Shown: piece after piece, positions 1 through 64,000 of the stretch
How the letters are laid out: every line of letters begins with the position of its first letter
Position numbering within the stretch: the first letter of the stretch is position 1
Source: Oligoflexales bacterium
Lineage (GTDB): Bacteria; Bdellovibrionota_B; Oligoflexia; Oligoflexales; Bog-1112
Direction: 5' to 3'
NCBI GenBank assembly: GCA_045106415.1
Contig: JBGCEP010000028.1
Span: forward strand, 32,001 to 96,000
DNA length: 64,000 nt
Translations under genes and position numbers: made by a program
Notes under the pieces: generated by a model
What the model saw: only the letters and a program-made list of their open reading frames with translations
Databases searched by the model: none
Told to the model about the DNA's origin: nothing

Positions 1-10601: not shown

Positions 10602-11438
10602 ATGACTGATCTTAAAAAACATAGCTCTCTTGGAAAAAATGTTACATATCATAGCGACAGCCCAAATACAGCTCTCCTTGTTGCTATCCCTCGCGCACAA
10701 AAAAGACATGATATGAATATTCCAACAGAACCGCTTCCATTTGGAGGGTTTGACATCTGGAACGCCTATGAATTCTCATGGCTCCGGCCGAACGGAAGAC
10801 CCGACGTTGGTATTTTAACAGTTCATGTCCCAGCGAGCTCTCCATGCCTCATAGAGTCAAAGTCTTTTAAGCTTTACTTAAACTCATTTAACCAGAGTAA
10901 GATCGATACACTTTCTTTAAAACAAAAGCTGATTGATGATCTTTCTCAATGCGCTCAAACTTCGGTTAAGGTTCAACTGCGGCACCCTCGAGATTACGAT
11001 GGTCATCACCTGATGACCCCTTGCGGGGTTAATCTTGACGAACTTGACCCTACTGGACCTTATACATACCAACCAGAGCCCTCACTCCTTCAAACCATCA
11101 AACCAACTGAATACGTGGAAGAGACATTAGTTTCTAGCCTTTTAAAATCAAACTGCCTGATCACTCATCAACCTGATTGGGCAGACATTCAGGTCTACTA
11201 TCAAGGAGCTAAGATTAACCACCAACAGCTTCTGCGATATTTCATTTCTTTTCGTATGAAAAATGAATTCCATGAACCATGTGTAGAAAAAATTTATATG
11301 GATATCTTAAGAACATGCCAGCCTACAAGGCTTCGTGTTACAGCACAATACACACGAAGAGGGGGCTTAGACATTAACCCCTCTCGTGCAAACTTTCTTT
11401 ATGAAGATAAAGCCTTCATAAGAACTCCGAGACAATAG
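10602..11438 (+). CDS. queF: NADPH-dependent 7-cyano-7-deazaguanine reductase (bimodular QueF)
   Basis: DIWNAYE, ESKSFKLYLNS, catalytic KSNCLITHQPDW, EFHE, YTRRGGLDINP; start moved to ATG 10602 behind AAGGA. Confidence 0.95.
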   Translation: MTDLKKHSSLGKNVTYHSDSPNTALLVAIPRAQKRHDMNIPTEPLPFGGFDIWNAYEFSWLRPNGRPDVGILTVHVPASSPCLIESKSFKLYLNSFNQSKIDTLSLKQKLIDDLSQCAQTSVKVQLRHPRDYDGHHLMTPCGVNLDELDPTGPYTYQPEPSLLQTIKPTEYVEETLVSSLLKSNCLITHQPDWADIQVYYQGAKINHQQLLRYFISFRMKNEFHEPCVEKIYMDILRTCQPTRLRVTAQYTRRGGLDINPSRANFLYEDKAFIRTPRQ

Positions 11439-12598
11439 TGAATATTTCTGGCCTTTATATCCACATCCCTATTTGTAGCCGCATCTGTACCTATTGTGAC
11501 TTTGTAAAAACAGCACGATGGGGACAAGATCTTAATAGAGCATTTTTAAACTCTCTTCTCCGTCATATAAAGTTTTGGATAGAAAAGACTTCTTTTCAAA
11601 CACTCTCCTCTATTAATGTTGGAGGGGGAACCCCAAGCTTATGGGCAGAAGAGTATTTTGAAATTTTTGATCTTCTCAAAGACTTTATAACCCCTGAAAC
11701 TGAAGTCACACTCGAAGCAAACCCTATCAACATCAGCGAAGAACGTTTACAAATTTGGAAAGCATGCGGTTTTAACAGGATCTCCCTTGGTATTCAAACA
11801 TTTGAGCCCAAAGGCCTTAAACTCCTAGGTAGAGACCATTCCCCTCAGCAAGCTAAAGATGCTTTCCTTCAAACTCAAAATCTATTTCCACGAGCGAATT
11901 TAGATATGATTTATGGTTGGCCGACACAAACTCTTCAAGATTTAAGGCATGACTTGCAAAAAATCGAAGATTTAAATCCCTCGCATATCAGCCTTTATAA
12001 CCTCGAATACCCAAAAAAAACAGTCCTAGGACGACAACTCTCCCGAGGAAAAATCCGACCTCAAACCGAAACAGTACTCGAAGACATGTACACAATGATT
12101 TGTACAACGTTAAATCAAAGGTCGTACAATCATCATGAAGTTTCCAACTGGTCGCAACCTGGGGAGACTTGCCGACATAACATGCTTTATTGGGAAAACG
12201 GCTTCTGGATTGGTGTTGGCCCAGGAGCAGCAGGTTTACTTCCTCCCACAAAAGACTTTCCCTATGGAAACATGTACCAGTACAAAGACTCTATCCACAG
12301 TTTTATGAAAGAAGAACCCTCTTTCAACAACTTATGCATTGAAAAGGATAGAGATATGGACAGTTGGATTGCAGAAATTATTGGCCGAAGTCTTCGCACA
12401 AAAAATGGTGTTCCTTTAGAATACCTTCTGACAACAACACGTTCTACGTGGGAACCATCTTCTTCTGTACGGCACGCTCTCGAAACAAAGCAAGCCACTC
12501 TTCAAAAAGGTTTTCTTATTTTTGAAGAGCGGCAATGGCTACGAGAAACAGCTTGGTGTGTTGAAGTCATGAGTAGCTTACGCCACTCAAACTTTTAA
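11438..12598 (+). CDS. hemW: Radical SAM heme chaperone HemW (HemN-like)
   Basis: LYIHIPIC, CSRICTYCDF CxxxCxxC, GGGTPS, HNMLYW. Confidence 0.85.
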   Translation: MNISGLYIHIPICSRICTYCDFVKTARWGQDLNRAFLNSLLRHIKFWIEKTSFQTLSSINVGGGTPSLWAEEYFEIFDLLKDFITPETEVTLEANPINISEERLQIWKACGFNRISLGIQTFEPKGLKLLGRDHSPQQAKDAFLQTQNLFPRANLDMIYGWPTQTLQDLRHDLQKIEDLNPSHISLYNLEYPKKTVLGRQLSRGKIRPQTETVLEDMYTMICTTLNQRSYNHHEVSNWSQPGETCRHNMLYWENGFWIGVGPGAAGLLPPTKDFPYGNMYQYKDSIHSFMKEEPSFNNLCIEKDRDMDSWIAEIIGRSLRTKNGVPLEYLLTTTRSTWEPSSSVRHALETKQATLQKGFLIFEERQWLRETAWCVEVMSSLRHSNF

Positions 12599-15259
12599 GA
12601 CTTGCTCTATTAAGGTTTCCGCACTCTTGCGTACAGCTGCTGCAAGATCTGGACGCTTTGAGCCTGCTTGAGCACGATCAGGTCGGCCCCCTCCTTTACC
12701 TTCTGCAGCTTGAGCTAATTGCTTCATAAGAGTGCCAGCACCAAGCTTTTCTCTTACTCTCGCACCGACAGCTGCAAAAATCATCAGATCAGAATTATCT
12801 GCACATATCATCACAACAATTTCTTGATCAAGCCGAGCCGCAAGGTCCTGGTTGATACGAGACAAGGACTGTTTAGAAAACTTTTTAGAATCGAGTTCAA
12901 CAATCGAATAAGACTGATGACCTTCGCACACCACTCTCTGACTATCTAACTGCTTTTGAAGATCCAACAACAGTTGATTTTCACGTAACGCATTAAGCTC
13001 TTTTTCTGTTTGACGAGCTGTTTTCACAACAGACTCTACTTTTTCACAAACACCTTGAGAGCTCACTTTTAAAGAACGAGCTAAAGTTTGTACGATATCT
13101 GCGTCTTCACGACCGCATATCACAGCAGAAATTCCCGTAAGAGCCTCTAAGCGTCTCACTCCAGAAGCAATTGAAGACTCTGCAACAACTTTAAAATATC
13201 CAATCTCACCTGTTGCTAAAGCGTGAGTTCCACCACAGAGTTCACGAGAAGGACCCATCGTCAGCACTCGAACAGTGTCGCCGTATTTTTCACCAAATAA
13301 AGCCGTTGCGCCGCTGTTTTTTGCTTCATCAAAACACATAACCTCCGTCTGCACAGAAGAGTTTTGATGAATCATTTCATTCACACGCAATTCAACCGCT
13401 TTAATTTCCTCTACAGACAAGCCTTGATGATGAGTAAAATCAAATCTTAAACGATCAGGTCCAACATAAGAACCTTGCTGTGCGACATGTTGTCCTAAAG
13501 TCTCTCTTAATGCTTCATGAAGTAAATGTGTCGCAGAGTGATTTCTTCGTGTCTTAAGTCGAGATTCTTCATCAACCTTCATAGACAGGCTTTTGAGAGA
13601 TGAGTCCTGAACCAGTCCTTTAACAAGAGAACAGCGGTGAACATGCATATCAAATACACGAAACGTATCAACAACCTTGAGCTCTAGATCTTGACCTGTG
13701 ATCACGCCGTGATCACCTATTTGCCCACCTGCTTCTGCATAAAAAGAAGTTTTATCAACCACAAGATCAAGGTAATCTCCCTCTTCTCGATAACGTAAAG
13801 CAGCCGCTTCATCCACTATCAAAGATTCATAGCCAACAAACCCTGTCGACTTAGAAGAATTGATCACATTCCAGCTTTCATCACTTCCTAAAGAAGCATC
13901 AAAGCGAGAGGCTTTTCGAGCTCGATCTTTTTGCTCTGCCATTGCAGCATCAAAACCATCTTCGTCTATACCAAGACCGTGTTCAGCTGCGATCAAACGC
14001 GTTAAATCACGCGGAAAACCATATGTATCGTGAAACAAAAAAGCATCTGCACCTGCGACTTCACTCTTCTTTTTTTCTTTAAGCGCTACCACTAAAGATT
14101 CTAAACGATTTAAGCCTGTCTCCAGCGTTTTTAAAAAACGACGCTCTTCAGACTCAATCACTTGCGCAATATAGTTTTCTCTTTCTCTGAGCTCCGGATA
14201 AGCATCACCCATCTTGGAAACAAGCGCTGGAACCAATAAATAAATAAACGGTTGTTTTTGTCCGAGCTGGTGAGCATATCGAATGGCACGACGTAAAATA
14301 CGCCTCACCACATAACCACGGCCTTCGTTCCCAGGTGTCACACCATCAGCGATAGCAAATGAAACCGCTCTTAAATGATCAACCACAACTCGGTGAGCCA
14401 TGCCCTCATCGCTTGGGTTATAGGCATGACCACTCCGTTCTACAACTTCATGGATCAAAGGCTTTAAAAGATCAGTCTCATAGTTAGAAGACACACCTTG
14501 TAAAATTGCACAAATTCTCTCTAGACCTGCCCCTGTATCCACATGGGTTGCGCTCAAAGCCTCTAAATCTCCACTTTTCAACCTTTGATACTGCATGAAA
14601 ACCAAGTTCCAAATTTCAACGTATCGGGTGTTTTCGCCGTTCACACCCTCAACCAGATCACTATATGTTTGTTCCCGAGTCGACACATCACCAGTATCAA
14701 AGTGAATTTCAGAGCACGGCCCACAAGGACCAACTTGACCCATTTCCCAAAAATTTTCTTTTTTACCAAACTTCATGACATTTTTAGGTTGAATATCAGT
14801 CAGCTCAAGCCATAGATCATAAGCTTCTTGGTCATCTTCATAGACTGTTGCAAAAAGCCTGTCTTTTGGTAACTTCCAAACAACAGTTAAAAGTTCCCAA
14901 GCCCATGAAATAGCCTCTTTCTTATAATAATCACCAAAAGACCATGTCCCCAACATCTCAAAAAACGTATGATGAGTGCCATCCAGACCTACTTCATCCA
15001 AGTCGTTATGTTTCCCAGAAACTCTCAATACTTTTTGCGAGTTCGTTGCTCTTTTCAAACCACGACTTTGATCACCTAAAAAAATCGATTTAAATTGATT
15101 CATTCCGGCATTCGTAAACAATAAAGTGGGGTCATCAGTAGGAGCAACACTCGAAGATCGAACAAAACTATGTTGTCGAGCTTGAAAAAAATCTAAAAAA
15201 GACTGACGAACTTGCTCTGAAGATAAAGGCTCTAAGCCATATGGGTGCTCACGGCTCAT
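12587..15259 (-). CDS. alaS: Alanine--tRNA ligase
   Basis: DPTLLFTNAGMNQFK, HHTFFEMLG, editing HSATH and ELCGGTH, C-terminal GKGGGRPD. Confidence 0.99.
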   Translation of the reverse strand: MSREHPYGLEPLSSEQVRQSFLDFFQARQHSFVRSSSVAPTDDPTLLFTNAGMNQFKSIFLGDQSRGLKRATNSQKVLRVSGKHNDLDEVGLDGTHHTFFEMLGTWSFGDYYKKEAISWAWELLTVVWKLPKDRLFATVYEDDQEAYDLWLELTDIQPKNVMKFGKKENFWEMGQVGPCGPCSEIHFDTGDVSTREQTYSDLVEGVNGENTRYVEIWNLVFMQYQRLKSGDLEALSATHVDTGAGLERICAILQGVSSNYETDLLKPLIHEVVERSGHAYNPSDEGMAHRVVVDHLRAVSFAIADGVTPGNEGRGYVVRRILRRAIRYAHQLGQKQPFIYLLVPALVSKMGDAYPELRERENYIAQVIESEERRFLKTLETGLNRLESLVVALKEKKKSEVAGADAFLFHDTYGFPRDLTRLIAAEHGLGIDEDGFDAAMAEQKDRARKASRFDASLGSDESWNVINSSKSTGFVGYESLIVDEAAALRYREEGDYLDLVVDKTSFYAEAGGQIGDHGVITGQDLELKVVDTFRVFDMHVHRCSLVKGLVQDSSLKSLSMKVDEESRLKTRRNHSATHLLHEALRETLGQHVAQQGSYVGPDRLRFDFTHHQGLSVEEIKAVELRVNEMIHQNSSVQTEVMCFDEAKNSGATALFGEKYGDTVRVLTMGPSRELCGGTHALATGEIGYFKVVAESSIASGVRRLEALTGISAVICGREDADIVQTLARSLKVSSQGVCEKVESVVKTARQTEKELNALRENQLLLDLQKQLDSQRVVCEGHQSYSIVELDSKKFSKQSLSRINQDLAARLDQEIVVMICADNSDLMIFAAVGARVREKLGAGTLMKQLAQAAEGKGGGRPDRAQAGSKRPDLAAAVRKSAETLIEQVLKV

Positions 15260-15285
15260 GGTTTTCTCTCTATAAAGTTAGCGCA

Positions 15286-16371
15286 TTAAGGCAAAAAAAC
15301 ATCTTGTGTTTCTTGTCCAAAGCTCAACCGCCACGGTTGGCCGGCATATCTTACCTTTACAGGGACATCAAAACCACCACCAAAAATGGGGTCAGGCCAA
15401 GAAAGACCAACAGAGCTTAAGCAACCTTGCACCCAGCGACCTGTCAAAACTCGATATTGTGCCACAGGCGTCTGTATCACAATGTGATCACAAATTTGAT
15501 CGTAACCTTGCCGCGCTAAAAATTTAACCTTTGTATTCTTCCCATACCAACTCAAATCTTGCTCAAAGTCACCAGCAAATTTTGATTCCTCATGGACATG
15601 AACCTGTAAAAAACGCTGCTGAATCTCACCATTTTTATATTCATTGCAGTAATACAATTTAAACCGAGCTGTTCCTGCAGTAATATTCCTCACTCCTCGT
15701 TCTGCTTTTTCATGGCAATCCCCAGCTTGGGCCCAACTCCCTCTTTTCAGCTCACCGACCAATGGCAAATTCTTTTTCTGCCCCAAAGAGTCGTAAACTG
15801 TAAATGACGAAATAAGTCTTCCATTTAAGATTTCCGCTTTACCAACTATAAAATGTTGGTCAGGAAGACTTGCTTGGATATGAAAATTTAAACGACGACC
15901 TTGAACAAAACTCAAGACACCTTTTTGTTGAATTCTAGATTTCACAATTTGATTAAGATTTTTTTTTCTTTCTCTCACAATCTTTGCTTTTCCTACAGGA
16001 TCTGCAACAACTTCAATCAATTGATCTGAAATTCTTTTATCTCTAATCAGCATTTTTCGAACGTGAGTAGGAACTCCTTCATTCTGATAGCAGATCATCA
16101 ATTGAATCGTTTGATGCACAGATGCTTGGACAAGATGGTGAGACTGGCTAAATCCTTGCGGAGTCATTAAGCTATAGACAAGAGGTTTCACTCCCGGACC
16201 ACAGAGTTGCGTTGTTTTTCTTGATTCGGCAAGAATGTCTCGCCGCACAGCCTTAAAACCAAGCTCAACATACTTTCGGTTTTCCACACACCAAAAACCA
16301 AAAACAACAATCATGACATAAAGCATGAATTTAGTGATAGAATTCAACAAAACCTCTTTGACACCGCACAA
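15286..16371 (-). CDS. Hypothetical membrane-anchored protein
   Basis: 361-aa ORF with an N-terminal TM segment, directly upstream of alaS. Confidence 0.65.
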   Translation of the reverse strand: MCGVKEVLLNSITKFMLYVMIVVFGFWCVENRKYVELGFKAVRRDILAESRKTTQLCGPGVKPLVYSLMTPQGFSQSHHLVQASVHQTIQLMICYQNEGVPTHVRKMLIRDKRISDQLIEVVADPVGKAKIVRERKKNLNQIVKSRIQQKGVLSFVQGRRLNFHIQASLPDQHFIVGKAEILNGRLISSFTVYDSLGQKKNLPLVGELKRGSWAQAGDCHEKAERGVRNITAGTARFKLYYCNEYKNGEIQQRFLQVHVHEESKFAGDFEQDLSWYGKNTKVKFLARQGYDQICDHIVIQTPVAQYRVLTGRWVQGCLSSVGLSWPDPIFGGGFDVPVKVRYAGQPWRLSFGQETQDVFLP

Positions 16372-16396
16372 TCCCTATCGGACAAACTCCCAAACG

Positions 16397-16488
16397 CGTG
16401 ACAAAAAGACTTGCTATATTATTAAAAAAAAGTAAAATTTCCTCGAATTTTTAAGGGGATCTCCGTGACAAAAAGACTTGCTATATTA
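16397..16488 (+). repeat. Perfect 25-bp direct repeat, two copies
   Basis: CGTGACAAAAAGACTTGCTATATTA at 16397-16421 and 16464-16488. Confidence 0.95.
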
Positions 16489-17262
16489 ACGTTCTTCACT
16501 TTCATTTCAACTTCTCAAGCGAGTTCTCTTGTCTGTTTTACAGCTGAAGAAAAGAAACAAGAAGCTTCAGCACATATCATTGCTCAGGCAACTGTACTGC
16601 ACGACGGCTTAAGGACATCCTTTCCAACGCAAAATCAAATACTTATAATGAATGCAAGTCTCCCCAAAAAGTCTCCATGGAAACTGTGCTTTGCATCAAG
16701 CACTCCTCTTTTTCATACAGACATCAATGACATTCTAAGAGTGGAAGAAGTCCGCAAAGCTCTATCCAATAAAGAGGTTGACCACATCAGCCTTCAGAAC
16801 AACAACACGGATATCACGCTCAACTGGAGTGACTCTCTTCAACCGACGACACAATCACTTGACCCTCTTGTCAGCATCCATCCTTTTGGCAAGATCAAAC
16901 ATGCTGTTTGGTCATACTCACGAGCTTCAAACCATATAGATTCTGTTCTCACCTGCACTATGAATGATGGCCGCAATATATCCCACAATTTTCACCAATC
17001 CGATTTACCAGACTACGCTACTGCACCAGAGACAGGGATTCTCTCAATTAGAGCTCAAAACCTTTCTCTAGAGCAGCTTCTTCGTACCATACAGCACCCA
17101 GGCGTCTTAAATCGCCGCTATCAAAGACAACGATTTTCAATCACTCAAATCGCTTCACCTCTTATCACCGGTTCTTTCATATGGATGAACACACGCTCAC
17201 CTTCTTCCGTTGAAGATCTAAATTTTAAGATTGATGTCGACCTAAAGCTTCCGCTCTCATAG
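16465..17262 (+). CDS. Hypothetical exported protein
   Basis: GTG start behind AAGGGGA; signal peptide ending SQA. Confidence 0.7.
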   Translation: MTKRLAILTFFTFISTSQASSLVCFTAEEKKQEASAHIIAQATVLHDGLRTSFPTQNQILIMNASLPKKSPWKLCFASSTPLFHTDINDILRVEEVRKALSNKEVDHISLQNNNTDITLNWSDSLQPTTQSLDPLVSIHPFGKIKHAVWSYSRASNHIDSVLTCTMNDGRNISHNFHQSDLPDYATAPETGILSIRAQNLSLEQLLRTIQHPGVLNRRYQRQRFSITQIASPLITGSFIWMNTRSPSSVEDLNFKIDVDLKLPLS

Positions 17263-17271
17263 GCCTTCAAG

Positions 17272-17299
17272 ACTTATCTACCACGATGGATAAGTTTTT
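17272..17299 (+). terminator. Rho-independent terminator between convergent genes
   Basis: ACTTATCTA-ccacga-TGGATAAGT followed by TTTT. Confidence 0.6.
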
Positions 17300-18274
17300 C
17301 TATAAGCTCAGAGACCGAGTCAACGCTAAGCGTGAAGAAGCCACCACATCCTCAACACTTGCTCCTCGTGACAGATCTGTATAAGGCTTCTTAAGCCCTA
17401 GTAAAATTGGTCCCCAAGCTTTATAGCCAGCTAATCTTTCCATAAGTTTGTACGCAATATTACCTGAATTTAGATCAGGAAAAATAAGAATATTAGCATC
17501 CCCTCCAATGGGACTCTCTGGTGATTTATGAGATGCCACACTTGGAACTAAGGCTGCATCTACTTGAATTTCTCCATCGACTGCAATTTCTGGATGGCGT
17601 TTTTTAAACATTTCAACGGCAGACCTTATTCTTTGAAGACTTTTATGCTCTGATGAAGCATGTGTCGAAAAAGACAAGAAAGCTACTTTCGGTACCCCTA
17701 AGCTCAGTTCATAGTGCAGCTCTACAGCGTTCACAGCGATATCGACAAGTTCACTCTCTTTTGGTTCGACTACCACACCACAATCAGCAAACAACATGTT
17801 TTTTTTCATTGGGCTTTGCATTAAAAACGCACTTGAAAGTGTTTGTATTCCATTTTTTAACCCAGGTGCTTTTAAAGCAGCTCGAATCACACTAGAAGTT
17901 GTCGACTGAATCCCAGCAACAACAGCCTGAACCTTTTGTTCACTTAAAAAGCACCCAGCCTGATAGAGTGGGTCTCTAGCGAACTCTTTACACCAGACCT
18001 CTCCTTTCTTACCTCCCCAGCACCTCAAAAGAAAATCTTCTGTCATATTAACAATTTCACTGTCATTTGAATCAATATGAATCACGCGTGAGTCTTTCCG
18101 GTTTGGTTTCCCCCAATAAAAAACTTCTCTCACCTCCCCAGAATCTATCATTCTATAGGACGCTTCTTGAATACGAACATCTTGACCTTCTGGAAAAGCT
18201 AAAGACTGCGGCGATTCCAAACAACATTTTTCCCAGTGTTTCTCTAAATCTTTCACCAACCCTCCAAAATACAC
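17300..18274 (-). CDS. pta: Phosphate acetyltransferase (short form)
   Basis: FPEG, FADC, VAFLSFST, DGEIQVDAA, FPDLNSGNIAYK, DLSRG. Confidence 0.9.
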   Translation of the reverse strand: MYFGGLVKDLEKHWEKCCLESPQSLAFPEGQDVRIQEASYRMIDSGEVREVFYWGKPNRKDSRVIHIDSNDSEIVNMTEDFLLRCWGGKKGEVWCKEFARDPLYQAGCFLSEQKVQAVVAGIQSTTSSVIRAALKAPGLKNGIQTLSSAFLMQSPMKKNMLFADCGVVVEPKESELVDIAVNAVELHYELSLGVPKVAFLSFSTHASSEHKSLQRIRSAVEMFKKRHPEIAVDGEIQVDAALVPSVASHKSPESPIGGDANILIFPDLNSGNIAYKLMERLAGYKAWGPILLGLKKPYTDLSRGASVEDVVASSRLALTRSLSL

Positions 18275-18416
18275 AGCTCATCAAAGATACAAACATGCTG
18301 ATGATCATCTCTTTAAAGGTATATATAAACCTGACACATCAAGGGTTAGCATGACACACTCCGCACCTGCCTACAAGTTAAGCAATTCGCTTAACATATT
18401 AAATTAAAAGGATTAA

Positions 18417-20279
18417 GTGACGACTCATCGTGAGTTATCCACAAGGTCTGTGGATTGTCTCTTCAATGAAATAAATATTCATCCGACAACTATGCTTAGT
18501 GATGTTTCCATGCATATAGGATATTGCATGATATGTTTTTTGGTTCAAGATAAAGCTCTACGTCAACAGCTGAGAAAGCTGTTCAAAGAGCAGATAAAGT
18601 CTGATACGGCTTGCTTCTTGGATCCAACACGTATTAGCTCCCTATCGAAGCTCTACGAAAAAAATCATTCATTGCGAGCCTTGGTTACAACGACTGAGGT
18701 CTCTTTTCTTCCGAACGATGGATGGGTTGACATGTTGGCTGCGTTAAACAAGAAGATTCCTGTCATTTTGTTGTCAAATGGTGAACCATATACTAAGTTA
18801 AAATCGACACTCGCGAGTTTTGCAGCATTTCTACGTTCTCCGACAGCAGAAGACATTTTGCAAGAATTAAGGCGTTGTGGGATAACAACACGCAAAGATA
18901 ATAATTTTACGCAAGATGAAATCCCTGAGTTAAACCTTAATATCCCAGCAAAAATGCTTGAAGGCAGCCACTCTCTAAGTGTTTTAGCTATAGATACCAG
19001 TCGTTTCAGAGAAATGGCGACAAAGTATGGATCTAATGTCTATAAAGAGTTTCAAGCAGGTTTTCAGAAAATTTTATTTGATTTGTGGGGGACTCAAGGA
19101 AATTTCCGCTCTAAAGACATGCTATTTCGTCATTCTTCTAATCTTAATCTCTACTTTGTTATTCTTGAACAGCCTCGCTCCACATTACTTCCAAGTCCAC
19201 GTAGTTTAGAGACTCTTTCCGATAGACTTCATCGCAGACTCTACAACGCCCTTATTGGTGATATGATGAAGCCTACCGCTACAAGAGTGACTCCAAGCTG
19301 CGTCAGTTCTGTGTTTGATTTTTCTGTAGGTTACTCCACCTTGCTTTTTAACCCTTGTATTGACTCTGTCGAAGCTGTGAACACTCTTTTTGAAGAAAGC
19401 AGAGAGATGGCATCTTCACAACAAAAGAGGTTTCACTCTCGCAAAAAAGAATATATGCAGAGCCTTATTCTAGCATCAGATTTTTTAATCCCACATTACC
19501 AGGCTGTTTTTGACATTCGAGACATCAACATCAAAGACATTGACCCTAAGTCTGCGATAACAGATTTAGGATCTAAAATATTTGGTTTTGAATCTTTAAT
19601 TCGAGTGAACCCTAATTATGTCAATATCGATTCATATCATGAAAACGACACCTTTGAAGTTCAGCCTAAGTTTCTTAAGCCAGATATTCTTTTTAATTTA
19701 GCGACGTCCACAGACTTATCAATAGATCTGGATCAAAAGTGTTTAAGACAAGCAACAGAGTATTTTTCTGAGCTTCCTGGAAAACTGTTCGTCAATATTC
19801 TTCCAAGAAATTTTTACTTTCTTGATAAACTTCAATTAGCTCTTCCTGATCATGTCAAACTCGTCTTCGAAGTTTCAGAGAGTGAAGCTATTGATAATTT
19901 TGATCTTTTAGTTAAGATTAGAGATCATATTCGTGAGCTTGGATATCAAATCGCAATTGATGATTTTGGTAAAGGCTATTCAGGTTTAGAGCGTATTATT
20001 CATATCCAACCAGATATTATTAAACTGGATAGACACCTCATAACCAATATTCATAGCAATACAACAAAACAATCACTTGTACGTGGTATTGTCGAAGCAG
20101 CCTCTTTAAGCCAATCCACTGTATTAGCTGAAGGGGTTGAAACCATCCAAGAACTCGAAGTCATTAAAAAAATGGGTATTCCTTACATTCAAGGTTTTTT
20201 GATGCATCGCCCCAGCTCTTATGAAAGTATTCAAGAAGAACTCCAACTTGAAAAGTCAAAACTCCATGAAAGCGCATAA
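18417..20279 (+). CDS. EAL-domain c-di-GMP phosphodiesterase with degenerate GGDEF-like and REC-like N-terminal regions
   Basis: FGFESLIR, LFVN, IAIDDFGKGYSGL, IIKLD, AEGVET, QGF; true start probably downstream of 18417. Confidence 0.85.
   Translation: MTTHRELSTRSVDCLFNEINIHPTTMLSDVSMHIGYCMICFLVQDKALRQQLRKLFKEQIKSDTACFLDPTRISSLSKLYEKNHSLRALVTTTEVSFLPNDGWVDMLAALNKKIPVILLSNGEPYTKLKSTLASFAAFLRSPTAEDILQELRRCGITTRKDNNFTQDEIPELNLNIPAKMLEGSHSLSVLAIDTSRFREMATKYGSNVYKEFQAGFQKILFDLWGTQGNFRSKDMLFRHSSNLNLYFVILEQPRSTLLPSPRSLETLSDRLHRRLYNALIGDMMKPTATRVTPSCVSSVFDFSVGYSTLLFNPCIDSVEAVNTLFEESREMASSQQKRFHSRKKEYMQSLILASDFLIPHYQAVFDIRDINIKDIDPKSAITDLGSKIFGFESLIRVNPNYVNIDSYHENDTFEVQPKFLKPDILFNLATSTDLSIDLDQKCLRQATEYFSELPGKLFVNILPRNFYFLDKLQLALPDHVKLVFEVSESEAIDNFDLLVKIRDHIRELGYQIAIDDFGKGYSGLERIIHIQPDIIKLDRHLITNIHSNTTKQSLVRGIVEAASLSQSTVLAEGVETIQELEVIKKMGIPYIQGFLMHRPSSYESIQEELQLEKSKLHESA
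18435..18457. promoter_or_regulatory. DnaA box plus inverted degenerate box
   Basis: TTATCCACA at 18435-18443; TGTGGATTG at 18449-18457 (2 mismatches, inverted). Confidence 0.4.
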
Positions 20280-21294
20280 ACATTTCATAGAAAAATTTTT
20301 AGCGTTCATTTTAGCCTCCATGAGTTTCACATTAGGCCAAGCCGCTGTTCTTGATGATTTAACTCAATCAGCTGATCACGCTATAAATTCTGTCACCTCT
20401 TCCCTAGAAAGTCTTATAGGAAAAAAAGAACACAAAAAAAAAGGCAGAAGAATTGGCTTTCATCATTTCGGTTTTTTTAAATCACATGCCCTGTCCGATC
20501 AAAATAAAATTTCCGCCAAGATTTTTACTTCTCAAAAACAGCTCAATCACTTTTTGCGAAGATTCCAACCTGAAAGTGTCATTCAAAAGCCTATAAACTT
20601 TGAAAAAGAAATGATTCTCGCAGTCGAAACAACAAACCCCCAGAGTTGGGCAATACAAATCAAAAAACTATATTTTCAAGACTATTTTTCATTTAACCTC
20701 CACACAAAAAACATGACAGCAACATGCCACAACATTCAAAGAGCACGAGCACGAGCACATCTCATACGAATCAAGAAACCAAAAGAGAGAATCTTGCAAA
20801 TTAAAAAATTTGAAATGCTTGGAGAAAAAAATGACATAGAATGCCCTCCTCAGGAAGATAGATCGCTACATCAATCTTTCCACCATAGAATACTGATGTA
20901 TTCCAAAACATCCACACAAACGCTGCCTCAACCGTCTTTAAGTGTGCTCTCTTATCAATGGGGGGAATGGGATATTTTCAAAAAAAGACATTGCCCCACA
21001 TGCTCCGTACTCTACGCTCCTGGCCTTCCTAAAACAGCTTCAATCATAGGAGTTATCGATCAAGCCCCACTCTCTAAAGAAACCGGAAGAGCTCAGCTGA
21101 TACTCCATCAATTACAAGCCACTCAAAATAAATGGGTTGTCCACTTAGAGCGCATCATAAATCTATGTCATCGAGCTCCAAGAAACAGTCCTTTAATCGT
21201 TTTTGCAACACCTCCTAACCATTCTATAAAATCTGTTCAGATTGCCTCAGGATTTATTGGCGAGTCTCAAAAAGTTTGCAGCCAAAACCCATAG
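20221..21294 (+). CDS. Exported protein, possibly two degenerate PrcB C-terminal-like domains
   Basis: Signal peptide after probable start 20266; KPINFEKEMILAV...HLIRIKK resembles the PrcB_C pattern by eye. Confidence 0.5.
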   Translation: MKVFKKNSNLKSQNSMKAHKHFIEKFLAFILASMSFTLGQAAVLDDLTQSADHAINSVTSSLESLIGKKEHKKKGRRIGFHHFGFFKSHALSDQNKISAKIFTSQKQLNHFLRRFQPESVIQKPINFEKEMILAVETTNPQSWAIQIKKLYFQDYFSFNLHTKNMTATCHNIQRARARAHLIRIKKPKERILQIKKFEMLGEKNDIECPPQEDRSLHQSFHHRILMYSKTSTQTLPQPSLSVLSYQWGEWDIFKKRHCPTCSVLYAPGLPKTASIIGVIDQAPLSKETGRAQLILHQLQATQNKWVVHLERIINLCHRAPRNSPLIVFATPPNHSIKSVQIASGFIGESQKVCSQNP

Positions 21295-21360
21295 AATAAA
21301 CCTATTGCCACTTTTTCAAATCCTTGCTAACTTTTGAAAAAATTTTCAAAAGGTTTTAAA

Positions 21361-22392
21361 ATGAAACATATATTTTTCTCTATCATTATTTTTATCTCTT
21401 CTTTTCCAACCTTTGCATCACCATTTCTTAAAGTTTGTGAAACCATACGAGAATTTCCGGAATCTTCTTCATTATCTGTAAAAACAACACAAACCTTTTT
21501 AGCACTTGAAAAACTCTCTGAAAAAACAAGCTGTCAAGAAATATGGGATGATCTTCTAGAAAAAGATTATTTAAGTCTTAACTCCAAAGGAATTTCAGAC
21601 TTACAATTATTACAGGGTTTGCAACCTACTTATCTTTTTCTTCAGAACAACCAAATCACATCTCTGTGGGGCTTAGAAAATATGCACTCACTCAGAGTTC
21701 TTTCGCTAGAAAAAAACAACCTTCAAGATATAAGTCTTCTTTCAAACTTAAATCTTTATACTTTAAATGTTGCTCAAAATCCTTTGTCGATCGAAGGCTT
21801 GTTCGCTATTAGTGAAATGCCTTTTTTATTGGACCTCGACTTTACTGGAACCAACGTAGAAGACGATTCTTTAGAGACAATAATGCTTCGAGCAAGAGTT
21901 TTAGAGAATCGCCATCAAAACAAATCTCTACTCAACACACCAACTCTTCAGTGTGAGCGTTTGCAGCAAATCACCATTGCATCACGCTTATGGAACTTTC
22001 CTCAAATACGGCACGATATTGACAATATCACCATTGATGATTGGGATAAGCTCAAACATGAAGAAAAGAACATTTATAATAAAATCAAAGCGACCTGGAT
22101 TGCGAAAAAAATCACACAATCCTTAGCAGAAAAATTTCTTTTACAAACACAAAAATCCACCCTGCCTCTTGCATTAAAAAGTGCTCTTTCTACAGGCCTA
22201 CAGAATCAATCTATTTTATTAGAAAAAATTCTGAGGCACAAAATATCAAATATTGATCTTTCACATACTGACACCAAACTTTTACTTCATAAAATATCCT
22301 TTCATCATCCTCATCCCACAACATTACACAAATTATTACAAAGTATTCTCACTATAATACTCTCTCACACACAGGGTATAGACGAGCATTAA
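21361..22392 (+). CDS. Secreted leucine-rich repeat protein
   Basis: Signal peptide, two-Cys cap, LxLxxNxI repeats (LFLQNNQITSLWGLE, LSLEKNNLQDI). Confidence 0.85.
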   Translation: MKHIFFSIIIFISSFPTFASPFLKVCETIREFPESSSLSVKTTQTFLALEKLSEKTSCQEIWDDLLEKDYLSLNSKGISDLQLLQGLQPTYLFLQNNQITSLWGLENMHSLRVLSLEKNNLQDISLLSNLNLYTLNVAQNPLSIEGLFAISEMPFLLDLDFTGTNVEDDSLETIMLRARVLENRHQNKSLLNTPTLQCERLQQITIASRLWNFPQIRHDIDNITIDDWDKLKHEEKNIYNKIKATWIAKKITQSLAEKFLLQTQKSTLPLALKSALSTGLQNQSILLEKILRHKISNIDLSHTDTKLLLHKISFHHPHPTTLHKLLQSILTIILSHTQGIDEH

Positions 22393-22456
22393 AACACTCT
22401 CTCAATCTCATTTTTCTCCATTGTTGTTTTTCTTACTCATCAAAGGAGAAGACGCT

Positions 22457-22726
22457 ATGATTCAATTTCAAAGCCTTTGTCACAAGTTGATGAAAATGAT
22501 CTTTCTGCTTTTTTTTCAAGAAATCAACACTCCTATTAGACCTTGCAATTTATATGGGTCCCAAGAAAACATGATTCGAAAAAAAGTTAAAAAACGACTT
22601 CAGCAGATTCAAAATGATTTTCCTTCAATTCAACAAAGCCTCATGACTGCTCAAAAAAATATTCGCGCATCACAGCTTGCCGACATCAAGCACTGGAAAC
22701 ACCAAATTGGAAGCAAAGATCGTTAA
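22457..22726 (+). CDS. Small hypothetical protein
   Basis: ATG 22457 behind AAGGAG; fills the intergenic space. Confidence 0.5.
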   Translation: MIQFQSLCHKLMKMIFLLFFQEINTPIRPCNLYGSQENMIRKKVKKRLQQIQNDFPSIQQSLMTAQKNIRASQLADIKHWKHQIGSKDR

Positions 22727-22821
22727 AATAAAAAGTGATCCTCACAGCTCTCAGCAGAGCAACCATTGAAAGCTATATAAACAACTGATATGTTGTTATT
22801 TATCTAAATCTTCTTATAAGG

Positions 22822-23871
22822 TTGCTGCTTATGCAATCCTCAGAACTCAGAGCACAAAGTGTATGTTTATTCATCATAGCAACCATGTGCGTTGCAACGA
22901 GCTTGATCTTTTTAAGATCAATGATGATCCCTTTTGTTATTTCCATCTTTTTATTCCTGCTTTTAACACCACTTCTTCGTTATCTTAGAATCAGCTTAAA
23001 TCTAGGACAAGTCACATCATTAGCAATCACTTTCCTCGGTGTGAGCTGCATCACGCTCATTCTTGTCTTATTTGGTGTCTACTCTGTACAAAATGTTTTG
23101 TTTGATACAGAAATATACCAATCAAAGCTCAATGACTTTCTGCCTAAAATCCAAGAAATGCTCAATGATTCTCCTCTCGCAGCCAAGCTCGACATCAAGT
23201 CGATACAAGCACAGCTTGACCAACTCCCTTTATGGGGAATTGCGCAAAGCTTAGCGAGTAGCTTTGCTAAAATTCTAAGCAACGCTCTTATTATTGTTAT
23301 TTTCTTACTTTTCTTATTGGCAGGCTATATTCCTACAAGTGAAAAATCACCAGTCTATGAAGAGATCACAGCTAAGATTCAAAGATATATTACAACAAAG
23401 CTCTTAACCTCACTTGTGACAGCGCTCTGTGTTGGAACTATTTATAACTTCTTAGGTATGGACCTTGCTTTTACATTTGGTCTTGTTGCATTTCTTCTCA
23501 ACTTTATACCCTCGCTGGGCTCTATCGTTGCGACTTTAATTCCTTTACCTATTGCATTTTTGCAATTTGGGTTTACAAGTCCATTTTGGATTTGCCTTTC
23601 AATTCCTTCTGCTATTCAAATCACGATCGGTAACATCATTGAGCCTAAAATGATGGGTGACAGCCTTGGCCTACATCCAGTTTCTATTTTAACAGCTCTT
23701 ATGTTTTGGGGAGCTATTTGGGGATTTACAGGCATGTTTCTCGCAGTGCCTATGACATCATGCCTTCAGATTGTCATGGAACAAATCCCTCTAACTCGCC
23801 CTCTAGCATCTATTTTATCTGGAAAATTTGATAATTTGCTTCCTGTTTATACAACAGAAGAAAACTCATAA
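22822..23871 (+). CDS. AI-2E family transporter
   Basis: Multi-[36 protein letters not shown]. Confidence 0.92.
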
Positions 23872-23882
23872 AAGGACTTCAA

Positions 23883-25583
23883 ATGAAACGCACATTCTCA
23901 AAAAAAACACAGGAATTCTTGGAACAATATGCTTCTCACCCTCACTACAAAGCTCCTACTGGTACAACTCTTCACGCAAAATCATGGCAAACAGAGGCAC
24001 CTTTAAGGATGCTCTTGAATAACCTCGATCAAGAAGTCGCTGAAGACCCCAAAAACCTCATTGTATACGGAGGGACTGGTCAAGCAGCACGATCTCAAGA
24101 AGCTCTCCACGACATCATAGAAGCTTTACTAGAGCTTGATAACAACCATAGTATTCTTGTCCAATCAGGTAAATATGTTGGCAGAGTCAGAACTCACCCA
24201 GAGTCCCCTAGGGTTTTTATTGCAAATAGCAATTTAGTTCCTCACTGGGGCAACTGGGAGCATTTTCATAAGCTTTACGAGCAAGGGCTTATGATGTACG
24301 GACAGATGACAGCAGGTAGCTGGATCTACATTGGGACACAAGGAATTCTTCAAGGTACGTATGAGACTTTCGCAGCAGCTGCTCGCCAAGAGTTTGGGGG
24401 TACACTCGAAGGAAAATTAGTCGTCACAGGCGGCTTGGGAGGAATGGGAGGAGCTCAACCACTTGCTGTCACTATGAACAGCGGGGTTTGTCTGGCTGTT
24501 GACATTGATCCAGAACGCATTCAAAAACGACTTGATACCCGCTATATTGATCGTATGACTGATCACTATGAAACTGCAATTCAATGGTCACTAGAAGCTC
24601 AAAAGAATAAAAAGCCGCTTGCTATTGGCTTAGTTGGAAATATTACAGACGTTCTTTGCAATCTTATTAAAGATGGTATCACCCCTGATTTAGCAACTGA
24701 CCAAACTTCTGCCCACGACCCTATCTATGGCTACGTTCCACAAAACCTTAGTTTACAAGACGCTGTATCACTGCGAGAAACAGACCCTCAATCTTATAAG
24801 CAAAAATCTATTCACAGCATGGCTGAACACGTCAATGCTCTTCTCACTTTAAAAAAGAAGGGAAGTATTGTTTTTGATTACGGCAATAACCTCCGTGAGT
24901 TTGCAAAACAAGGTGGTGCAGAGCGTGCTTTCGACATTCCTGGTTTTGTTCCGGAGTATATTCGACCTCTTTTTTGTGAAGGACAAGGCCCTTTTCGATG
25001 GGTCGCTTTATCTGGAGACCCTTCAGATATTCACACAACTGATCAAGCTCTTTTAGATCTTTTTCCTGAAAACAAACACCTCAAAAACTGGTTAGCAAAA
25101 GCTCATAATCAAATTGAATTTCAAGGCCTTCCTGCCCGTATCTGCTGGTTAGGAATGGGTGATAGAGAAAAAGCTGGTGTACGATTTAACCAACTTGTTG
25201 CAGAAGGTAAACTCAAAGCACCGATCGTGATCGGTAGAGACCACCTCGACACAGGCTCTGTTGCATCTCCTTTTCGTGAAACAGAAGGTATGAAAGATGG
25301 AAGCGACGCTGTCTCTGACTGGCCTCTTTTAAACCTCATGAGCAACTGTGGTGGAGGGGCCACGTGGGTCTCATTTCACCATGGTGGAGGAGTCGGTATG
25401 GGTTATTCACAACACGCCGGAATGGTCACTGTAGCTGATGGATCTTTTCGTGCTGAACAGTGTCTCAAAAGAGTTTTGCATAACGATCCAGCAATGGGAA
25501 TCGTAAGACATGCAGACGCAGGCTATGATACCGCCCTTCAATACCAAAAAGACTTTCAACTCAAAGAGTGGGCTGATTCATGA
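23883..25583 (+). CDS. hutU: Urocanate hydratase
   Basis: [52 protein letters not shown]. Confidence 0.98.
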
Positions 25584-26794
25584 AAGTTATTGGACCTTTT
25601 TCTGAACTTCTCACGATGAATAACCTTCCCGCAAGTGGTCCCATAAGTGACGACAAACTCGAAGTGGCGAAAGACGTTGGAGTCCTAGTTCATAACGGCA
25701 GAATTGTTGAAATAGACTGTTTTTATAAACTTACAAAACAGCATTCACACATCGAAGAACTTCCACCACAAAGCACAGGGACTCCTGGTTTTATTGATAG
25801 CCATACTCACATTTGTTTTTCTGGCCGTCGAGAAAAGGACTATGCTCGGCGATTGCGTGGTGATACCTATCTCGACATAGCGAAAGCCGGTGGTGGTATT
25901 CAAAGTACAGTTCAAGCCACTCGAAAAGCAACAGAAGACGAACTCTTACAGAGCCTCTTAAAAAGGCTTTCCATCCAAATCAAACATGGCGTAACAACCT
26001 GTGAGGTTAAAAGCGGCTACGGTCTTTCCATTGAATCTGAAATGAAGATGCTGCAAACCATTGCACGAGCACAGCAAAGATCACCAGCGAAAATCGTTTC
26101 AACTTGCTTAGCCGCTCACACTTTACCCCCTGAATTTACAAACAAACAAGAATATCTTCAATTTTTAACAGCAGAATTATTGCCAAAAATTCAACATGAT
26201 AATTTAACAAAACGCATTGATATTTTTATTGAAGAAAGCGCTTTTTCTACTTCTGAGGCGATTCCATATCTTACAGCAGCCAAAGCAATGGGATTTTCTA
26301 TTGTCATACACGCGGACCAATTTAGCCGCGCAGGCTCACAGGTTGCAGCTCAGCTCAATGCACTAAGCGCGGATCATTTAGAGGCATCAGAAGATGAAGA
26401 TTTTAAGAACTTAAAAAAAGCGAATGTCATTCCCATTCTTGTCCCTGGCGCATGCTTTGGCCTTGGACTTCCACTCCCAGAAGCAAGAAAAATTCTTAAC
26501 CATGGTTTAGCCCTCGTCATCGCATCAGATTGGAACCCTGGGAGCGCTCCTATGGGAAACCTTCTTTTACAAGCTGCTGTTTTAGGCTGTCAGCAAAAAA
26601 TGACAATAGCAGAAACTTTTGCTGCCATTACATATCGAGCAGCGAAAGCTTTAGAAGTTGAGCAAGGAATCTTAACCGTTGGAAAAGTCGCAGATATTAA
26701 TGTATTCCCAACAGATAACCACCAAGATATTCTTTATCATCAGGGCATGATGCAGCCTTCTCATGTTTTTACCAACGGAGAAAATCACCTATGA
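25580..26794 (+). CDS. hutI: Imidazolonepropionase
   Basis: [32 protein letters not shown]. Confidence 0.97.
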
Positions 26795-27756
26795 GCCCTC
26801 TATGGCATCAATTTTATAAACCTTCTCAATTGAGGGGATGGTCACGACGGAAAGACGAACTTCAAAACGAGCGCTTAGGTGATTCAACTGCTTTCTTCGA
26901 CATGACAACCACCCATCATTCCTCTTTTTCCTCTCAGAAAATTGGGATCATAGGCTTCGAGTGTGACGAAGGTGTTTCTAGAAATCAAGGGCGCACTGGA
27001 GCTGCCCAAGGGCCACAAATTCTTCGCCCTTTTCTCTACAACCTCCCTATTCACAAACCACGAGATCTTATCGATTGCGGTAATATTACTTGCCAAAATA
27101 AAAACTTAGAAGCTGCTCAGGCGGCCCTTAGCCAAGCTGTTCAGCATATGCATCAAAACAACATTCTTCCTTGTGTCATCGGTGGAGGCCACGAGACAGC
27201 TTGGGGTCATTTTCAAGGAATTCAAGCTACGCATTCTGAAAAAAAAATTGGCATTATTAATTTTGACGCACATTTTGACATCCGAGCGTTACACCAGAGG
27301 CAAGGTCACTCTGGCACTCCTTTTTTACAAATTCAAGAACTTTTACAAAGCAAAAATAAAAATTTTTCTTATATGTGTTTAGGTATTCAGGAAAGTTCCA
27401 ACACACAATCGCTTTTTCAAAAAGCAACACAATTAAATATTCAATATACCCTTGCCCATGAATTTGAAAATCTTTGTTTTCATAATTTAAATCAATTTAT
27501 AAAATCTTGTGATGGAATCTATTTATCAATTTGTCTTGATGTTTTCAATGCAGCTAATGCCCCTGGGGTCAGCTCTCCGCAACCCTTTGGGGTGCAACCA
27601 TCATCATTTCTAAAAGTGCTACGACATATTCTAGAACAATCAATTTTATTTGGAGTTGATATCGTCGAATTATCACCTAAACACGACACCAACAATCTCA
27701 CAGCAAAACTTGCAAGTCAGATATTCTACAACATCTTTCATTTTATGAATAGTTAA
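26791..27756 (+). CDS. hutG: Formimidoylglutamase (arginase family)
   Basis: DEGVSRNQGR, GGGHET, NFDAHFD, SGTPF, CLDVF; follows hutUI. Confidence 0.93.
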   Translation: MSPLWHQFYKPSQLRGWSRRKDELQNERLGDSTAFFDMTTTHHSSFSSQKIGIIGFECDEGVSRNQGRTGAAQGPQILRPFLYNLPIHKPRDLIDCGNITCQNKNLEAAQAALSQAVQHMHQNNILPCVIGGGHETAWGHFQGIQATHSEKKIGIINFDAHFDIRALHQRQGHSGTPFLQIQELLQSKNKNFSYMCLGIQESSNTQSLFQKATQLNIQYTLAHEFENLCFHNLNQFIKSCDGIYLSICLDVFNAANAPGVSSPQPFGVQPSSFLKVLRHILEQSILFGVDIVELSPKHDTNNLTAKLASQIFYNIFHFMNS

Positions 27757-27990
27757 TTTTATTACCACAAAAGTTAACTTATCATAAAATTTACAGCTAT
27801 TGACCTCACTTTAAAAACAACAAATAGCTTGATAACGATAAAAAATTTTGAATTTTTAATAAAGTAAATTTCTTTAAAAAAAATTTATTCAAATAAAAAA
27901 ATATAAAGAAATATAAAAACCTTTATATTAAGAAAGATAGCTATAAAAAAATTCCCGCCGATTATTTTATCTATTAAAAAACATGAATCT

Positions 27991-28017
27991 TCAATAAAAA
28001 TAACAATAAACCCGATA
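27991..28017 (+). promoter_or_regulatory. Sigma28 (FliA)-type promoter
   Basis: TCAAT-N16-CCGATA upstream of the hybrid kinase gene. Confidence 0.55.
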
Positions 28018-28049
28018 GCCTCAATAGAAGACATAGAGTTGAGGTTTAC

Positions 28050-29204
28050 ATGAAAATTCTTATTTTAGATGATCAGAAATATTACCTTGAGTCTCTTGTC
28101 GATGGTTTAAATGATCTTAACATTGAAATACAAACAACAACAGATCCAAAAAAAGCTTTGAAATTGGTTAAACAACACTCCCAAGATTATGCTGTTTTAT
28201 TAATAGATATCAATATGCCTATTATGAATGGTTTTGAAGTCATACAAAAAATAAATAATTTATCACTAGAATATTACCCTCCTGCTATTTTTTTAACCGC
28301 TGTTCATAATAATCAACAAAATATTCATTATGGCTACAGTAATGGAGCAGTAGACTACTTATTAAAACCCGTGGATTTATTTATCCTTCAATCAAAAATT
28401 TCTATCTTTACAAAACTTTATAAAAGTAGAAATGAAAACAATTTGTTAAATCAACAGTTATCACAAAAAATTTCTGAGCTTGAAAATGCAAATAAAAATC
28501 TACGATCATTTTCTTCTGTCGTAGCAAATGATTTAAAAACTCATGTCCGACAAATCTATAGTTTTAGCGAAATTATGCTGAATAAGAATTTAAAAAAAGA
28601 ATGTTCACTTGATTATTTATCCCGAATTCAACAATGCACATCTCAAATTAAACGAATTATTCATTCTATCAGCATCTTTAGTCAGTATGGATTAGAAAAT
28701 ATTGATAAAAAAACTTCTCACTCTGAAGAAGTCATACAAGAAGGAAAAAAATTTATTCAAAAAGAAATCAATAAATTTGATGTGGAAATAAATATTTCAA
28801 ATCATAGTTATCTTTATTGTGACAAAGAAAAAATGTCTATTGTTTTTCAGAACATCATACAAAATGCTATAAAATATAAAAATCCGAAAAATTCTCCGGT
28901 AATCAACATAAACATTCAACAAGAACCAAAAAAAACAACCATATCATTTACAGATAATGGATTAGGTATCCCAGAAAATAAAACAAAAGAAATATTTAAA
29001 TTTATGGAAAGATTTCATAATCCAGAAAAAATTCCAGGATCTGGCACGGGTTTAACAATATGTGAGCATATTGTTTCAATGCATGGTGGACATATTTGGG
29101 TAGAGTCAGAGCTTAATCATGGAAGTACTTTTTTCATTACCCTTCCAAAGCATCAAGAAAATATTTTGCTTGATAGCAAAAAGCCATCAAGCAAAATAGA
29201 CTAG
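28050..29204 (+). CDS. REC-HisKA-HATPase hybrid protein with H-box His replaced by Asn
   Basis: REC motifs LDD, LLIDINMP, LLKP; H-box VVANDLK; N/G boxes NAIKY, DNGLGI, GTGL. Confidence 0.9.
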   Translation: MKILILDDQKYYLESLVDGLNDLNIEIQTTTDPKKALKLVKQHSQDYAVLLIDINMPIMNGFEVIQKINNLSLEYYPPAIFLTAVHNNQQNIHYGYSNGAVDYLLKPVDLFILQSKISIFTKLYKSRNENNLLNQQLSQKISELENANKNLRSFSSVVANDLKTHVRQIYSFSEIMLNKNLKKECSLDYLSRIQQCTSQIKRIIHSISIFSQYGLENIDKKTSHSEEVIQEGKKFIQKEINKFDVEINISNHSYLYCDKEKMSIVFQNIIQNAIKYKNPKNSPVININIQQEPKKTTISFTDNGLGIPENKTKEIFKFMERFHNPEKIPGSGTGLTICEHIVSMHGGHIWVESELNHGSTFFITLPKHQENILLDSKKPSSKID

Positions 29205-29344
29205 TTACAATGATCATCGCACTCTTCACAACAATCACAACTTGCATATTCGCAGGTGTCACACCCGCAATGAGTAACAGAAAATCCTGGGTTCGCAGGG
29301 ACCATTAACGCGACCAACGATAGTTTTTTCAAAAGGTTCTTCAT
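29201..29344 (-). CDS. 47-aa exported Cys-rich metallothionein-like peptide (not in ORF track)
   Basis: Hand translation MKNLLKKLSLVALMVPANPGFSVTHCGCDTCEYASCDCCEECDDHCN; GAGGAG RBS 6 nt before ATG; ECF-type promoter upstream. Confidence 0.8.
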   Translation of the reverse strand: MKNLLKKLSLVALMVPANPGFSVTHCGCDTCEYASCDCCEECDDHCN

Positions 29345-29403
29345 CTCAAACTCCTCTAAATAAATTATTTATAAACCTTCTCACTCAAAGGCTTTTCATG
29401 AAC

Positions 29404-29432
29404 TATACTCAAATGATGACGAAAGTGTGACA
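29404..29432 (-). promoter_or_regulatory. ECF sigma-type promoter for the Cys-rich peptide
   Basis: TGTCACA-N17-GTATA, same boxes and spacing as the copy at 29960-29988. Confidence 0.75.
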
Positions 29433-29439
29433 TAGTGAC

Positions 29440-29934
29440 TCATAAAAATTTAAATCTCGCTTTAACAGCTTCATCTAAAAGAACTCCCCACGACTTAAAG
29501 CTTATATAAGCACTTAATGACCACATGAAAACATGCGGAACATCATTCATAACAGATCCGTTCATGTAAATTAAAAAAGCAAAAAAATTTAAAAATATAA
29601 AGAGAATAAAATGATAACTCCATATCACATGGCGGAATAAAAAACGGGAACAGATCCCTTTCAGTATCACGATAGGGGCCAATGTAAAAATCATTCCGCA
29701 CAAAATAGAGCAGCGGATAGATCCATACCTAGAATGAACCATATGCATCGTATCTTGTGCCATACGACTTAGCCCAAGACCAAATTGTCCACAAAAAATC
29801 ATAGATAAAAAGCCACCAAGAAAAATAGATAAACCTAGGCGCCATGTCACAGACCAAACACTAGGGTGCAGGTCTTGATGCACATACTTATAAATTTCTT
29901 CAACTTTAGTTTGATCAATTTTAGGAGCAACCAT
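29440..29934 (-). CDS. Four-TM protein with CxQFG and CxxxCG motifs; candidate anti-sigma factor or metal sensor
   Basis: Hydrophobic helices, IFCGQFG and RCSILCG; divergent from csoR-ECF. Confidence 0.65.
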   Translation of the reverse strand: MVAPKIDQTKVEEIYKYVHQDLHPSVWSVTWRLGLSIFLGGFLSMIFCGQFGLGLSRMAQDTMHMVHSRYGSIRCSILCGMIFTLAPIVILKGICSRFLFRHVIWSYHFILFIFLNFFAFLIYMNGSVMNDVPHVFMWSLSAYISFKSWGVLLDEAVKARFKFL

Positions 29935-29959
29935 AATTTATCCTAGATGATTCTAAATA

Positions 29960-29988
29960 TATACACTCATCGCTCAAAATTTGTGACA
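29960..29988 (-). promoter_or_regulatory. ECF sigma-type promoter for the candidate anti-sigma gene
   Basis: TGTCACA-N17-GTATA, 25 nt upstream of the ATG. Confidence 0.75.
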
Positions 29989-30001
29989 TTTGACAAAAAC
30001 T

Positions 30002-30031
30002 TTGACCCACCATACCCCCCAGGGGTATATT
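30002..30031 (+). promoter_or_regulatory. Sigma70 promoter with CsoR operator in the spacer
   Basis: TTGACC (30002-30007) N18 TATATT (30026-30031); pseudo-palindrome ATACCCC-CCA-GGGGTAT at 30012-30028. Confidence 0.85.
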
Positions 30032-30037
30032 GTTATC

Positions 30038-30319
30038 ATGGATAAAAATGTATTTGCAAAAAAAACATCAGCAAGATTAAACCGAGCACTAGGTCAAGTC
30101 AAAGCAATTGGCAGCATGATTGAGAATGATGATTATTGTATTCATATCATCAGGCAAATTCGCGCTGCTAAATCAGCTTTAAATGCTCTTGAGCTTCTTT
30201 TACTAAATAGGCACATGCAAACTTGTGTTCGCACAGCATTTCAGCATGAAGATCCCGTCACCTCAGAAGAAAAAATTGATGAAATCATTTCTCTACTTAA
30301 AGAAGCACGAAAGTCATGA
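30038..30319 (+). CDS. csoR: CsoR/RcnR family metal-sensing repressor with Cu(I)-type C-H-C ligands
   Basis: RLNRALGQVKAI, DYCIHIIRQIRAAKSAL, RHMQTCV; start moved to ATG 30038. Confidence 0.9.
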   Translation: MDKNVFAKKTSARLNRALGQVKAIGSMIENDDYCIHIIRQIRAAKSALNALELLLLNRHMQTCVRTAFQHEDPVTSEEKIDEIISLLKEARKS

Positions 30320-30825
30320 ATAAAAAAAACTGCACGAACGAAGATCTTTTAAGGTTTTATTCTCAAGGAGATTTTGCGAGTTTTGATATTTTTTTCAAAA
30401 GAAACAGTCATATGATTTTTATGTTTATCTTCAGCAGAAGTGGAAATAAAGCTGACTCAGAAGATATTCTCCAAGAAACATTTTTTAAAATCCATAAGTA
30501 TATTCACACATTTAACCCAGAAAAAAATGCATTGAATTGGGTTTTCACAATCGCTATGAACACTCTTATCACACACCATAAATCTCGAAACAAACACCTA
30601 CCTCACTTTGATGAAATAAGTGCATCTTCTCCACACAGTCAAATTGAAGCTCGCAATGAATTACAAAAAATATTGGCAACATTATCTCATCACGAATCTT
30701 CTTTAATCATAGAAAAATTCCTTCTTGGAAAAGACTCTCATGAGATGAGTGAAACTTTTAAATCACCTGCTCCAAATATTCGAAAAAAATTATCTCGCCT
30801 TCTACAAAAAATCAGGTACTCATAA
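30316..30825 (+). CDS. ECF RNA polymerase sigma factor
   Basis: DSEDILQETFFKI, NWVFTIAMN, region-4-like C-terminus; ATGA overlap with csoR. Confidence 0.9.
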   Translation: MNKKNCTNEDLLRFYSQGDFASFDIFFKRNSHMIFMFIFSRSGNKADSEDILQETFFKIHKYIHTFNPEKNALNWVFTIAMNTLITHHKSRNKHLPHFDEISASSPHSQIEARNELQKILATLSHHESSLIIEKFLLGKDSHEMSETFKSPAPNIRKKLSRLLQKIRYS

Positions 30826-30971
30826 GCAATACCAACTAGAAAAAAGATCAGCAAAAAAACTCACTCACATCTCTAAACAAGTTTACTTCATAATTCTTAA
30901 ACAACATACAACACCTTAATAATTAAAGAGAAAATAAGACTTTCGTCAAAAACTTGCCAATACCTCAAGTC

Positions 30972-30995
30972 ATCGTTTAAGTTATGTTAAACGAT
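30972..30995. promoter_or_regulatory. Palindromic operator, copy 1 (perfect)
   Basis: ATCGTTTAA-gttatg-TTAAACGAT upstream of azurin. Confidence 0.8.
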
Positions 30996-31014
30996 TTGAG
31001 CTTTTCAGCCGATA
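30988..31014 (+). promoter_or_regulatory. Sigma28 (FliA)-type promoter of the azurin operon
   Basis: TAAAC-N16-CCGATA; the -35 box lies in the right arm of the palindrome. Confidence 0.6.
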
Positions 31015-31068
31015 GGGCTGTTAGGTTCAATTATATCTTTTCAATCCTTTGAATCTTAGGAGCTTTCT

Positions 31069-31572
31069 ATGTTAAAAAATTTTCTTGCTATTTTATGTAT
31101 CTTTGTAAGTCATCTTGCTTATGGGCTTAACTGCAGCGTCACCATTGAAGCTAATGATATGATGCGTTATAGCAGTGAAACCATGTCTATCAACAAAAAA
31201 TGCAAAAATGTTAAAGTGATTCTTAAAAATGTGGGCAAACTTCCTAAGGTTGCTATGGGGCATAATTGGGTTCTATCAAAGACATCAGATATGCAAGCTG
31301 TTTCAACAGAGGCTTTAAAAGCAGGTGCAGCAAAAGAATACACTCCCGAAGGCTCTAAAGTTATTGCAAAAACAAAACTCCTAGGGGGTGGTGAGCAAGA
31401 TGAAGTGAGCTTTAATGTTGAAAAGTTAAATAAAGATGAACAATACACCTATTTTTGCACATTCCCCGGTCATTCTTCTCTAATGAAGGGTACTTTTAAA
31501 TTCACAGAGACAGGAGAGTTACATGGCAAATCAAACCAAAAAACCAATGGAGATCACTCCCGAAAAGCTTGA
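31069..31572 (+). CDS. azu: Azurin (blue copper protein)
   Basis: Signal peptide; MGHNWVL and YFCTFPGHSSLMKG type-1 Cu ligands; N-terminal disulfide Cys pair. Confidence 0.95.
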   Translation: MLKNFLAILCIFVSHLAYGLNCSVTIEANDMMRYSSETMSINKKCKNVKVILKNVGKLPKVAMGHNWVLSKTSDMQAVSTEALKAGAAKEYTPEGSKVIAKTKLLGGGEQDEVSFNVEKLNKDEQYTYFCTFPGHSSLMKGTFKFTETGELHGKSNQKTNGDHSRKA

Positions 31573-31987
31573 TCGCCTGAAACGCATGTCAGCGGAAAAA
31601 CCAGGGTTGCAAACGCATCCTCACAATGTTGGTGCGTTTGCTATACAGCCTTTAGACGAAAATAAGTCTCGCTCTCAATCTTTGCTAGCTATGCAACAAC
31701 AAACTCAGATGCAGCTTAACCAGATTAATGAGCAGGTACAATCGCTAACAAAACAAGCTCTTAAGCTACAAAAGCGTTTTCAAGTTTCTCAACAGATTTA
31801 CACTGCTAAGATGAGTTTCAAGCCCATCATCGGACAAAGATATTATCTTTACGAAAATCTAAGTGAAAAATTATTTTTATCTATGATTTCTCCAGATGAG
31901 TGGGATCACAACTACCGCTTTATAAGTGCTGTTGAACTTCTTGCTGACCACACATGGCGTGTTTTAGATGACGACCTCATTTCTTAA
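31523..31987 (+). CDS. DUF2452-like protein
   Basis: AKMSFKPIIGQRYYLY, FLSMISPDEW, LLADHTW. Confidence 0.75.
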   Translation: MANQTKKPMEITPEKLDRLKRMSAEKPGLQTHPHNVGAFAIQPLDENKSRSQSLLAMQQQTQMQLNQINEQVQSLTKQALKLQKRFQVSQQIYTAKMSFKPIIGQRYYLYENLSEKLFLSMISPDEWDHNYRFISAVELLADHTWRVLDDDLIS

Positions 31988-31997
31988 GGAGAAGACA

Positions 31998-32168
31998 ATG
32001 CTCAATTGGCTACGACCAGACCCAGTGAAAAAACTTCAAAAGATATATGAAAAAAAATATGCAGAGGCAATTCAAGCGCAAAGAAATGGCAATATAGCAA
32101 AATACAGCCAATTGATCACTGAATCAGAAGAAATATGGAAAAAAATAAAAAGCTACCAACAAAAATAG
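31998..32168 (+). CDS. Small conserved protein (DUF6435-like)
   Basis: AAGGAG RBS; DPVKKLQKIY...AIQAQRNGNI. Confidence 0.7.
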   Translation: MLNWLRPDPVKKLQKIYEKKYAEAIQAQRNGNIAKYSQLITESEEIWKKIKSYQQK

Positions 32169-32193
32169 TTTAAAACAAGACAAAGGAGGAAAT

Positions 32194-33591
32194 ATGCTAA
32201 AAGTCTGTATCACAGGTGCTACTGGATTTATTGGGAAAAACCTCCTTTCGTCTTTAAAACAATATGACGATATAGAAATCATTGCCTTAAGTCGTAAAAT
32301 CTCTCCAATGATGGATGGAGCTTCAAAAGGAAATATCGTATGGAAAAGATGCAATGGTTTTTCTTTACTTGATGTGGAAAAAGCAACAGAAGGAGTTGAC
32401 ATACTCGTTTATCTTATCCACTCAATGGTACCATCTTCATCGCTTTCTCAAGGAAAATTCTCAGACTTTGACCTTTTCTTAGCTGATAACTTTGCTAAGG
32501 CAGCAAAAAAAAATGGTGTCAAAAAAATCATTTATCTCAGCGGATTTATTCCTGAAGATGAGAAGCTTTCAGCTCACTTACAAAGTCGACTTGAGGTTGA
32601 AAAGGCTCTTGCTCAATACGATAATAACTTATCTGTTTTACGCGCAGGTCTTATTGTAGGTCGTAATGGAAGTAGTTTCCGTATTTTAGAGCGACTTATA
32701 CGCCGTCTCCCCGTCTTAATTTGCCCATCATGGACTTTATCAAAAACTCAGCCTATTGATTTAAAAGATGTCCTCGCGAGCTTGGTTTATTGCCTTCGTC
32801 AGCCTGATCAAAATCCAAGCATCTCAGATATTGGTGGCCCCGACATCATGACTTATAAAGAAATGCTTCACTCAACAGCACTGATTCTGAATAAAAAAAG
32901 ACCTATTTTTAATGTCCCTGTGTTTTCTCCAAGCTTATCAAAATTGTGGGTTTCTAAAGTCACATCAGCATCACCTCAGCTCGTTTACCCTCTTGTAGAA
33001 TCTCTTAAACACAACATGATAGCTGATCCTAAAAAACAGCTTATCTTAAAAAATCATACATACACATCCTTCAAAGAGTCTTTAAAAAAAGGCATTAATC
33101 CACATGAAGAAGGCTTTGTTCACCGTATCATTAACTATAATGCAAATATCAATTTACACTGGTTAGAAAACGTAACTTCAATACAGCGTATACCGAACCC
33201 TCTTGGGCATTCAGCAGAGTACGCGGCTATTCAATATTTTTCTTGGCTACCTCAATTTTTAAAAACTTTTATAAATATAGAAAAAATCAACAACCAAGTT
33301 AATTTTTATCTCTCTTCAAAAATACTCCTTCTCAGGTTGGAAAAAAAGATGGAACGAAGCACAAAGACAAGAGTTCTTTATTATATAAAAGGAGGTATCC
33401 TAGCCCGAGACAACACTCTCAATGGACGGCTAGAATTTAGAAACATTCCATGTTCTCAGGATATTTTGATTTCTCTTCTTGACTTCAGACCTTCTTTACC
33501 TTGGTTTATCTACAAATATACCCAAGCACTTATCCACATCTTTACCATGAATTATTTTCATAGACATTGGGTTAAAAAATTTACGTGTTAG
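32194..33591 (+). CDS. NAD(P)-binding atypical SDR/epimerase (YbjT-like)
   Basis: TGATGFIG, YLIHSM, SAHLQSRLEVE, RAGLIVG. Confidence 0.85.
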   Translation: MLKVCITGATGFIGKNLLSSLKQYDDIEIIALSRKISPMMDGASKGNIVWKRCNGFSLLDVEKATEGVDILVYLIHSMVPSSSLSQGKFSDFDLFLADNFAKAAKKNGVKKIIYLSGFIPEDEKLSAHLQSRLEVEKALAQYDNNLSVLRAGLIVGRNGSSFRILERLIRRLPVLICPSWTLSKTQPIDLKDVLASLVYCLRQPDQNPSISDIGGPDIMTYKEMLHSTALILNKKRPIFNVPVFSPSLSKLWVSKVTSASPQLVYPLVESLKHNMIADPKKQLILKNHTYTSFKESLKKGINPHEEGFVHRIINYNANINLHWLENVTSIQRIPNPLGHSAEYAAIQYFSWLPQFLKTFINIEKINNQVNFYLSSKILLLRLEKKMERSTKTRVLYYIKGGILARDNTLNGRLEFRNIPCSQDILISLLDFRPSLPWFIYKYTQALIHIFTMNYFHRHWVKKFTC

Positions 33592-35029
33592 ACTTCGGCA
33601 GCAATTTATACCGTTCCAAAGCTTTTGCACGGGCTGTTTTATGATCAACAATAGGCCTAGGATAGTCACAACCTAGTGTGACTCCGTAGTTCGCTAACTC
33701 TAAAGTAGTCAGTTCCCAAGGCTTATGAATCCATTTTAAAGGTATTTTAGATAGCTCAGGGCACCACTTACGAATATAATCACCTGATTGATCAAATTTT
33801 TCCCCTTGAGTGATGGGATTAAAAATTCTAAAGAAAGGGGATGCGTCTGGTCCGCAACCCGCTGTCCATTGCCACCCTTGAGTATTACTCGCTAAATCCG
33901 CATCAACTAGCGTATTCCAAAACCACCTAGCTCCTTCTTGCCACGGAATATTGAGATGTTTAATAAGAAAAGAAGCAACAATCATACGAACTCTATTATG
34001 CATCCATCCTGTATTCCACAGTTCCCTCATACCAGCATCGACTATTGGATAACCTGTATTCCCTGAGCACCATAAATCAAACCAATTTGCATTTTTTTTC
34101 CATGGGAAATCTTTAAATTGCTTTTTCAGTGGCTCATCTGGCAATAAAGGAAAAAAATACAAGAGGTGATATGCAAACTCTCTCCAGACAATTTCTTTAC
34201 AAAATTGAATAATATTTTCATTTTTTATTCTAGACAAAGGACCATATTCTTTTTCTACAGCATCTAAAATAGACCGCGGATGAATTTCTCCAAAATGTAA
34301 ATAAGGGCTTAAGCTCGATGTCCCGGAGACCGCAGGAAAATCTCTTTTATCATGGTAACTTTCAATTCCAGATTGGATAAAATTTTTCAAAGCTTTTTTT
34401 GCATTTTTTTCACCAGGTTTCCAAATAAAAAATCCTGTATCCCATGGTATCGTAGGCAATAATTTCAAGCTTTCTACTCTAAGGCTTTGCGCAACCCCCT
34501 CTGGAGAGGGCGAAAGACCCCTCTTCTTATTTTTTGGAAACGACCTATATTTTTTTAGAAAGTTCCTCCAAAAAGGTGTGTAAACAAGGTATGGGCTTCC
34601 ATCCGATTTGAGCAGATCAGCAGGTTCTTTTAAAAGAGAACCTGCACAAGCTGTCCACGGTATATCGCGTTTTTCAAATTCTTTGATAGCTTCTTTCACT
34701 TGATTTTTTGAACTCGGATCATAATTCCTATTCCAGAACACAGCTTGAATATCAATCTTCTCAAAAATATCTGAAAAAACATGCTGCCCTTGACCTTCCA
34801 TAATAAATAAATTAGATCCTTGTTTTTGAAGAGAGTCTTGGTACTCAACAAGACTATGGTGAAGCCACCAGCAACTCGCCTCACCTGGAGGCCATTCTTT
34901 TTTCACGTCATGTATAAAGACTGGCAAAACATATTCATATTCACTTGCTTCTATAAGAGCTTGATTCTCGTCAATCCGAAAATCATTCCGGACCCAAACA
35001 AGAGCCGTTCCTTTTTTTTTCATTGCCAT
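33581..35029 (-). CDS. phrB: Deoxyribodipyrimidine photolyase (CPD photolyase family)
   Basis: WVRNDFRIDEN, TSSLSPYLHFG, TGYPIVDAGMREL, MHNRVRM, FRIFNP. Confidence 0.95.
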   Translation of the reverse strand: MAMKKKGTALVWVRNDFRIDENQALIEASEYEYVLPVFIHDVKKEWPPGEASCWWLHHSLVEYQDSLQKQGSNLFIMEGQGQHVFSDIFEKIDIQAVFWNRNYDPSSKNQVKEAIKEFEKRDIPWTACAGSLLKEPADLLKSDGSPYLVYTPFWRNFLKKYRSFPKNKKRGLSPSPEGVAQSLRVESLKLLPTIPWDTGFFIWKPGEKNAKKALKNFIQSGIESYHDKRDFPAVSGTSSLSPYLHFGEIHPRSILDAVEKEYGPLSRIKNENIIQFCKEIVWREFAYHLLYFFPLLPDEPLKKQFKDFPWKKNANWFDLWCSGNTGYPIVDAGMRELWNTGWMHNRVRMIVASFLIKHLNIPWQEGARWFWNTLVDADLASNTQGWQWTAGCGPDASPFFRIFNPITQGEKFDQSGDYIRKWCPELSKIPLKWIHKPWELTTLELANYGVTLGCDYPRPIVDHKTARAKALERYKLLPKSNT

Positions 35030-35039
35030 TCAATATCCC

Positions 35040-35984
35040 TTAAACATGATTTCTTAAACTTAAATCAGTTGGATGCGGATTTAGATAATATTGGTTTTTG
35101 ATATATGCAACGTTATGTAATTTGGCATAATGCTGTAATAGAGTCATCGGCACAATTAAAGGATGAACACCTTGATGATAGTACTCAATAACCTCTAAAA
35201 CAGATTGTTTTTCTTCTTTAGATAAAAACTTTTTAAAAAAACCGAGAATATGAAGTAGAGCATCGGTATTTTTTCGCGTTGTGGTTTTAATAGACAAAGC
35301 CGTCATATAGAGCTCAGAATATTCTTCAATAAAATCTTTTGATTTATAATCAGCTATTTTCGCAACAAGGTGTCCAAGCTCTGTGTATAATCCCCGGCCT
35401 CTTGCAAGTAGTAGGTATTTATTGTTTTGGTGGAAATCAACCCAGTCACCTCTTTTAAATCTTTGACCACAAAGCTCTTGTAGGCGGTGATACCCAAAAA
35501 CCCTCTCAATAAAATTTTCTCTAATTTTATAATCATTTAATCTCCCCTCTTCTTCGATGGGAATTAAAGGCCACTGCTTTTGAAATTCTTTAGAAAAAAG
35601 ACCCATACCATCAGGCAATGGAATACCTGTTTTCTCTTGATAAACCTTCACACGAAATGCTCCACACGAGGGAGAACCTTTTTTAAATAAATATCCAGAT
35701 AAACCATGAAGTTTCTGAACTCTTTTTTTGCTATAAGTATTCATAGCACTTGTCCAATCTTCACCGGAACGGGGTTCTATCATGGAAGGTTGATGAATAT
35801 CCCCAACCAAACGCACACTTTTACGAGGCACTCCCATTCCAACCTCTAACTCAGGACAGACAGGGACATATTTAAAGTATTTACCTAAAATTTCGTTGAT
35901 ATACCAATGTCTCTTGTGTTGAGCATCAAATCTGACTTTTTCACCCAATAAACAACTCGACACACCAATCATAATATCATTCAT
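35040..35984 (-). CDS. DUF523 plus DUF1722 fusion (YbgA-like; thiouracil desulfidase-type Fe-S domain)
   Basis: GVSSCLLGEKVRFD, VCPE, SPSCG, EEEGRLND, YLNPHP. Confidence 0.9.
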   Translation of the reverse strand: MNDIMIGVSSCLLGEKVRFDAQHKRHWYINEILGKYFKYVPVCPELEVGMGVPRKSVRLVGDIHQPSMIEPRSGEDWTSAMNTYSKKRVQKLHGLSGYLFKKGSPSCGAFRVKVYQEKTGIPLPDGMGLFSKEFQKQWPLIPIEEEGRLNDYKIRENFIERVFGYHRLQELCGQRFKRGDWVDFHQNNKYLLLARGRGLYTELGHLVAKIADYKSKDFIEEYSELYMTALSIKTTTRKNTDALLHILGFFKKFLSKEEKQSVLEVIEYYHQGVHPLIVPMTLLQHYAKLHNVAYIKNQYYLNPHPTDLSLRNHV

Positions 35985-36016
35985 ATGCTTCCATTTCGTG
36001 TTGATATACTATTATC

Positions 36017-36784
36017 TTACCAAGGTAACTTTTCACCATCCCAGGAAAAAAAAGAACCTGATTCTTTTATTGTACATTTTTGTATAACCTGCAGCATGTT
36101 AATAGCAGTCTCACTTACTGTATGCACAATAAGGCTCGTTTTTTTTATATAAGGCTGCGAGAGATCTGTTTTGGTTGTACCTGGATGTAAACTCAAAACA
36201 ATGCATAATTTCTTTCTATTCAAGTATTCAATAGCAATATTTTTCAAAAACATATTCAAAGCTGCTTTAGACGCCCGATAGCCATACCAACCACCCAAAG
36301 AGTTATCTTCAATACTACCTACTTTTGCTGATAACGTTGCAAAAATTGATATTTTTTCTTTACTAAAAAAATCAATTGCATGCTTTGCAATAAGAGGAGT
36401 CGCAATGGCATTCACTCTAAAATATTCCATCAAATAATCTGGTTTAATTTGATTTAAACTTTTTTCTGGATGCATACTATCTTGATCAAGAATCCCAATA
36501 GCATTAATCAAACAGTCAATATAGACACATCGAGATGATACTCTCTCAAAAAAAGCGCGAATATCATTTTCAACAGTCATGTCATACTGAAAAATATAAA
36601 GACGGTCTTCATACTTTTCTTTCAGCAACAAAAGCTTACTTGCTTTTGTTGTCTTTCGAAAAGATGCAAAAACAATCATTTCATGGTGCACACCTAGTAA
36701 TTGCTCAGTCAGTGCACACCCGATACCATGCCCAGCACCCAAAACAACACCAACACGAGCCTCGCTCCAATCAAACTGACTCAT
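36017..36784 (-). CDS. Short-chain dehydrogenase (C-factor/CsgA-like)
   Basis: GAGHGIG, SAKVGSIEDN, YRASK, HPGTTKT; start uncertain (ORF open to 36868). Confidence 0.88.
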   Translation of the reverse strand: MSQFDWSEARVGVVLGAGHGIGCALTEQLLGVHHEMIVFASFRKTTKASKLLLLKEKYEDRLYIFQYDMTVENDIRAFFERVSSRCVYIDCLINAIGILDQDSMHPEKSLNQIKPDYLMEYFRVNAIATPLIAKHAIDFFSKEKISIFATLSAKVGSIEDNSLGGWYGYRASKAALNMFLKNIAIEYLNRKKLCIVLSLHPGTTKTDLSQPYIKKTSLIVHTVSETAINMLQVIQKCTIKESGSFFSWDGEKLPW

Positions 36785-36887
36785 TTGAGGCCTTCTGCTG
36801 AATAAGTATCTCCTCATAGAGGTAAACCTCAATAAGAAACTCTCGATAGAAACAAAGCACCGATACAAAACATAAAAAAAACACAGA

Positions 36888-37280
36888 CTACCTCATATGA
36901 CATTGATCATCACATTTTTTCTTAGGGAGATAAGGCCTCAAATTTGCAAAAACAAGATAACCCACATTCATCAATGGTCGTATCACTCTGTTCTTAGCAC
37001 ACCATATCCCATATGGAAAAATTTCTAGCGTTTCCCAAATTTGTACAAAAGCATCCACCCCGGAACACAACTCATTTTTTGCGCTCTTTATATGGAAAAA
37101 TTTATTCACCAACTTAGGATCAAGCCCTTCTTGTGTAGGGTCAAAACCAACAGCTGAAATATCCATCAATTTTAAGCGATCATATCGGTCTAGATTTTTA
37201 TAAACCTGCATTTCATGCTCACACAAAGGGCATGAACCATCATAATAGGCTGTCATTAAAGGTTTTTTCTTACTCATCAC
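36888..37280 (-). CDS. DCC1-like thiol-disulfide oxidoreductase (DUF393)
   Basis: YYDGSCPLC motif, GVDAFVQIW. Confidence 0.88.
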   Translation of the reverse strand: MMSKKKPLMTAYYDGSCPLCEHEMQVYKNLDRYDRLKLMDISAVGFDPTQEGLDPKLVNKFFHIKSAKNELCSGVDAFVQIWETLEIFPYGIWCAKNRVIRPLMNVGYLVFANLRPYLPKKKCDDQCHMR

Positions 37281-37286
37281 GCCCTC

Positions 37287-37310
37287 CGTGTTTAACTCAT
37301 GTTAAACGAT
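37287..37310. promoter_or_regulatory. Palindromic operator, copy 2
   Basis: cgtGTTTAA-ctcatg-TTAAACGAT next to the RBS of the photolyase operon. Confidence 0.7.
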
Positions 37311-37341
37311 TTAATTTTACATCAACTAACCTCAGCCAGCA

Positions 37342-37365
37342 ATCGTTTAATCACCATTAAACTAT
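37342..37365. promoter_or_regulatory. Palindromic operator, copy 3
   Basis: ATCGTTTAA-tcacca-TTAAACtAT. Confidence 0.75.
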
Positions 37366-37390
37366 TCGGTTTGACTATAAAAAACATTGA
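37364..37390 (-). promoter_or_regulatory. Sigma28 (FliA)-type promoter of the photolyase operon
   Basis: TCAAT-N16-CCGAAT; the -10 box abuts operator copy 3. Confidence 0.5.
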
Positions 37391-37461
37391 GTGTAAAAAT
37401 AAGTTTAAGCTTAAGTTCTTGTAATAACTTAAATATAAATCCTCTTCAGGAAGGCCATGGT

Positions 37462-37992
37462 ATGAACCCTCCCCCACACGTGCGAGAAGTTGCAGAATCT
37501 ATTGGTCAGTTCATAGAATACTGGGGTTTCAAACACATTCATGGCCGTATTTGGACAACCATTTTCCTCGCAAGAAACCCTATATCCAGCCCTGAAATCG
37601 TGGCTTCGTTAGGTGTTTCTAAAGGTCTTGTCAGCGTTGCTATCAACGAACTTATTCACTACGGTCTTATTACTAAAGCCAGCAAAACAATTCATGGGGG
37701 ACAAACATATTTAGCAACAGAAGATATTGGCTCTGTTATCCGAAATGTCTTAAGAGAACGAGAACTAAAACTTCTCAACGAGAATGAAAATAAACTTCAT
37801 TTACTCGCAGCGCACTCGGTTGAAGAGCTTGAAGGAGCCAATATATCCGTAAGTAAACTCAATGACCTCATAAGAATCACACAAGCTAACAAGAATTTAC
37901 TTACCACGCTTATTAGCAAAAATTTTCACACTCTAGAAAATTGGATTCAATTTATCAAAAAATCGCACCAAATCTTACGGTTACACAAATAG
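37462..37992 (+). CDS. GbsR/MarR-type winged-helix transcriptional regulator
   Basis: IGQFIEYWGFKHIHGRIW, EIVASLGVSKGLVSVAINEL; start moved to ATG 37462. Confidence 0.8.
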   Translation: MNPPPHVREVAESIGQFIEYWGFKHIHGRIWTTIFLARNPISSPEIVASLGVSKGLVSVAINELIHYGLITKASKTIHGGQTYLATEDIGSVIRNVLRERELKLLNENENKLHLLAAHSVEELEGANISVSKLNDLIRITQANKNLLTTLISKNFHTLENWIQFIKKSHQILRLHK

Positions 37993-38065
37993 CAAAAAAA
38001 TCACATCTATAATGACAACTATCTTTTTCTACCGCTGTCAGCTCAAAAGAACACGACTCTGGATA

Positions 38066-39016
38066 TTAAAATTCATTAGCTCTAAGCCATTGCTCTAGGC
38101 GATAAGCACTTTGCAGTGCTCCTTCAACTCTTCCTCCTTGATACCAGTCTCCGCAGGCACCTAATGAATGAGAAGCGTCCCACAGAAAAGGTTTTAAGCT
38201 TTCCCCAGACTGAATAGATGCGTAGCGCCAAAAATGGATTTTTTGGCTATAAACTTCTATTTTTTTATTCAAAAGACATGATAATTCTGTAGTAAGAGAT
38301 TTACACACTTGCCCTTCATCTCTTTGCTCAGAAGACCAAGATGGTGACCCATGTAAAATCCATTGATCTTTTTCTTGACCTGCATGATGAGCGACCCAAG
38401 ATAATGGTGAATTTTTAATAAAAGCGCCTACCCATGAGGTCTTATAACTAGGAGTTGTAAGCATCACTGCATAACATGGTGCAGCCTGAATATTTGGATA
38501 TACCAAGAGATCATGTGTCAATTTTGATGCCTGAGGAATGGGCGTTGTTACCACACAAAGATCAAAACCTTTTTCTTCTTGAGTATCACTCACAATCGAC
38601 CATGTACTCTGATCTTTTCGAAGCTCTTTCACTTCAAACTGAAGCCGACATGACACTGACCTTACCCAAAATTTTAAAAAACTGTTCATGTGAGGGCACC
38701 CAACATAACGAATACTATGGATAGCTTTTTCTGGTGGGTTTTCACGATTTTTATAAAATACAAGATCGTCAGAAAATTCTTTCACAGTACCTGCATCTAC
38801 TAACGGCTGAATATAATTTTGAATATCCTGATCTCTAATCGTAAAAAATTGGGCTCCATGGTGAAAAACATCACCAGAGTCATCCCTACGATTTGAACAA
38901 CGCCCGCCGACACCACGACTTTTTTCAAACAATGTGACATCAGCTTTCTCATGCAGAAGGTGTGATAGAAAACACCCACTAACACCTGCTCCAATAATAG
39001 CTATTTTAGGTTTCAT
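38066..39016 (-). CDS. Renalase-like NAD(P)/FAD-dependent oxidoreductase
   Basis: IIGAGVSG, FEKSRGVGGR, GAQFFT, WRYA, CGDW, VEGALQS. Confidence 0.9.
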   Translation of the reverse strand: MKPKIAIIGAGVSGCFLSHLLHEKADVTLFEKSRGVGGRCSNRRDDSGDVFHHGAQFFTIRDQDIQNYIQPLVDAGTVKEFSDDLVFYKNRENPPEKAIHSIRYVGCPHMNSFLKFWVRSVSCRLQFEVKELRKDQSTWSIVSDTQEEKGFDLCVVTTPIPQASKLTHDLLVYPNIQAAPCYAVMLTTPSYKTSWVGAFIKNSPLSWVAHHAGQEKDQWILHGSPSWSSEQRDEGQVCKSLTTELSCLLNKKIEVYSQKIHFWRYASIQSGESLKPFLWDASHSLGACGDWYQGGRVEGALQSAYRLEQWLRANEF

Positions 39017-39024
39017 ACAGTCAC

Positions 39025-39798
39025 CTAACTCCTAAGACCGTAGCCTTTTTTAAACAATATTAAATTTATAAAAAAGCATCCAAAATTCATACTGATCAAA
39101 ATCCAAAGACCATAATTCAAAGAAATGTCTGCCGCACCTAAAAAGCCGTATCGAAAACCATTCACCATATACACAATAGGATTAAAACAAGAAACCGTCT
39201 TCCAAAAAGGAGAAAGCTCTTCAATACTATAAAAAACCCCTCCTAAATAAGTAAGAGGTGTAAGAACAAATGTCGGAACAATATTAATATCATCAAACTT
39301 CCGAGCAAATAAAGCATTAATCAAACCAGCTTGTGCAAATAAACACGTTGTAAGCAGAGCGTGCAATACTAACATTGTATAAGAAAAAATTCTTATTTCA
39401 GCAAAGAACATTGACACAATCGAAACCAGAGATCCAACCAAAAGAGCTCTATACATCCCTCCTGCCACCCAACCACCAATGATAACAACACTACGAGCAG
39501 GGGAAACAAGAAGTTCTTCAACACTCTTTTGAAACTTTAAACTAAAAAAAGAAGAGCAAACATTCATATAAGAATTTGTAATCATTGTCATCATCACAAG
39601 CCCTGGCGCAATAAACTGCATATAACTTACACCATGAATCAACCCTATTCTTTCACCGATAAATTTTCCAAAAATTAAAAAATAAAGAGTTACCGTCACA
39701 ACTGGAGGAATAAGAGTCTGAATCCAAATCCTATTCACTCTAATCATTTCTTTTCTTAAGATACTACAAAAAACAATATAATTTTCGTATAAAGTCAT
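39025..39798 (-). CDS. yadH: ABC-2 permease (YadH)
   Basis: RIWIQTLIPP, YMQFIAPGL, KFDDINIVPTFVLTPLTYLGGVFYS. Confidence 0.9.
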   Translation of the reverse strand: MTLYENYIVFCSILRKEMIRVNRIWIQTLIPPVVTVTLYFLIFGKFIGERIGLIHGVSYMQFIAPGLVMMTMITNSYMNVCSSFFSLKFQKSVEELLVSPARSVVIIGGWVAGGMYRALLVGSLVSIVSMFFAEIRIFSYTMLVLHALLTTCLFAQAGLINALFARKFDDINIVPTFVLTPLTYLGGVFYSIEELSPFWKTVSCFNPIVYMVNGFRYGFLGAADISLNYGLWILISMNFGCFFINLILFKKGYGLRS

Positions 39799-40721
39799 GA
39801 TTTAACCTCAGGTTTATTACTATCAATCACACTCATGAAGAGTTCTTCTATGCGATTGGTTTTTGGCCTTACACCGAGAATTTTTAATTTTTTTTCATTT
39901 AAATAACTAAAAAGTAGATTCATATCAAAATCTGCATTGATTTCAACTTCAAGCTGCATTCCACTTGATAAAATAACACATCCTGGTATTTCAATATTTT
40001 GCTCCCAAGAACGATCTAAATCAATTAAATATTTCTGGGTGTTCATTCTTGAAATTAAGTTGCGAACAGAGGTATCTTCTAACAAAGATCCTTGATTAAT
40101 AATAGCAACACGTTCACATAATTGTTCTACTTCCTCTAAGTAATGAGTTGTTAAAACAATTGTGCAGCCTCCTTTATTTAAATCAACTACAAAGTCCCAA
40201 ATATCCCTTCGTATCTCAACATCAACCCCTGCAGTTGGTTCATCGAGTATCAAAATTTTAGGGTGATGCATCATCGCTCTTGCTATCATTAAACGGCGTT
40301 TCATACCTCCAGATAAGTTACGTGAAATTTCATCTCTCTTATCCCATAAATGAAGCTTTTTCAGCCATTTTTCAGCTCGAGGGCGAGCCTCTTTCGCAGG
40401 GATACCGTAATAACCAGCTTGAGTCATTACAATATCCATCACTCTTTCAAACACATTTAAGTTAAACTCTTGTGGGACAAGACCTAATAGCCGGCGGACA
40501 TCCTCAGGGTTTTTATCTAAGTCAAACCCCCCGACCTTAACCTTTCCCCGACTTTTATTCACCAAGCTTGAAATAATGCCTATTAATGTTGATTTACCCG
40601 CCCCATTCGGCCCTAAAACAGCATAAAAAGAACCCTCAGGAATCAAAAGACTCACACCTTTTAAAGCTTGAACGCCACCCTTATACGTTTTCGCAACATC
40701 TATTAATTCAACTGCACCCAT
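39795..40721 (-). CDS. yadG: ABC-2 ATP-binding protein (YadG)
   Basis: [35 protein letters not shown]. Confidence 0.9.
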   Translation of the reverse strand: MGAVELIDVAKTYKGGVQALKGVSLLIPEGSFYAVLGPNGAGKSTLIGIISSLVNKSRGKVKVGGFDLDKNPEDVRRLLGLVPQEFNLNVFERVMDIVMTQAGYYGIPAKEARPRAEKWLKKLHLWDKRDEISRNLSGGMKRRLMIARAMMHHPKILILDEPTAGVDVEIRRDIWDFVVDLNKGGCTIVLTTHYLEEVEQLCERVAIINQGSLLEDTSVRNLISRMNTQKYLIDLDRSWEQNIEIPGCVILSSGMQLEVEINADFDMNLLFSYLNEKKLKILGVRPKTNRIEELFMSVIDSNKPEVKS

Positions 40722-40863
40722 AGGGCATCTCCATTTTTGTAAGAACCTATAAAAGATAGCAAAACTTAAAAAATTTCGCTCACAAAATAAAGGTGATTGA
40801 CCAAGCAGCCAACTTTTGATACTCGGTATACAGATAAAATATGACTATGATAGGGAGAGCTCC

Positions 40864-42222
40864 ATGCCAAAGAATGTACTTTGCACAGCAGTATTATTTT
40901 TTTCCATAATTCCAAATGCCTATAGTCTAGATTTTCGTAATTATTGTGACCAAGAACTCAGAAAATCTCTATCTCTTTCTCCACAACAAGATAAATCAGT
41001 GTCTCAAACAGTCATAGGAGTCCTCCAAGCAACACAGAGCATGACGTGTGACCAAGCTTGGGAAGCCTTACAAACAACAGACAACCTTTCGTTGAAATAC
41101 ATGGGAATTGAGGACATCAGCCCGTTAAGAGGTTACAAGGGGCTCAACCTAGATTTATCAAACAATAAGATTCATTCCTTATGGGGACTTGAACACCTCC
41201 CTCAACTTCAAAGACTTCTGCTACACGAGAATAAAATCCAAGATCTTTCTCCTTTAGCTCAACATAAGAATTTAAAAACAATCAACATCTCTGACAACCC
41301 TCTTGATATTGATGGTACCTACGTCCTCAAAGACCTTTTTTCTCTGCACACACTTTATGCTGAAAACACACCCTTCGCTCAAAACGCTGAAGAGGTTTTA
41401 AGTCTCGCGCACCATATTTTTAATAACCAGGTAAAGCTTGGAAACATTCAGGAAGAAAATATTATGGGGCAAAGCCATAAAGCAATGGAAGTGATATCGA
41501 TTGCTGATTACATCACCAATACATACCGCCCAGTCACTGTAGACGATATTAATCAAATCAACAATCTGATCTTGTCAGCCCAGAGCACCGAAGACATAGA
41601 AACACATGGTCAGGAACAGAGCTCGGAATCCTCTTCTAACGACGACACAGCTCTAAGCTTTTCTGATAAGTTTCTATATGTCATATTAGAAATACAGATG
41701 AACGAAGTTATCAAAGAACTCGCCGAAGAAGAACCTCAGAGCCCTTCTCGCTTTATTCTTTCTCTTCTTTCTGGAGCAGACAAGTGGGATTTCTCTCACC
41801 TTCGCGCTGAACTCAAATCAGCACCTTTTAGCGATCAAGACATTGATGTTATTTCAAAAAGCATTGTCAATAAAAAACGGCTCCGAAGTATCATGCACGC
41901 TGAAAAGTTTTACATCACACTCCGCCATGCGTGGGAACGTCGTATTCTAGATAGCACACTTCCTCAGGTACAAAAATCTATCATTTTAGACAAAATACAT
42001 GAGCGTTCGCAGCTCACAATAAGAGCTCTAGAGTATAAATTCGCCTCGAAGAGTACACCCCCTCTTGATGGAAACGCTTATATGGTGCTTGCACAAGAAA
42101 TCATTAAATCTTGCCCAAATATGATTACAACAGAACGTCTACTCAACCTTATCGATACCGCGCTTGCTCGGTTCTCTAATCACAACATTCCTTTATCAAT
42201 GCGTTCAGGAACTCAAATCTAG
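40864..42222 (+). CDS. Secreted leucine-rich repeat protein, paralog of 21361-22392
   Basis: Signal peptide, FRNYCD...TCDQAW cap, LDLSNNKIHSLWGLE. Confidence 0.85.
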   Translation: MPKNVLCTAVLFFSIIPNAYSLDFRNYCDQELRKSLSLSPQQDKSVSQTVIGVLQATQSMTCDQAWEALQTTDNLSLKYMGIEDISPLRGYKGLNLDLSNNKIHSLWGLEHLPQLQRLLLHENKIQDLSPLAQHKNLKTINISDNPLDIDGTYVLKDLFSLHTLYAENTPFAQNAEEVLSLAHHIFNNQVKLGNIQEENIMGQSHKAMEVISIADYITNTYRPVTVDDINQINNLILSAQSTEDIETHGQEQSSESSSNDDTALSFSDKFLYVILEIQMNEVIKELAEEEPQSPSRFILSLLSGADKWDFSHLRAELKSAPFSDQDIDVISKSIVNKKRLRSIMHAEKFYITLRHAWERRILDSTLPQVQKSIILDKIHERSQLTIRALEYKFASKSTPPLDGNAYMVLAQEIIKSCPNMITTERLLNLIDTALARFSNHNIPLSMRSGTQI

Positions 42223-42273
42223 AGCTCTAACCAACTGTTTTCAAAAGATACTGGAAATGTTTCTTAGGTTTTT

Positions 42274-42335
42274 TAAAACCTTTCCGATATAGAACTGCTC
42301 TCTACAGCAAGAGCTTCTATATCGGAAAGGTTTTA
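42274..42335. repeat. Perfect 21-bp inverted repeat covering the RBS of the carboxypeptidase gene
   Basis: TAAAACCTTTCCGATATAGAA (42274-42294) and TTCTATATCGGAAAGGTTTTA (42315-42335), 20-nt loop. Confidence 0.95.
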
Positions 42336-43282
42336 TGCGTTGGCAGCTTGGTATCATCATTGCTTTTCTCACCTTGATGCAAGGCAGCTACGGATTGTCG
42401 CAGAATTCTTCTGACCCGTATCGTCGCCCTCAAGAAATTATAAACACAATGGCAAACCTGGCACAACTCCACTCCAACGCTCAGCTTTTACAGATTGGTG
42501 AAACTCTGCACCAGGATCCCCTTTTCATCCTCAAAATTACACCACTCTCTCAAAAGGAAGATTCAAAAAGCTCTAAGGGAGTATTCATTATTGGTGGACA
42601 TCATGGAAACGAAGGACCTTCACCTGAGGTTGTTATTGATTTAGCTGTACAAATTCTAAGCACAGAATCGAACCCTGCATGGTTCAAAAGAACTCTCTAC
42701 ATCATGCCTATCGCTTCGCCGGTGGCTCTTTCTCGTAGAAGCCGACACACACACCAACACGACCTTAACCGTGACTATCCTTACCCTGGCAGACCTGATA
42801 CAAAACCTGCTTTTCAAACAGTAGAAAGCCAAGCGATTGACGCTTTTCTTAAAAAGACACACATCAGTCATGCGATCACTGTTCACTCTGGAATTAAGGC
42901 TGTTTTATACCCAAATGGTTTTCAAAAAAATGGCCTGAATGCTGACGACCAGAAATATTTTGAAGCAATCGCAAGAAAAAGCGCAGAAGCAATGAAGATA
43001 GATCGTTTTTTATCTATGTGGGACAGTTATCCTACATATGGTTCTTTTATTGATTACGCATATCACTCTCACGGTATTATCGCTCTGAATTTTGAAATTT
43101 CAGAAAAACACCACCCACTAGGAAGCGAACTTCATACGATAAGCGCACACTTTCAAAAAGGTATAGAAGCTTTTTTCGATTACGCTTTTTCAGGAACTCA
43201 AAAAGACGCTACAATAGCTGCATCGTCTCAAGAGGTTTCAAAACGATGGCAAAAATCTCCAAATTCTATCAAAGATCCTTAA
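42335..43282 (+). CDS. Secreted M14 zinc carboxypeptidase
   Basis: HGNE zinc motif, DLNRDYP, TVHSG, catalytic NFEI; signal peptide. Confidence 0.9.
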   Translation: MRWQLGIIIAFLTLMQGSYGLSQNSSDPYRRPQEIINTMANLAQLHSNAQLLQIGETLHQDPLFILKITPLSQKEDSKSSKGVFIIGGHHGNEGPSPEVVIDLAVQILSTESNPAWFKRTLYIMPIASPVALSRRSRHTHQHDLNRDYPYPGRPDTKPAFQTVESQAIDAFLKKTHISHAITVHSGIKAVLYPNGFQKNGLNADDQKYFEAIARKSAEAMKIDRFLSMWDSYPTYGSFIDYAYHSHGIIALNFEISEKHHPLGSELHTISAHFQKGIEAFFDYAFSGTQKDATIAASSQEVSKRWQKSPNSIKDP

Positions 43283-44472
43283 TTTTACTAATTCTTACGT
43301 CTTGCAAGTCAAAAACAGAAGATACCTCATGGCAAGATTGTCAAAATCGAGGTGGAACTTGGAGAATCAATGAATGCCTCTTCCAACTTTCTGAGCAGGA
43401 ATCATGTCTCAATCAAAAAAATGGATCTGAATGGAGAGAGAGCACATGCATCAGCACAGAAGAAAAAAAATGCCTTGAAAAAAATCATATATGGGATCGA
43501 TTTCAATGCTTACCACCAACTTTGACATCTTGCTCACTAAAAGGTGAAAACTGGATTTATGAGAATGAAACCTGTCGAGAAAAAGAGTTTTTAGACTATT
43601 GCCTGCATGACTCCAAACATTCTTTTCTAAGAATATTAAAAAAAACTCTAAAAACAGAAGATTGTGACTCTTTACTCACTCAATTCCAGCACTTAAAAAC
43701 TCTCAACCTTTCTCATGAAACATTCCAAGATCTAAAGCTCTTAAAAGAAGCGACTCAACTTCTTTCTCTTACATTAGATCACACTACATTTCCTCCACAG
43801 GATCTTTTAGCGCCACGACTTGAAGTTCTCATCGCAAGAAATATAAAAGCCATAAACCTAAAGTTTATTCAAAACCTTATCTCTTTACAATATTTGGATA
43901 TAAGCCACAACCAGATAACAGAGCTCTCTCAACTTCACTCTTTTCCTGAACTTGAAGTTCTCATAGCTACAGATAACCAAATCATAAAAATTAAGGACAC
44001 AGACATTCCTGCTTCCTTAAAAAGGTTAAACCTTAACCAAAATTCTTTACATGAAATTACTCTTTCTGATTTAAAAGCTATAGAACATTTAGAAGCTACA
44101 GGAAATCATATTTCTGCAGTTTCTCTCAAAAAAGCAGAGCATTTAAAAAAATTAATCATCGATGGGCAAAAAACAACGTCACAGCTCACCGAAATCAACT
44201 GGCTCAAAGAGCTCAACTCTTTAGAACATATATCTTTATCAGATCATGCTATTCAAGATATCACCTCCATTCAATTTCTGCCCCTATTGAAAGTCATTGA
44301 AATGGAAAGAAATCAGATCGATAACATCACACCTTTTCAGTCTTTAGAAAACATTAGAAGCATCTCTTTAAGCGGAAATCCGATTCACTTTTTACACCGC
44401 AGAACCCCTGACACATGTCCATTAAATGCTCTTTCACAGGTTGTTTCTAAATACTGCGAAACAGACCAGTAA
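43246..44472 (+). CDS. LRR lipoprotein with N-terminal Cys/Trp repeats
   Basis: LTSC lipobox; four C...W...C units; about ten LRRs; C-cap TCP...KYC. Confidence 0.85.
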   Translation: MAKISKFYQRSLILLILTSCKSKTEDTSWQDCQNRGGTWRINECLFQLSEQESCLNQKNGSEWRESTCISTEEKKCLEKNHIWDRFQCLPPTLTSCSLKGENWIYENETCREKEFLDYCLHDSKHSFLRILKKTLKTEDCDSLLTQFQHLKTLNLSHETFQDLKLLKEATQLLSLTLDHTTFPPQDLLAPRLEVLIARNIKAINLKFIQNLISLQYLDISHNQITELSQLHSFPELEVLIATDNQIIKIKDTDIPASLKRLNLNQNSLHEITLSDLKAIEHLEATGNHISAVSLKKAEHLKKLIIDGQKTTSQLTEINWLKELNSLEHISLSDHAIQDITSIQFLPLLKVIEMERNQIDNITPFQSLENIRSISLSGNPIHFLHRRTPDTCPLNALSQVVSKYCETDQ

Positions 44473-44474
44473 TC

Positions 44475-46529
44475 TTATAAGCTATGAACAAAGTCGATAA
44501 GATTTTGTCGCTCAGAAGCACTTAAGCTTTTAAATGCTTCCCGAGCACCTGACGCTTCACCACCATGCCATAAAATAGCTTCCATGACGTTCCTAGCTCT
44601 ACCATCATGAAGCAAAGACATGTCTTCTAAGCCAGACACTGTGCTCAATAACCCGACTCCCCATAATGCAGGTGTTCTCCACTCAGCTCCTGAGGCCACA
44701 CCCTCACTCAAACCATCAGCTAAGTCTTCTCCCATGTTATGGAGAAGAAGGTCTGTATAAGGATGAATTTCTTGTGATTGTAGTTCTTTCTGGCCGTGTG
44801 TGACACCTGTATGCATCGTTGGTCGATGACAATCTGCACAGCCTAATTTTGTAAAAAGAGATTTTCCTTCAGAAGATTCAGATCTTCTTTCTGGCACCCC
44901 TAAAGAACGAACATAAGTGCTCATCAGCTTTAAGTCTTCATCAGACATCTCCGGATCAGTTGAACACTTAGGGTTTGATTGAGGGCATGGAAAAACACTC
45001 GTTGTAACATCCATATCAAGTTGAAGCGCTTCTGCTGTTTGATGAAGAATAGATGCTTTACCTGCTTTCCAGCCAAAACGCCCAATTCTTTTACGACCTG
45101 TTACAGGATCGTTCACAACATTAATGCGTCCAGAAACTCCTGTACTACACTGTTGCCTTTGCACCTCTAATAAATAACTATCATCAATAGCTTCTAGTAG
45201 CCCCATACCAACCATTTGTCGGGCAACCCGAAAGGAAGGGTTTTTCAGCACCAAATCAGATCCTTCAGGTTTTTGAATTTTATATTTAGGTTTTCTCAGC
45301 ACAACAGTTGTCCCATCACCCAACTGTACAGAAACATCTTCAAACCCTGGAATAATTTCTCCTTCAGGATTACTGCCAGCACTATTAAGCTGTTTTCCTA
45401 TGGAATCATCTTCAGTTTTTACAACAATAGAAACCAAAGCATTTCTATCATTCACAGATAAGTTCCCGCGTCCATTTTTAACATGACACTCTGAGCAAGA
45501 CGAAGCATTCATTTGAGGGCCTGCGGACTGGCTGTATTGCGCAACTCTATCAGGTCGAAATGTTTTATCTCTTTCTGAGTGCTGGCCGGTTACAAAGTTT
45601 GTATGAAAAAGAGCTCGGCCTTCTACAAATTCTTGCACTGTTTCGCCTTGTAAATTCATAGATATTTGTGAATATGACATTTCTGGCTCTTTCAGTAACG
45701 AGCGAACCGTTGTTGCTCCTCCAGGGCTTCCAACAATACTATTTGATGTGACCAAAACACCTTTACCCACGACATATCTCTGCGTAGCTGCATAATAATT
45801 CGTATCACCAGCTCGAATCCCTCCGACATCTCCGGCTCGAATAGTTGCTTGATCTAAAAAAATTCCAAACTCAAACTCAACCACAGCACCATCTACGATG
45901 CGGTTATCCGTCACCTCATAAACATAAACTCCATTCTGAGGAGTCATCAAAACATTGACCTCGAAAATATTACCATCACCTGTATAGAAAACCCTTAAGT
46001 TAGGTAGAGGATCTCCTGCTTGTTGAGCAACCGGGTCATATATAAACCGAAGCTTTGCATCTCCCACTGTAGAAAAATCTTCGACCTCAAAACCAAAAGT
46101 CCTATGCTCCCAATAAAAATTAGGGAAAAAACCATATAAATCTTCATTTTCATGGCGTATACGTACCCGTCCACCACCCAAAGTCCGTAAAACTCCATCT
46201 GTATCTGGGTTGTTTTTATAAACACCATATTGCGATAAATCCAGAGCTTCTTCCGAGCAAATCTCTTCTTGCGAGCCAGCTGCTACATCACCATCAATAT
46301 CAACTGTTGAGGATGAGGGATCTTTTTGTGATTGCATTTGGCTTTCTTTTTCTTTTTCTTTTTTCAGGCGACCTGTCGCATCTCCATCTTCTTGTCCTCG
46401 AATATAGTCTGCTACAACAGGGTCAATCGACTGGCCTTGTTGAGTGCTCCGTGGCTGCGGTGTTGGGTTTGAGCAACTCGCTGCCAAAAAAACTACAAAC
46501 AAAACAAGATATTGCAAAAACGACCACAT
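44475..46529 (-). CDS. Di-heme oxidoreductase/putative peroxidase (DHOR family) lipoprotein
   Basis: AASC lipobox; CSECH and CADCH; GRFGWKA, YTDLLLHNMG, WRTPALWG, LHDGRAR. Confidence 0.9.
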   Translation of the reverse strand: MWSFLQYLVLFVVFLAASCSNPTPQPRSTQQGQSIDPVVADYIRGQEDGDATGRLKKEKEKESQMQSQKDPSSSTVDIDGDVAAGSQEEICSEEALDLSQYGVYKNNPDTDGVLRTLGGGRVRIRHENEDLYGFFPNFYWEHRTFGFEVEDFSTVGDAKLRFIYDPVAQQAGDPLPNLRVFYTGDGNIFEVNVLMTPQNGVYVYEVTDNRIVDGAVVEFEFGIFLDQATIRAGDVGGIRAGDTNYYAATQRYVVGKGVLVTSNSIVGSPGGATTVRSLLKEPEMSYSQISMNLQGETVQEFVEGRALFHTNFVTGQHSERDKTFRPDRVAQYSQSAGPQMNASSCSECHVKNGRGNLSVNDRNALVSIVVKTEDDSIGKQLNSAGSNPEGEIIPGFEDVSVQLGDGTTVVLRKPKYKIQKPEGSDLVLKNPSFRVARQMVGMGLLEAIDDSYLLEVQRQQCSTGVSGRINVVNDPVTGRKRIGRFGWKAGKASILHQTAEALQLDMDVTTSVFPCPQSNPKCSTDPEMSDEDLKLMSTYVRSLGVPERRSESSEGKSLFTKLGCADCHRPTMHTGVTHGQKELQSQEIHPYTDLLLHNMGEDLADGLSEGVASGAEWRTPALWGVGLLSTVSGLEDMSLLHDGRARNVMEAILWHGGEASGAREAFKSLSASERQNLIDFVHSL

Positions 46530-46560
46530 AAAGAGACTCCTCTGGATTTCTCAGGTGGTC

Positions 46561-46587
46561 TATCGGTCATTTTTTTCATCAGCATAA
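46561..46587 (-). promoter_or_regulatory. Sigma28 (FliA)-type promoter
   Basis: TTATG-N16-CCGATA, 31 nt upstream of the DHOR start. Confidence 0.5.
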
Positions 46588-46660
46588 GCTTAAAAAACTT
46601 ATACCTATCTTTTTTTTATTATTCATAAGTTATCGACGATCTATCTTATGGTTTTTCTAT

Positions 46661-47584
46661 TCAGTTTCTTTTAGGCTTTTTAAAACCTGGGTGAGTCCTT
46701 ATCAGGCGGAAATTTAAATCGTTTTCACTCACATTTTCAGAAATTTCCCCTTGAGATATCGGAGTCATATACGCGCGACAACCTTTCCTCATTTGAGTTC
46801 GAGTCCACTCAGGGCACTCAAAAATCCACACATTTTTTTCTGTACAAGAAAAAGACATATTCAGAAATTTATTCCAACTCGCGAGTTGGATCCATTCTTG
46901 GCAAGAGGGCAAGGAAAAACCAGAGAAAAAACCTTGCCTATCACATTCTTTATTCAACTTTTTAAGGAACACATTAATTTCAGAAAAGTTTATATTTTTC
47001 ATAAAACCTTTTCTATTTTCTAAAACATCACAACCTACCACAGCATTATACTGCTTCTCAGAAATAGGTTTTTTTAAAAAAGAAAATCCTTTTTGGTATT
47101 GGATAAATTCAAACTCAACACCAAAAATAAATAATTTACATACATCAAAAATTTGAGAGATATGTTTTTTTTCTACATGCCACTTTCTTAGTAAAAAAAG
47201 ATTTTCATGAAGATTTAACAAATGCAAGTCATCATAGAAAATTTTATTAAAAACATTAGGAATAAACGATTTAATATTTAAAGAAACTTCTCGAGGAAGA
47301 TCAAGAAAACCAGGCTGCGGTAAAATTCTTGTTTTATTCTCAATAGCGTTATGAATAGCAGCTAAGCTATCTAAGTGAACACTCAAATGTTCAAGAGAAA
47401 TACAGCCTAAGACTTGAATTTTTGGTTTTACAAAGAGCTCATGATATAAAACACTTTCTTCAAGACCATTAAATTTTTCTTCATGAAAGACAAACTCTGA
47501 CCCTTGAAAACAAGATGTCACAATCTCGTAACTATAAGCTATACTACAACAAAAAAACGCGCATAAAAATATATACTTTTTCAT
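46661..47584 (-). CDS. Exported protein with F-box-like motif and degenerate FGE-sulfatase (CLec) domain
   Basis: FLDLPREVSLNIKSFI; PISEKQYNAVVG, FLKKLN, FSLPSCQEW, LNFRLIRT. Confidence 0.5.
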   Translation of the reverse strand: MKKYIFLCAFFCCSIAYSYEIVTSCFQGSEFVFHEEKFNGLEESVLYHELFVKPKIQVLGCISLEHLSVHLDSLAAIHNAIENKTRILPQPGFLDLPREVSLNIKSFIPNVFNKIFYDDLHLLNLHENLFLLRKWHVEKKHISQIFDVCKLFIFGVEFEFIQYQKGFSFLKKPISEKQYNAVVGCDVLENRKGFMKNINFSEINVFLKKLNKECDRQGFFSGFSLPSCQEWIQLASWNKFLNMSFSCTEKNVWIFECPEWTRTQMRKGCRAYMTPISQGEISENVSENDLNFRLIRTHPGFKKPKRN

Positions 47585-47608
47585 ATTTATCTCAGAAATT
47601 TTTATTTA

Positions 47609-47644
47609 AGAAAGAGTCCCTATTCTCAAACAAGGACTCTTTCT
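47609..47644 (-). terminator. Stem-loop directly after the acyl-CoA dehydrogenase gene
   Basis: 11-bp inverted repeat AGAAAGAGTCC/GGACTCTTTCT; weak U-tract. Confidence 0.45.
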
Positions 47645-47646
47645 CT

Positions 47647-49524
47647 TTAATCTTCAGTGCCAGTAGGTTGAGGGTTTGGATAATTTTTATTATCCAAACG
47701 ATCTAATAAATCTTCAACAATTTCATCTGGTGTTTCTATAAGTGATTTTAAGTATTCTGCTCGTGGAAGAGATTTATAAAGAAATCTTTTTACAACCCAC
47801 GCATAGTTTGGATCATCTTCAAAATCACACACCAAAGATTGAGAAAGAGCATCTAAAGTTTTTAATTCACACAAATATTCTGCCGCTAAAAGCGCAGGAC
47901 GTAAATTTTCAAACTTCACTAAATCAGCACTAATTAATCGAATAACTTTAGATAGGTCTGCATCCTGACCGACCTTATCTTTAACGTTTCTCTTTACTAG
48001 TCGAAACAAAATGCTAACAATTGAGCTATGCAGCATTTGCTGAATTTTTATTGATTTTTTATGAGAGTCACTCTTTGCTGTTACAATTTTAATTCGTAGC
48101 GACAAGCCTTGTTCAATAAACGTTCTTGGGTTTCGAACCACCTCTTTTAATGTATCTTTAAGGCACATTAAGGCTTGAATCTGTGAGGTGCCTTCATAGA
48201 TTGGATAAACTAAACTTTCTCTCAACCAACGCTCAGCATCATATTCTTTTGTAAAACCATACCCCCCAAGCAACTGTAATGCTTGCCTTGATTGCCACAC
48301 GGCTCTTTCCGTTACCCAGTATTTTAATAGAGGAGTCCAAATTCTTAATTTTTTTTGATGTTTTCTAACAAGTTTTTCAACCTTAGATCTTTCTTCAAAA
48401 GAAAGGTCTCCTTTAAGTTTTTTTTCACCACTAACAACAATAGACCTTGAATGTGCAGTCTTATAGCCAAAACTTCTAGCAGCACGTATTTCAACATCCA
48501 TATCCATGAGCATCGATGCAACTAACTCATGCTGCGCTAAAGGCTTCCCCCAAGCTTGCCTTTGGCTCGTATATTCTGAAGCCATCTCATATGTTGCTTG
48601 CATAAGACCTAAGGCTTGAAAAGCAACACCAATACGAGAGTCATTCATCAGTTGAAGCATGTAATGAAAACCTTCATTAGGTTTTCCTATCAACCATCCA
48701 ACAGACTGGTTATAGACGAGTTCAGCTGTAGCTGAACCGTTCAAAGCCACTTTATGTTCAAGTTTTTCAATATGAATATTTTCTTTTGATTCTATAGTTC
48801 GTGGGCACAAATAAAGCGATAAATTTCCAAGCCCTTCAGCGCCTTTTGTTGTTTTTGCTAAAACAAGACTAATATCGGCAGTTCCATTTGTAATAAATCT
48901 TTTACATCCACTTAAAAGCCAAGTTCCATCTTCTTGTTCTTCTGCATATGTTTGAATAGAACCCAAATCACTTCCCGTGTTCGGTTCACTCAAAGCCATA
49001 TTGCCTGATATTTTTCCAGATGCGATTTGTGGTATAAAACGCTGAGAAAGTTCTTCGCTTCCAAATTTTTCAATAACATGTGCGATTGAGCTATACCAAG
49101 TACAATTTAAAGTTGTTGAGGGACAAGCTCTATTCAACATTTCTAAAGCTGCCATTTCAACTGTATAAGGAGCTCCTAGTCCACCATATTCTGGCGAAAC
49201 TCCAAAAGGAGCTAACCCAATATCTTTTAACAATTCTAGATTTTGTTTGAGCTCTTCTGGAAGAACAAGGGCTTGTTCTTTGAGGTAAACAGGATTTTCA
49301 TCAATCTTTCTCTGATTGTTTTGAAGCTCATGAGCACAAACTCTGCCAACTTCTTTGAGAGCTTCTTCCCATTGTTCAGCATACTCAACAGCCTGCTCAG
49401 CACCGATCGCATCTTTATCAGCATCTGATAAGAGGGCAAAAAATTCCTTGTCCTTCATAGCTAAACGAAGATGGTACATAAGGTTATCATTATCTTCAAA
49501 AAAGTTTTTTATCTGCATAAACAC
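47647..49524 (-). CDS. Acyl-CoA dehydrogenase
   Basis: MALSEPNTGSDL, KRFITNG, MNDSRIGV, QLLGGYGF, IYEGTSQIQ. Confidence 0.95.
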   Translation of the reverse strand: MFMQIKNFFEDNDNLMYHLRLAMKDKEFFALLSDADKDAIGAEQAVEYAEQWEEALKEVGRVCAHELQNNQRKIDENPVYLKEQALVLPEELKQNLELLKDIGLAPFGVSPEYGGLGAPYTVEMAALEMLNRACPSTTLNCTWYSSIAHVIEKFGSEELSQRFIPQIASGKISGNMALSEPNTGSDLGSIQTYAEEQEDGTWLLSGCKRFITNGTADISLVLAKTTKGAEGLGNLSLYLCPRTIESKENIHIEKLEHKVALNGSATAELVYNQSVGWLIGKPNEGFHYMLQLMNDSRIGVAFQALGLMQATYEMASEYTSQRQAWGKPLAQHELVASMLMDMDVEIRAARSFGYKTAHSRSIVVSGEKKLKGDLSFEERSKVEKLVRKHQKKLRIWTPLLKYWVTERAVWQSRQALQLLGGYGFTKEYDAERWLRESLVYPIYEGTSQIQALMCLKDTLKEVVRNPRTFIEQGLSLRIKIVTAKSDSHKKSIKIQQMLHSSIVSILFRLVKRNVKDKVGQDADLSKVIRLISADLVKFENLRPALLAAEYLCELKTLDALSQSLVCDFEDDPNYAWVVKRFLYKSLPRAEYLKSLIETPDEIVEDLLDRLDNKNYPNPQPTGTED

Positions 49525-49573
49525 TCCCTCAATGAAGCCTAAAGTATAATGATACTATGAGAAAGGAAACTCT

Positions 49574-50179
49574 ATGCGACTCATCATACCGACTTTAATT
49601 TTAAGCACATTTGCTTTCAACAACATACCAAGAGCAGTGGCTACTGACGAGCCTAATCTTCGCGAAATTTGTAGAAAACGCGTTGCTGGCCTCTACTTAA
49701 AAATTCATGATGAAGCAGAGTTAGCCGGACAAGTACTCAAACACAATAGAAAATCAATAAAAACACACCAACAAGCTTTGAAAAAGCTAGGGGAAGAGCT
49801 CCTAAAGACAAAAAGCTTAAACAAAAAAATGCCTTATGATTCAAAAAGGTTTCACTTTGAACACAGTCTTGAACAAAAAATAGACCTCCTCAAAGAAAAC
49901 CTCATTCATTATAAGACCTCTCAGAAAAAAATCATTGAGCAGCTAAAAAATCGAGCATTGAAAAAATCTTATTTAAAAAAGAAAATAAGCCAAATTTTTA
50001 TTTTTGAAAAAAGAGATAAAAATATTTTCGGATACCCTTTTCAAATCATGTGGAAATCATCTTGTCCAAAATGGCGCCTCTCTTGCCCATTAGACAGAAA
50101 AACCGCCCAGAAATTAATAAATATTTGGGCGGATGCTACTCAAAATTCATGTCACAAGTATTCAAATATGATTCATTGA
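49574..50179 (+). CDS. Hypothetical exported coiled-coil protein
   Basis: AAAGGA RBS, signal peptide, CPKWRLSCP motif. Confidence 0.7.
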   Translation: MRLIIPTLILSTFAFNNIPRAVATDEPNLREICRKRVAGLYLKIHDEAELAGQVLKHNRKSIKTHQQALKKLGEELLKTKSLNKKMPYDSKRFHFEHSLEQKIDLLKENLIHYKTSQKKIIEQLKNRALKKSYLKKKISQIFIFEKRDKNIFGYPFQIMWKSSCPKWRLSCPLDRKTAQKLINIWADATQNSCHKYSNMIH

Positions 50180-50185
50180 ATAACT

Positions 50186-53100
50186 TTAAGAATCTTTTAG
50201 CTTGTTGGATTGCTGTAATGTTTGCATTGTTAAATCACGAGCTGCACTTCTACGCAAGATCATTGCAACAAGGTCTTGAGACGAAATATTCGAAGAGCGA
50301 ATTTCATCTATAAGATGACCTGCATGCTGATCTTGTCGAATATACTCAGTAATAACTCGATATTTCTCTGATGACCCCATCCCTTTAAGCCACTGTAAAC
50401 CTTCGCGATAAATCACAGAACTTGCTATAAATGCTGCTAAAACTGCAATTTTATGCGATTTAGGAAGTTCGTTCAAGATACGATCTTTATATTTTTCTAC
50501 CAAAATACTTGGGCAATACCTTAACAATAACCCTTGAAACAATGGATCAGCTAAGACATGGTCTGCATCGTCAGTAAACTTTTCTAGCAGCAAATCTTTA
50601 ATGACGTTAATTTCATGAGATATTTCTAAAGATAAATCAACTAAAGGTTGATGTTTACCGTGGCGGACATATTCCGTAAAAAGCAGCTCTGCTTCTAAAG
50701 CGGCTTTTTCACGTAAAATTTCCACCACCTGAGCGACATACTTTTCTTTTATTTTTTCAAATTCTTTTTGATTAAGGATCAAAGAAGCAATAATTTCAAA
50801 GGAAGAACAAATCACACCTGTTTTATTCGCGCTTGAATCTTTTACCATCAAAATACCAAGTTGCTGAATATAAACTCTAGCTTCTTTTGTAAAGAAAATA
50901 TTGGCACCTTCAACAATAGCTCGACACGTCAGTTGACCTTCTTCATTTTTAAACAGCTTTGCATTACTTTCTTTCACTGTATATGGACGACCACCTGCAG
51001 GGATAAAAATATCAGAAACAGCTGTCGCATGAAGATTATTACGGCGTCGGATACTTTCTGTAGAATCCGCCTTTACAACCCAAGCATCTTCTCCACTCAA
51101 GGCAGCACTATTAAATTCACAGATAGATTTATTATTTTCAACAAGTGATAAAAGTTCTTTCCAGTCCAAGCCTTTTGGATCAAAAGCAGCACCTAAGCCA
51201 TCAGCAATCGCTACGACTCTAGCATTTTCACCATATTCTCGATGTAAAATTTTCATTTCATTACCAGCGACATCACCATCGGGTCCGCCTGTAAATTTGA
51301 CTGTGAATTTTTCTTTACACGGATCAATATCCAAGTGCTTTAACACTCGGTCTACATAAACATGAACCCCTTCTGAGGTCACTCCATACTCTTTGTGGTT
51401 GATCCCATCATCTGGTTTTGAAGAGATAAATGCTCTCGCATATTTATACCCACGACGCTCAGCTTGACGAGGTATCCATTGGATTAGGTTATTGCTCATG
51501 TTTTCATCTGGACCCAAGTAGATAATTTCTTCACGCGAATCATAATTAATCATTCTCGTGCCAATATCTTCTTGTGCCTCATCTCTATCAACTAAAAGAT
51601 CTAGCATTGCATTAATAGCACCTTTGACCGATCGATCACGACTTCCTTCTGGTGAGAGAAGAAGAACAGCTTTCGATCCACCTTCAGGGATATCTTTATT
51701 TTTCATCTGCTGTGCATGACTCAATCCATAGACTTCATCAAACAACCCTGAAAGAGCATGGCTATAATCAGCAGAATTGGTTGGCATCACAACCCTCAGA
51801 CCGCCACGAGCAACATCACGCCATCTAACATGAAAAAATCGGTAATGACGACCAACAACAAAAAAGACACCAAATGGTTTTTGAGGGTAATGCTTCTCAT
51901 CTAAAATATCTGGTGATAAACGAAAAGCAAGCCCTGTCTTACTCATAATGTAGTAGTTTGTCTTCAAAAGATGATCAATAAATCGAAGAGATTCACCAAA
52001 AATTTGTCTTTCAACGCGGTTAATCACTTTATCAATTTCGATTTTCAAACCAGCTTTTGCTTTTGAATAACCATCGTCTGACCTCTGCTTTTCATAGTGA
52101 GGATCAAATTTCATTCGAAATAAATCAACGAGTCCAAGTGTTAGTTGATTATTGTGAGAAAATGTTTCTTGAATTTTGTGATCCGAGTAATAATGAACAT
52201 TTTCTTTACTCAAAACAACATGAACCCAAATAGCTAAACTTCGAATCAAATTTGCAGCATTAATAGATAATTCTGTTGGCTCTTGCATTAACTGACTGTA
52301 GTCGTCTTGATCGACCCAACCCAACGTTTGTAGGGCTTTTGTAAGTTTAATCATAGAAAAGTGTTCGCCATTTACTTTTTGACCTGATTCATGCTGAATC
52401 ACAAAGTGCATGACAGATATCGATTCTTCTAATTGCTCATCAAAACGAATAATAAAAGCCCGTACAATATCAAAACCATAACGATTCATAAGGTGCATTA
52501 CTTGGCTTAAAACACTTCCCAACTCAACATTTTTAAAGCCTACAGAAAGCCTTGCTGTTGATGAGTTATCAAAAGGCTCAACAATAGTGTGAGCTCCTTC
52601 ATGATTCAGCATATAATGAACCATGCGATATGTAATTTGCAGACGAGCAGCTGTTGCATAAACAACAAAATCGTTATCTAAACTCTGCAAATAAGTTTCC
52701 ACTGACTCAGAGGAATCTGGAAACTCTTGAAGAATTAGCTTTCGCGCTGCTTCTATTTTTGTCAAAATACGAGAATTTGCTGCATCTGCTGGTAAAAATT
52801 CTCGACAGAAAAACGTAGATAAGAAAAGCAATTTATCTCTCGAGAAATAAATAGATCCCATTTTAAGTTCAAGGTTATTTAGGCGACTTGCCATTTCTAC
52901 AAGGATTTTTCTGTCACCACCAGGCCCAATATAGGTTACTTTTCTACGACTACGATCCCACAACTCTACTGTTTGCTTTGATTCAAACACATGTCCCGTA
53001 ATGACAGCCGATAAGTGCCTTACTTTTTCAGCTCGTGGCGTGGTCTGATAATAAATTTGAGGCATGTTATTAAAAAACCAAGGAGTTAAAATAGCAATAC

Positions 53101-53293
53101 TCTGGTCTAGGCCTATCCGTACAGTATCAGCAATGTCTTCAATATAACGCTCAAGTTCACGCCCTGATTTTTCCATCTCACCTGACGCAACTGAAACTTG
53201 ATCAACACTATCAAAACCTTCAGTATTCGCTTCACCCTGCTCTTTTTCATCGTCGACCGGCTGGGTTGATGTATAGGGTTTCTTCGTTGTCAT
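50186..53293 (-). CDS. Large NAD-specific glutamate dehydrogenase
   Basis: RDVARGGLR, KNKDIPEGGSK, YLGPDEN, HKEYGVTS, GGPDGDVAGN, EGAN; start at ATG 53293 (ATGA overlap). Confidence 0.92.
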   Translation of the reverse strand: MTTKKPYTSTQPVDDEKEQGEANTEGFDSVDQVSVASGEMEKSGRELERYIEDIADTVRIGLDQSIAILTPWFFNNMPQIYYQTTPRAEKVRHLSAVITGHVFESKQTVELWDRSRRKVTYIGPGGDRKILVEMASRLNNLELKMGSIYFSRDKLLFLSTFFCREFLPADAANSRILTKIEAARKLILQEFPDSSESVETYLQSLDNDFVVYATAARLQITYRMVHYMLNHEGAHTIVEPFDNSSTARLSVGFKNVELGSVLSQVMHLMNRYGFDIVRAFIIRFDEQLEESISVMHFVIQHESGQKVNGEHFSMIKLTKALQTLGWVDQDDYSQLMQEPTELSINAANLIRSLAIWVHVVLSKENVHYYSDHKIQETFSHNNQLTLGLVDLFRMKFDPHYEKQRSDDGYSKAKAGLKIEIDKVINRVERQIFGESLRFIDHLLKTNYYIMSKTGLAFRLSPDILDEKHYPQKPFGVFFVVGRHYRFFHVRWRDVARGGLRVVMPTNSADYSHALSGLFDEVYGLSHAQQMKNKDIPEGGSKAVLLLSPEGSRDRSVKGAINAMLDLLVDRDEAQEDIGTRMINYDSREEIIYLGPDENMSNNLIQWIPRQAERRGYKYARAFISSKPDDGINHKEYGVTSEGVHVYVDRVLKHLDIDPCKEKFTVKFTGGPDGDVAGNEMKILHREYGENARVVAIADGLGAAFDPKGLDWKELLSLVENNKSICEFNSAALSGEDAWVVKADSTESIRRRNNLHATAVSDIFIPAGGRPYTVKESNAKLFKNEEGQLTCRAIVEGANIFFTKEARVYIQQLGILMVKDSSANKTGVICSSFEIIASLILNQKEFEKIKEKYVAQVVEILREKAALEAELLFTEYVRHGKHQPLVDLSLEISHEINVIKDLLLEKFTDDADHVLADPLFQGLLLRYCPSILVEKYKDRILNELPKSHKIAVLAAFIASSVIYREGLQWLKGMGSSEKYRVITEYIRQDQHAGHLIDEIRSSNISSQDLVAMILRRSAARDLTMQTLQQSNKLKDS

Positions 53294-54654
53294 AACTTCC
53301 CCTTTTGAATTCGATTTTGCCACCAAGCATCAAGCTCATTTAATTTCTTATCTGTGATCACTCGACCATCAGCCCACTTCAAGACATCATTCGCTGGCGT
53401 CAATCGCTGCGAAGTATACCTCTCATAAAACAACTCTAACTTTTCTCGATACTCAGAGAAACCTTGCCTCTCCAGACCTTCCATTGCCAACTGGCACAAT
53501 ATTTGTGTCACTCTAGCAACTCTGTCATTTTCAAGACCGAAACGAGCCTGAAATACACTTTCTGCATGCAGAGAGTATTCAGGCTGTAAAACCTCTAAAG
53601 TTTTATGCACATTGTTTTTATCGTAAAGGAGTCCGACAAAAAAAGCAGCCGGCATCATTTGTAAAGACCGCAACTGTCCATCAACAGACCGTAACTCTAA
53701 GAAACCTTTTGGTCTAACTTCCGGAAACATTAAAGACAAGTGCTGCTCAAAATCTTTTTGTTCAGGATAAACTCCCTTGTAACCGTCTCGAATCCACTCT
53801 CTCATGGTTATGGGCTTATCTGGATTCTCGTACTGTAATGCTGCAATATAAACAACACGCGCATCAAGAACTGCATCAACATACGATTGCACACATGTCT
53901 TGTAGTGAAGATGCTTCACAAGACTATCAAGACCAGGATAACCCGTTCTTGTTTTATCCAGTTCATACCAAGACTGAGTTCTTGTGCCAACATTATCCGT
54001 TTGCTTTCCATTTAAGAATGTCGAATTTGCGAACATTGCAGCGGCAAATGGGCTTATAAGTTGACTTGCTAAATAACGGTGCAGCATTGATTCTTGGTCA
54101 GGACCAAAATCAAGACACACTTGCACTGTCATCGTTTGTCTCATCATCACTCGCCCCCAGGGTCCGATATTCTGAAAATGACGATCCATAGCTTTATAGC
54201 GAGACTTCGCAAGTCGAAGTCCTATCTTTTCGGCTTTTTCCCAGGGGTTTGTCCCAACCTGGAGAGCTTGAATACCATGAGGCTCAAAACAAGTGTCAAG
54301 CTTATTTTGTAGAGCTTTTAATGTTTTTTCAACATCCTGAATAGACGCTTCAGGCTCAGTTGCAATTTCAAGCTGCCCCCCAGGTTCAAAGGTCAGCGCC
54401 CCTGCCTCAGGTTGATCTTTCCACGACAAAGCTACGACAACATCACCATCATAGACTGGACGTAAAGGAAGATTCTCTTGTAACAATTCCTGCAGTTTTG
54501 GCAAAGGAATTGATTCTTGAGATTTTGTCACAAGCATTTCTAATTCAAGACCAATACGATCGGTTTGACCTAAAGCTGAAAAGCACTGAGATTCAACAAG
54601 ATGAAAGCATTCATCTAAACACAGGCGGCTGGGTGATGGTGAGCTTACAGTCAA
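53290..54654 (-). CDS. Glutamate--cysteine ligase (GCS2 family)
   Basis: IGLELE, TFEPGGQLE, MMRQTMTVQVCLD, FPEVRPKGFLELRSVD. Confidence 0.9.
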   Translation of the reverse strand: MTVSSPSPSRLCLDECFHLVESQCFSALGQTDRIGLELEMLVTKSQESIPLPKLQELLQENLPLRPVYDGDVVVALSWKDQPEAGALTFEPGGQLEIATEPEASIQDVEKTLKALQNKLDTCFEPHGIQALQVGTNPWEKAEKIGLRLAKSRYKAMDRHFQNIGPWGRVMMRQTMTVQVCLDFGPDQESMLHRYLASQLISPFAAAMFANSTFLNGKQTDNVGTRTQSWYELDKTRTGYPGLDSLVKHLHYKTCVQSYVDAVLDARVVYIAALQYENPDKPITMREWIRDGYKGVYPEQKDFEQHLSLMFPEVRPKGFLELRSVDGQLRSLQMMPAAFFVGLLYDKNNVHKTLEVLQPEYSLHAESVFQARFGLENDRVARVTQILCQLAMEGLERQGFSEYREKLELFYERYTSQRLTPANDVLKWADGRVITDKKLNELDAWWQNRIQKGKL

Positions 54655-54682
54655 TCATCTCTCCTCATGATTCAGGATCGCT

Positions 54683-55150
54683 CTACTCAGCCGGATTCAC
54701 TTCCGAATCATCTATGATTTCTTCATCTCCGGCTGGAGCTTCAACGTTCATTGCAAACTCTGTTATACCGCTCTGACGTACGGTATCAATCAGTTTCACA
54801 ACAGCACCGTGAGGAGTTTCTTGATCTGCTGTAATCAGGGCCTGTAACTGCGCCCCTGATTGAGCATCCTTACGCGCCTTCTCAATCTGCTCTGCTACTT
54901 GCGGAAAGTCAATAAGTTCTCCATCTAAAAACAACCTAGAGTCTTTATCAAGAACAAACGCTAAGTTTTTAGAAACATCGGTATTCTCACCTGTTTCTGC
55001 CTGTGGAAGCTTAATATCAATAGTTTTATGAACAACATGAGATGCTGTCACCATAAAAATCACGAGAAGAACCAACATCACATCGACAAGGGGTGTGACA
55101 TTAATACCTGTTATTTCATCTTCATCACCATCGGACTGAGCACCCATCAC
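54683..55150 (-). CDS. ExbD/TolR family protein
   Basis: INVTPLVDVMLVLLVIFMV with the conserved TM Asp. Confidence 0.93.
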   Translation of the reverse strand: MMGAQSDGDEDEITGINVTPLVDVMLVLLVIFMVTASHVVHKTIDIKLPQAETGENTDVSKNLAFVLDKDSRLFLDGELIDFPQVAEQIEKARKDAQSGAQLQALITADQETPHGAVVKLIDTVRQSGITEFAMNVEAPAGDEEIIDDSEVNPAE

Positions 55151-55164
55151 ACATCTCCGTTATC

Positions 55165-55818
55165 TTATGTAAGCCACACGGCAACTTGTTTAGAAATAAC
55201 AGCAGCATTTGCCATACGACGTTTAATCATTTTATTAAATATGTTGAATGCAATCACAGCAGGAATCGCAACCATAAGCCCAATCGCAGTTGCTACAAGC
55301 GCTTCAGAAATACCAGCCATAACTACAGAAGGTCCTCCTTCAGGGTTTGCAGCCAAATCATTAAAGGCAGCAATAATACCAATCACAGTTCCAAACAAAC
55401 CAATAAAGGGAGCATTATTTCCAAGAGTCCCTAAAACCATAAGTCCTTTATCAAACTCTTGCCTACCTTGGACTGCTCGACCATCCATCACACCTTCTCT
55501 CACAAGAGCTGTTTGTTCTCTTTGTTCAAGACCTTGCAGTGCAACTTGAGCTTCAAAAATATGGCTGTTTTTGCAAAAATTCGTCGCTGCTTCAAAATCT
55601 TTTTTCTCCAGATAGCCTAACAACTCTTTTTTCATTTCTTCAAAATCAACTCTTTGATTCCAGAAGTACCAAATTCTTTCAAAGGTAATTGCAACAGATA
55701 AAACGCTCAAAAAAAGAAGCAACCATAGAATCCATTCTGTACCCAACAGCATAAAACCTAAAAGCTCTTCGACAATATCAAAACCTTGATTTTGCTCTGC
55801 CAACATCACTAACCTCAA
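55165..55818 (-). CDS. MotA/TolQ/ExbB proton channel protein
   Basis: APFIGLFGTVIGI, GISEALVATAIGL. Confidence 0.93.
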   Translation of the reverse strand: MRLVMLAEQNQGFDIVEELLGFMLLGTEWILWLLLFLSVLSVAITFERIWYFWNQRVDFEEMKKELLGYLEKKDFEAATNFCKNSHIFEAQVALQGLEQREQTALVREGVMDGRAVQGRQEFDKGLMVLGTLGNNAPFIGLFGTVIGIIAAFNDLAANPEGGPSVVMAGISEALVATAIGLMVAIPAVIAFNIFNKMIKRRMANAAVISKQVAVWLT

Positions 55819-56460
55819 TTAAAATAAGTTGAAAAAACCTCTGCGCCGAAAACCACTCATAAACCCATTAAAGGTATATGTCACAGACACTCCTACTTGA
55901 TCTATACTTCGGTGATCTTCCCCTTCTTGTTGAGAAGCAATATTTTCCTCTGTGTCTTTCGAACTTAAAAGACCATGCATCATTTCAAAGCTCACCTGCC
56001 AATAATTTTTCTTATCTACTCGATGAATCGATCCTAAAACAATTCCTCCAACAGGCCCTTCCCAGCGACCGTCAAGTTCATTTTCACTTGCTTTAAGTAC
56101 GGACTGATACAAAGAAGAACCTCCTAAAAAAGCAACATAAACGGATTCTGAGATTCTCACTCCTAACTGAGCTCCATAGCCAGCATAATACGCATTTTCT
56201 TTTCCTGGGTGGAAAGCTTTCGTTCCGCCTGGTGTATAAAATCCGAACCCACCAAGATCAAAAACCTGCATAAAAGAATACCCAAGCATCACTGAGGGTC
56301 CAACACCAATATAATTTGGAGTACTTTCGTTTTGGAGAGGTTGAAATGCAAAAGTACGCACACCCACTCCTGTATTTGCAAGGACACCGGAAAAAGATTT
56401 CATAGAAAAAAATGCGGACCACAGCAAACTCAATAATCGAAAAATAAATTCTTTTCGCAT
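55819..56460 (-). CDS. Putative small outer-membrane beta-barrel protein
   Basis: Signal peptide; alternating Gly/aromatic strands (LGYSF, GVSVTYTF). Confidence 0.55.
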   Translation of the reverse strand: MRKEFIFRLLSLLWSAFFSMKSFSGVLANTGVGVRTFAFQPLQNESTPNYIGVGPSVMLGYSFMQVFDLGGFGFYTPGGTKAFHPGKENAYYAGYGAQLGVRISESVYVAFLGGSSLYQSVLKASENELDGRWEGPVGGIVLGSIHRVDKKNYWQVSFEMMHGLLSSKDTEENIASQQEGEDHRSIDQVGVSVTYTFNGFMSGFRRRGFFNLF

Positions 56461-56463
56461 ATA

Positions 56464-56907
56464 CTAAAGGCTTTCATTCACAAGTTCATGCACAGTGTTT
56501 CTGATATAAAGCCTAAAACTCATAGAAGATCCACCATCGGTAGAAGAGGATACTCTTGGACTTGCTAGTGCGTGCTCTGGAACCTGCAAAACAACTCTTT
56601 CAATCGCCTCACCCCTTCTTATGAAAAGATCTTGTCCTCGAATTCTTTCACAAAAAGAGACAACCCACCCTCTACCAGAACGCTCAAACAATTTTCCTAT
56701 ACCTCCCGGAGGTTGTATAAAAAAATACCGACATTTTGCCGGTAAAGTGCCATACTCTTTAAGCAATGCCAGCTGTCCAAATTGGTTGTTTTTTCTATCG
56801 ATTTCTCTATAAACAACACGGCGTAATTGTTCAAAACACTCATCTATCACCATTGGATCACTTAAAAGACCATGATGTGTATTTTGTCCCTGTTGCAGTT
56901 CTTGCAT
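56464..56907 (-). CDS. Hypothetical protein
   Basis: 147-aa ORF with GAGG RBS at the head of a tightly packed operon. Confidence 0.65.
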   Translation of the reverse strand: MQELQQGQNTHHGLLSDPMVIDECFEQLRRVVYREIDRKNNQFGQLALLKEYGTLPAKCRYFFIQPPGGIGKLFERSGRGWVVSFCERIRGQDLFIRRGEAIERVVLQVPEHALASPRVSSSTDGGSSMSFRLYIRNTVHELVNESL

Positions 56908-56998
56908 GTCACGCCTCTAAAATATAGAACACGAGATCATTATAAAATGGGTATTTTAGAAGAAGATAGGTATTGAGATTGCCTAGTTTTAGAGAGAG

Positions 56999-57075
56999 TG
57001 GAGCGGGTAACGGGATTCGAACCCGTGACCTTCGCGATGGCAACGCGACGCTCTAGCCAGCTGAGCTACACCCGC
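56999..57075 (-). tRNA. tRNA-Gly (GCC), CCA encoded
   Basis: GCGGGTG/TACCCGC acceptor stem, anticodon arm TCGCG-TTGCCAT-CGCGA, GGTTCGAATCC T-arm, T-CCA end. Confidence 0.97.
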
Positions 57076-57088
57076 AGACACAGACAGT

Positions 57089-57117
57089 GTTATATGGATT
57101 AAACACCTCAAGGTCAA
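57089..57117 (-). promoter_or_regulatory. Sigma70 promoter of tRNA-Gly
   Basis: TTGACC-N17-TATAAC. Confidence 0.75.
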
Positions 57118-57243
57118 GTACTTGTTAAAAAAAAATGCTATTCCTATCTTTTTTCATTCCCAAAAGCCTGCACGAAAACAATCTTGACTCGAACTCTAAC
57201 TTCCCTTAACCTTCAGAAAATTTTAAAAAACCAGAGGATTTTT

Positions 57244-57642
57244 ATGAAAACACACATCATTACAACTTATCTTACTCTTTCTTTGTCAGGACTTGCCACA
57301 GCGTCCCCTTCCCAGAATTTTCCGCTACAATCAACACCAAGAACTCCAACAGCTCCTTACTCATTAGAGTCTCAAGACACACAAGATGATATACACCTTC
57401 CTGAGTCCAACGCTTCTTACAGCAGAGACTGCCTATTATCTGCTGGTGCTGTTGCTATTCTTAGTACGACTCTTGTTCTAGGTGGCGTGTTATATGCCAG
57501 TTGTGATGATAGTACGCGAAGAGGCTGTGACACAATTGAAGACATTGGTGAAATTATGATGATTACAAGTGGTTCTTTATTAGGTGGAGCAGCAATACTT
57601 GCTGGTGGACTGAAAATTTATAGAGAATCAAAAAGACGTTAA
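57244..57642 (+). CDS. Hypothetical membrane protein
   Basis: GAGGA RBS; signal peptide and two Gly-rich hydrophobic helices. Confidence 0.7.
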   Translation: MKTHIITTYLTLSLSGLATASPSQNFPLQSTPRTPTAPYSLESQDTQDDIHLPESNASYSRDCLLSAGAVAILSTTLVLGGVLYASCDDSTRRGCDTIEDIGEIMMITSGSLLGGAAILAGGLKIYRESKRR

Positions 57643-57646
57643 AAAT

Positions 57647-57678
57647 TTGGAGTTTCTTATCAAAAGAAGAAACTCCAA
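57647..57678. terminator. Stem-loop between convergent genes, probable terminator
   Basis: 12-bp inverted repeat TTGGAGTTTCTT/AAGAAACTCCAA. Confidence 0.7.
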
Positions 57679-57683
57679 CCAAA

Positions 57684-58037
57684 CTACAAGAGCTTTTCTT
57701 TCCACTCATCTTCACGAAAACCCACTAAAGAAACTTCTCCTATGACCAAAGGCCTTTTGATGAGCTTGCCATGTTGTGACAAAAGCTTAAGAGCTTCCTC
57801 CTCATTCATTGCAGGTAACTTGGCCTTCAACTCAAGATTTCTATAGACCTCTCCTGAAGTATTAAAAAGTTTTTTGACTTGCCCATCGACTCCATTTTTT
57901 AAAGCCGCCTGAAGCTCCAATAAACTTGGAGGATTTGTGACAATGCCCACTTCTTCATATGCAACTTCATGATGATTCAAAAACTTAATAGCCTTCTTGC
58001 AAGTGGTACACCCTCGATATAAATAGACTTTTAGCAT
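57684..58037 (-). CDS. ArsC/Spx family protein
   Basis: CTTCKKA, LFNTSG, LIKRPL, VGF; start at ATG 58037. Confidence 0.9.
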   Translation of the reverse strand: MLKVYLYRGCTTCKKAIKFLNHHEVAYEEVGIVTNPPSLLELQAALKNGVDGQVKKLFNTSGEVYRNLELKAKLPAMNEEEALKLLSQHGKLIKRPLVIGEVSLVGFREDEWKEKLL

Positions 58038-58151
58038 AACTGGACTCCAAAAAAATCGATACAAAACGCACAAATATTATTCGCTGATCAAACAATACAT
58101 ATGCTATATAGACAAGATAGTTTAAGAAGGCTAACCAAAATCGGAGATTTT

Positions 58152-59048
58152 ATGCACAAAACACTGATTTTATTCACCGTGTTTCTCTGTTTACTGGTCA
58201 AGACAGCTTGTTGTAATCCCGAGCCTTATAAAAAGCTCACTGCAGCTACCGACCTTTCTACGAACCCCCACGTCCAGTGCCTTTGGATGCCTTCTAAAAA
58301 TGCAAAATCATCTGTCCTCATTGCACACGGCTTTAATGTTCGACCAGAAAAAATGTCAGGGCTTATTGATTATTACCACAACCAGGGAGCCGACGTTCTT
58401 CTTTCCATCCTTGAAGGTCACCATAAAAAATCCTTTGATATTCAGAACTTATCTGGAACTTGGTATGAGCAAATAGAGCATTGCGCCTTCCAAATGAAAA
58501 AAGAAAAACCACACTCCTCTTTAACTTTTGTTGGTTTTTCTCTCGGGGGCCTTTTAGGTGCTCGCCTAGCTCAAGAACATCACCATCTTTTCCATAATAT
58601 GGAGCTCTTAGCGCCAGCAATTGCTATCCGTCAACTCCCCAAACTCGCAAAATATATGTGGGAAAGCTTTCATTTCCCCACTTTCGGAGAGTTTGGTTAC
58701 ACAATTCACAGCTCGATAGCAGCTCGAAGCTATCACACAATTCTGAACCTCCAGGATGAATTTTTAGGTAACCTTCAAAAACTTGAACACTCTGAAACAC
58801 ATATTCAAATTTATCTTCATCCAAGTGACCCTCTGATTAGCTGGAGTAAAATCAACACACTCATAAAACAACCAGGCCTAGCTCACTGGGAGGTCTACGA
58901 CATCCGAAAATTAGGTCACAAAAAAATATCAACAAAATCAATAATTAAACACATGATTATTGATGAAAAAACTCTTGGAGAAGAAAACTGGGGGTACTTA
59001 AAAAGAAAATTCCAAACGCATTTACTAAGAAGCCAAAGCTCTTTATGA
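58152..59048 (+). CDS. Exported alpha/beta hydrolase (esterase/lysophospholipase-like)
   Basis: HGF oxyanion motif, GFSLG nucleophile elbow, DPLI, late His. Confidence 0.85.
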   Translation: MHKTLILFTVFLCLLVKTACCNPEPYKKLTAATDLSTNPHVQCLWMPSKNAKSSVLIAHGFNVRPEKMSGLIDYYHNQGADVLLSILEGHHKKSFDIQNLSGTWYEQIEHCAFQMKKEKPHSSLTFVGFSLGGLLGARLAQEHHHLFHNMELLAPAIAIRQLPKLAKYMWESFHFPTFGEFGYTIHSSIAARSYHTILNLQDEFLGNLQKLEHSETHIQIYLHPSDPLISWSKINTLIKQPGLAHWEVYDIRKLGHKKISTKSIIKHMIIDEKTLGEENWGYLKRKFQTHLLRSQSSL

Positions 59049-59182
59049 AGCTACTTCTTTCTACTTTTAGCAAGCTAACATCTTGTAATAAAAAGAAAAA
59101 CAAAAAAATAAACAAAAATATTGTTAAATACTTACGACCTAGCTATTATTTGTTATCCCTTTAAATATGACACGGAGTTTTC

Positions 59183-60265
59183 TTGAAGTATTCGATGGTT
59201 TTAATGAGTCTCATATTGTCTTATTCTTCATTATCAGCAAACTCTCTAAGAGAGCTGAAGTCTCAAACAAAAGAGCACTTAAAAGACTTTTGCTCTCAAA
59301 TTGGCCCATCTCAAATGATTGACCTGGGAAGCGGGGCTGCTCCTCAACTTGCTCGACCACTCCATTTTTTCATCAAGCCTCACGCGCAGTACCAATGGCA
59401 TGAAAAAATGACTCTCTCCGGCTCTGAAATTTTAAAACTCGCTGCGTCAACAAAACGCGACAACCGCTTATATAATGAGACTCAAGAAGAGGGAGATATC
59501 ATAATCAGCGGCCAAATATACATTACACATAATGACAATGGACAACCAGTTGAGAAAACGCGCTATCCAATTACACAAATTTCTATTGCTGGAATTAATC
59601 TAGCATACAGCACAGACAATTTTATTAATTTCAACGGGCAGCGTTATAATCTAACAAACGATGTTGATGGATATCAGTATTCAACTACAAGTAAAGGTTT
59701 CACCGCTGCTTCTATTAAAAAATATAAAGAACAAATGCTAAAAAAATGGACTGCTATTCTTGATGTTTTTCAAGAGAATAAAGTTGAAGTAGCAGTCTTA
59801 CCAGCCATAGGACTGGGTGCTTTTTTACCATATGGATTTGGAGCAAATCAACTCCGCCAAGCTTCTATTGAAGCTTTAAATATCTCATTAGACAATAGAA
59901 AATTTAAAAAAGTTATACTCTCTATCCCTAAGTTTGACAGCGATAACTACAGTGCTTTCAGCACAAATAATATCGGCTCATATGAGATATGCCGAATAAG
60001 TATGTTTGATATAGCTCATAGTTACGCACAAAAGAAAAAAGTTGGAATTGTAAACCCTTCTGACAAAGAGGCTCTTGTTACAGGAAATTTAGGTCAATAC
60101 TGGGCTTTAGATTCTGATATTGCTTTAGAGGAAATTTTTCCATACCTCACAACTATTCTTCTCAATAATACTTTTTACACGCAACAAAAAATCAATATTC
60201 AAGTCCCTTACGAACCCCTCTCCATGAAATTAAAAAAATCTATGAAATTTATTTTTCCTCAATAA
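59183..60265 (+). CDS. Secreted protein with macrodomain-like motif
   Basis: Signal peptide, GGAG RBS with TTG start; VAVLPAIGLGAF; GIVNPSD...ALEE. Confidence 0.5.
   Translation: MKYSMVLMSLILSYSSLSANSLRELKSQTKEHLKDFCSQIGPSQMIDLGSGAAPQLARPLHFFIKPHAQYQWHEKMTLSGSEILKLAASTKRDNRLYNETQEEGDIIISGQIYITHNDNGQPVEKTRYPITQISIAGINLAYSTDNFINFNGQRYNLTNDVDGYQYSTTSKGFTAASIKKYKEQMLKKWTAILDVFQENKVEVAVLPAIGLGAFLPYGFGANQLRQASIEALNISLDNRKFKKVILSIPKFDSDNYSAFSTNNIGSYEICRISMFDIAHSYAQKKKVGIVNPSDKEALVTGNLGQYWALDSDIALEEIFPYLTTILLNNTFYTQQKINIQVPYEPLSMKLKKSMKFIFPQ

Positions 60266-64000: not shown

Follow-up and report, generated by a model that had tools for sequence, protein, structure and literature searches.

The window, which is the whole 64,000-nucleotide stretch of DNA analysed from an Oligoflexales bacterium, contains a cassette in which csoR and the gene of an ECF sigma factor lie on the forward strand and the genes of a membrane protein and a short Cys-rich peptide lie divergently on the reverse strand (Table 1). 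An azurin gene, which goes beyond the claims of the first-pass annotation of this DNA, follows on the forward strand. The genes, the putative operator and the promoter motifs of the cascade proposed below are all seen in the sequence.

Table 1 Coordinates of genes and sequence elements at the csoR-sigma locus of the window
Feature	Position	Strand	Description
Terminator-like hairpin	29162..29198	-	16-bp stem and T-run; directly after the peptide stop; inside the 3' end of a convergent hybrid kinase gene
Cys-rich peptide	29201-29344	-	47 aa; signal-like N-terminus (MKNLLKKLSLVALMV...), then ~24 residues with 9 Cys, 2 His and 7 Asp/Glu
TGTCACA-N16-AGTA	29406..29432	-	61 nt ahead of the peptide ATG
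Membrane (TM) protein, candidate anti-sigma	29440-29934	-	164 aa; four long hydrophobic helices; predicted cytoplasmic N-terminal helix 8-22
TGTCACA-N16-TGTA	29962..29988	-	27 nt ahead of the TM gene ATG
Sigma-70-like promoter TTGACC-18-TATATT	30002..30031	+	-10 end to csoR ATG, 6 nt
Putative CsoR operator ATACCCCCCAGGGGTAT (palindrome)	30012..30028		TAC-N9-GTA with G/C tracts, over spacer and -10
TACCCCCCAGGGGTA, TAC-X9-GTA G-tract pseudopalindrome	30013-30027		At csoR's own promoter, within the operator
csoR	30038-30319	+	93 aa; RLNR motif in helix 1; ligand set C34-H59-C63
ECF sigma	30316-30825	+	169 aa; regions 2 and 4 only; no C-terminal extension
Azurin	31069-31572	+	TIGR02695, E 2e-48; 243 nt downstream of sigma

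The csoR product matches PF02583 (Trns_repr_metal) with an E-value of 4.7e-24 and 85 bits against a cut-off of 22.8 bits, and in an alignment its C34, H59 and C63 coincide with the Cu(I) ligands (YC...HxxxC) of the solved CsoR structures 2hh7, 4m1p and 4adz, which bears out the earlier description of a CsoR with C-H-C ligands. Its best NCBIfam match is the RicR model, but with 59.9 bits this falls far below the 175-bit cut-off. There is one csoR copy in the whole assembly. The CsoR operator that had been claimed ahead of csoR and sigma was also recovered, as a palindrome placed between the -35 TTGACC and the -10 TATATT; its core, TACCC-N5-GGGTA, occurs once in the 64-kb window and in 0 of 100 shuffles. 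The CsoR operator consensus given in PMC3902906 is TAC-X9-GTA, with ATATACCCCTNAGGGGTATAT as the form in S. lividans, and the window operator agrees with both. Judged by sequence, CsoR and its putative operator are canonical. As the -10 element ends so close to the start codon, the csoR mRNA may be leaderless. The ATG of the sigma gene and the TGA of csoR share the letters ATGA, and this 4-nt overlap fits the translational coupling that had been proposed for the two genes. The sigma protein matches TIGR02937 (E 3.5e-18, residues 23-167 of 169) and Sigma70_r2 (E 1.1e-11) and more weakly r4_2 (E 0.096), ends two residues past the sigma4 match and contains only one Cys (C6).

The divergent membrane protein carries the motifs CGQFG (C48) and CSILCG (C75, C79), so that the four-helix protein with CxQFG and CxxxCG described earlier is indeed present. 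Used as a single query, it retrieved only itself in a protein homologue search and no relative in genome contigs or metagenome contigs. The family to which it belongs comprises 668 representative clusters (E<=1e-3) and was found in 60 of the 131 genomes of the phylum. Among 150 aligned sequences, C48 is kept in 148, Q50 in 149, C75 in 145 and C79 in 146; W138 is also near-invariant, and at position 67, 65 sequences have His and 57 have Met. In the AF2 model (pLDDT 95.3), C48 ends helix 26-47 and C75 and C79 lie in the first turns of helix 72-94. The cytoplasmic N-terminus is short (~25-30 residues) and matches no anti-sigma Pfam family. Foldseek gave no match in the PDB at E<=0.001, the best hit of a wide VIA-align search (Z 6.9) was a designed helical bundle of generic fold, and in the ESM Atlas the best feature score was 0.89 (YWFCY clusters) at a bar of 0.9, with structural rows at TM <0.52 and no family.

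Pfam scans of the window protein (E<=0.1) and of its relatives (15 at E<=0.001 and 30 at E<=1) placed none of the 46 members above any family cut-off, PF06532 included. An identity as NrsF/DUF1109 (PF06532) was rejected on the lack of a profile match and on an hhalign probability of 1.8% against an alignment of nine NrsF proteins of the phylum; true NrsF genes occur at other sites in 26 of the 131 genomes. A ZAS anti-sigma was likewise rejected, as the membrane protein has no HxxxCxxC, no Cys in residues 1-30 and no zf-HC2 match.

A position immediately behind a sigma gene is a hallmark of anti-sigma genes. Linkage was counted over 70 complete TM family ORFs, which come from 67 of 69 loci. The membrane protein is very probably the anti-sigma factor of the linked ECF sigma, given that 63 of these 70 ORFs have a sigma gene no more than 1.5 kb away and 48 stand in the order sigma-then-TM, mostly with a 4-nt overlap (gap -3); the earlier suggestion of a candidate anti-sigma is in this respect upheld. 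In 43 of 69 family members the TM gene begins no more than 60 nt after sigma, again mostly overlapping it by 4 nt. Direct coupling behind an ECF sigma is found across genomes of the family; in the window the two genes are divergent. In a quick tree search, a branch with an SH-aLRT support of 99% separates the uncoupled forms from the rest (25 rows vs 44), and the window protein belongs to this subclade, in which the TM gene is a member of the regulon and often stands behind the gene of an exported HGE(D/N)KPGP protein. The scores of a complex prediction for sigma with residues 1-60 of the membrane protein were 0.26 and 0.24 (mark, 0.32).

The claim that the TM and peptide genes stand behind the same ECF-type motif was confirmed, at the distances given in Table 1. 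TGTCACA-N16-nGTA is matched twice in the window, where 0.13 matches are expected and two were reached in 1 of 100 shuffles. In the related loci there are 81 matches in 569,665 bp, vs ~2.2 expected; they precede TM genes (14) and operon-type sigma genes (13), and also genes for CusC-like OEP, RND and P-type ATPase proteins and for exported His/Cys (metal) proteins. TGTCACA-N16-nGTA therefore appears to be a family-wide promoter motif. The strict motif occurs six times in the bacterium's own assembly, about the number expected by chance, and it singles out the window locus only because the other four matches sit inside ORFs. The genes of the TM protein and the peptide are the only recognisable targets of sigma in this genome; an HME-RND-like operon on another contig (C6) has no motif upstream.

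The Cys-rich peptide gene, also claimed earlier, is present, with AGGAG 7 nt ahead of its ATG and a short hydrophobic core in the signal segment. In a related genome (G059, locus L036), a signal-peptide-bearing analogue with 12 Cys lies behind the same TGTCACA-type motif. No Pfam or NCBIfam family matches the peptide at E<=0.1, known metallothionein families included, so that it is metallothionein-like by composition only, and no relatives were found among the 5.8e9 proteins searched. A bufferin-type precursor was considered and rejected: the peptide has the signal-like N-terminus and the Cys but neither a DUF2282 match nor an adjacent MNIO (PF05114) or DUF2063. We infer export of the peptide and a role as copper chelator; its nine Cys could be open to oxidation in the periplasm.

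Searches of the bacterium's own genome, made in an assembly that is 93.8% complete, yielded no P-type ATPase, HMA domain or multicopper oxidase. The locus holds no copA or copZ, as had been noted before, and neither was found elsewhere in the assembly; a copA gene may yet lie in the ~6% of the genome missing from the assembly. The interval from sigma to azurin showed no terminator-like site. The azurin gene has a perfect palindrome of its own at 30972-30995 and no ECF motif, the first 16 related loci yielded no homologue of it, and its membership in the cassette is uncertain.

Of the 69 loci, three have csoR close to the module, and in two of these, the window and one other genome, a putative operator precedes sigma. 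In that other genome (G057, locus L031), csoR and sigma are each preceded by a CsoR box, and an operon for an exported protein and a TM protein is preceded by the ECF motif. In the third locus (G063), csoR is adjacent and no CsoR box was found in the 124 nt available upstream of sigma. In the sister genera (G009 and G005), csoR adjoins a P-type ATPase gene. Control of sigma by CsoR would thus be rare. The gene neighbourhoods, which the first-pass annotation had proposed as a check, support the linkage of sigma to the TM gene and show csoR linked only rarely. Most of the copper wiring suggested by that annotation is supported, namely the canonical CsoR and operator, the sigma-TM linkage, the family-wide motif and, from G057, a CsoR box before sigma. 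The cassette is no self-standing invention and appears to be a pared-down version, gated by CsoR, of an ECF system that is widespread in Oligoflexia and would drive Cus-type efflux elsewhere. Sequences of other genomes support the linkage of sigma with the TM gene, the linkage of the motif with its probable targets, and the CsoR box before sigma.

We propose, with a probability of roughly 0.55, a copper-responsive cascade in which a canonical CsoR is combined with one member of an ECF sigma/anti-sigma system that is widespread in Oligoflexia yet undescribed. While cytoplasmic Cu(I) is low, CsoR would hold the operator over the csoR-sigma promoter and keep both genes off, and binding of Cu(I) to C34, H59 and C63 would release CsoR and permit synthesis of sigma. 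Because the anti-sigma gene would itself be sigma-dependent, fresh sigma would be free at first and could fire both TGTCACA-N16-nGTA promoters. From one of these, the 164-aa membrane protein would be made and would capture sigma through its short cytoplasmic N-terminal helix, giving negative feedback. From the other, the 47-aa precursor would be made and exported by Sec to yield the ~24-residue, 9-Cys peptide, which would buffer soft metal in the periplasm. The outer ends of TM1 and TM2 carry the three near-invariant Cys and the His/Met, which are most likely a binding site for Cu(I) or Ag(I) on the periplasmic side. Metal bound there would loosen the capture of sigma, so that output would be expected only while copper is present in both cytoplasm and envelope. 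Both the binding of sigma by the TM protein and metal sensing by its Cys are what we infer from sequence.

A wider reading is put forward more tentatively, and on balance it is doubtful. The 164-aa protein would found a family of membrane-embedded anti-sigma factors that sense Cu(I) or Ag(I) with three Cys and a His/Met at the periplasmic face, perhaps doing a CusRS-like job in Oligoflexia. Placed here behind CsoR, it would allow cytoplasmic and envelope copper to be read in series, the system would have a gene-encoded metallothionein-like peptide, exported by Sec, as its sole structural output, and copper ATPases would be dispensed with.

The cascade could be real and the TM protein a plain anti-sigma brake, with copper entering through CsoR only and the Cys being structural or serving regulated proteolysis. 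The CsoR operator would suffice for a copper response, and feedback from a sigma-dependent anti-sigma promoter needs no second signal. However, 66 of 69 loci have no nearby csoR and yet lie beside genes for Cus-type efflux, CopA or exported His/Cys proteins, so that most modules of the family would need a metal input of their own, and the three Cys and the His/Met are conserved despite a mean column identity of ~19% over the 150 sequences; a brake of this kind is considered unlikely. Alternatively, the locus could be a switch for copper sufficiency rather than detoxification, in which transcription of the derepressed csoR-sigma runs on into azurin, with the peptide and the TM protein as suppliers or buffers of copper for loading cuproproteins. 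That azurin shares the strand of sigma, with no terminator-like site seen in between, would be in line with this, as would the lack of an efflux ATPase, HMA protein or multicopper oxidase among the genes found in the assembly. The separate palindrome and missing ECF motif of azurin, the lack of any homologue found in a search of the first 16 related loci, and the efflux genes driven by the same sigma family in relatives nevertheless argue against such a switch, which seems quite improbable.

Even less probable is a TM protein that is no anti-sigma at all but a sigma-dependent membrane handler of thiols or metal, such as an oxidoreductase or Cu(I) carrier, for exported Cys/His proteins. While its Cys at the predicted periplasmic membrane face, the absence of a recognisable anti-sigma domain from the family and the regulon membership of the TM gene in the uncoupled subclade, often behind the HGE(D/N)KPGP protein gene, would suit a handler, the 43 of 69 members directly behind sigma carry the mark of an anti-sigma, and no alternative conserved anti-sigma candidate was seen in these operons. 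Finally, the 47-codon ORF could be no gene, or a RiPP precursor for an MNIO encoded elsewhere, and not a metallothionein-like peptide that stays unmodified. Its sequence is an orphan, bufferin precursors are described in PMC11626156 as Sec-exported Cys peptides under ECF control, and the genome does have one MNIO, in a DUF2282-MNIO-DUF2063 operon on contig C10. That operon, however, encodes a DUF2282 precursor of its own and is not preceded by a TGTCACA motif, and the ORF has a Shine-Dalgarno sequence, the ECF promoter motif, a hairpin terminator and the G059 analogue behind the same motif, which together make this explanation very improbable.

Parts of this cascade resemble known systems. In the RicR regulon of M. 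tuberculosis, a CsoR-type repressor directly represses the gene for MymT, a small, cytoplasmic, Cys-rich copper-binding peptide, whereas control in the window would be indirect via sigma and the window peptide has a signal sequence. In CnrYXH of Cupriavidus, a single-pass anti-sigma is combined with a separate periplasmic sensor. CnrYXH and CorE are both metal-responsive ECF systems over metal resistance genes, as is proposed here. In CorE of Myxococcus, copper is sensed by the sigma factor's own Cys-rich C-terminal extension and a CxC between sigma2 and sigma4 (PMC10141476); measured against the CorE features described there, a CorE-like identity was rejected for the window sigma, which has the single C6 and no Cys-rich extension. 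Like the CsoR-copZA and csoR-copA systems of B. subtilis, M. tuberculosis and S. lividans as described in PMC3902906, the window system has C-H-C ligands, an RLxR motif and putative autoregulation via TAC-X9-GTA over the promoter, but the partner of csoR is an ECF sigma instead of a chaperone or ATPase.

A closer parallel to the proposal is SigF-NrsF (ECF16) of Caulobacter vibrioides, described in PMC11626156 as copper-induced, with a polytopic membrane anti-sigma and with the bufferins buf1 and buf2 complexing periplasmic copper. The ECF sigma, the polytopic membrane anti-sigma, the Sec-exported Cys peptide and the copper response would be common to both. In contrast to SigF-NrsF, the window TM family is not NrsF, CsoR would control the sigma gene, and the candidate anti-sigma gene is not coupled to that gene; in contrast to the bufferins, the window peptide is not DUF2282 and adjoins neither MNIO nor DUF2063. 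The -35 TGTCACA and 16-nt spacer of the window motif also occur in ECF41, which PMC3426412 describes with a CGTC -10, a fused C-terminal regulatory domain, no anti-sigma and COE targets. An identity as ECF41 was rejected: the 169-aa window sigma lacks a fused regulatory extension and its family has a linked membrane partner (63 of 70), and the nGTA -10 and the metal-efflux targets in the family differ as well.

The open-access literature searched contained no CsoR-controlled ECF sigma and not this anti-sigma family. With CsoR, the locus would have a one-component metal sensor immediately ahead of an ECF sigma, a cascade not found in that literature. At 1.6 kb, the cassette is small enough to be rebuilt with reporters in E. 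coli. For the bacterium itself, whose assembly yielded no Cu-ATPase, CopZ or multicopper oxidase, the locus hints that defence against copper involves an unmodified, periplasmic Cys-rich peptide. The TM family is a sizeable, unannotated family of candidate anti-sigma factors with the putative metal-site signature C-x-Q ... C-x3-C-G, and together with the promoter TGTCACA-N16-nGTA this signature would permit the annotation of copper and silver regulons across Oligoflexia.

The csoR gene and the ECF sigma gene form a translationally coupled pair, with the sigma ATG overlapping the csoR stop codon (ATGA), as the first-pass annotation had proposed. Its reading of a C-H-C copper site likewise held upon alignment with solved CsoRs (2hh7, 4m1p, 4adz), which identifies C34, H59 and C63 as the Cu(I) ligands; the RLxR motif is present as RLNR. 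The CsoR operator it had placed upstream of the pair corresponds to a candidate palindrome that matches both the streptomycete consensus ATATACCCCTNAGGGGTATAT and the TAC-X9-GTA pattern (PMC3902906). Its core has a single occurrence in the window and was absent from all 100 shuffles. As only 6 nt separate the end of the -10 element from the csoR ATG, the csoR transcript may be leaderless. The sole other CsoR-like box in the genome lies inside an ORF on contig C70, about 400 nt ahead of the next gene.

Features of the locus, of its own genome (contigs C6, C10, C70) and of related loci (L-numbers); plain coordinates refer to the window.
Feature	Location	Strand	Match or remark
csoR	30038-30319	+	PF02583, E 4.7e-24 (family scan)
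ECF sigma	30316-30825	+	TIGR02937, E 3.5e-18; Sigma70_r2, E 1.1e-11
Candidate CsoR operator	30012-30028		Perfect 17-bp palindrome ATACCCCCCAGGGGTAT between -35 TTGACC and -10 TATATT
Membrane protein, 164 aa	29440-29934	-	No Pfam or NCBIfam family
Cys peptide, 47 aa	29201-29344	-	No Pfam or NCBIfam family
TGTCACA-N16-nGTA	27 nt before membrane protein gene	-	Motif search
TGTCACA-N16-nGTA	61 nt before peptide gene	-	Motif search
Hybrid response-regulator/histidine-kinase gene	28050-29204		Converges on peptide gene
Azurin	31069-31572	+	TIGR02695, E 2e-48; canonical; 243 nt after sigma
Perfect palindrome	30972-30995		ATCGTTTAA-N6-TTAAACGAT; 74 nt before azurin start
18-nt element upstream of csoR	29985-30002	+	GACATTTGACAAAAACTT
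18-nt element upstream of azurin	30938-30955	+	GACTTTCGTCAAAAACTT
CsoR-like box	C70:47472-47485		TACCCCAGGGGGTA; in 236-aa ORF (47053-47763)
HME-RND-like efflux operon	C6:56465-64013		
Bufferin-type RiPP operon	C10:13890-15439 (L135:1227-2776)		DUF2282-MNIO-DUF2063, complete
HGE(D/N)KPGP proteins	L024:822-1220, L030:6144-6587, L071:1184-1594, L073 near 5086, L031 from 5037, L075 from 2487		
AHPVVF..GTA.M proteins	L100, L102, L105, L107, L108, L113-L115, L119, L122		

The divergent membrane protein and Cys peptide genes do stand behind a common ECF-type motif, with two matches in the window against 0.13 expected, a number reached in 1 of 100 shuffles. An AGGAG precedes the peptide ATG by 7 nt, and directly after its stop codon comes a terminator-like hairpin, with a 16-bp stem and a T-run, that falls within the final codons of the convergent hybrid kinase gene. 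Missing from the earlier description was the azurin gene. The palindrome ahead of it (one occurrence in the window, 0 of 100 shuffles) is probably the operator of a regulator, and the 18-nt elements upstream of csoR and azurin, 83% alike, may represent one shared site or may resemble each other by chance, the DNA being AT-rich.

The membrane protein is a member of a large family that is linked to sigma genes and has so far no annotation. Searching relatives with the single sequence gave homologues in 23 of 61 genomes; a 16-sequence profile detected the family in 60 of the 131 phylum genomes and, among 1.84 billion proteins, in 668 representatives at E<=1e-3 (562 at E<=1e-10). None of 46 members scanned matched Pfam above cut-off. 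When the window protein is aligned with 149 representatives, C48 (148/150), Q50 (149/150), C75 (145/150), C79 (146/150) and W138 (144/150) are conserved, and position 67 carries His in 65 sequences and Met in 57. The AlphaFold2 model built on these 150 sequences (pLDDT 95.3, pTM 0.86) has an N-terminal helix (8-22), four long helices (26-47, 72-94, 108-125, 132-163) and two shorter ones (57-70, 97-106); C48 sits at the end of the first long helix, and the beginning of the second carries C75 and C79, separated by one turn. Based on the model helices and the positive-inside rule, the three cysteines and the His/Met loop would be located at the periplasmic face. Solved structures similar to the model were limited to generic helical bundles.

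Gene neighborhoods were compared in 69 loci (the window, 16 and a further 52 fetched) by searching ORFs with local profiles. Complete family ORFs numbered 70 in 67 loci, L027 and L122 being cut by contig ends. The sigma linkage checked for in other genomes was recovered, 63 of the 70 having an ECF sigma gene no more than 1.5 kb away. The membrane protein gene comes after sigma in 48, mostly with a 4-nt overlap, while the remainder are convergent (9), divergent (3), in reverse order (3) or without a nearby sigma gene (7). Linkage of this kind is a classic mark of anti-sigma factors and makes the membrane protein very probably one. Sixty-nine of the proteins were placed in a quick maximum-likelihood tree, in which one side of a branch with 99% SH-aLRT holds 25 uncoupled or sigma-less forms, among them the window protein and its family-level relative G002, and the other holds 43 operon forms and one uncoupled form. 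Given this clustering, the divergent arrangement is a trait of a subclade, not a single-genome oddity.

TGTCAC(A/G)-N16-nGTA, the candidate promoter of this sigma system, has 81 matches across the 569,665 bp of the 69 loci, where base counts predict about 2.2. Directly before membrane protein genes lie 14 matches and before sigma genes of operon-type loci 13; in the uncoupled subclade it precedes the membrane protein gene and was not found before sigma. The remaining matches mostly precede genes for metal-related or exported proteins: CusC-like outer-membrane factors (with CusB proteins carrying HMBD or YtkA domains in the same operons), RND pumps, one P-type ATPase, small exported His/Cys proteins and, in G059 (L036), a 12-Cys peptide that carries a signal peptide. 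These targets point to a predicted regulon of copper/silver-type envelope defence. Also behind the promoter, and usually just upstream of the membrane protein gene, are Pfam-less exported proteins of ~130-147 aa with the mature N-terminus HGE(D/N)KPGPxGG(F/H)(V/I)(K/R)MPG.FH, which this placement makes candidate periplasmic copper proteins. Judging by motif placement, class-level relatives use it for exported proteins of ~238-249 aa with the mature end AHPVVF..GTA.M.

The CsoR layer is confined to few loci, csoR lying near the module in three of 69 (the window, G057 and G063). G057 has two CsoR boxes, one ahead of csoR and the other directly before sigma, and its ECF motif lies ahead of an exported-protein/membrane-protein operon, which would be the logic of the window in a different gene order. 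G063 has a CsoR box before csoR and a variant CGTCACG-N16-AGTA before the corresponding pair; the 124 nt available ahead of its sigma gene show no box, nor was one seen before sigma in the other uncoupled loci. In G029 the sigma gene comes after copA, both being on one strand. Within the family of the window organism, 3 of the 16 genomes have csoR, and in G009 and G005 a P-type ATPase domain lies ~1 kb downstream of it, the canonical arrangement.

The first-pass annotation had found neither copA nor copZ at the locus, and this extends to the 93.8%-complete assembly, which has a single csoR and in which no HMA domain (PF00403), multicopper oxidase domain (PF07732) or P-type ATPase of any kind (PF00122, present in 14 of 14 control genomes) was found; tblastn with the CopA of relatives gave no match. 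P-type ATPases occur in 10 of the 16 family genomes, being absent from 5 of the 15 others, so their loss is not rare there. The strict motif occurs six times genome-wide, about the chance number, and the four matches outside the locus all fall inside ORFs; judged by this motif, the regulon would comprise the membrane protein and peptide genes. The motif was found neither at the HME-RND-like operon, whose membrane-fusion protein has a His-rich N-terminus (NEHQNDEHDKNHEHDKNHEHH), nor upstream of the bufferin-type operon, which encodes an 86-aa DUF2282 precursor with a signal peptide, an MNIO enzyme (PF05114, E 3e-78) and DUF2063.

Functionally, the closest system is Caulobacter SigF-NrsF with its bufferin operons, which likewise combines an ECF sigma and a polytopic anti-sigma with induction by copper and with Cys peptides exported by Sec (PMC11626156). 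However, the window peptide is not DUF2282 and lacks an adjacent maturase, and the membrane protein is not an NrsF, since it has no PF06532 match, hhalign gives a probability of 1.8% against nine NrsF of the same phylum, and true NrsF genes lie at other places in 26 of 131 phylum genomes. ECF41 factors share the TGTCACA -35 element, but are defined by a C-terminal extension that the 169-aa window sigma lacks (PMC3426412). The single Cys of the sigma and its lack of an extension exclude self-sensing of the CorE type. Neither a CsoR-controlled ECF sigma nor a description of this membrane anti-sigma family was found in the literature searched.

As an observation the proposed locus is confirmed, all its parts being present where they had been placed. 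Regarding the wiring, the gene parts, operator, motifs and sigma linkage stand, and a CsoR box directly before sigma was found in few loci. That CsoR would gate sigma, which would drive its candidate brake and a putative exported Cys peptide, is well supported by comparative genomics. The brake would act by binding sigma, with its cysteines as possible metal sensors, and the peptide would be a putative chelator. The locus is best seen as a putative reduced, CsoR-gated variant of a widespread, previously undescribed Oligoflexia copper system of ECF sigma and candidate anti-sigma factors.

Follow-up and report, generated by a model that had tools for sequence, protein, structure and literature searches.

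Organization of the locus

The window (the whole stretch of DNA that was analyzed, 64,000 nucleotides) contains on its minus strand a small gene, here called P0001 (29201..29344), which encodes a peptide of 47 aa composed of a leader and a tail rich in cysteine and acidic residues. The translation is exactly the one given in a preliminary description of this DNA, and the other elements named there have been recovered as well: the ribosome-binding site GAGGAG (29351..29356, minus strand), read from the sequence 6 nt upstream of the ATG, a promoter motif of its own (29404..29432), and the placement in a CsoR/ECF locus, the CsoR-family and ECF genes being identified by family models. The coding region is followed by an intrinsic-terminator-like hairpin of 16 pairs with a T-rich tail (29162..29198, minus strand; z = -7.5, none of 200 shuffles folding equally well), lying within the final codons of a hybrid kinase gene that converges on P0001. 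P0001 is a real gene, and a public collection holds the exact protein as a called protein, in a cluster of one. The X2 DNA contigs contain both flanks of P0001 at near identity, but just the last 33 bases of the ORF. The stop codons of P0001 and of the kinase gene, which is very AT-rich (27.5% G+C), overlap by four bases in one CTAG (29201-29204).

The proposed mature peptide (residues 23-47, 25 aa; 29204..29278, minus strand) contains 8 Cys (32%), 2 His and 7 Asp/Glu, a recount agreeing with the preliminary description; it has no Lys or Arg and a single aromatic residue. CxC, CxxC and CC motifs combined with few aromatic residues characterize metallothioneins, and all of these are found in the mature part. 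Metallothioneins are described in general as 'cysteine-rich small proteins' (PMC7558416). As a superfamily they are also induced by metal, bind several metal ions in thiolate clusters and adopt their fold just when the metal is bound. Among the 63,524 six-frame open stretches of the genome (2.95 Mb, 39.8% G+C, 93.8% complete), four, including P0001, have at least seven Cys and at least five Asp/Glu in 25 residues. P0001 is also the sole ORF of the genome passing a screen for a leader plus cysteines, which was designed with the P0001 sequence already known. The AlphaFold2 model of P0001, built from three sequences, contains no structural elements (mean pLDDT 55, pTM 0.17; low alignment depth gives a like result).

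On the plus strand, a gene for a CsoR-family repressor of 93 aa (30038..30319; PF02583 above the cut-off) is followed by a gene for an ECF sigma factor of 169 aa (30316..30825), the start of which overlaps the csoR stop. The best NCBIfam model for the repressor is RicR, with a score below the cut-off of that model. The sigma-70-type promoter of the two genes (TTGACC-18-TATATT; 30002..30031, plus strand) is overlapped by the palindrome ATACCC-N5-GGGTAT (30012..30028), situated between the -35 and -10 boxes, which, from the shape of the box, we take to be the CsoR operator; the full TACCCC/GGGGTA core is found nowhere else in the genome. A TTG codon at 29990 was considered as an alternative csoR start and rejected, since the resulting frame runs through the operator, while the ATG at 30038 is located after the -10 box. 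The Cu(I)-sensing site of CsoR is described as formed by two Cys and one His ligands (PMC7558416), and the protein encoded here has Cys34, His59 and Cys63, together with the palindrome in its own promoter, as a Cu(I)-type CsoR should. Homologues of this repressor adjoin the same ECF family in two other sets of loci.

The gene between P0001 and csoR (29440..29934, minus strand) encodes a membrane protein of 164 aa, which belongs to no Pfam family and has three invariant cysteines, Cys48, Cys75 and Cys79. Its homologues are present in 49 of the 131 genomes of the class, and in several of them (G017, G053, G042, G043, G046) the gene lies directly 3' of the ECF gene. The modelled binding of the ECF sigma factor to this protein scores 0.67, versus 0.02 for the best of three controls, against a mark that is reached by 116 of 157 solved pairs and two of 215 mismatched pairs, though such a pass may partly reflect the likeness of sigma/anti-sigma pairs to solved complexes. 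At least 97% of the contacts are common to the runs, the partner pLDDT is at least 75, and the modelled contact is that of the N-terminal helix of the membrane protein with region 2 of the sigma factor. On this model, the 164-aa membrane protein is a probable anti-sigma factor. It is not of the NrsF type: none of 17 family members matches NrsF (PF06532), and the comparison of the family profile with a true NrsF profile gives a probability of 0.1%. In one relative (loci L023 and L040, G012:C88) the orthologous ECF gene has an internal stop and the anti-sigma gene is a fragment; the adjacent genes, Cus-type and ATPase, look intact.

Promoter motif and its regulon

P0001 is preceded by an ECF-type promoter, TGTCACA-N17-GTATA (29404..29432, minus strand), and a second site exactly matching this motif is found upstream of the anti-sigma gene (29960..29988, minus strand). 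The genome contains three exact copies of the motif, these two and one at C8:37812, which is antisense within a gene and was taken as a chance occurrence. When a matrix built from the sites of relatives, with those of this genome left out, is used to scan the genome, the P0001 site ranks first (16.5 bits) and the anti-sigma site sixth of eight sites above 13 bits.

The motif is conserved. In 78 overlapping loci holding the anti-sigma family, TGTCACA and GTAT are separated by a spacer of 17 nt in 24 distinct sites (two of them from this genome), compared to zero or one site for each other spacer length between 13 and 22. The exact motif has 52 matches in the 131 genomes of the class versus 12 for a reversed control, both counts being descriptive, as kin genomes are not independent. 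The variant with a 16-nt spacer has 38 matches, and its control is of similar size, so that in this class the variant is at chance level. The main text of the ECF re-classification paper gives no group for the TGTCACA-N17-GTAT motif.

The genes located downstream of the motif in relatives are largely concerned with copper. Of 63 listed ORFs behind such sites, 15 hand-picked ones were compared to Pfam, yielding three outer-membrane efflux proteins, two CusB proteins, three multicopper oxidases, one P-type ATPase (YHS and HMBD domains), one DUF305 protein, one cytochrome c, and four proteins matching no family. Moreover, all five RND pumps tested from the motif loci have their best match in CusA/CzcA, a P-type ATPase fragment behind the motif in a relative best matches a copper-translocating model, and a His-rich DUF3347 gene follows a motif site, too. 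The TGTCACA-N17-GTAT regulon of the relatives is a copper-resistance regulon. The regulon predicted in the genome under study comprises the anti-sigma gene and P0001, and transcription of the peptide gene is most probably directed by the ECF sigma factor, CsoR being placed one level above it in the cascade. The ECF gene and its anti-sigma partner of an unassigned family (29440-30825 in the window, loci L041-L070) may represent an undescribed copper-sensing ECF group.

In the 93.8%-complete assembly no P-type ATPase has been identified, with a search control that was positive in each of 14 genomes. A multicopper oxidase is likewise not found in this assembly or in those of G002 and G012; both absences are provisional, as the assembly is incomplete. 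The single CusA/CzcA-family pump operon lacks the ECF motif. An azurin gene (31069-31572) is located 1.7 kb from the peptide locus, with no ECF motif upstream; its frame extends some 20 residues beyond the domain, with a 50-base overlap into the next gene. The region 31523-37280 contains a cluster of genes for DUF2452, DUF6435, NAD-dependent epimerase, photolyase, DUF1722/2-thiouracil desulfurase, short-chain dehydrogenase and DCC1-like proteins, resembling a photo-oxidative stress set.

Predicted export and relatives of the peptide

Residues 1-22 of P0001 (29279..29344, minus strand) form a probable Sec signal peptide, with Pro, Gly and Ser in positions -4, -3 and -1 of the proposed cleavage site. 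The two peptides of the same build found in a relative, P0006 and P0007 (see below), have similar leaders: in all three a positively charged n-region is followed by a hydrophobic stretch, Pro in position -4 and small residues in positions -3 and -1, and these sequence features make cleavage plausible after residue 22 in P0001, 21 in P0006 and 20 in P0007, the latter having a textbook V-L-A site. The best hydrophobic mean over eight residues of the P0001 leader, 2.84, falls in the top 19% of 976 long ORFs, while the best mean over 11 residues, 1.76, is lower than in azurin (2.52) and the bufferin precursor (2.55) and is the weakest among the three peptides. In the 22-aa signal-like leader proposed in the preliminary description, the hydrophobic core is short and two prolines follow it; the signal peptides of P0006 and P0007 are clearer. 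The 47-aa peptide contains no twin arginine and no lipobox. Judged by the lipobox consensus, with OmcA-like Cys-rich lipoproteins as the comparison class, the residues preceding the first cysteine (V-T-H in P0001, A-P-D and Q-P-D in the other two) form no lipobox in any of the three. From these features, export of P0001 is predicted with fairly high confidence.

A six-frame search of the 131 genomes gave weak matches to P0001 in 34 of them at E up to 0.5. Among the fetched loci, intact ORFs of the same build are limited to the two best matches, P0006 and P0007 (E = 0.0013 and 0.003 per genome), both from G012. P0006 (45 aa, 7 Cys, 3 His) opens an operon that also encodes a different ECF sigma factor and a membrane protein, and P0006 starts 72 nt after a TGTCACA site with the 16-nt spacer, a variant that is at chance level in the class. 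P0007 (40 aa, 7 Cys) follows a 98-aa CutF/CruR-like leader ORF (region L101:622-1095, G012:C307), predicted to control it, in which the codons pair with the P0007 ribosome-binding site (z = -2.0; 8 of 200 shuffles reach this value).

P0001 and P0007 share the cysteine spacing C[DE]xC-x4-CDCCE[DE]C[DE], and the similarity score of their mature parts is reached by seven of 5000 shuffles. The mature parts of P0001 and P0006 are no more similar than expected from composition (706/5000), and the remaining two comparisons are not significant either (926/5000 and 1960/5000). The leaders of P0001 and P0006, and those of P0006 and P0007, show similarity not reached in any of 5000 shuffles each, a value inflated by the common positional structure of signal peptides. 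Common ancestry is likely for at least a part of this set, judging from the sequences, and convergence is also possible. The locus of the closest ECF orthologue (G002) has no P0001-like peptide behind the anti-sigma gene. Similarly, of 78 stretches retrieved from genome contigs with the anti-sigma pattern, 15 are true homologues, and a screen of these 15 records revealed no signal-plus-Cys peptide. Hence the conservation of cysteines at homologous loci, proposed earlier as a check, applies in part: the spacing is partly conserved among the three peptides, and no such peptide is seen at the other ECF loci examined.

Wider searches added no members. A profile of the three sequences finds none in the 131 genomes of the class and none in 401 genomes sampled from another phylum. 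In a library of 1.84 billion proteins P0001 retrieves itself and one 899-aa low-complexity repeat, and a search of 5.8 billion proteins, with the single sequence and with the three-row profile, retrieves P0001 itself; P0006 and P0007 are also absent from the latter results, so tiny genes appear to be under-called there. The Atlas has no usable match to P0001, and for P0007 it gives unnamed clusters at 0.79-0.80, to be taken as leads. No chain among the solved structures matches P0001 at E up to 10, and no family in Pfam or NCBIfam at E up to 1. DNA pattern matches to the cysteine spacing (118 metagenome and at least 121 viral stretches) were discarded, being mostly antisense frames or cysteine repeats, with no clear family member.

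Some other cysteine-rich peptides were observed in the course of these searches. Two metagenome contigs (L257:883-1119; L276:2483-2605, minus strand) encode a lipoprotein-like peptide of 40-46 aa with at least 13 Cys and several Asp, located between genes that were named by eye as an M23-type peptidase and an ABC transporter pair. A low-GC metagenome contig (L310:2408-2590, plus strand) encodes a peptide of 60 aa that contains 18 Cys and a clear signal peptide and is preceded by a strong ribosome-binding site.

Possible function and comparison with known systems

Since the promoter type of P0001 drives copper-defence genes in relatives, the most likely role of the peptide is to sequester copper outside the cytoplasm, in the manner of a metallothionein. 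The preliminary description suggested a periplasmic or secreted Cu(I) chelator, and this prediction has gained from the copper-resistance genes headed by the motif in relatives and from the two peptides of the same build, with their clearer signals and regulatory contexts. An exported metallothionein-like Cu(I) buffer is the reading towards which we lean, and the regulon context points to copper as the inducing metal.

We infer the following order of events. Cytoplasmic Cu(I) would free CsoR from its operator, allowing transcription of csoR and the ECF gene. The membrane anti-sigma factor would hold the sigma factor and release it once metal or a redox change reaches the conserved cysteines of the anti-sigma, thus providing a second gate at the envelope. 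The free sigma factor would then fire two promoters, that of the anti-sigma gene (feedback) and that of the peptide gene. Signal peptidase would cut after Ser22, releasing an unfolded acidic peptide of 25 residues into the periplasm, where its eight thiolates and two histidines could coordinate several Cu(I) ions, with Ag(I), Cd(II) or Zn(II) as possible alternatives.

Several other explanations have to be weighed. An exported disulfide-bonded mini-protein, or a sacrificial thiol scavenger of oxidants similar to the Met-rich MrpX from the SigF/NrsF regulon of Azospira, is in our opinion unlikely. A regulon of an ECF/anti-sigma pair with a sacrificial periplasmic peptide is described there (PMC4436054), and the eight cysteines allow for four disulfides. 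Moreover, the genome encodes two VKOR-family proteins (no DsbB has been found in the assembly), so the exported cysteines may be oxidised to disulfides. However, both relatives have seven cysteines with partly different spacing, and with this odd number free thiolates fit better than a fixed disulfide knot; besides, the motif-headed genes of relatives serve copper export and oxidation, and the upstream regulator is a Cu-type CsoR.

Little different in probability, and also unlikely, is a cytoplasmic metallothionein of the MymT kind, with an N-terminus that is not a working signal peptide. The short hydrophobic core with two prolines would be consistent with it, as would the fact that no P-type ATPase for clearing cytoplasmic copper has been found, but the positive n-region, Pro -4 and the small residues at -3 and -1, common to all three peptides, and the V-L-A site of P0007 argue for export. 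So would the predicted control by an ECF sigma factor, as ECF factors mostly serve envelope functions. The parallel with characterised MymT, described as cytoplasmic and controlled by a CsoR paralogue (PMC3944814), favours the cytoplasmic location.

A further possibility, that P0001 is an orphan RiPP precursor which the MNIO enzyme of the genome converts in trans into a bufferin-like copper chelator, would also be in line with the regulatory context, as bufferins are described as having Sec signals, several cysteines and copper-linked ECF control (PMC11626156), and many precursors as located away from MNIO genes (PMC12452194). The shared theme and the existence of orphan precursors make such modification of P0001 possible but unlikely. 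The genome has one MNIO gene and one DUF2063 gene, both on contig C10 directly after a typical DUF2282 bufferin precursor (G000:C10:13890-15439, L449); this precursor matches DUF2282 at E 9e-17, serving as a control for the family test, in which P0001 has no match in Pfam or NCBIfam at E up to 1. The cluster is immediately preceded by a transposase remnant, it has no sigma factor or NrsF gene beside it, and no TGTCACA-type promoter was found in the 11-kb region. As the sole MNIO has a bufferin precursor of its own, and the acidic CxC/CC tail of P0001 is unlike the Gly/Lys-rich bufferin precursors of these genomes, we consider the modified peptide improbable; the RiPP alternative of the preliminary description, which noted that no modifying enzyme is adjacent, is weak when the whole genome is considered as well. 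In G017, a 42-aa ORF with WRNC repeats (L452:2406-2534, minus strand) directly precedes an MNIO gene and a radical-SAM-like gene and is a possible RiPP precursor.

Comparably improbable is an exported peptide that binds Zn, Cd or Ag, or one that delivers copper to azurin or the CusA/CzcA pump instead of storing it: acidic residues and histidines would also suit divalent ions, and the genome has one pump of this family and the nearby azurin, yet neither the pump operon nor the azurin gene carries the ECF motif, and the regulon in relatives is centred on copper. Finally, a chance or decayed ORF with no function is very improbable, since P0001, while lacking a close homologue, is framed by a ribosome-binding site, the top-scoring promoter of the regulon and a terminator, has a composition unique in the genome, and is matched by peptides of the same build in a relative.

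Returning to the exported Cu(I) buffer, we tentatively offer a more far-reaching version, which could well prove wrong in some of its parts. P0001 would be a natively exported unmodified metallothionein with reduced periplasmic thiolates, the sole effector of an undescribed copper cascade leading from CsoR to the ECF/anti-sigma pair, standing in for the seemingly missing copper ATPase and multicopper oxidase; together with P0006 and P0007 it would form one class of micro-peptides combining a signal with thiolates, which three different copper switches (this ECF, a second ECF, and a CutF-like leader) would have acquired independently. The bacterial metallothioneins characterised so far are counted among the proteins that handle copper in the cytosol (PMC7558416), and a full-text literature search, with most subscription journals outside its coverage, yielded no description of a natively exported one. 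The exported Cys-based copper binders known so far depend either on a modifying enzyme, as the bufferins do, or on a fold exported by the Tat route, as in Csp1, and an unmodified periplasmic thiolate peptide of 25 residues would, if confirmed, be a third route, raising the question how periplasmic thiols escape disulfide formation. In a predatory lineage that has received little study, the locus itself would define an ECF/anti-sigma system responding to copper, together with its predicted promoter.

By the family tests given here, P0001 is outside the SmtA/BmtA, MymT, bufferin and Csp1 families, though it resembles each of them in some respect. With SmtA/BmtA it shares the design of a small metal-binding protein containing Cys and His (PMC7558416, PMC7387436); SmtA is described as having a zinc-finger fold and handling Zn and Cd (PMC7558416, PMC7387436), whereas P0001 matches none of the Pfam families at E up to 1 and its mature part is half the size. 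With Csp1 it shares thiolate-based copper binding and export, both predicted for P0001, but Csp1 is described as a rigid four-helix bundle exported by a Tat signal (PMC7558416), unlike the 25-residue mature peptide with no twin arginine and no helices modelled. The bufferins Buf1 (DUF2282) and Buf2 (6/12Cys) of the Caulobacter SigF/NrsF regulon resemble P0001 in the cysteine core, and also in the Sec signal, the link to copper stress and the control by an ECF factor with a membrane anti-sigma, the last three being predicted for P0001 (PMC11626156, PMC12452194). Unlike them, P0001 has no MNIO or DUF2063 gene in cis and no DUF2282 or 6/12Cys signature, and its locus differs from SigF/NrsF in the sigma promoter and in the unrelated anti-sigma.

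The regulatory parts show a similar pattern. The leader ORF preceding P0007 resembles CutF/CruR (DUF2946) leaders in the hydrophobic start, the CxxC, the RPP near the C-terminus and the stem over the next ribosome-binding site (PMC9426467; bioRxiv 10.1101/2025.02.05.636593), differing from them in that it has no DUF2946 match, and no such leader precedes P0001. The -35 element TGTCACA is shared with ECF41 (PMC3426412), for which the promoter is described as N16-CGTC and the sigma factor as having a fused C-terminal extension (PMC3426412), while here the promoter is N17-GTAT, and the 169-aa sigma factor has no extension and a separate anti-sigma. A combination similar to the predicted one, in which an ECF factor is held by a membrane anti-sigma with conserved cysteines and the small regulon includes a small periplasmic effector, is described for SigF/NrsF of Caulobacter and Azospira, the latter with MrpX (PMC3511200, PMC4436054); here the anti-sigma is not NrsF by profile, the effector is Cys-rich and not Met-rich, and CsoR is placed upstream. 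MymT from the RicR regulon of Mycobacterium tuberculosis is, like P0001, a long-unannotated Cys-rich protein of about 5 kDa downstream of a CsoR-family copper sensor (PMC3944814, PMC7558416). There is no sequence match between the two and no NCBIfam family for P0001 at E up to 1, though the libraries may lack a MymT model. MymT is described as cytoplasmic and directly repressed by RicR (PMC3944814, PMC7558416), whereas P0001 starts with a signal-like leader, is apparently ECF-driven and strongly acidic, and would work like MymT, but outside the cytoplasm.
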